Below are positions 1 to 32,216 of a stretch of DNA of 32,216 nucleotides, one piece after another; position 1 is the first letter of the stretch; each line of letters begins with the position of its first letter. Both the position numbers and the translations under genes were made by a program. Where the stretch lies: the NCBI GenBank assembly GCA_013152075.1, contig JAADHD010000198.1, positions 1-32,216 on the forward strand. The letters are read 5' to 3'. The notes under the pieces are model-generated. The model was not told the DNA's origin. It searched no databases and saw only the letters and a program-made list of their open reading frames with translations. The DNA is from Verrucomicrobiota bacterium (lineage in GTDB: Bacteria; Verrucomicrobiota; Verrucomicrobiia; Verrucomicrobiales; DEV007).

Positions 1-3000
1 ATTGACATCATGCAGCAACTTGGAGAAATCCAGCATGTTTGCCTTGGGATGTCCGGGCACTTCCACCTGTTCAAGAAACTCCGGACGACCGATCACTTCA
101 TCCAGGCTTCGGGCTCCAATCGATGCCAAATGCTCCCGGACTTCCTGGGAAACCGCGTTGAAGAAGTTGATCACATTTTCAACCGTGCCTTTGAACTTGC
201 CACGCAACTTCGAGTCCTGGGTCGCAATGCCCACCGGACAAGTATTGAGATGGCAGCGACGCACATACACACAACCCATAGCCATCAGAGCAATCGTGCC
301 GAAATTGAACTCTTCCGCTCCGAGAATCGCGGCGTGCATGATGTCCATCCCATTGCGTAAACCGCCATCGGTTCGCAAAGTCACCCGATCACGCAATCCA
401 TTCAGCATGAGAACCTGTTGGGTTTCGGCCAAGCCGATTTCCCAGGGCATTCCCGCATACTTGATTGAACTCAATGGCGAGGCTCCAGTGCCTCCGTCAT
501 AACCACTGATGAGAATGATGTCCGCTTTCGCCTTGGCGACACCAGCGGCGATCGTGCCCACACCGGTCACCGAGACCAATTTGACGGTTACTCGTGCGCG
601 GGGATTCACTTCTTTCAAATCGTGTATCAGCTGGGCCAAATCTTCGATGGAATAAATATCGTGATGCGGTGGCGGACTGATCAAGGTCACACCAGGCTGA
701 GTGTGACGCAATCTGGCAATCAGGCCATTCACCTTGAAACCCGGCAACTGCCCTCCCTCACCCGGCTTGGCTCCCTGCGCCATCTTGATTTCCAACTCCT
801 CCGCACTGGCCAGATATTCCGCCGACACGCCAAAACGCCCTGACGCAATCTGCTTGATCTTGCTGTTTTTATTGGTATCAAAACGCTCGAAATCTTCACC
901 GCCCTCACCAGAATCAGACTTGCCTCCAATAGCATTCATCGCCATCGCCAGCACTTCATGCGCTTCGGGGCTGATCGCTCCAAGCGACATCGCAGCTGTC
1001 GTGAAGCGGCGGCGAATGTCTTCGATCGACTCCACTTCGTCGATGGGAATCGGCCCGGATTTTTTTACCACCAGGCCAAACATATCATGCAGAGCCAGAG
1101 GTTTGTTCTCCTTGAGATCTGCCAGGTAGGTTTTGTAATCCTCGTCTTCACCAGATTTGACAAATTGATGAAAGCTCTTGATCACCGGACCGTTGACCGC
1201 ATGAACTTCTCCATTCCGACGGTAACGATAATTGCCGGGATCACCCAGCTTCAAAGGCAACTCACTCTCTTCGCCCGGCACCGCCTGGCCAAACGCATCG
1301 TGATGACGCTGCAAACTTTCCGTAGCGATTTCTTCAAAGCCGATTCCGGCCACCTGTGACGGTGTGCCGGAAAAGCAGCGCTCCATCACTTCGTCTCCCA
1401 AACCAATCGCTTCAAAAATTTGCGCGCCCTGATAACTATTGAGAACCGAAATCCCCATCTTCGACATGATTTTCAGCACGCCTTTTTCAAGGCCGGTACG
1501 GTAATCCACCAGCGCATCGACCAGCGACTTCCCTTCGAACACATTTTTGCGATCATTTTCGATCAGCTCTCTCACCGTTTCATGGGCAAGCCAGGGACAA
1601 ATCGCCGTGGCGCCAAAACCTAGCAAACAAGCCATTTGATGCGTGTCTCGAGCCTCTCCTGTTTCGACCACCAAACTGGCCAGCATGCGTTTGTGCTGGC
1701 GGTTCAGATAGTGATGCACCCCCCCGATCATCAGCAAGGTTGGCAGCGCCACGCGTTCGTGACTTATCGCGCGATCTGATAAGATCAAAATCTTCGCGCC
1801 AGCATCAATGGCGGCCTCGGCCGCCACACACACACGCTCCAGCGCTTCTTTCATGCCGGCAGTTCCCTCAGATGCCGACCAGGTTGTATCGATCGTGCTC
1901 GCCGGAAAATCCACGTGCAGGGTTTTCAACTGCTCCACTTGTTCGGTATAGAGAAAGGGCGTTTCCAGATGAATCACCTGGGCATGCTCCGGAGTTTCGG
2001 TGAGCAAATTATGTTCCGGCCCCAAATCCATCGCCAGTGACATCACTAATCGTTCGCGAATGGGATCAATCGGCGGGTTGGTCACCTGGGCAAAAAGCTG
2101 CTTGAAATAGGTATACAACATCTTCGGCCGCAGCGACAACACGGACAGCGACGCGTCGTCTCCCATCGAATAAGTCCCTTCCATTCCGGTTTTTGCCAAG
2201 GGCGTAACGACCATGTCAAGCTCTTCTTTATTATAAGCAAAAGCCACCTGGTTCTGTGACAGAGTCAGTAAGTCGAGATCGGCATTTGGGATTGATGGCT
2301 GAGTGTCGACCAATTCCTCAAACTCAATGCGGTTGTCCTGCAGCCATTTTCCGTATGGTTGCTTGGCCGCAAGTTGTTCTTTCAGTTCCTTGTCACGGAC
2401 CACCACACCTTTTTCAAGGTCGACATATATCATCTGACCAGGCCCCAGTCGTCCTTTTTCGATCACTCGTGAATCCTCCAAACGTTCAGAGCCCACTTCC
2501 GAACCCAGGCAAAAAATGCCATCTTCGGTGATCTTGTAACGCGCAGGCCGAAGCCCGTTGCGATCCAGGCTGGCGGCAATATTTTTCCCGTCAGTGTAGG
2601 CAAGCGCCGCAGGGCCATCCCAGGGCTCACAGAAACAGCGATGATATTTGTAAAAACTGGATACCTCTTCACTCGCCGAGTGGTCAATTCCCCATGCCGC
2701 CGGAACCAGCATCGCCATGGCGTGCGGGATTGAACGACCGGACAATACCAGTGCTTCAAAGGCATTGTCGAGTGAGGACGAATCCGATCCATCGGGATCA
2801 ATCAGGCCCTTGAGCAATTTGATGTCATCACCCCAGACTTCGCTGTCGAAGTCGGCCACACGCGAACCGAACCAGTTACGATTGCCTTTGAGCGTATTGA
2901 TCTCGCCATTGTGTGCGAGCATTCGAAACGGCTGGGCCAGTGCCCAGGTGGGAAAAGTGTTGGTGCTGAACCTCTGATGATACAAACAAATCGCGGTTTC

Positions 3001-3678
3001 AAATTCCGGGTTTTGCAGATCCAGAAAAAAGGCAGGCAAGGCATTGGCTGCCATGAAACCCTTGTAGGAAATCAAGCGGCTGGACAAAGACGCAATGTAA
3101 ATATTCTCAATGGCCTCACTGGCTGCCTTGATTTCGATTTCTCGACGCGCTAGAAACAAAACCCGTTCAAAATCATCGCCGTCCATTCCTTGCGGCCGCT
3201 TGAGCAAAATGTGGTGAATGTCCGGCAAAGTGCTAAGCGCTTTATCGCCCAGAGCACCCGGATTCAATGGAACTTCCCGCCAGCCGATGACACCAATGCC
3301 ACGCTTGCGTAAAACTCCCTCGACAAGAATTTTCCCCTTGATGCCATCTCCCGTTTCACCGGAATGCAGAAAAATCACTCCCACTCCCAGATCTGAAATA
3401 TCACTGAGACTGGCTCCCAGTTTTTCTGCTTCAGCCAGAAAGATAGCGGCCGGAATCTGGGTGGTCACGCCAGCTCCGTCACCAGTCTTGTTGTCCGCGT
3501 CGAGCGCACCGCGATGGGTCACATTACTGACTGCCGTCACACCCAATTGCAAAATTTCATTGCTGGGATGGCCCTGAATCTGAGCCACGATTCCCACTCC
3601 ACAAGAGTCCCGTTCCAATTCGGGCCGATGCAAGCTCCCCTGAGAATTCACTTTCGTCTGATAATATTTGTTCATCAT
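1..3678 (-). CDS. gltB: Glutamate synthase large subunit, second diverged paralog (N-terminus complete, C-terminal end runs off the window start)
   Basis: This gene is absent from the supplied ORF track because it has no stop codon inside the window. I translated the reverse strand by hand from the ATG at 3678 (GGAGA lies 7 nt upstream). The reading gives [172 protein letters not shown], open through base 1 (frame 3678 mod 3 = 0). It is collinear with the 1554-aa GltB at 5543-10207. The plus-strand ORFs listed here (e.g. 622..843) resemble those antisense to gltB1 (7085..7537), as expected for shadow frames of homologous genes. An in-frame alternative ATG exists at 3825, with no stop between it and 3678. 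Confidence 0.9.
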   Translation of the reverse strand, partial: MMNKYYQTKVNSQGSLHRPELERDSCGVGIVAQIQGHPSNEILQLGVTAVSNVTHRGALDADNKTGDGAGVTTQIPAAIFLAEAEKLGASLSDISDLGVGVIFLHSGETGDGIKGKILVEGVLRKRGIGVIGWREVPLNPGALGDKALSTLPDIHHILLKRPQGMDGDDFERVLFLARREIEIKAASEAIENIYIASLSSRLISYKGFMAANALPAFFLDLQNPEFETAICLYHQRFSTNTFPTWALAQPFRMLAHNGEINTLKGNRNWFGSRVADFDSEVWGDDIKLLKGLIDPDGSDSSSLDNAFEALVLSGRSIPHAMAMLVPAAWGIDHSASEEVSSFYKYHRCFCEPWDGPAALAYTDGKNIAASLDRNGLRPARYKITEDGIFCLGSEVGSERLEDSRVIEKGRLGPGQMIYVDLEKGVVVRDKELKEQLAAKQPYGKWLQDNRIEFEELVDTQPSIPNADLDLLTLSQNQVAFAYNKEELDMVVTPLAKTGMEGTYSMGDDASLSVLSLRPKMLYTYFKQLFAQVTNPPIDPIRERLVMSLAMDLGPEHNLLTETPEHAQVIHLETPFLYTEQVEQLKTLHVDFPASTIDTTWSASEGTAGMKEALERVCVAAEAAIDAGAKILILSDRAISHERVALPTLLMIGGVHHYLNRQHKRMLASLVVETGEARDTHQMACLLGFGATAICPWLAHETVRELIENDRKNVFEGKSLVDALVDYRTGLEKGVLKIMSKMGISVLNSYQGAQIFEAIGLGDEVMERCFSGTPSQVAGIGFEEIATESLQRHHDAFGQAVPGEESELPLKLGDPGNYRYRRNGEVHAVNGPVIKSFHQFVKSGEDEDYKTYLADLKENKPLALHDMFGLVVKKSGPIPIDEVESIEDIRRRFTTAAMSLGAISPEAHEVLAMAMNAIGGKSDSGEGGEDFERFDTNKNSKIKQIASGRFGVSAEYLASAEELEIKMAQGAKPGEGGQLPGFKVNGLIARLRHTQPGVTLISPPPHHDIYSIEDLAQLIHDLKEVNPRARVTVKLVSVTGVGTIAAGVAKAKADIILISGYDGGTGASPLSSIKYAGMPWEIGLAETQQVLMLNGLRDRVTLRTDGGLRNGMDIMHAAILGAEEFNFGTIALMAMGCVYVRRCHLNTCPVGIATQDSKLRGKFKGTVENVINFFNAVSQEVREHLASIGARSLDEVIGRPEFLEQVEVPGHPKANMLDFSKLLHDVN

Positions 3679-3808
3679 ATTAAAATCTCCATTGTCGCGA
3701 TTGATAGCGCCCAAATTTTTCTCTATCCAAAGTCCGCCGAAAAACCATTCGTCTGACGGATCAACGTGTTGGAATACCTCTTTCCCGTGCGGGAATCCCA
3801 AAGTCCTT

Positions 3809-3908
3809 CCAAATTCGCGTCTCATTCTCTCAAAGCCGGCAGGAAATCCGGTCGGGAAGGAGTGCAAGTCTGGGTTCAGACCTTAGCGAATCGTGAACAA
3901 AGGTCAAG
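3809..3908 (-). promoter_or_regulatory. Candidate sigma70-type promoter plus conserved 5' leader of gltB paralog 2 (copy A of a duplicated module)
   Basis: On the minus strand, TTGACC (3907-3902), a 16-nt spacer and TAAGGT (3885-3880) are followed by a conserved leader: CCTTCCCGACCGGATTTCCTGCCGGCTTTGAGAGAA......CGAATTTGG. By hand alignment about 76 of 99 columns match 10303-10401, the region upstream of gltB1. Confidence 0.5.
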
Positions 3909-3988
3909 GCTCGGGCACTACGGGCGTAATTGATATTGAAGCACGATTAGGAGAAAAGCCTTTCAGAACGCCTGTTGCCACGAAGTCG

Positions 3989-4007
3989 GCGGCGGGGAAA
4001 CCGCCGC
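3989..4007 (-). terminator. GC-rich hairpin just downstream of the gltD stop (weak terminator or insulator candidate)
   Basis: A 7-bp stem GCGGCGG/CCGCCGC with a 5-nt loop lies about 20 nt after the gltD stop. The minus-strand tail (CGACTTCG) is not U-rich, so intrinsic termination is uncertain. Confidence 0.3.
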
Positions 4008-4027
4008 TCCTTGTTTTGAACAAACGG

Positions 4028-5512
4028 CTAGCCCGGCAAATTCGTTGATCCCATCAGAAAAACATCCAGCTCGCGGGCGCAGCCGCGGCCTTCATTGATC
4101 GCCCAAACTACCAGACTCTGACCGCGACGCATGTCGCCAGCGGCAAAGACACCTTCCAGACTGGTCGCAAATTTGCCGTATTCTGCTTTCACATTGGAAC
4201 GTGCGTCGGTTTCAAGCTTCAGTTTTTCAACAATCGCTTGATCCGGTCCAAGAAATCCCATCGCCAGGAATGACAACTGACAGGGAATCGTGCGCAAGCT
4301 GCCTTCCACATCTTTCGGAAACATGCGACCCTGCTCATCCTTTGCCCATTCGATATCGACGATCTCGAGACCGGTCAAATTCCCCTCACCATCATCGATG
4401 AAACGCTTGGTCATCACCAGATATTCGCGCGGATCTTTTCCGTTCAGGGCAATATTTTCTTCCTGACCATAATCGAGGCGATAAACCTTAGGCCACTCCG
4501 GCCATGGATTATCCGGTGTGCGCTCATCCGCAGGACGCGGCATGATTTCCAATTGAGTCAGAGACTTGCAGCCCTGACGTAACGAAGATCCCACACAATC
4601 AGTTCCTGTATCCCCTCCGCCGATCACGACAACGTCTTTGTCTTTTGCGTTGATCGGAAAATCTCCGGGATTATCCGAGAGCAAGGTCTGGGTGTTTTTT
4701 GCGAGGTAATCCATCGCAAAATGAACTCCTTCGAAATCACGCCCATCGATCGGCAAATCCCGCGGCTTGGTGGCACCACAGCATAGAGCAATGGCATCAA
4801 AGTCCTCGCGCAATTTTTCAACCGGCTGATCAACGCCGATGTTTGCATTGGTAATAAACTCCACCCCCTCGTCGCGCATCAATTGCACACGACGATTCAC
4901 GGTTTCTTTTTCCAGTTTCATGTTGGGAATGCCATACATCAGCAATCCACCAATCCGATCCGCACGCTCAAAAACCGTCACGGTATGCCCCGCCTGATTC
5001 AGTTCGTCAGCACAGGCAAGTCCGGCCGGACCTGACCCAATAACGGCCACCTTTTTCCCAGTGCGCACTGCAGGAATTTGTGGCTCTAGCCAGCCCTCGT
5101 CCCATCCTTTATCGATGATCGAACATTCGATATTTTTAATCGTAACCGGTGGATCAATAATGCCAAGCACACAAGCTCCTTCACAAGGCGCAGGGCAGAC
5201 CCGTCCAGTGAACTCGGGAAAGTTATTGGTCTTTCTCAAACGATCAAGCGCCTCTCTCCACCGCCCGCGATAAACAAGATCGTTGAACTCGGGAATCAAA
5301 TTGTTGACCGGACAGCCGCTGGCCATCCCGCTCAATTCCATGCCCGTGTGGCAATAAGGGATACCGCAATCCATGCAGCGTGCGCCCTGCTCTTGCAAGG
5401 CCCCGTCGTCATGCCCGCAATGCACCTCCTTCCAATCCTTAACGCGTTCCTTCGGATCGCGGTAGGGAATGGTCTTGCGTTCGTAGTCTAAAAATCCAGT
5501 TGGTTTACCCAT
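4028..5512 (-). CDS. gltD: Glutamate synthase small subunit (NADPH-dependent, GltD)
   Basis: The 494-aa ORF starts [13 protein letters not shown]. It has the N-terminal Cys clusters ([23 protein letters not shown]) and the dinucleotide-binding motifs GSGPAGL and [11 protein letters not shown]. It begins 30 nt downstream of gltB. Confidence 0.95.
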
Positions 5513-5542
5513 AATATTTAAGAAGTAGTCGGAATTTAAAGA

Positions 5543-8500
5543 TCAATTTCCCGCTTTTACGTTTTCTTCAAAAGCCGCCTGAATGGCTTCGTCACCCTCA
5601 AGGCCACTTTCCTCGGCACGCTTCACGGCATTGAGCACCCGCTCATAATCGCTCGGCAAGACCTTGATAAATTTCGGGAGAATGTCTTCCCAATTGTCGA
5701 GAATGTGTTGGCCGCGAACGCTGCCTGTCAGCTCTACATGTTTTTCGAGCCTTGCGCGAATCGCAGCGATTTCCGGATCATCACATTCAATCAGCTGATA
5801 CACCTTCACCATGGCCGCGTTCAGTCGCTTGGTAACAAAGTCGCCTTCTTCATCCAGAATATAAGCAATGCCGCCAGACATACCGGCGCCAAAGTTACGC
5901 CCGGTGCCGCCGATGCAAATGACTTCGCCACCAGTCATGTATTCACAACCATGATCGCCCAAGCCTTCGACCACCGCTTTAACACCACTGTTACGCACAC
6001 AGAAACGTTCGCCTGCAACACCGGCAATAAAGGCTTCACCTGCAGTCGCTCCGTAAAAAGCCACATTGCCGGTGATAATGTTCTCACAGGAAGTGAAAGT
6101 CGAATCTTTAGGCGGATAGACAATGATACGACCACCGGACAATCCCTTGCCGCAATAGTCATTGGTATCACCCTCGACTTTGATCGTGATCCCTTTTGGA
6201 ACGTAAGCTCCGAGGCTTTGTCCGACAAAGTTCAGCTTGATGGTATCTTCAGGCAGCGCTTCCGCTCCATAACGACGTGAAACTTCGGCTCCCAGAATCG
6301 TGCCAACCACACGATTGGTATTGATGATGGGCAAGTCCAGCTCAACCGGCTTCGCATTATCCAGCGCATCCTTACAGGCTTCCAGCAAATGGGTATTATC
6401 AAGAGCGCGATCCAGTAAATGATCCTGTTTCATCTGGCGATAAGTGCCCACTTCAGGCCCCACTTTGGGACGATAAAGGATCTTGGAGTAATCAAGCCCG
6501 CGGGCTTTCCAATGATCAATCGCATGTTTCATTTCCAGACGATCCGAGTGCCCGATCATTTCATTAATCGTGCGGTAACCGAGCTTGGCCATAAATTCAC
6601 GCATCTCTTCCGCAATGAACATCATGAAGTTCACCACCGAATCAGCTCCTCCTCGGAATTTTTCCCGCAAACGCGGATCCTGTGTCGCAATGCCAACCGG
6701 GCAAGTGTTTTTGTGACACACTCGCATCATCAGACATCCCAGAGAGATCAAGGGTGCGCTGGCAAAACCAAATTCTTCCGCGCCCAGCAAACAGGCGATC
6801 ACGACATCACGCCCTGTTCGCAGACCCCCATCACTTTCGACAATCACACGACTGCGCAAATCATTGAGTAACAAAGTCTGATTGGTTTCCGCAAGCCCCA
6901 GCTCCCACGGCATTCCAGCATGTTGAATACTAGATCGCGGCGAAGCCCCTGTGCCTCCATCATAACCTGATACAAGAATCTTGTCCGCTTTGCCCTTCGC
7001 CACACCTGAAGCAATGGTTCCCACACCAATTTCCGAAACCAACTTCACATTAATGTCAGCATTAACGTTAGCGTTTTTTAGATCATGGATCAGCTCCGCC
7101 AGGTCTTCAATCGAATAAATGTCGTGATGTGGCGGCGGCGAAATAAGCCCCACTCCCGGTGTGGTTCCTCTCGTTTTTGCAATCTTCGGCAGGACTTTAA
7201 ATCCTGGCAGCTCCCCCCCTTCACCGGGCTTGGCGCCCTGCACAATTTTGATTTGAATCTCATCCGCGTTGACCAGGTAATGGCTGGTCACACCAAAACG
7301 ACCGGAGGCAACCTGCTTGATCGCACTGCGGCGCAGGTCGCCGTTTTCATCGCGGGTAAAACGATCAACATCTTCTCCGCCTTCTCCCGTATTGGATCTT
7401 CCTCCAAGCCGGTTCATAGCAATCGCAATCGCTTCATGCGCCTCCTTGCTGATCGATCCATAGGACATCGCGCCGGTTTTGAAACGTTTCACGATTTCGC
7501 TAGCAGGCTCGACTTCATCAAGCGGCACCGCTTTTGATTCATCAAATTTGAAGTCCATCATGCCGCGCAAAGTGTCCGCAATACGGGTCTGCGCGTTGAC
7601 CAACTCGGAATACTTTTGAAAAACTTCGAAATCACCGAGACGAGTCGCCTGCTGCAGCAGATGAACCGTAGCCGGATTATAAATATGCCTTTCACCGTCC
7701 TTACGCCATTGGTAAATTCCACCTGGATCCAATGGGTCATCCGGATCGGTACGCTCATCGAAGCCTGCGCGATGACGCATACGGGCTTCTAACGCGATGA
7801 CATCCATACCAATGCCCTCAATACGTGACGCCGTTTTGGTAAAATATTTCTCGATAACACTATGATCAACGCCAAGTGCTTCGAAAATCTGTGCACCGCG
7901 ATAACTGGCCACCGTTGAGATGCCCATTTTTGACATCGTCTTAATCACTCCCTTGATATTGGCCTTGAGAAAATTCTTCTTCGCCTGCTCAACATTCACC
8001 TCGATCTCGCCTTCACGAACCATGTCTTCGACTGTTTCAAGGGCAAGATAGGGATTAATAGCATCGCAACCAAAACCGAGCAGTAGCGCATAGTGATGCA
8101 CCTCGCGTGGCTCACCAGATTCTAAAATGAGTGATACCTTGGTGCGGGTGCCCTGACGGATCAGGTGATGATGCAGCCCGGACACTGCTAGTAAAGCAGG
8201 AATGGGAACATATTTTTCGTCCATCGAACGGTCAGAAAGAATGATGAGATTCACACCATCGTTGATCGCCACATCGGCACTTTCAAAAAAGTGCTCCATG
8301 GCCGCTTCCAGCCCACGGCCGGTCGTGCCGGGTTCGGCAATGCCGCCGTGCCCAGGGTCGAGATACTCAGCAGCCCGCTCAAAAACGATAGGTAAAGCCG
8401 CTGCTTTAAAACCCTTCTCCTTCATTTCACTCAACTGCTGCAAGCGATAATTATCGATCAGGGGACTCTCCATTCTGATCATCCTGCAACTGTTCGGACC

Positions 8501-10195
8501 GGGATTTACGATGTCTCCTTCCGATCCAAGAAAGGTGGTCGACGCCGTCACCAACTCTTCACGAATGGGATCGATAGGTGGGTTGGTGACCTGGGCAAAA
8601 AGTTGCTTGAAGTAGTTGTAGAGCAATTGCGGTTTGTCCGACAGCACCGCAAGCGGCGCATCGTTACCCATCGAACCAATCGGCTGCACTCCGGTCTGAC
8701 AACTCGGCCCGATCACAAAACGCTTGTCTTCAAATGTATAACCAAAAGCCTGTTGCCGTTTGAGCAAAGTGTCGACATCCAAACCTGGAACCTCTTTTTC
8801 AGGGGCTTTTAAATCGTCTTCGGAAATTAGCTTGCTGCCAAGCCATTCTCCGTAGGGCTGCTTGGACATTATTTTTTCCTTAAGCTCGGTATCTTCGATG
8901 ATCCGGCCTTCATCCGTATCCACCAAAAACATCCGACCGGGCTCGAGTCGACCTTTCTTAACAATATCGGCAGACTTCAGCCACGGCAACACCCCCACTT
9001 CTGACGCCATAATGACCAGGTCATCTTTCGTGACATAATAACGGGACGGACGCAGACCGTTCCGATCAAGCACCGCACCAATCACCTTGCCATCCGAAAA
9101 TGCGATCGATGCCGGGCCATCCCATGGCTCCATCAGGCAAGCATGGAATTCGTAAAAGTCGCGGCGCAACTGGGTCATGTTTTCATGTTTTTCCCACGGC
9201 TCGGGAATCATCATCATCATGGCGTGCGGAAGAGAGCGCCCGGACAAGGTCAGGAATTCCAAACAGTTGTCGAAATTTTGCGAGTCACTGCCGTCTTCAC
9301 GAATAATCGGCAGAAGTTTTTTCAAATCGTCTCCAAAAACTTCGCTGGCGATAACCATCTGGCGAGCATGCATCCAGTTCTCGTTGCCGCGCATGGTATT
9401 AATTTCGCCATTGTGAGCTACATAACGAAAAGGCTGGGCACGTGGCCAGCTGGGAAAAGTATTGGTGCTGAAGCGGGAATGCACCAGCGCCATTGACGTT
9501 TCCATATCCGGGTCGGAGAAGTCTTTAAAATAAGGTCCGAGTTGCCCCGTCGTGAGCATGCCTTTGTAAATAATGGTTCGAGCCGACAGGCTGCTAAAAT
9601 AATAGTCCGATCCCTGCACCCCCTGATAACTGGTTCTGTGGGCGGCCACTCGGCGAATCAAGTAGAGCTTGCGCTCAAAATCGAGAACGGTAGCACAATC
9701 CGAATTGCGCTTGATAAATACCTGACGAATCACCGGCTCGCATGCGGCCGAGGCTTTACCCAGGCTGGAATTATCCACCGGAACATCACGCCAACCGAGC
9801 AGCTCCTGCCCTTCCTCCTCGATGACCTCATTTACAATCGCAATTTCGTTTGCTTGCTCTTTTTCACCACGGGAAAGATAAACGAGACCCACTGCGTAGT
9901 GCTCTTTCTCGGGCAAGGTAAAACCCAAGACCTTGGCTTCCTTTCTGAAAAATTTGTCGGGGATTTGTAGAAACATACCCGCTCCGTCCCCGGTATTAGC
10001 GTCACAGCCACAACCACCGCGGTGATCCAGGTTCACGCAAATCTCCAAAGCCATCTCAATCAACTTGTGCGAAGGCCGGTTTTTCATGTCCACTACAAAA
10101 CCGACGCCGCAAGCATCGTGTTCCTGAGCAGGATCGTATAAACCCTGGGCCTTGGGATTGGAATTAGCTGGTGTCATAGGTGAATTATTGGGCAT
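5543..10195 (-). CDS. gltB: Glutamate synthase large subunit (GltB)
   Basis: The ORF track gives a 1554-aa ORF from a TTG at 10207; the first ATG is at 10195 (MPNNSPMTP..). It has the Ntn amidotransferase Cys (HDACGVGFV), the FMN/Fe-S region ([30 protein letters not shown]) and the C-terminal GXGXG beta-helix domain. Confidence 0.96.
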
Positions 10196-10302
10196 GGAAT
10201 GTTTCAACGAACGAGTCGCTTAGCCGATTCATAGCAGGCTGGCGATTCTACTTGGCGGGCAAACTTTTCCCTGGTGGAAGATTTTGCCTTTATTAAATTT
10301 TG

Positions 10303-10401
10303 CCAAATTCGGGCCCCGTTCTCTCGAAACCGGCTTGAAATCCGGACGGGAAGGAAGCTAGACTGGGGCGGAAGTTTAGCGAATCGCGACTAAAGGTCAA
10401 G
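10303..10401 (-). promoter_or_regulatory. Candidate sigma70-type promoter plus conserved 5' leader of gltB-gltD (copy B of the duplicated module)
   Basis: On the minus strand, TTGACC (10400-10395), a 16-nt spacer and TAAACT (10378-10373) are followed by CCTTCCCGTCCGGATTTCAAGCCGGTTTCGAGAGAA......CGAATTTGG. This parallels 3809-3908. Confidence 0.5.
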
Positions 10402-10465
10402 CCTAGCGGACAGGCCGACTACTGGCAGGCCTATTAAATCAAGGAAAACCCACCCAAAAAGGTAC

Positions 10466-11317
10466 TCAAGACTGGTAACGACTGACGGCTGGATACGAAC
10501 CGACGCTGCGAATACTGATCGAGCTTGCCTGCGCGGCATCAAGGGCTCCGATGACGGCTGCATCCCCTTCAGACCCCTCGATTTCGATGAAAAAGCGGTA
10601 GGTATTGGGTTCGCCCAGCACCGGACTGGACTCGATCCGGCTCAAATTCACCCCCTGGGCATCAAATACCGAAAGAAATCGACACAAACTGCCCGCCTCA
10701 TTAGCCAGTTTCACCACCAGACTGGTTTTGAAACCCTCTGTCTCGGCTTCGCCGGGAAAAGACTGCCCCTCGTATCCGATCACCAGAAACTGGGTCACAT
10801 TCGGCACATCGATGGCAATCGGATACTGAAGGATATCCAGCCCGTGCAGCTCGGCACTTTTTTGTGTGCCGATCGCGGCGGCCCCGGATTCTTCAGCCGC
10901 TAACGCCGCCGCCTTGGGAGTGCTGCCCACGCTGACCAGCTGCGCTTCAGGATAGTTTTCCCTCAGCCATGAACGGCAATGATCCAACGGCGCAAAATAT
11001 GAATAAACCTTGGTGATCCCGACGCCCTCACGTCCCAGAAGAGCCAGTTTCACATCAAGCGTGACTTCTTCCAGAATTTGCACTTTGCCCGTGCTTTCCC
11101 TGGCTATCTCCCGAATCGTTTCTTGAATGATGCCCCCGGTAGAATTTTCCACCGGCACGATGCCGCAATGTTCCGGACTGCTGGTCACAAAACCAAACAC
11201 CTCACCCACCGTCTGGCAGGGAACAAATTCACGCTTACCAAAATGCTCACGCGCCACCATGTTGGCAAAACTGCCTTCAGGGCCAAAATGGGCGATAGAT
11301 TTTGGTACAACACTCAT
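10466..11317 (-). CDS. pheA: Prephenate dehydratase with C-terminal ACT domain (monofunctional PheA)
   Basis: The 283-aa ORF carries the PDT motifs FGPEGSF and VPVENSTGG and the TRF-type motif as NVTQFLVIG. The ACT region reads GSLCRFLSVFDAQGVNLSRIESSP..YRFFIEIEG. Confidence 0.85.
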   Translation of the reverse strand: MSVVPKSIAHFGPEGSFANMVAREHFGKREFVPCQTVGEVFGFVTSSPEHCGIVPVENSTGGIIQETIREIARESTGKVQILEEVTLDVKLALLGREGVGITKVYSYFAPLDHCRSWLRENYPEAQLVSVGSTPKAAALAAEESGAAAIGTQKSAELHGLDILQYPIAIDVPNVTQFLVIGYEGQSFPGEAETEGFKTSLVVKLANEAGSLCRFLSVFDAQGVNLSRIESSPVLGEPNTYRFFIEIEGSEGDAAVIGALDAAQASSISIRSVGSYPAVSRYQS

Positions 11318-11340
11318 GCTTTATGAGCAGAATGATACGC

Positions 11341-11354
11341 TTAACAATTGTTAA
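11341..11354. promoter_or_regulatory. Perfect 14-bp palindrome TTAACAATTGTTAA (candidate operator) in the pheA upstream region
   Basis: The sequence is its own reverse complement. It ends 23 nt upstream of the pheA ATG and fills the spacer between a -10-like TATCAT (11337-11332, minus strand) and a weak -35. Confidence 0.4.
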
Positions 11355-11410
11355 ATCCACTGCAATATTTCACGGGCACACGCCTGACTTCATTGCCTCT
11401 TGGTGGGAAC

Positions 11411-11436
11411 GCCGACGTCCTCGTCGGCTTCTTCAT
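11411..11436 (+). terminator. Intrinsic-terminator-like hairpin on the plus strand inside the pheA / CM-PDT intergenic gap
   Basis: The structure is GCCGACG-TCCT-CGTCGGC followed by TTCTTCAT on the plus strand. On the minus strand the tail is GTTCCCACC, which is not U-rich. No annotated plus-strand gene lies upstream. Confidence 0.35.
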
Positions 11437-11715
11437 AAAGCACGCTTCTAATCATCAACGTCAGATCTTCCTAATGGTTGTCGGTAAACTCATCGAGTTC
11501 GCCAGCCACATAAAACGCCGTAAATCCCCATAGCAAATCTGCTCCTTCGATATCAAACATCAGACAACAGGTTTTGAACTCAAGCGGATCTAACATAACA
11601 TCCTCAATAACCAAACGCTTGTTACACAACCCCTCATTTTTATATCTTACCCCTGGACGCCTTTTAGCCCTTCACCGCCGGATAGCTTCCCAGTACTCGA
11701 ACCGTTTTCCCAGAC

Positions 11716-12513
11716 TCAGTTAACCGCTCTACCTGCTGTTACAATATCAGGCTCCGTCTGATGCCCCTGCAACTCAACGAACACACAGGAAGGCTTACCG
11801 GAATCTGTTTCCTGACGACTGTCAATCTGGGTCACAGAAAGGTCGAGTTCAGCGAGTGTTTTCATCGAATCTGATAAAATCTCTCCCGCCTTACCGTGAA
11901 TCAGCAAAGCGGTGATGTCCCTTCCCGTCGGCGGGCAAGTGTTGTGACACAATACCAAAAACCGTGTCGCTCCCGACGATTCCCCGCGATCACCGAACAA
12001 TGTCACCTGGGCGCAAATCTGTAGCGGGGAATCAACAAAAAAGTCCAGTGTCCGGTTCACCTCGCCATCGGTCGAATTGCCAATCGGCACCACCCCGTAA
12101 TCCGCATTACGTTTGCTGACCTGATCAAACACATCCGCCAAGGATGCCTGGGCCACATAGGCCACGCTTGCACCAAATTTGTTTCTGGCGGCTTGGTGCG
12201 TCCAGGTGCCTTCCGGGCCGAGGTAGGCAATTTTTAGATTTTCCTCCAAAGCCAGCGCCGCCGACATGATCTCGCGATAAATCGCTCGAATTGATTTTTC
12301 CGGTAAGCGCCCCTGACTTTTTTTCACCAGTGACTGTAGCAATTTTTCTTCACGCTCAGGCGCATAAATCTCCAGTCCGTTTTCCTTTTTGATCTCGCCA
12401 ACCGCATGTACCAGATCTGCACGAGCATTCATCAACTCCAGCAAACGGGAGTCCACCTCATCAATCTCGACTCGCAATTCTGCGAGCGTTTTTCCTGTCC
12501 CTCCGTCTTTCAT
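11716..12513 (-). CDS. Chorismate mutase fused to an internally shortened prephenate dehydratase/ACT-like region
   Basis: The protein is 265 aa. Its N-terminal type II chorismate mutase helices read LAELRVEIDEVDSRLLELMNARADLVHAVGEIK..IRAIYREIMS. The PDT start follows (IAYLGPEGTWTHQAA, VVPIGNSTDG). The sequence then jumps straight to ATRFLVL and an ACT-like tail, and the usual ~90 residues between are missing. Confidence 0.7.
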   Translation of the reverse strand: MKDGGTGKTLAELRVEIDEVDSRLLELMNARADLVHAVGEIKKENGLEIYAPEREEKLLQSLVKKSQGRLPEKSIRAIYREIMSAALALEENLKIAYLGPEGTWTHQAARNKFGASVAYVAQASLADVFDQVSKRNADYGVVPIGNSTDGEVNRTLDFFVDSPLQICAQVTLFGDRGESSGATRFLVLCHNTCPPTGRDITALLIHGKAGEILSDSMKTLAELDLSVTQIDSRQETDSGKPSCVFVELQGHQTEPDIVTAGRAVN

Positions 12514-12529
12514 TTGTACGGGAACCTTC

Positions 12530-13492
12530 TTATTCCTCTTCCTGATTCACCAAAACTCCCTCGGCACCCTCTCCGCTCTCCTCCTCCGAATCGGCTTCAA
12601 CTTCTGTTTCGGCAACACTTCCCTCTCCCTCCGTGTCGTCGTCGCCCTCACTCGTCTCTGAGGCATCCGCTTCACTCTGTTCTTCCCCCTCAGCCTTCAC
12701 GTCCCCTTCAATCTCTTCAGCGGCATCTTCTGCCTTAGCAGTCTCGGTATTTGCTCCCAGAGAAAGCTGCTCATCCGCTTCCACTCCGTCTTCTTCGCTA
12801 ACATCCGCAGAAGGCAATTCGACCCGTCGCAATTCGCTGGAATTCGGCAAGTCCTCAACATTTTTGATCCCGAAATGCTCAAGAAAAGTTTCTGTGGTTT
12901 CGTAAAGCAGGGGTTTGCCAGGCAGTTCAGCCCGTCCACCGATCTTGACCAGGCCCTTGTCGATAATCTTGTTCAGGACTCCATCGACACTTACCCCCCG
13001 CACCGCTTCGATATCGGCTTTGGTGATCGGTTGCCGGTAGGCAATGATCGCCAGTGTCTCCATCGCCGGCCCACTAAAACGCTCAGGTTTTACATCCGGG
13101 AGCAGGCTGCGAATATAAGGCGCATAATCCACGCGAGTATAAAATCGCCAACCTGTCGGTCCTTCCACCAGATGCATGGGACGACCCGTAGCATTGTAGG
13201 TTTCATTGATCTCGTCAATAAGTCCGTAAATCTGCTTGGCGGAAACCTTCACCAAAACTTCAGGGTCCGTTTCCTTAGGCTCCTGGGATTTCTTTTTCTT
13301 CGCCCGTGATTTCTTTTCCGGTGGCGGTGGATCCTCTGTGTCCACCCCGGCCTCAGCCGCAATCGCCGCAGCTTCCGCTTCGGCTGCGAGGACCGCCTTA
13401 GCCGTTCTGCGCAAGGCACGAGCGACATCCTGCGCCGTCACCGGTTCCGGCGCGGCAAAAATAATAGCTTCGACTATTTGAACTAAATCCAT
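12530..13492 (-). CDS. scpB: Segregation and condensation protein B (ScpB) with a low-complexity insert and a long acidic C-terminal tail
   Basis: The 320-aa ORF has IVEAIIFAAPEPVT and AMETLAIIAYRQPITKADIEAVRGVSVDGVLNKIIDKGLV..PGKPLLYETTETFLEHFG. It lies directly downstream of scpA. Confidence 0.85.
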   Translation of the reverse strand: MDLVQIVEAIIFAAPEPVTAQDVARALRRTAKAVLAAEAEAAAIAAEAGVDTEDPPPPEKKSRAKKKKSQEPKETDPEVLVKVSAKQIYGLIDEINETYNATGRPMHLVEGPTGWRFYTRVDYAPYIRSLLPDVKPERFSGPAMETLAIIAYRQPITKADIEAVRGVSVDGVLNKIIDKGLVKIGGRAELPGKPLLYETTETFLEHFGIKNVEDLPNSSELRRVELPSADVSEEDGVEADEQLSLGANTETAKAEDAAEEIEGDVKAEGEEQSEADASETSEGDDDTEGEGSVAETEVEADSEEESGEGAEGVLVNQEEE

Positions 13493-13518
13493 TTCTTAAA
13501 AACCAGACTGTTGCATAT

Positions 13519-14253
13519 TTACAGATTCTCATTCCGTTGCAACTCGATATCACCGAGTCTGCCATCCTGGCTCACTCTGAAATGATTGAGTTTCATCAGT
13601 TCCAACAAGGCCAAAAAGGTGACAATCACCTCTCCCTTGGTGCTTGCATCCTCGAACATCGCCGAAAATTTAATCTTTCCACCAGGCGGGATCGTTTTCA
13701 GCAGGAAATCAATTTTATCGCTGACGGTATATCTGTCATCAACGATTTCTTTCAATTCACTTTGATCTTCAAAGCGTTCGAGAACATTTTGAAAGGCACG
13801 AATCAGGTCAAAAATGCCTACTTCCGCCATCGGACGCTCCCCCTGTGGTTCGTCTGTATCGAGATCCTCTGGATGATGAGGGAAAAAATCCTGCATTTCC
13901 TGTTCACGGTGTGACAGAAAACCGGCGGCATCTTTGAACTTTTTATACTCAATCAACTGGCGAATGAGATCCCAGCGTGGATCCTCATCATCACTTTCTT
14001 CTTCCGGCGGTTGCTGGTGTTTGGGCAACAAATTGCGACTTTTAAGATAAATCAGATTGGCCGCCATCACAATGAACTCACTGGCCAGGGTAATGTTCAG
14101 CACCTTGAAAGTATCCACATAGGTCAGATACTGCTTGGTGATTCGCTCAATGGAAATGTCGTAGATGTCCACCTCATCCTTTTTGATGAGGTAGAGCAGC
14201 AGGTCGAGCGGCCCTTCAAAAATCTCAAGCTGAACTTTGTAATTGTTTTCCAA
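13519..14253 (-). CDS. scpA: Segregation and condensation protein A (ScpA kleisin)
   Basis: The 244-aa ORF has the N-terminal LEIFEGPLDLLLYLIKKDEVDIYDISIERITKQYL and the C-terminal winged-helix region VIVTFLALLELMK. Confidence 0.9.
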   Translation of the reverse strand: MENNYKVQLEIFEGPLDLLLYLIKKDEVDIYDISIERITKQYLTYVDTFKVLNITLASEFIVMAANLIYLKSRNLLPKHQQPPEEESDDEDPRWDLIRQLIEYKKFKDAAGFLSHREQEMQDFFPHHPEDLDTDEPQGERPMAEVGIFDLIRAFQNVLERFEDQSELKEIVDDRYTVSDKIDFLLKTIPPGGKIKFSAMFEDASTKGEVIVTFLALLELMKLNHFRVSQDGRLGDIELQRNENL

Positions 14254-14354
14254 AAGTCGTTATCCGGTTGCTTTGCTCCGAACACCGGAACAGGACGCGC
14301 AGTTTAAACACGGGCAGGGGAGAGGCGCAAGTCATCCTGCAAGGAATCGGCAGA

Positions 14355-15711
14355 TTACAAAGACTTTACTCCCAGTGTATTCACCGCTATCACACGATAC
14401 TGGTGGGCTTTTCCCTTTTCGGCTTCCTTATCAACGAACTCAAATTTTTTCAGCGGAAGCGTCGGGGTATCACCGTAGCTCATTCCCTGATACAAAGGTC
14501 GTCCAAAGTGCTTGTTTTGTTTTTCCGGCACCTCACCAATCTTCTTTCCATCTCTCTCAATGATGAAGGCCTGTAAGCCGCTTTCGAAATCAATCTTCGC
14601 CTTCCAGGTGATGGTGCCACTCGATTGCTCAACCTTGATATCCGTCGGAGCCGGGGGCGGGGTCTTGTCGCCAACCGCGCCGGTTTTCACAAAGTCCAAC
14701 CACACTCGGGCCACCGTTTCACTTGGCAACCACACTGCCTTGGACTTGTCGCCTTTATAATCCGTAGCCAGCACCGGAGCCTCCGTGCTCTGCAAAGGCA
14801 CCAGCCAGCCTTTTGACATATCTAAGTCTTTCAGTGGCTCTCCCGCCTGATCGGGTAATCTCAGCTTGAGGCAGGCATCAAAAAATGGAATCGCCAGATA
14901 ACGTGAATCCCGGGTTTCATGACCGGACGCAGGATCTGGTGCAAAAGCGATCGGCGCGCCTTTGGCACGGTAGGCCTTGAACATCGCCAAACTCCCTCCC
15001 CATGCCCCTTTAGTCGGCTTGCCCTCTCTTTCCTTCTCACCCGGATTCGCCACCATCGGGATTTTCATCGCCGCTTCGGGAATGTCCGGCACTTCGATAT
15101 CCCCCTCCGACCAATATCCAAAAGCCGTGCCCGATTGAAACCAAATCGCTGCGATGCGTTCCGGATATTTCACCTGCATCAGGCTTGACCAGAAACCCCC
15201 TCCCGAATGCCCCCACAAACACCAGGGAGCCGTGGCCACTTCAGGATGCCCTGATTTTTCCGCCAGCTTCTTCAGCGAATCGACAAACACCTCGGCTGAG
15301 CCATTGCGCGGATCACACCACAGACGACAGTTTTGTTCTTGCAACTGATGAAAACTCGGGCCCAGGAGTGCGCAGTCATTTTTCCTCGCCAGTTCCTGCC
15401 AATGCAAATCATGCGCCGCCGTCACGCCGCCCTTGCAGGCCCCCGAACCACAACCGTGTTGATGAACTGCCACGCACTTTTTTCAATCCCTCGGGTATCC
15501 ACAGAGTGTAAGTCACGCCGATCTGCAGTTGCCCCTCTTTGGCTTTTACCGGCGCTGGATATTCAACGGCATAGTAGGGAGGCGTTATCGGAAAACCGAC
15601 ACTTGGAAGCTCCAGGCCCGGCCCTCGTTCCTGAGCAGACAGTGGGGCAAATGCGTTGAGCGACAAGATTACTATTCCCGTTATTAAATTAGTGGTCGTG
15701 GAGAGTTTCAT
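14355..15711 (-). pseudogene. Secreted alpha/beta-hydrolase (GxSxG esterase/peptidase-like) with a C-terminal FN3-like domain, split by a 1-nt frameshift in a homopolymer
   Basis: The N-terminal piece (part of ORF 15409..15765) runs from the ATG at 15711. It has a signal peptide, MKLSTTTNLITGIVILSLNAFAPLSAQ, and reads through ..TYTLWIPEGLKK. The body is ORF 14355..15473 (AVHQHGCGSG.., nucleophile elbow WGHSGGG, FN3-like ITWKAKIDFESGLQAFIIERDG..YRVIAVN). The two frames join if one base of the T6 run at 15478-15483 (A6 on the coding strand) is removed, which gives ..IPEGLKKCVAVHQHGCGSG... Confidence 0.7.
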
Positions 15712-15727
15712 TGTTGTTGTTAATATA

Positions 15728-16122
15728 TTACTGCCCATGCACCGAAACGTTGAAGCGTGATTCAATCAGCGGCAGGCCTTCCGCTTCCAGTTCGACCGTG
15801 TACATGCCCTCGTAGGGGAAAGTCAAACTCAGCAACTCAAACTGAATTTCGCGATCACTTGGTTCGGGTTCTGAAATTCCACCTCGCCGCCGGTTTGAAA
15901 AATCAGCTCTTGGTTTTGCAGCGAATTACAGCGAACTTCGAGCGCCTGTTTGCCCCTTCCACTGGTGAGCTGAGCAAAGACACAAAAGCGGGAATGCACA
16001 GCGGGCAAACTGTTGACGTTGATATTATTGAATAAGCCAATCAACGAATTCTTGCCCGTCTTGGCATCGGTGATAATCGAATCGCACAGAACCAATGCGA
16101 TTCCTATAGGTGTCTCAGTCAT
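15728..16122 (-). pseudogene. Small conserved hypothetical protein (~131 aa if repaired), interrupted by a 1-nt frameshift
   Basis: ORF 15829..16122 ends ..NPNQVIAKFSLSC*. A different frame continues IQFELLSLTFPYEGMYTVELEAEGLPLIESRFNVSVHGQ* to a TAA at 15728-15730. Adding one A to the AAA at 15847-15849 (coding strand) restores ..VIAKIQFELLSLTF... Confidence 0.5.
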
Positions 16123-16154
16123 GGCTTGGGATTTTCATTGGCCTCACGAAAGGT

Positions 16155-18074
16155 TCAATTACCGATCGCCTCCTCGATAGCTTCTGCCTCAACGCTCTCC
16201 GCGTTTTCATCGTAAAAATATTCGCGCGGACGATACAACTTTGCAACAACAACAAATAGGGCAGCGGAAGCCAACATCAGTCCACTGAAAAACCAAAAGT
16301 AGCTTGCGCCCTCAAGCTTGACCTGACCCCCGACAAAATAATCACGCGAGATACTGTGATCGGAACCATTTTTTTCGTCAGCCCTTGCAATTCCTAGTTT
16401 TTTCTTACGAACATCAAGCCATGAATGTTCCGGTCGAAATTTTTCCATGAACTTTGACAGGCCCGATGGCTCTGATGTATCAGGGCGTCCAACTTCCAGC
16501 GTTGCGCCTTGATCCCACTTTGTTTTTGCCTGACCATCAGGCCCGAAGCTCCAGATGCGGGCCATGTTGCGATTCACAATGCGGTACTGATACAAATTGC
16601 CCCAGGGATCCTCGACAGCGGAAACCAGTTTTTCTCCCTCCTTCTTCGAGAGCAGCTGAAAGTCATCAGACTTTACCGCCGCTTCGATTTGATCCAGCAG
16701 ATGATCAAGGTTCGCCTTGTCCGCGAAGTCGATTTTTATTCGTTTTAATTCTTCATCAAAAACGAGCAGAATGTCGTCATCGGTTCCGGTGATTCCGTCC
16801 AACCCGCCAATCGCGATCTCCGTTGCTTTCGCCACGACGCCGGTAATAGGACTCGGAACCTGGATGAAATGATTGATCTGCGCAGTAACAAAATTGCCGG
16901 CAGAAACGCTGGCAAGAAAAAGTGCCATGATGAGTGACTTGATTGCCTTTGGCGCCTGAGTGTAACTGAATTCAAGACAGACGATTGAAACCATGACCTC
17001 CGAGGCGGTGAGCACCACATAACCGATCAACTGCCACGAGATCGAGGGATTCCCCCCAGCGTCGATTTTTTCCTGTGCAATCGAGACCAACACAAATGCG
17101 ATGACCATAAGAAAAAGACCGATGCTGATTTTGCGAAGCGGCGTCAATGGAAAGACTTTGTCCATCAGGGGATAGACCACATAAGAGAATAGCGGAATGA
17201 AAGTCAGGATCAGAATAGGGTTCAAGGCCTGGATCTGGCTCGGCAGCCATTCGATCCCAAGAAAATTGCGATCCATGTTTTCCGATTGGAGCACCCATGA
17301 CGATCCGCTCTGGTCAAAAAGTGCCCAGAAAACCGCCACAAAAACGTAGATGGTAGAAAGTTTTAAGATGGCCTTGAAACTTTCCCAAGTGAAAAACTCC
17401 CTCACAAAACGTGCCCCTCTGGCGGGAATGTGCACAAATTTCCAACGCCCCACCCAGAACACAATCGTAGCAAGCGCCATTAACACGCCCGGAACACCAA
17501 AGGCCCAATGAGGCCCGTACCATTCGAGCAACCAGGGCGTGAGCAGGGTAGAAAGAAAAGCCCCCAAGTTAATCGACCAATAAAACCAATTAAAAATCGC
17601 CGGAATAAGATGGCGGTTTTGTTCGCCGAATTGATCACCAACATGGGCAGACACGCAGGGCTTAATGCCGCCGGATCCCAATGCGATCAACCACAAACCC
17701 ATTCCAAGCCACATAGTCGTCTCGCCAGCCATTCCCATTAAGGCGAGGGAAGCGTGACCCAGGCAGTAAACGATGGAAAGCACCATTATGATGCGATACT
17801 TTCCAAAAAAAATGTCAGCTAGCAGGGCTCCAAGCAACGGCGTCACATAAACGAGAGCCACGAAATAATGAAATTTCTCCGTCGCTTCCACCGCACTCAT
17901 TCGAACGCCCGTAGAATCCCCCATCAACCAAAGATAATTTACCATGAAAATGGTAAGAATGGTTCGCATCCCATAAAAGCTGAACCGCTCCGCCGCCTCG
18001 TTTCCGATAATGTGCGGTATGCCCGTAGGCATTCCGGTCGTGGCTTTCGGGGCTGTGCGATAAGAGCTACTCAT
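16155..18074 (-). CDS. Proton-dependent oligopeptide transporter (POT/PTR2 family) carrying a ~185-aa extra domain before the last TM helix
   Basis: The 639-aa ORF has the POT signature GNEAAERFSFYGMRTIL and multiple hydrophobic helices. The insert spans about aa 405-590 and contains EDPWGNLYQYRIVNRNMARIWSFGPDGQAKTKWD. Confidence 0.9.
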   Translation of the reverse strand: MSSSYRTAPKATTGMPTGIPHIIGNEAAERFSFYGMRTILTIFMVNYLWLMGDSTGVRMSAVEATEKFHYFVALVYVTPLLGALLADIFFGKYRIIMVLSIVYCLGHASLALMGMAGETTMWLGMGLWLIALGSGGIKPCVSAHVGDQFGEQNRHLIPAIFNWFYWSINLGAFLSTLLTPWLLEWYGPHWAFGVPGVLMALATIVFWVGRWKFVHIPARGARFVREFFTWESFKAILKLSTIYVFVAVFWALFDQSGSSWVLQSENMDRNFLGIEWLPSQIQALNPILILTFIPLFSYVVYPLMDKVFPLTPLRKISIGLFLMVIAFVLVSIAQEKIDAGGNPSISWQLIGYVVLTASEVMVSIVCLEFSYTQAPKAIKSLIMALFLASVSAGNFVTAQINHFIQVPSPITGVVAKATEIAIGGLDGITGTDDDILLVFDEELKRIKIDFADKANLDHLLDQIEAAVKSDDFQLLSKKEGEKLVSAVEDPWGNLYQYRIVNRNMARIWSFGPDGQAKTKWDQGATLEVGRPDTSEPSGLSKFMEKFRPEHSWLDVRKKKLGIARADEKNGSDHSISRDYFVGGQVKLEGASYFWFFSGLMLASAALFVVVAKLYRPREYFYDENAESVEAEAIEEAIGN

Positions 18075-18198
18075 GACGAGTGGGGAATGTAGGACAATTT
18101 CGCAATCTGTCTATTGAAGCAGTGTGAACATTCCAAACAGATCTCGAGTCTATACTCGGCTTCGAAATGAACACTCAGATAAATTTGGGCATAAAAAG

Positions 18199-18271
18199 AG
18201 GCGGCCCGACTGATGGTTTTCGCGAGAAACCCCCATAACTCGCAAAAAAGAAAATATCAGTCGGACCGCCT
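18199..18271. other. Nested long hairpin in the divergent POT / DUF1015 intergenic region
   Basis: The outer arms GGCGGCCCGACTGAT (18200-18214) and ATCAGTCGGACCGCC (18256-18270) pair at 14 of 15 positions. The inner stem is GCGAG/CTCGC (18222-18226 with 18239-18243), extended by TTTT/AAAA pairs. Confidence 0.45.
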
Positions 18272-18432
18272 TGTGTTGTTCACATTGCGTGAACGCCCCG
18301 ATTAAAACATATTTAGAACCATACGCAAGCAATAAATTGCATTTTATTCAAAAAAATTTGCTCATTGCCTATTTTCCCTTACAGGAAAGGGGCTGCAAGC
18401 CCTATGTAATACCGTTTATCCGCGAAAATTTT

Positions 18433-19671
18433 ATGAAAACCAAAGCCTTTCCCGCTCTCATTCCCGCTCCGGGATACATTGATGAAGTGCCCGCCGTACC
18501 TTATGACGTGGTAAACTCCAAGGAAGCGGCTGCCATGGCCGTCGGCAAACCGCATAGTTTGCTTCATGTAAGCAAGGCAGAAATCAGCTTTCCTGAAGGC
18601 AGTGAACCAAGTGCGGATGAACTGTATCAGAAAGCCGCTGACAATCTGCAAAAGCTGCAGGACGACGGCGCTCTCGTTCGCGAACCCGCGCCCTGCGTTT
18701 ATGTTTACCGTCAGCAGATGGGCGATCATATTCAGACCGGTGTCACCCTCGCATGTCACATCGACGACTACGCTAACAACGTTATTCGTAAACATGAGAA
18801 AACCCGGCCAGATAAAGAAAATGATCGCACCCGACTGGCCAGCACATTGAATGCTCACATCGGCCCGGTATTTCTAACTTACAAAGACGACAACGCCATC
18901 GATACCCTGGTCGAAAAAATCACCAGCACTCAATCCCCCGACATGGAGACAACAGATGAAGCCGGGGTAATCCACACTGTATGGCGGATCGAAGCAGGAG
19001 ACGACATCACCGCCGCTTTTGAAAACGTCCCCCTCGCCTACGTCGCCGATGGCCATCACCGCACCGCCAGCGCTGCTCGTGTTGGTCGTGAGCGTGCGGC
19101 AGCAAATCCCGATCATGATGGCAGCGAAAGTTACAACTGGTTTCTCACCGTTTTGTTTCCATCCAGCCAGTTGAAAATTCTCGCTTACAATCGTTACGTC
19201 CATGATCTCAATGGCCTAAGCTCGGATGAACTGTTGCAAAAAGTGGGTGCAATTTGTGAAATTACCGTGAGTGGAGATCAGAGCGTGCCAAAGGCACCCG
19301 GCGAAGTTTGCATGTTTCTCGACGGCCAGTGGCATACCCTTAGCCTACCGACAGCAAAAGACGACGGACCCGTTGCTCAACTCGATGTATCGATTTTGCA
19401 GGATCAACTATTGACCCCGCTACTGGGCATCGACGATCCCCGCACCAGCAAACGCATCGGCTTTGTCGGCGGCATCCGTGGAACGGGTGAATTGGAAAAA
19501 CTCGTCACTACCCACAATGATGGAGTTTCCTTTTCACTATTTCCCGTCAGCGTCGATCAACTGATCGCGATCTCGGATGCCGATGAAATCATGGCTCCCA
19601 AATCCACCTGGTTCGAACCCAAACTGCGTTCCGGATTATTTATTTATACCATTGATTCCCCTTCGTCCTAA
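18433..19671 (+). CDS. DUF1015 family protein
   Basis: The track ORF starts at 18271, but the conserved family N-terminus begins at the ATG at 18433 (MKTKAFPALIPAPGYIDEVPAVPYDVVNSKEA..), giving 412 aa. Internal AYVADGHHRTASA is typical of DUF1015. Confidence 0.8.
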   Translation: MKTKAFPALIPAPGYIDEVPAVPYDVVNSKEAAAMAVGKPHSLLHVSKAEISFPEGSEPSADELYQKAADNLQKLQDDGALVREPAPCVYVYRQQMGDHIQTGVTLACHIDDYANNVIRKHEKTRPDKENDRTRLASTLNAHIGPVFLTYKDDNAIDTLVEKITSTQSPDMETTDEAGVIHTVWRIEAGDDITAAFENVPLAYVADGHHRTASAARVGRERAAANPDHDGSESYNWFLTVLFPSSQLKILAYNRYVHDLNGLSSDELLQKVGAICEITVSGDQSVPKAPGEVCMFLDGQWHTLSLPTAKDDGPVAQLDVSILQDQLLTPLLGIDDPRTSKRIGFVGGIRGTGELEKLVTTHNDGVSFSLFPVSVDQLIAISDADEIMAPKSTWFEPKLRSGLFIYTIDSPSS

Positions 19672-19696
19672 ATTCTTAATTCCTAATTTCTAATTC

Positions 19697-21007
19697 TTGA
19701 AGTATCCTCCGATTGATCCGAATTTTTTTGTAGAAAACCGAGCCCGCCTAGCAGCGAAGCTCGAAGCCGGCTCTATTGCCGTTTTTAATTCAGCAGACAT
19801 CCCTCCGCTCTCTGCTGACGGCACCAGTCACTTCACGCAGAACAGTGATTTATTTTATCTGACCGGAGCTGACCAGGAAGACACGGTGCTCGTGCTTTGT
19901 CCTAACTCCAAGGACGTGGAAAACCGGGAAATTCTATTTGTCCGGGAGACCTCGGAACGAATCGCAATCTGGGAAGGACAAAAGCTCAACAAGGAACAGG
20001 CGACAGCGGTATCCGGCATCGCACACGTGGAATGGATCGACCAACTGGACCCTATCCTGCGCCGCCTGATGCGGGAAAACAACAACGTTTACCTCAACTA
20101 CAACGAACACGGCCGTGCCGGATCTCCCGTAGAAACTGCCGATGACCGCTTCCGCAAGCGCTGTCAATCTCTCTATCCGAACCACCACTACAAACGCTCC
20201 GCCCCCCTGCTCCACCAATTGCGAGCGGTCAAATCAGCGGTCGAGATCGGGCTGACCCAAAAAGCCTGCGACATCACGGATGCAGGATTTCGCAGAGTCC
20301 TTTCCTGGCTGAAACCCGGCGTGATGGAATACGAAATCGAAGCCGAATACGCTCATGAGTTTCTGCGTTCAGGATCAAACGGCTTTGCCTACCAACCCAT
20401 TATCGCCGCTGGGGCCAATGCCTGTGTTCTGCACTACCTGAGCAATGATCACCGCTGTGAAGACGGTGATATGTTGCTGATGGATGTCGGTGCTGAATTC
20501 GCCAACTACAACGCCGACATGACTCGGACGATTCCAGTCAATGGTCGCTTCACCGAAAGGCAGCGAGCGGTTTACAGCGCTGTTCACCGCACTCTGGACG
20601 CTTGTATCAACGAACTCATCCAACCGGGTGTGAAAATCAAGCACTATCAAAAACAGGTCGCGGAGATCATCGAAGAAGAGCTGCTGGAACTGGGATTACT
20701 CGATGGCAAAACCGTCGCTTTGGAAAAAAATCGATCTGACTTGAAAGAAGAACAAAAATCTTATCGCAAATATTTCATGCACGGCGTTTCCCATTCCCTT
20801 GGTCTTGATGTGCATGACGTCACGCCAATAGATCCAGAATTTCAGGAGAACATGATCGTAACCGTGGAACCCGGTATTTATATTCGCGAAGAAAATATCG
20901 GCCTGCGCCTGGAAAATAACATCGTGGTGAAAAAATCCGGTAATGTCGACCTAATGGCTCACATCCCTATCGATCCCGATGAGATCGAGGATTTGATGAA
21001 TTTGTAA
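19697..21007 (+). CDS. pepP: Xaa-Pro aminopeptidase (M24B family, AMP_N plus pita-bread domain)
   Basis: The 436-aa ORF has the N-terminal QNSDLFYLTGADQEDTVLVL and the metal-ligand region LMDVGAEFANYNADMTRT, HGVSHSLGLDVHD, VEPGIY. The only upstream in-frame start is a TTG at 19697, so the start is uncertain. Confidence 0.85.
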   Translation: MKYPPIDPNFFVENRARLAAKLEAGSIAVFNSADIPPLSADGTSHFTQNSDLFYLTGADQEDTVLVLCPNSKDVENREILFVRETSERIAIWEGQKLNKEQATAVSGIAHVEWIDQLDPILRRLMRENNNVYLNYNEHGRAGSPVETADDRFRKRCQSLYPNHHYKRSAPLLHQLRAVKSAVEIGLTQKACDITDAGFRRVLSWLKPGVMEYEIEAEYAHEFLRSGSNGFAYQPIIAAGANACVLHYLSNDHRCEDGDMLLMDVGAEFANYNADMTRTIPVNGRFTERQRAVYSAVHRTLDACINELIQPGVKIKHYQKQVAEIIEEELLELGLLDGKTVALEKNRSDLKEEQKSYRKYFMHGVSHSLGLDVHDVTPIDPEFQENMIVTVEPGIYIREENIGLRLENNIVVKKSGNVDLMAHIPIDPDEIEDLMNL

Positions 21008-21010
21008 ATA

Positions 21011-21250
21011 TCACTCAAGGATCCTCGTCCACTTTTCCGCCAGTCTGGCGCGGGATTTCGAGTCTGCAAAAAACTGAGTAAACCCGCAGTCTGAGCAGGC
21101 GATAACACGTAACTTTGGTGTCCATGATGTGGAGCCAAGGCCAGGTAATAGAGCTGTCCCACTCAACAATCCGCCAGAAGCTTTTACATGGTTCTTGTAA
21201 ATGTTCTCTGAATTACAATTCAAACAGCTGTCAGGATATGTATTGTTCAT
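21011..21250 (-). CDS. Small zinc-ribbon protein (CxxC...CxxC)
   Basis: The 79-aa ORF has CLNC and CSDC pairs. It is downstream of tyrS on the same strand and convergent with pepP. Confidence 0.5.
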   Translation of the reverse strand: MNNTYPDSCLNCNSENIYKNHVKASGGLLSGTALLPGLGSTSWTPKLRVIACSDCGFTQFFADSKSRARLAEKWTRILE

Positions 21251-21324
21251 TCTAAGCGCGACTTTACCAGCTCTAACCTAACGAAGTCAATGACCCAAAT
21301 GCAAAACCGCTGCGAATGAGCTAA

Positions 21325-22497
21325 CTACTTCAACCGCACAAAGCGTTTCTTATCCAGTTTGAGCACATCCCCCGCCTTCCAATCAGGCTCGCTCTTTAGA
21401 TCTGTCACCTTTTCTCCATTCAACTGCACGCTACCCTGTTGAATCAATCTACGCAATTCTGATCCGGAACGTTTGCTGTCAAAACCAGCTTCGTAAGCAT
21501 GTCCTACGACTCCGAGCAAATCACGCCTCTCTCCCAGTGAAATTTCGGGCATGTCGGCGGCTTCGTGATCACGTTTGCTGAATTTGGTTTCCCAGTTTTG
21601 CCGTGCGGAGACCGCTTCGCCGTCGCTATGAAAACGCGCCACCACACTTTGAGCCAGTTGTTTTTTTGCATCCATCGGATGCTGGGTTGCATCCAGTTCG
21701 ACCCCCATTAACAAAGTGTAATAGCGCCCCATCAATTCATCGGAAATACTCATCAGCTTGCCGAACATTTCATCCGGTGCCTCAGTCACTCCGATGTAAT
21801 TGCCGAGACTTTTGCTCATTTTCTGCGTCCCATCCAAGCCTTCGAGAATCGGCATTAACATCACCACCTGTTGCTCCATGCCTTCAGATTTTTGCATGTC
21901 ACGCCCTACCAGAATATTGAAAAGCTGATCGGTTGCTCCCAGTTCAACATCGGCCTTCACCATCACCGAGTCCCATCCCTGGACGATCGGATACTGAATC
22001 TCATGCAGACGAACTTCTTGGTCCGCCGCGATGCGCGCCTTGAAATCCTCACGCTGCAACATCTGCTGCATCGTAACTCTGGCATTCAGCCTGATCACAT
22101 CCTCAAAGGTCATTTTCTTGAACCACTCCCCATTAAAACGCAGCTCCGTTTTGTCCTTGTCGAGAATCTTGAAGGCTTGATCGGTGAAAGTGCGTGCGTT
22201 TTCCAATACCTCCTCGCTAGACAACTGCGGACGCGTTTTGGATCGTCCGCTGGGGTCGCCAATCAAGGCGGTGAAATCTCCGATGATCAATACCGCTGTA
22301 TGGCCAAATTCCTGGAACTGCCTCAACTTCTCCAGAGGCACCCCGTGCCCCAAATGCAGGTCGGGTGCCGTGGGGTCCACTCCGAGTTTTACCCGCAACG
22401 GTTTGTCGCGCTCCAGTTTTTTTAACAATTCCTTTTCGCTGATCACCTGGGCTGTGCCCCGCATCAAAGTTTCAAGCTGTTCGGATATAGAACTCAT
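21325..22497 (-). CDS. tyrS: Tyrosine--tRNA ligase
   Basis: The 390-aa ORF has the class I motifs HLGH (PDLHLGHGV) and KMSKS (QKMSKSLGNYIG). A C-terminal S4-like domain reads ELRRLIQQGSVQLNGEKV. Confidence 0.95.
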   Translation of the reverse strand: MSSISEQLETLMRGTAQVISEKELLKKLERDKPLRVKLGVDPTAPDLHLGHGVPLEKLRQFQEFGHTAVLIIGDFTALIGDPSGRSKTRPQLSSEEVLENARTFTDQAFKILDKDKTELRFNGEWFKKMTFEDVIRLNARVTMQQMLQREDFKARIAADQEVRLHEIQYPIVQGWDSVMVKADVELGATDQLFNILVGRDMQKSEGMEQQVVMLMPILEGLDGTQKMSKSLGNYIGVTEAPDEMFGKLMSISDELMGRYYTLLMGVELDATQHPMDAKKQLAQSVVARFHSDGEAVSARQNWETKFSKRDHEAADMPEISLGERRDLLGVVGHAYEAGFDSKRSGSELRRLIQQGSVQLNGEKVTDLKSEPDWKAGDVLKLDKKRFVRLK

Positions 22498-22584
22498 GGT
22501 AAATTATTATGTCGGCTCGAAGAAAGACGCGAGCATGGTAAATTTCAAACGCAAAAAAGCAGAAGGATCCTCTTCGAAAGCAAT

Positions 22585-25293
22585 TCAATCGTTAAAACGA
22601 ATACTCTTGGGTCGCTGCATTTTCACTCGGCCCGCATTCCTCGGAGGCGGAAATACCCCGGTCGCTTTAGGCACCGGCTTTCGGACGGGTTTCGCATCGT
22701 CGCTAGGCGCTTCTTCTGCTCCCTCCTGCATGACGACCGGTTGCACGACGGGCACCGCTTTCAATCCCCCCACAGGTTGCGCCACAAGCGCCGCCTTTAC
22801 CGGCACCGCCTTGAGCGTCGTCTTGCCGTCCTTATCAACAGCGTTGCCGTCTTCTGACTCAGTAGGTTTTTTAGGCTTGGGAACAGCGACCGCCCGAGCT
22901 TTCAAACTTGGGATAACAGAATTGTAGGGATCATGACCTAGCAGAATCGGACTCAATGGTATGATAGACTCCGCGTACGCAACTTGTGCTCTCAAAGTAG
23001 CCGAGCTGCTAAAAGGAAAGGTAGGGTCAAAAGGCCGCGGCCCGTTCGTCATCTGCGGCGATATCGTTCCGCCGTGTATCGAGCAAGAGGTATTCACCAG
23101 CGTTCCGGGACGCAGGTACTCGACGTAAGTAGTGCGCACACTTTTGGGCGATTGCCCAGGAGGCCCAGGCACTATATCCGAACACTGATCCGTAGCCCGC
23201 TCTCCGGAAATTTTACACAACTCGATCTGCACCGACCCTTTGGGTGGCATGAAAGGTTCGGGCGGAAAATATTCTGCCGCGTCATTCATCACCTGGGTCC
23301 ATATCGGCAATACTGTGTCACCGCTGAAAGCGTTAGGGTAAATAGGCGAAGGTGCATCAAATCCGGCCCAAACTGCGCAAGTGATTTTGCTGGTATAACC
23401 AATAAACCAGTTGTCTGTGTAACCATACTCAGTGCCGCTTTTTCCGGCTATCGGCATATCTTTTTTCAGGCCATATTGATCATAAGCTTTTCGACCGGTT
23501 CCATCCTTCAGAACATCTACCAGGCAGGAGGTGACCTGCCACGCGGTGAACTTGTCGAGCAACGGTTTCTTCAAACGGCGCACCTGGGGTGCATAGATCA
23601 TTTTATCCTTGGAGTCACGAATGCTGGATAAAATATGCGTGCGTTCTGCCCTGACTCCCTGGTTCGGGAAAACCGAATAAGCCAGACACATCTCCGTCAT
23701 CGAAGCTGGAGAACGGCCCAACATCGACGCGTTGAAATTTTTGATATCGCCATCAAAGCGAATACCCGATCTTTCTGCTAATCCGATTACTTTCGACAAA
23801 CCGGTCAATATGCCCAAACGAACGGTCGCTGCGATTTTTGAAAGAGCCAGTGCTCGTCTCGCCGGCATGCTTCCCACATGCACATTTGCCAGACTTTCTG
23901 TGCCCCATTCTCCAAGTATGCCGCTCATGCCTCCGATCATGACCCGACGATTGTCGATAGGGATATCTTCAACCGGAGTTCCCGGGAAACGCCCGCTTTC
24001 AAAAGCAGCGGCGTAAACAAAAGGAGTAAAGGCCGTGCCGGGCGGGCGGCGACTCAGAACCGCGCGATCATACATGCTGTCATTAAAATCCCTTCCTCCA
24101 ACCAGTGTCACGATCCCCCCACTTTCATTTTCGATTGCCAAAACAGCTCCCTGTAAATAAATGGGTTTTGGCAAAGTTGCCTTAATTTGTAACAGCGGCC
24201 CCTCTCCTTCCTCCCCTTCAGTTGGTGCCGCCACAACTTTCTCTCCGGCTATTTTTTCTCTGGCCTTGAATTCACGTTTCAGCGCTTTGTAATCCGCACG
24301 AGTCTGGTGATCAAAACCTTCGTGTTGTTCTATCTTGTCCAACTGCTTCACCATCGCCGCTTCCGCTTTGCGCTGTAACCTGTTATCAATGGTGGTGTGA
24401 ATTTGAAAACCTCCCTGTGAAGCCAGCTCATATCCGATCACCTCGATCACCCTCTGCCGAACCTGTTCGTAAACGTATTTCGACTGCGAAACTGCAGAAC
24501 CTTTTGAAATCGTTACCAGAGGCTCCTGCTGGTATTTAGACATCTGCTCTTTGCTGATCATCCCCTCAATACGCATTCGTTCGAGGATATAGTTTCGCGT
24601 GGACTTGGACTGGTCGGGATTATTAAAGGGAGACAAGCGGTTGGGGCTTTTGATAAGACCGGTGAGTGTTGCCGCTTCCGGTATCGTCAAATCAATCGGT
24701 TCCTTACCAAAATATCCGTTGGCCGCGGCGGCAATTCCATAAAAACCACTGCCAAAATAAACCCGGTTCAGATAAAGCTCGAGAATTTTGTCTTTGGTGA
24801 ACTTTTCCTCAATCCTCTGGGCGAGAAATATCTCGGTAACTTTGCGACTGATGCTGCGCTCCCGCATTTCAAAAGCATTGCGACCTAGCTGCTGGGTGAT
24901 AGAACTCGCGCCCGAAGTAATGCCCCGTGCTCGAAAATTATTGATCGCCGCGCGTGAAATGCCCACGTAATCAACCCCGTTATGGGTGTAAAATCGTTTA
25001 TCCTCAGTAGCAACCAAAGCATTCACCACGTTTTTGGATACTTCCTCGAAAGTCACCGGACGGCGATTCTGAACGAAGATGCGCCCCAATTCTTCTCCAT
25101 TACGGTCAAAAATGATACTGGCAGTCTCCAGATTATGGATTTCTTCCAGATCAAAAGTCTGCGCCAGCTCGTATCGTGGCTTTGAGTAGAGGTAAACCAC
25201 GCCCACACCGATGCCTGCTGCCATTATGCCCATAAACAACAGGACAATGAACAACTTCAAAAAAAATCGGGAAAATCTCCGGCTACGACGCAT
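22585..25293 (-). CDS. mrcA: Bifunctional penicillin-binding protein 1A (glycosyltransferase GT51 plus transpeptidase) with a low-complexity C-terminal tail
   Basis: The 902-aa ORF has an N-terminal membrane anchor and the GT51 motifs ATEDKRFYTHNGVD, GASSITQQL and RKVTEIFLAQRIE. A transpeptidase region and an Ala/Pro/Val/Lys-rich tail follow. Confidence 0.93.
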   Translation of the reverse strand: MRRSRRFSRFFLKLFIVLLFMGIMAAGIGVGVVYLYSKPRYELAQTFDLEEIHNLETASIIFDRNGEELGRIFVQNRRPVTFEEVSKNVVNALVATEDKRFYTHNGVDYVGISRAAINNFRARGITSGASSITQQLGRNAFEMRERSISRKVTEIFLAQRIEEKFTKDKILELYLNRVYFGSGFYGIAAAANGYFGKEPIDLTIPEAATLTGLIKSPNRLSPFNNPDQSKSTRNYILERMRIEGMISKEQMSKYQQEPLVTISKGSAVSQSKYVYEQVRQRVIEVIGYELASQGGFQIHTTIDNRLQRKAEAAMVKQLDKIEQHEGFDHQTRADYKALKREFKAREKIAGEKVVAAPTEGEEGEGPLLQIKATLPKPIYLQGAVLAIENESGGIVTLVGGRDFNDSMYDRAVLSRRPPGTAFTPFVYAAAFESGRFPGTPVEDIPIDNRRVMIGGMSGILGEWGTESLANVHVGSMPARRALALSKIAATVRLGILTGLSKVIGLAERSGIRFDGDIKNFNASMLGRSPASMTEMCLAYSVFPNQGVRAERTHILSSIRDSKDKMIYAPQVRRLKKPLLDKFTAWQVTSCLVDVLKDGTGRKAYDQYGLKKDMPIAGKSGTEYGYTDNWFIGYTSKITCAVWAGFDAPSPIYPNAFSGDTVLPIWTQVMNDAAEYFPPEPFMPPKGSVQIELCKISGERATDQCSDIVPGPPGQSPKSVRTTYVEYLRPGTLVNTSCSIHGGTISPQMTNGPRPFDPTFPFSSSATLRAQVAYAESIIPLSPILLGHDPYNSVIPSLKARAVAVPKPKKPTESEDGNAVDKDGKTTLKAVPVKAALVAQPVGGLKAVPVVQPVVMQEGAEEAPSDDAKPVRKPVPKATGVFPPPRNAGRVKMQRPKSIRFND

Positions 25294-25438
25294 AAATAGG
25301 TTGGCTGTAGTAATAGGGAATGATAGCAGGAAAGATGCCTACGATTAAACTATCTGAATACCCGGGCGGGAATATGGACTGAATCAAGCCAGGGAGCAAG
25401 TATCAGAAAAACGCTTTTTTACGATTAGTGGAATTGAG

Positions 25439-26560
25439 ATGAAGCACGACCATACAGCGAATACGGACCTGAAAGAAAGAATCTTTCAAAAAATCGAGGC
25501 GAGCTCACAAGGCGCTGTTTCATTTGCCAAATTCATGGAACTGGCCCTCTATGAGCCGCAACTTGGGTATTACAGTCAGCCTGGGAGGCCCATCGGGCGG
25601 GAAAGTGGAGATTTTTACACCAGTGTCAGTGTGGGGAAATGTTTTGGCTTGTTACTGGGATACGCCATCGAAGCCGAATGGGAACAAGCCGGCCGACCAG
25701 CCGACTGGCTCATCGCAGAACAAGGCGCTCATGACGGTCAGCTGGCGCTCGACATCATTGAAGGTTTGCAACAGCGCAAATGTCCCCTGCTCGAAAGTTT
25801 GCGCTATGTGGTGATCGAATCTCATGAGGGCAGGCGTGACTTTTTAAAAAACCGACTGGATAGAAGCCCGATGGCATCCGTGGTATCGGCTCCTGATGAA
25901 ATTCAAACGGGCACCGGTATATTTCTCTGTAATGAGCTGGTCGACGCCTTCCCTGTTCACCGGATCAGGTGGACCAATGAAAAATGGCAAGAGCTGTTTG
26001 TCACACGGGCAGAAACGGCAAGCTGTTTTGCCCTGCAAGCACGTGATACAGATAATCCGGAACTGCTGACGGAGGCCTCAAGATTGAATACAGAAGATTT
26101 TCCGGAAGGTTATACCACCGAAATTAATCTAGCGATGAAGGACTGGATGAAGTCGGTCGGCGATCTGTTTGAAAATGGCAAGGGCTGCTGGTGGGTGATC
26201 GACTACGGCCACCGGGAGGAGGAATATTATTCGCCGACACGCCGGGAAGGCACGCTGCGCTGTTACCGTGAACACCGCGCGTCTGATGATGCCCTCGTAG
26301 GTTTGGGCGAAACCGATATCACCGCCCATGTGAATTTCTCCCGTCTTGCTGACTACGCTGCCGAGACCGGGCTCACTGATGCGCCCCTGCAGGATCAACA
26401 CGACTTCCTGATTCGCGCCGCCAAACCCTGGTTGCTGGCAATGGAAGCATCCGCTGACACCCAGAATGCCGGCAATAAAAAGCTCCTGCGTCAGTTCCAA
26501 ACCCTGACCCACCCCGGCATGATGGGGAGGGCATTCAAGGTGTTGACTTTGAGGAATTGA
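25439..26560 (+). CDS. Class I SAM-dependent methyltransferase, MidA/NDUFAF7-like (DUF185)
   Basis: The 373-aa ORF has FAKFMELALYEPQLGYYS near the N-terminus and NELVDAFPVHR, both typical of the COG1565 family. Confidence 0.78.
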   Translation: MKHDHTANTDLKERIFQKIEASSQGAVSFAKFMELALYEPQLGYYSQPGRPIGRESGDFYTSVSVGKCFGLLLGYAIEAEWEQAGRPADWLIAEQGAHDGQLALDIIEGLQQRKCPLLESLRYVVIESHEGRRDFLKNRLDRSPMASVVSAPDEIQTGTGIFLCNELVDAFPVHRIRWTNEKWQELFVTRAETASCFALQARDTDNPELLTEASRLNTEDFPEGYTTEINLAMKDWMKSVGDLFENGKGCWWVIDYGHREEEYYSPTRREGTLRCYREHRASDDALVGLGETDITAHVNFSRLADYAAETGLTDAPLQDQHDFLIRAAKPWLLAMEASADTQNAGNKKLLRQFQTLTHPGMMGRAFKVLTLRN

Positions 26561-26563
26561 CCG

Positions 26564-28897
26564 CTACCCGATCACATTTTCCCCGGCGTTTTCTTTCTGA
26601 TGAATGGTGACCGGCCAGCCGGGAAACTGATTGTCAGGTTTGCCGTCTGTAACATCCACAAGAAAGCGGAAGGAATCCAAAGCGTAAGTTTTTTTCTCGG
26701 TATCGATGGTGACCAAACCGAATCCGCTACCTTTCTGGTGCGCTTTTTTGTAACGATTTTTCTCAGTGGGAACGATGGGGTTTCCAACCGCATACACATA
26801 AACCTTGTTACCGAATCCATCGATGAATTCACCGGTGTTCGGTCGCGCTTTATCCGGGCGATTTTGATGCGCCATGCCGACTTCATCCGGACGCCACCAC
26901 CGCGGATACCCGACAGCGATCGCCGGTGTACAGAAAGACCAGTTGCTGTCGCGTTGTTTATCTACTCCATATTGCGAGAGCGTTGTCAGGTGTTGATCGC
27001 CATTAATGTGTAAAGCCTTTGATTTGCGAATGCTGTTGATGGCATTATCGCGCGCCGTCTGAGGCCACGCGCCGGAATCCAGATCGCACTTCAGGTAGCC
27101 GTCATACTTGCCGTGATGAGTCGCCACGCCGGCAAAAACCGTTTGGCTGAGCAAAATTTTCATCTCGTGCCCGCGCCAGTCCTCACTCCACGTTTTCAAA
27201 AATTCCTCCTGTCGTTCCCCAAGCAAAACAAGACCGGGTTTATCGAGAACCGAAGCATCAAAATCAGGGTCGGAGACGTGGTCGGCTCGACCCGATCCGG
27301 TTTCCACGTGCTCAGGGCCGCTCTTCCATTGACGGTCACCGAGAATTGCGAAGCTCACCCCGCCATAAACCAAATCACCGTAATACACGCTGATGTCCTG
27401 CAAGCAGGGCTTGGAATCAAAAGCGTCAGGATGATGCGCCGTATTGGTGTTGTGGACGACATTGACCACTTTGGCTGGCTCCCGATAGCCGCCCTTTGAA
27501 GAGGCTCCGCCGGCGTTATCTTTCATTTTTGCACCACCTTCTCCCCAGATGTTGCCCTGGAACACATCATGATCGTCCGGAATACAGACGGTCGGTCGGT
27601 CTTTCATCGCATCGCGAAAGGACCAGCCGAACTGATAAAATTTCCTCAGATAATTGAGAATCGCAGGATCTGCCGGATCACGGATGATGCCGAATCCACC
27701 GTGATTTTCGTAGAGCTGGTCTCCCGAAAAATACAGCATGTCCGGATCAAGTTTGACGACATTATTTGCGACGGGCTCATAGGGAAAAGCGTAATCGTTT
27801 TGGCAAGTGAGCGCTCCGAGTCGCAACGCACGGCCTTCCGGATTGGCTTTAATCACCCCGCTCCACTCGGAAGGTGTTTCCGTTCCGTCTTTGTGTTTTT
27901 CCAGATAAACGAGTTTGTAAGGAGTTTCCGCTTTTTCATCCCACTTGACCAAACGGAAAGTGGAAGTCCAGGCATCGGTGTCGAGCTTCGCTTTGCCCTG
28001 GGATTTCCATTCGCCATCACGCTCTATAAACAATTCGACACTCTGATTATCCTTTTCTCCAAGAGGGCCTGTCAAAGCAGACATTTTCATGACGAACCCC
28101 TCCTCGCCACGTGAATCGCTGAGCGTATACATCGACCACAGAAGCGGACCGAAGCGGTGCTCCGGCGAGACTTTAAAAACACTGCCGCCAAGCTCCCACT
28201 CGGTGAAACGATAGCCTTTTGTTCCGGTTCGTTTTGACAATCCCTTGTAGTGACTGACCAAAGCAACGTTCCCCTTTATCTGATTGATGGGGAATAGATT
28301 GGAAATGGAACCCAGGACTTTTCCCGAGCCCGGCGAAGTCGCGATCAGCGTAAGGGCATACTTATCGCCTTTTGCCTCGCCCTGCAAAGAGAGCGCAAAA
28401 TCGTTTAGCTGAGCCGCCTGATCGAGCTTTTTCTTTTTTTTGCCAAGCACCAGCTGATTGCCAACCAGGCCAGCATCGATGCCCCCTTTGGCAAAACTAT
28501 TACTGCGATGCTCATTGATATCACTACGGATCCCTATGCGAAATCCGGCCCCGCCGTCTTTTTTATTCGGAGTTTCCACCTGCCCCACCCGAACCGACAT
28601 GGCAAGGTTCCCCTGTGCATTGCTCAATTGATGCGTAAGCGAATGAATGCTGCGACTAGCCGCACTGGTCTGGCACTCGGCCCAACCATTTTCAATCCGC
28701 CAGTCTTCCATCGGGTTCGCCCAAAAATCTCCGCCCAACCAGACCCGGTCGTGGGTCTTTCCCCAGAAGTCGATGCGCTTCGTTTTGATTTTCGGCTTTT
28801 TTTCCTGAGCTGAAACTTTGTAGATACTTTCAAAACCGAATAAAGTTCCGAGAGCGAGAAATTTGAGTCCGAGACGTCTGGAGAATTTTTTAATCAT
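26564..28897 (-). CDS. Secreted PhoD-like metallophosphatase with a large N-terminal domain of unknown function
   Basis: The 777-aa ORF has a signal-like N-terminus ([21 protein letters not shown]). The metallophosphoesterase motifs are [20 protein letters not shown] and LHINGDQH. It is convergent with the MidA-like gene. Confidence 0.7.
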
Positions 28898-29024
28898 TTA
28901 TAAGCTGGTGAAAGTGACTGTAGATGTAAACAGAATCTACTCAAGGCTACAAGGCACGCAATAACGTAACCTTTTTGTGCCCCTCACGCGCCTGAAACAA
29001 TCTACCCGACGAGTGTCTGGAGAA

Positions 29025-29681
29025 TCACTTTTCAAGCTTGGATTCCAGCTTAGCGATATATTCCTTCGCTGAATCGCCTCCGTAACCGCCAAATTTGCCC
29101 AACTCGTTGAGCTTACTGTCAAGCAAAAAAACGGTCGGATAACCACCGAAGGGGTATTCCGCTTTCAATTTGGCATTCTGTTTTTGAACCGATTTTTTCT
29201 GTGACCCGCGCGGAAAATCAGCCGTCATGAGGATTAAATTTTTATTGGCAAATCGTTTGAATGCACTTTGCTCAAAAACACCCGCCTTCAAACGCGTGCA
29301 GTAGCCGCACCAGTCAGACCCTGTCATAAACAACAGGATAGGCAGCCCGGTTTCCTTGGACTCCTTCCGGGCCTTGTCCCAATCCTCCGTCCATTTAGCT
29401 TTGCGACTGGAAAGCTGGGTCTTTTGATCCGCCTTTGCCAAGGTCGCCTGTTGTTCCTTGATGTATTTCTGATCCTCTTCGGATAACGAATCAATAGGAA
29501 GAATGAACACCTGACGGTTACTTGTAAGTTGCAGACGAACTTTGTCACCATCTACTCGCAGTAACTCCGCCTGAATTTCCTTGCCTGCATTGTTTTTCCA
29601 AGTGCGGGGCTGTGCCTGAATCACTCCGCTGGTAACAATTAGTCCTACGGCGATCACAATAGTTTTCAAAAATGGACGCAT
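29025..29681 (-). CDS. Secreted thioredoxin-fold protein (WCGYC) with an N-terminal SHD1-like domain
   Basis: The likely start is the ATG at 29681 (MRPFLKTIVIAVGLIVTSGVIQAQ signal peptide). The SHD1-like segment is RTWKNNAGKEIQAELLRVDGDKVRLQL..LPIDSLSEEDQKYIKE. The thioredoxin fold reads ILLFMTGSDWCGYCTRL. Confidence 0.8.
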   Translation of the reverse strand: MRPFLKTIVIAVGLIVTSGVIQAQPRTWKNNAGKEIQAELLRVDGDKVRLQLTSNRQVFILPIDSLSEEDQKYIKEQQATLAKADQKTQLSSRKAKWTEDWDKARKESKETGLPILLFMTGSDWCGYCTRLKAGVFEQSAFKRFANKNLILMTADFPRGSQKKSVQKQNAKLKAEYPFGGYPTVFLLDSKLNELGKFGGYGGDSAKEYIAKLESKLEK

Positions 29682-29746
29682 ACTTTTCCTGTGTTGTTTA
29701 TTTCTGCCCAAAGTATATCCCTGAATCAACCAAACCTCAACTTATC

Positions 29747-29771
29747 AGAAAAACGCATTAGGCGCTAATGC
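29747..29771 (-). terminator. Rho-independent terminator after the His-rich operon
   Basis: The minus strand reads GCATTAG-CGC-CTAATGC followed by GTTTTTCTG. It lies 36 nt after the stop at 29808. Confidence 0.7.
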
Positions 29772-29807
29772 CTCAACTGCGCGATCGCACGTCGCACTCA
29801 TTCAGTT

Positions 29808-30206
29808 CTAGCGAAGTCTTTTTACGTTATGAATCCGTGCAGAATACCCATGAATGCCAATCGTCAACCACCGGTCACTGCGACGACTAATAAGGACATG
29901 CGCGCGCTCATGAATATGCCGACTCAGCTCAGGTAAAGGATGATGCATATAGATGTAATAATAGTGATGCCCGTGATACACTTTTGCTTTATAAATGTGA
30001 CCACCATGATCATCGTGTCCCACCTCGCCATAATAAGCATGGATCGTCACATGCGTGCTGTAAGTATCATTGGCGCGAACGAGCTGAGGAAACAGTAGCG
30101 TGCTAGCCAAACACGCTAAGAAAAAAACCAGGCGGCGAATACTCAAGCGGGAGCAAATGATGTGTCTGAATTTCATTGGACTGATCGTTGTTAATTTCCT
30201 GTACAT
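29808..30206 (-). CDS. Secreted His/Tyr-rich small protein (no recognised family)
   Basis: The 132-aa ORF has AGGA 9 nt upstream of its ATG and starts 17 nt after the stop of the upstream repeat protein. The signal-like region is ..LVFFLACLASTLLFPQLVRA. The mature part, NDTYSTHVTIHAYYGEVGHDDHGGHIYKAKVYHGHHYYYIYMHH.., has roughly 15 His and 10 Tyr by hand count. Confidence 0.55.
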   Translation of the reverse strand: MYRKLTTISPMKFRHIICSRLSIRRLVFFLACLASTLLFPQLVRANDTYSTHVTIHAYYGEVGHDDHGGHIYKAKVYHGHHYYYIYMHHPLPELSRHIHERAHVLISRRSDRWLTIGIHGYSARIHNVKRLR

Positions 30207-30223
30207 TGTGTGATCCTACTTGC

Positions 30224-30598
30224 TCAATGCCCCCTGTGAGTACGACGTCCGTAAGAGTGACCGTAAGAGCGGTGACCATACGCACGATGACGTAAGCGCC
30301 CGTGGCCGTATGCATGATGTCCATAGCTACGATGGCCATAAACACGATGCCCATAGTGTCCGTGCCGGTATGAACCATGCCCATAAGCACGATGCACACC
30401 ATAGGAGCCATGCCTGTACGAGCCGTGCCTATTGTGACCACCCCCATGAGATGCAAATCCAAAATTGGCAACAATTCGTAAGCCGTGCCCCGCGCCGTGA
30501 TGTCCCTGAGCTGCAACTTTTTGACTGGTCATAAAACCAAACGTGGCCACCAGGGCAATGATAAGTAAGTGAATTTTCGATGTATTTGAATATTTCAT
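30224..30598 (-). CDS. Secreted His/Gly/Tyr/Arg pentapeptide-repeat protein, paralog 1
   Basis: The likely start is the ATG at 30598 (MKYSNTSKIHLLIIALVATFGFMTSQKVAAQ signal peptide); the track starts at a TTG at 30619. The mature ~93 aa read GHHGAGHGLRIVANFGFAS then HGSYR HGSYG VHRAYG HGSYR HGHYG HRVYG HRSYG HHAYG HGRLR HRAYG HRSYG.., with no Asp, Glu or Lys. Only this frame has a signal peptide. Confidence 0.65.
   Translation of the reverse strand: MKYSNTSKIHLLIIALVATFGFMTSQKVAAQGHHGAGHGLRIVANFGFASHGGGHNRHGSYRHGSYGVHRAYGHGSYRHGHYGHRVYGHRSYGHHAYGHGRLRHRAYGHRSYGHSYGRRTHRGH
30227..30448 (-). repeat. Imperfect 15-nt (pentapeptide) coding tandem repeats
   Basis: In ORF-track numbering, Tyr recurs at residues 84, 89, 94, 99, 104, (109 is Leu), 114 and 119. 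The DNA shows recurring ccataagcacgatg-like units, and the region stays open in several frames, as expected for repeat DNA. Confidence 0.7.
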
Positions 30599-30702
30599 TT
30601 TATTGATTGTTTCGTTCAATCAATTCGACGGAACAGTGTCCGATTTATTCAAAGCTATCATCAAAACTTTCAAAAAAATTAACCTTTTCCCCAAGTTGTC
30701 GG

Positions 30703-30837
30703 TTAGCCCGCATTTTTCATGGCATTTTGTAGGGGGGCACAGGAATGGCTGATTGTGCCAAGGCGATTTCAAGGACAACGTAGGCAGAATCAGCCAGGAC
30801 AAGTCGCAGTAGAAATGTTGTGAAAAATGCGGGCTAG
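30703..30837 (+). other. ~134-nt nested palindromic / highly structured element between the two repeat-protein genes (candidate structured RNA or MITE-like element)
   Basis: A perfect 16-bp inverted repeat, TAGCCCGCATTTTTCA (30704-30719) with TGAAAAATGCGGGCTA (30821-30836), forms the outer stem. Nine more pairs (30720-30728 with 30812-30820) extend it, and four of these are G-U wobbles that work only in a plus-strand RNA. The inner stem is TGGCTGATTGTGCC (30746-30759) with GGCAGAATCAGCCA (30783-30796), pairing at 13 of 14 positions. Confidence 0.5.
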
Positions 30838-30920
30838 ATGGACATCTCTACAGATGCTTGCGGAAAAAACTCCGGCGGCAGCGCCAAGGCAAAAACATGC
30901 TCGCCGGACGATATCTCGAA

Positions 30921-30952
30921 AAGCAGCAAAAAAGAGCGCTCTATGAGCGCTC
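30921..30952 (-). terminator. Rho-independent terminator after repeat-protein paralog 2
   Basis: The minus strand reads GAGCGCTC-ATA-GAGCGCTC (8-bp stem) followed by TTTTTTGCTGCTT. It lies about 70 nt after the stop at 31024. Confidence 0.75.
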
Positions 30953-31023
30953 AACCAGGAAATATTGCTTTTTTTTGGCAATCATAGCTGGCGTTTTAGC
31001 CATTTTTTTACGGGCACAAGCGT

Positions 31024-31398
31024 TTAATGGCTCCTGGAGTAGCCGTGACCGTATGCCCGACGGGTAGTATATCCATGCCCATTGCCACGCCGGCTAGAGG
31101 ATCCATGTCCATAAGAACGGCGCCCGTATGATCCGTGTCCAGCGGATCTGCGGCTGTATGATCCGTGTCCGTATGAGCTTCTGTTGTAATAGCCGTGACC
31201 GTATGCTCTGGAGCTGTAGGAACGGTGGCTGTATGCCCTGCCACCATAAGAGGCATGCCCAAGACTGACACTAATCTGAGCGCCATGGCTAACAGTGCGG
31301 TGCCCTTGAGCGCTGGCTTTCGGGCTGACTACCAATCCGATTGTGGTTACAAGGACGGCGATGAAGAAACTGATTTTTAATTTATTAGGAGTTTTCAT
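31024..31398 (-). CDS. Secreted His/Gly/Tyr/Arg/Ser repeat protein, paralog 2
   Basis: The 124-aa ORF has the signal peptide MKTPNKLKISFFIAVLVTTIGLVVSPKASAQ. The mature ~93 aa read GHRTVSHGAQISVSLGHAS, then period-5 Tyr and six decapeptides: YGHGYYNRSS YGHGSYSRRS AGHGSYGRRS YGHGSSSRRG NGHGYTTRRA YGHGYSRSH. There is no Asp, Glu or Lys. The N-terminal motif AQGH....HG..I....G.AS.GG is shared with paralog 1. Confidence 0.65.
   Translation of the reverse strand: MKTPNKLKISFFIAVLVTTIGLVVSPKASAQGHRTVSHGAQISVSLGHASYGGRAYSHRSYSSRAYGHGYYNRSSYGHGSYSRRSAGHGSYGRRSYGHGSSSRRGNGHGYTTRRAYGHGYSRSH
31027..31257 (-). repeat. Imperfect 15/30-nt coding tandem repeats (penta/decapeptide)
   Basis: GHG recurs exactly every 10 residues (67, 77, 87, 97, 107, 117). 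Tyr recurs at 51, 56, 61, 66, 71, 76, 81, 91, 96 and 116. Confidence 0.7.
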
Positions 31399-31515
31399 TG
31401 TATTGATTTTTTGTCATTCACCTATTTTGACGAAACGGCTGACAACTTATTCAAATCCTTCACAAGAAATTTCCGTAGCGACGCGAATTCGTTCGTGAAC
31501 ATCCGCTTATCAGAG

Positions 31516-32216
31516 TCAGTTATCCCCGCTCGTTGCTTTTATGCTCCACCACCAATCCATCATACCTCGATGCAAATGATATATTGGCAAAGTGACTCCC
31601 TGTCGTTGAATCCGACCGACTCCCTGGCGACTTCGATAGCCACCCGCGCAATAAATCAAAACCGCTGATTTCCCGCTTAGCTGCGCACGAAGTTGTGGAT
31701 CAAATTCAGGGTCATTAATCGGTATGTTAACCGCGCCTGGCAAATGCCTGCCTGTAAACTCCCATTCGGAACGAACATCAAGAACCAACAGGTCCGGAAT
31801 CGAATCGATCAACTGAGCAGCTTCCTTCGCGCGGATGTTTCGCGCGGTTTTTACATCAAATAAATCCGCGTCCCATGAACTTTCAACAGCTTGCCAAACC
31901 AGGGTCATAATCACCAGAATATACAATACCCTCGACAGACGGCTCAGCCACAGCACGATTCCCTGCCCGCTCGCCATCGGCCCGAATGGGATCCAACGCG
32001 GAGTGATTCGCCTATAGGCCTCGTATTCCGAATACCGTTCGCCCAACCACTTTTCCTCCAAACTGCTTTTTACCCATAACACCGCGATCAAGCCCAGCCA
32101 GCAAAACAAATTCAGCCACCTTCCATCGGCCCAAGCTACCATCAAGGCCGCCAGCAAAACCGCTCCATACATGGGATGCCTTACCCGACGATAAGCACGA
32201 GCACGGCAAAGCACTC
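31516..32216 (-). CDS. ICMT/PEMT-like membrane methyltransferase fused to a C-terminal rhodanese domain (N-terminus outside the window)
   Basis: The ICMT-type C-terminal motifs are RHPMYGAVLL and SLEEKWLGERYSEYEAYRRITPRWIPF. An extra hydrophobic helix follows (VLYILVIMTLVWQAV). The rhodanese domain reads LLVLDVRSEWEFTGRHLPGAVNIP..VLIYCAGGYRSRQ, with a CX4R active-site loop. The reading frame is open to the window edge. Confidence 0.8.
   Translation of the reverse strand, partial: VLCRARAYRRVRHPMYGAVLLAALMVAWADGRWLNLFCWLGLIAVLWVKSSLEEKWLGERYSEYEAYRRITPRWIPFGPMASGQGIVLWLSRLSRVLYILVIMTLVWQAVESSWDADLFDVKTARNIRAKEAAQLIDSIPDLLVLDVRSEWEFTGRHLPGAVNIPINDPEFDPQLRAQLSGKSAVLIYCAGGYRSRQGVGRIQRQGVTLPIYHLHRGMMDWWWSIKATSGDN

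Follow-up and report, generated by a model that had tools for sequence, protein, structure and literature searches.

What does a cluster of small secreted proteins of extreme composition do in a verrucomicrobial genome, and are its repeat-rich reading frames genes at all? We address these questions in the window, the whole stretch of 32,216 nucleotides that was analysed, where two repeat proteins (P1 and P2) and a His- and Tyr-rich protein (X) have rhodanese-PEMT, thioredoxin-SHD1 and PhoD genes as neighbours. The ORF coordinates bear out the description in an earlier note of three ORFs on the minus strand. The features are as follows, with L001 denoting the orthologous locus of a close relative.

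31429..31453, minus strand: P2 unit, promoter-like motif TGAATAA-N14-CGTC, separated from the P2 ATG by 30 nt
31398..31024, minus strand: P2, repeat protein of 124 aa, predicted secreted; signal peptide residues 1-30 (ASA/QG), mature 94 aa
31003..30915, minus strand: X', remnant of a second X-family gene, with ATG at 31003; frameshifted by a 1-nt insertion in an A-run, and truncated
30952..30926, minus strand: hairpin of the P2 unit, 8-bp palindromic stem GAGCGCTC, loop ATA, then a T-run; inside the X' remnant
30627..30651, minus strand: P1-X unit, promoter-like motif TGAATAA-N14-CGTC, separated from ATG 30598 by 28 nt
30619, minus strand: TTG, alternative start of P1, which would give 131 aa
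30598..30224, minus strand: P1, 124 aa from ATG 30598, predicted secreted; signal peptide ends VAA/QG, mature 94 aa
30206..29808, minus strand: X, 132 aa from ATG 30206 (AGGA) or 122 aa from ATG 30176 (M11), predicted secreted
29771..29755, minus strand: terminator-like hairpin after X, GCATTAGCGCCTAATGC then GTTTTTCT; unconserved in L001

Genes, reading frames and selection

Signal peptides were called by inspection, from a basic n-region and a hydrophobic core followed by ASA/QG in P2, VAA/QG in P1 and VRA/ND in X. Together with an AlphaFold2 helix over P2 residues 5-24, these calls uphold the earlier assignment of Sec-type signals to all three proteins. With nothing more than a Sec signal, a protein of a diderm cell reaches the periplasm only. 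P1 and X are 17 nt apart with AGGA 7 nt ahead of ATG 30206, confirming the spacing and ribosome-binding sequence first noted for the 132-aa protein; the start conserved in the ortholog is ATG 30176. Mature X has about 87-88 aa, including 15 His and 10 Tyr. We rejected TTG 30619 as the start of P1: it lies 7 nt past the CGTC of the promoter motif, that is, within the promoter, and is unconserved.

The P2 unit was initially described as paralog 2 alone. P2 does stand without an intact partner, but this is a secondary state, as the X' remnant lies downstream and its counterpart in L001 is intact (protein P0002, 128/134 aa); in the DNA alignment with L001 9112-9195, homology of the remnant stops past the signal-peptide region. 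Both of the intrinsic terminator hairpins with T-runs reported before are present. The one at 30952..30926, the predicted terminator of the P2 unit, is kept in L001 with a compensatory T-A to C-G change (GAGCGCCC GTA GGGCGCTC), where it falls within the signal-peptide coding region of the intact X' and has a weaker T-run. An Rfam scan returned no family at gathering score, and a MicX match over the hairpin (23 bits vs 75 needed) is read as chance.

At the DNA level the P repeats are degenerate (periods 15 and 30 nt), and a concern raised at the outset was that such repeats might drift between frames. We find no drift; codon positions, dN/dS and indels all identify the signal-peptide frame as the selected one. 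Between the P2 repeats and their L001 ortholog, substitutions number 15, 3 and 27 at codon positions 1, 2 and 3 of that frame, with 18 synonymous and 16 non-synonymous codon changes; the other two frames give 10/27 and 1/36. Relative to L001, the P2 repeats have a dN/dS of 0.20 and mature X one of 0.12 (0.12-0.24 across the module), and the indels separating the P genes of two further loci, L005 and L011, are all multiples of 3 (3, 24 and 6 nt). The frame, signal peptide, N-terminal motif, RSH C-terminus and composition of P persist even though synonymous sites are saturated between lineages. The P and X genes are real, conserved and under purifying selection.

Evolution at the protein level is nonetheless faster in the module (dN 0.10-0.14) than in its neighbours (0.017-0.042). 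P orthologs hold on to their composition and to both ends of the protein, namely the signal peptide plus N-terminal motif and the C-terminal R-S/G-H; between these, the repeat sequence turns over (pN 0.40 in the P repeats of L005 versus L011). Judged from these alignments, P evolves in the manner of a composition-constrained disordered region. Public gene calls at the P locus of a relative sit in the wrong frame, which in part accounts for the near absence of the P family from protein databases. The alternative-frame ORF of public gene callers (window 31008..31286; L001 8825..9115; L011 2654..2902) is excluded as a real gene by the codon-position pattern.

Recurrence, the X family and an ECF-type promoter motif

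P followed by X occurs in four independent loci with unrelated flanks: P1-X in the window, P2-X' in L001, and L005 and L011, where the pair is flanked by a LuxR/MalT-type regulator and an MTAP-like gene (order LuxR/MalT, P, X). L003 is a possible fifth case, where two X genes come after a Gly/His repeat ORF of which the contig edge leaves only the tail. Gene content differs between close relatives, P1 having been lost in L001 and X' in the window. This recurrence makes the thioredoxin and rhodanese genes next to the window's module incidental, and the redox or metal context originally read from thioredoxin-SHD1 and rhodanese is not supported: the L005 and L011 modules have other neighbours. 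Radical-SAM and Memo genes ~2 kb away in L001 were set aside as possible modifiers, since neither the L005 nor the L011 module has them.

The expectation that no known family has this architecture is borne out by Pfam, NCBIfam, PADLOC, PDB sequence and Rfam searches. P1, P2 and X match nothing in Pfam-A and NCBIfam at E <= 1, a PDB sequence search returned nothing, and PADLOC gave a single chance match, HicA-like, to P1 signal-peptide residues 1-25 (E = 0.024, 12.5 bits). An exact-sequence search of the contig index with X, P2 and P1 found no match. A P profile built from four sequences and run, word-indexed, against 5.8 billion proteins gave one marginal match, P0020 (E = 0.09); this secreted RSYGH-repeat protein from a low-GC contig lacks the N-terminal motif and an X neighbour, and we read it as a convergent or uncertain case, outside the family. 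Scanning metagenomes with P yielded L016 alone, a false positive that reads another frame of an HU-like Ala/Lys/Arg repeat gene, and a scan with X had no match. The module, apparently specific to Verrucomicrobia, comprises two undescribed protein families.

The cluster had been presented as three small proteins of one kind, a view that X contradicts. X is confidently predicted to be a compact OB-like beta-barrel, not a low-complexity protein: its AlphaFold2 model (pLDDT 94.9) has five to six strands with a short helix between strands, and X belongs to a family of its own that often occurs without a repeat protein. A Foldseek search of the model against PDB and BFVD found nothing at E < 0.1; the best neighbours are OB folds (HIN, SSB, RPA, PmrD; TM 0.45-0.55, E >= 0.15). 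X has no match among Pfam, NCBIfam or PDB sequences, and 18 family members gave only scattered single chance matches to Pfam/NCBIfam. About 14 representatives are found among 1.84 billion proteins, both titled relatives being in Verrucomicrobia. Every member of the family has a signal peptide, and a Cys pair is conserved within one subgroup; across the family, V, D, Y, L and W residues are invariant, and His positions vary. On its predicted fold and these searches, X is a new, rare and previously undescribed family of small secreted beta-barrels. X is found without P at L006, L009, L012 and L013, and must therefore have a function that needs no P.

P and X also share a promoter-like signal, of which the earlier note made no mention. 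The window contains only two matches to the motif, both ahead of P genes, where 0.06 would be expected. GAATAA-N14-CGTC stands 27-40 nt before the ATG of every P unit and of several X genes without P, and is unchanged throughout a five-sequence upstream alignment; the 117-nt region upstream of P2 is identical to L001 at 113/117 positions. In 124 kb (the window plus the other loci), GAATA[AT]-N14-15-CGTC has 15 matches against a mean of 0.8 in shuffles, and 13 of the 15 lie 27-40 nt upstream of P or X starts, including those of distant X genes in L009 and L013. In L001 the orthologous motif (9862-9887) is joined straight to X because P1 is absent there. ECF26 promoters mapped by 5'RACE, such as those of S. 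meliloti RpoE1, RpoE4 and RpoE6, read GGAATAA-N15-CGTCT (PMC6180224). The motif here, (T)GAATAA-N14-CGTC(A/G)A, lies as far from the ATG as a promoter would and agrees with an ECF26-like pattern (-35 GGAATA(A), -10 CGTC/GT, ~14-16 nt spacing, promoter distance from the gene), but the phylum is different and no cognate sigma gene was identified. The window holds no ECF sigma or anti-sigma gene, and X of L005 and L011 has its own sigma-70-like promoter match. The module is apparently under a stress-type (ECF) promoter and would therefore be turned on by an extracytoplasmic signal.

These distributions bear on whether P matters at all. The functional core could be X, as a secreted OB-like protein under ECF regulation, and P could be a lineage-restricted, fast-evolving, low-complexity accessory of little specific function behind the same promoter. 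X is indeed more widely spread than P, X-only loci retain the promoter motif, P, which comes and goes between close relatives, is known from four or five loci only, and the pN noted above marks high non-synonymous divergence of its repeats. We nevertheless consider this reading distinctly unlikely, given that the window retains two P paralogs, that dN/dS in P is 0.2, and that its frame, signal peptide, N-terminal motif, RSH end and composition outlast synonymous saturation.

P as a predicted disordered polycation

Mature P1 (94 aa) contains 23 Gly, 21 His, 14 Arg and 11 Tyr, and mature P2 (94 aa) contains 20 Ser, 19 Gly, 14 Arg, 13 Tyr and 11 His. Neither contains Asp, Glu or Lys, and Met and Cys are also absent; the earlier counts of His, Tyr and Arg, with zero acidic residues and zero Lys, match exactly. 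His makes up 12-22% of mature P and Arg ~15%, giving a fixed charge of +14, and Arg and Tyr recur every 5-10 residues (14 Arg and 11-13 Tyr per 94 aa). At neutral pH, this net charge counters self-association of P unless screened by salt or polyanions. The period-5 [H/R][G/R]xYG units attributed to both paralogs are found in P1, whose (R/H)(G/R)xYG units include seven matches to [HR][GR]xYG plus one GHGSY. In P2, by comparison, GHG is spaced by 10 aa, starting at residues 67, 77, 87, 97, 107 and 117 in a strict period (six GHG-x7 repeats). The exact pentapeptides GHGSY and GHGYY are both there as described, with one GHGYY and two GHGSY in P2. AlphaFold2, run on a two-sequence alignment, gives P2 residues 27-124 pLDDT < 50 and no secondary structure, and mature P is predicted to be an intrinsically disordered polycation. 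Its sole conserved non-repetitive stretch, HG-x-Q-I-S-V-S-x-G-H, directly follows the signal peptide; the predicted mature N-terminus is Q-G-H in P1 and P2 and G-T-P-H in the L005 and L011 orthologs.

The pentapeptides had suggested a parallel with squid-beak proteins. Like HBP-1/2 and HBpep, P is a disordered Gly/His/Tyr-rich chain with exact GHGSY/GHGYY units, in which His could act as a pH switch. Squid-beak HBP, however, needs at least 4 tandem GHGxY with x = Val, Pro or Leu and has few Arg/Lys, HBP-2 having two trypsin sites only (PMC6884462). P has no homology to these proteins; GHGxY occurs once in P1 and three times in P2, non-tandem and with x = Ser or Tyr, and 15% Arg leaves P at +14 once His is deprotonated. 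The analogy thus fails on tandem repeats with hydrophobic x and on near-zero fixed charge, there being 14 Arg per 94 aa. A sticker-spacer polycation of the tick cement type fits P better. In tick cement GRP77, regularly spaced Arg and aromatics drive phase separation through cation-pi and pi-pi contacts, with ageing to an adhesive gel (PMC11794139). P resembles GRP77 and FUS-type sticker-spacer proteins in its predicted disorder, its Gly-rich chain and its regular Arg and aromatics, which are denser in P. It differs in being non-homologous and bacterial, in its 12-22% His and zero acidic residues, and in its ECF-type promoter and the adjoining gene for a folded partner; for P, condensation is predicted by analogy.

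High His content could also point to metals. P would then be a His-rich disordered Cu(II)/Zn(II)/Ni(II) sponge for periplasmic metal buffering and X a metallochaperone or metal-binding partner; switched on by an ECF sigma in response to metal stress, the pair would be a functional analogue of SilE/PcoE together with CusF. Some metal resistance systems are controlled by ECF sigmas. SilE has His and Met motifs and is encoded inside sil/pco efflux operons. P shares with the SilE/PcoE type a signal peptide (by inspection) and a disordered mature chain (by AlphaFold2 on a shallow alignment), and these sponges are likewise small, Sec-exported, disordered, His-containing candidate periplasmic metal buffers (PMC5008109). 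Mature P differs in lacking Met, any Pfam/NCBIfam match and efflux genes nearby. His also reaches 17% of mature X, H-G and G-H-G units are repeated in P, the predicted Q-G-H terminus of P1/P2 would form an ATCUN-type X-X-His site, and in L006 a multicopper oxidase of 755 aa that has a Met-rich segment is encoded ~150 nt downstream of a close X homolog. Yet Q-G-H gives way to G-T-P-H in L005 and L011, and an N-terminal Gln may cyclise and block the site. The +14 fixed charge disfavours cation capture, in a chain that lacks Met, Cys, Asp and Glu. On the partner's side, X recalls CusF and the YgiW/YdeI BOF OB-fold proteins in being a predicted secreted protein of ~88 aa with a barrel and a short helix, but it has no PDB, Pfam, NCBIfam or CusF profile similarity (hhalign probability against a CusF sequence, 0.1%) and no Cu(I) Met/Trp site, and the invariant residues of its family do not include His. 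No metal transporter or sensor adjoins any P-X module, and metal binding leaves the regular Tyr/Arg spacing unexplained. We regard this explanation as doubtful.

Another possibility is that P is a cationic antimicrobial or competition peptide, histatin- or shepherin-like, with X the producer's periplasmic immunity or sequestering protein. The combination of His, Arg/Lys, Tyr and Gly with zero acidic residues is histatin-like, and the histatin 5 strings HRGY and HHGY may be compared with RHGSY and THRGH in P; an X-X-His N-terminus is possible in P1/P2. Histatins and plant shepherins, however, are eukaryotic, unrelated in sequence and 24-38 aa long, X-X-His is not conserved in P orthologs, and 94 aa is long for such peptides. 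The raised dN of the module, the toxin/immunity-like turnover seen in the loss of P1 (L001) and X' (window), and the X genes without P, like orphan immunity genes, all suit competition, as does an unrelated low-GC metagenome contig with three tandem small secreted basic His/Arg/Tyr proteins. Selection is not diversifying, though (dN/dS ~0.2), processing, export or ABC-transporter genes are found near none of the P-X modules, P would not cross the outer membrane by its Sec signal alone, and a promoter common to P and X-only loci suits a stress regulon better. An antimicrobial role is quite improbable.

A candidate mechanism and its implications

Our tentative preference, at less than an even chance, is that P condenses or forms a coating at the envelope or outside the cell under ECF induction, and that X is its binding partner. 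On this proposal, the ECF-sigma-type promoter (GAATAA-N14-CGTC) would start transcription on an extracytoplasmic signal, and P and X would be exported by Sec. Exported P may then condense through Arg-Tyr cation-pi and Tyr-Tyr contacts, like the tick cement glycine-rich protein, with Tyr and Arg as stickers and Gly/Ser as spacers. Condensation would be tuned by His protonation or metal binding, probably with the participation of anionic envelope or matrix polymers, and the envelope would end up carrying, or surrounded by, a coating or gel. X would bind P, most plausibly at the HG-x-Q-I-S-V-S-x-G-H segment, and may serve as its holder, anchor or nucleator. A more specific version, in which this is a stress-induced bacterial extracytoplasmic condensate system where ECF-switched P gels on the envelope, His-tuned by pH or metal, and X chaperones or nucleates it, is unlikely; if true, it would be a prokaryotic extracellular counterpart of the secreted coacervating proteins of animals.

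Whatever its function, the module carries in X what we take from the model to be a new small secreted beta-barrel family with a recognisable regulon signature. The P genes show that gene calling can systematically pick the wrong frame in repeat genes of strongly biased composition, which then stay hidden from databases of billions of proteins. If P does condense outside the cytoplasm under ECF control, these bacteria would possess a genetically simple form of regulated extracytoplasmic phase separation or matrix formation, in which the condensing protein comes with a defined partner, and would offer a new source of short His/Tyr/Arg coacervating sequences.

Gene layout and a remnant gene

The three minus-strand ORFs that the earlier note had placed within 29808-31398 are all present, accompanied by two terminator-like hairpins:

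31398..31024, minus strand: P2 ORF, 124 aa
30952-30934, minus strand: terminator-like hairpin
30598..30224, minus strand: P1 ORF, 124 aa (ORF listing begins at TTG 30619)
30206..29808, minus strand: X ORF, 132 aa (alternative ATG 30176 gives 122 aa)
29771-29755, minus strand: terminator-like hairpin

P1 and P2 are paralogous secreted repeat proteins (family P), and X follows P1 after a 17-nt spacer containing AGGA. Computed compositions are identical to the earlier hand counts: the 94-aa mature region of P1 holds 23 Gly, 21 His, 14 Arg, and 11 Tyr, that of P2 holds 20 Ser, 19 Gly, 14 Arg, 13 Tyr, and 11 His, and Asp, Glu, and Lys are absent from both. P1 is built from period-5 (R/H)(G/R)xYG units, GHG recurs in P2 strictly every 10 residues from residue 67 to 117, and the underlying DNA repeats are degenerate. 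The three proteins are not of one kind. X is also His/Tyr-rich (15 His and 10 Tyr in its 87 mature residues). P is predicted to be disordered, whereas the AlphaFold2 model of X is a confidently folded six-stranded barrel with one short helix (pLDDT 94.9).

Locus L001 (NCBI assembly GCA_054033055.1; Logan copy, L002) is a syntenic relative reached via P0001, the sole close X homolog. Its order is P2, an intact second X-family gene, X' (P0002), about 430 nt, and X; P1 is absent from the locus. Aligned with L001, the window 3' of P2 corresponds to the 5' part of X', with the ATG at 31003. A single nucleotide is inserted there in an A-run, and no homology remains past the signal-peptide region; X' in the window is therefore a pseudogene remnant. 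The hairpin ending the P2 unit, previously taken for a clean terminator, does exist but lies within this remnant; L001 keeps it through a compensatory T-A to C-G change, with a weaker T-run, inside intact X'. The promoter 5' of P1 in the window is fused straight to X in L001. From these alignments, the ancestral order was likely P2-X'-P1-X, with one gene since lost in each genome.

A weak Rfam match to MicX sRNA (window 30919-31009, plus strand; 23 bits against a gathering threshold of 75, E = 0.02) overlaps the palindromic hairpin; we read the match as chance. A separate 9-bp hairpin (TAGCGTGTT...CACGCTA; window 30096-30118, minus strand) lies within the coding region for the X signal peptide and mirrors the one in the X' signal-peptide region; X of L001 does not keep this 9-bp hairpin. 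Elsewhere in the window, a minus-strand stop-free frame of about 1294 codons (1-3900) runs off the window start, which is why it is missing from the ORF listing. Two adjoining minus-strand ORFs at 10466-12513 match prephenate dehydratase (PDT), one as PDT plus ACT and the other as chorismate mutase plus PDT's first 78 positions only, and may represent a split or duplicated pheA.

Selection on P and X

P2 of the window is collinear with its L001 ortholog. Across the repeats, the signal-peptide frame has 15/3/27 substitutions at its codon positions 1/2/3. Read in this frame, 18 codon changes are synonymous and 16 non-synonymous, compared with 10/27 and 1/36 in the two alternative frames. This comparison identifies the signal-peptide frame of P as the selected one.

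Nei-Gojobori estimates, window versus L001 (region: dN; dS; dN/dS)
P2 repeats: 0.135; 0.68; 0.20
Mature X: 0.093; 0.80; 0.12
Flanking PhoD, Trx-SHD1, PBP1, rhodanese: 0.017-0.042; 0.25-0.51; 0.07-0.10

The values for the P2 repeats and X indicate purifying selection on both genes, with protein change three to five times faster than in the neighbouring genes. L005 and L011 form another, more distant pair of loci, in which all P indels are multiples of three. As judged from these comparisons, P evolution keeps composition rather than sequence.

The P2 upstream region and first 50 codons (window 31281-31515 versus L001 8596-8830) are unusually conserved in nucleotides, with dS of 0.16 against 0.25-0.51 in neighbouring genes and 0.68-0.94 in the P2 repeats and X. 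The 117 nt 5' of P2 are identical at 113/117 positions, tighter than nearby synonymous sites. Possible explanations are a constraint on regulation or on the RNA, gene conversion, or differing mutation or expression regimes.

Public gene calls over P in L001 and L011 follow a different, overlapping frame (e.g. MALRLVSVLG...) instead of the signal-peptide frame:

L001 8825-9115: alternative-frame ORF over P
L011 2654-2902: alternative-frame ORF over P
Window 31008-31286, minus strand: alternative-frame ORF over P

When 5.8 billion proteins were searched with a P profile, essentially no P homologs came up, partly because of these calls, and the family is largely invisible in protein databases owing to the miscalled frame. 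A low-GC metagenome contig (L007 574-1810; the same in L008) encodes, in tandem, three small basic proteins whose signal peptides are nearly identical (MKKLLCI...); P0020, among them, is made of RSYGH-type repeats. The contig contains no X gene, and its likeness to P may be convergent.

Shared promoter signature and P-X pairing

Upstream of all P genes, TGAATAA and CGTC blocks 14 nt apart are invariant; the pattern occurs twice in the window, each time before a P gene (0.06 expected). Across 124 kb of window and fetched loci, GAATA[AT]-N14-15-CGTC has 15 matches (shuffles, mean 0.8), 13 of them 27-40 nt 5' of a P or X ATG, including matches at the distant X genes of L009 and L013, where P is absent. 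S. meliloti ECF26 sigma promoters mapped by 5'RACE read GGAATAA-N15-CGTCT (PMC6180224). From this we infer putative ECF-sigma control of the P/X genes; no sigma gene lies within the window. In L005 (3854-3881) and L011 (2953-2980), a conserved sigma-70-like TTGACA-N16-CAAAAT ends 8 nt 5' of the X start, and X in this clade may have a transcript of its own, which could be near-leaderless.

Common to the P-like genes are a signal peptide, the motif HG-x-[QR]-[IV]-[SV]-x-[SN]-x-G-[HF], repeats rich in G/H/Y/R/S/N, and R-S/G-H at the C-terminus. P lies directly 5' of X in the window (P1-X), L001 (P2-X'), L005, and L011. L003 starts inside a Gly/His repeat ORF, and two X genes come after its tail. 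The pair P then X is the unit that is conserved. The thioredoxin-SHD1 and rhodanese flanks, once taken as a hint of redox or metal context, are not conserved partners: in L005 and L011 the unit is flanked by a LuxR/MalT-type regulator and an MTAP-like gene. X also occurs without P, in L006, L009, L012, and L013.

HMMER, run exhaustively against 1.84 billion representative proteins, recovered only 14 X-family representatives (81-206 aa), nearly all with a signal peptide; the two genome loci with an organism assignment are Verrucomicrobia/Verrucomicrobiales MAGs. In the distant subgroup P0012-P0017, two Cys are conserved, one in PMPCL and one further on in LC/MC, and the C-termini are extended by tails with aromatic-acidic ends (SPFYYDD, SPFYHND, GLFDW), possibly a signal for sorting or interaction. 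The family matched nothing in Pfam, NCBIfam, or PDB sequences. The nearest structural neighbours of X are OB folds (HIN, SSB, RPA, PmrD; TM 0.45-0.55), with no match at E < 0.1 in PDB or BFVD.

Possible functions of the module

Metal buffering by P and X would fit the His density, the predicted Q-G-H N-terminus, and L006 (3888-6639), where a close X homolog lies ~150 nt 5' of a multicopper oxidase (755 aa, including a Met-rich segment), the sole metal-related context seen for the X family. However, Met, Cys, and acidic ligands are absent, the charge is +14, and the His residues are not conserved, and we consider this role somewhat doubtful. We regard it as unlikely that X is the functional core and P a dispensable accessory, and as very unlikely that P is an antimicrobial peptide accompanied by an immunity protein. 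A likeness to squid-beak GHGxY proteins had also been suggested, but that system depends on four or more GHGxY units in tandem, with x hydrophobic and hardly any fixed charge (PMC6884462), and P lacks these defining features. GRP77, a secreted protein of tick cement, is functionally closer: Arg and aromatic residues, set at regular intervals along its Gly-rich chain, make it condense in a salt-dependent way and age into an adhesive gel (PMC11794139). The squid-beak misfit and the GRP77 likeness together lead us to favour, with limited confidence, a condensing sticker-spacer reading.

Both families fall outside every curated library and solved structure searched, and we found no description of the P-X pairing or its promoter signature in the literature searched. 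P, X, and their module are rare, known from a handful of uncultured genomes. By analogy, we tentatively propose that ECF-type induction would lead to export of P, a sticker-spacer polycation that may condense on or around the envelope, where X would act as its binding partner through the conserved N-terminal segment of P.
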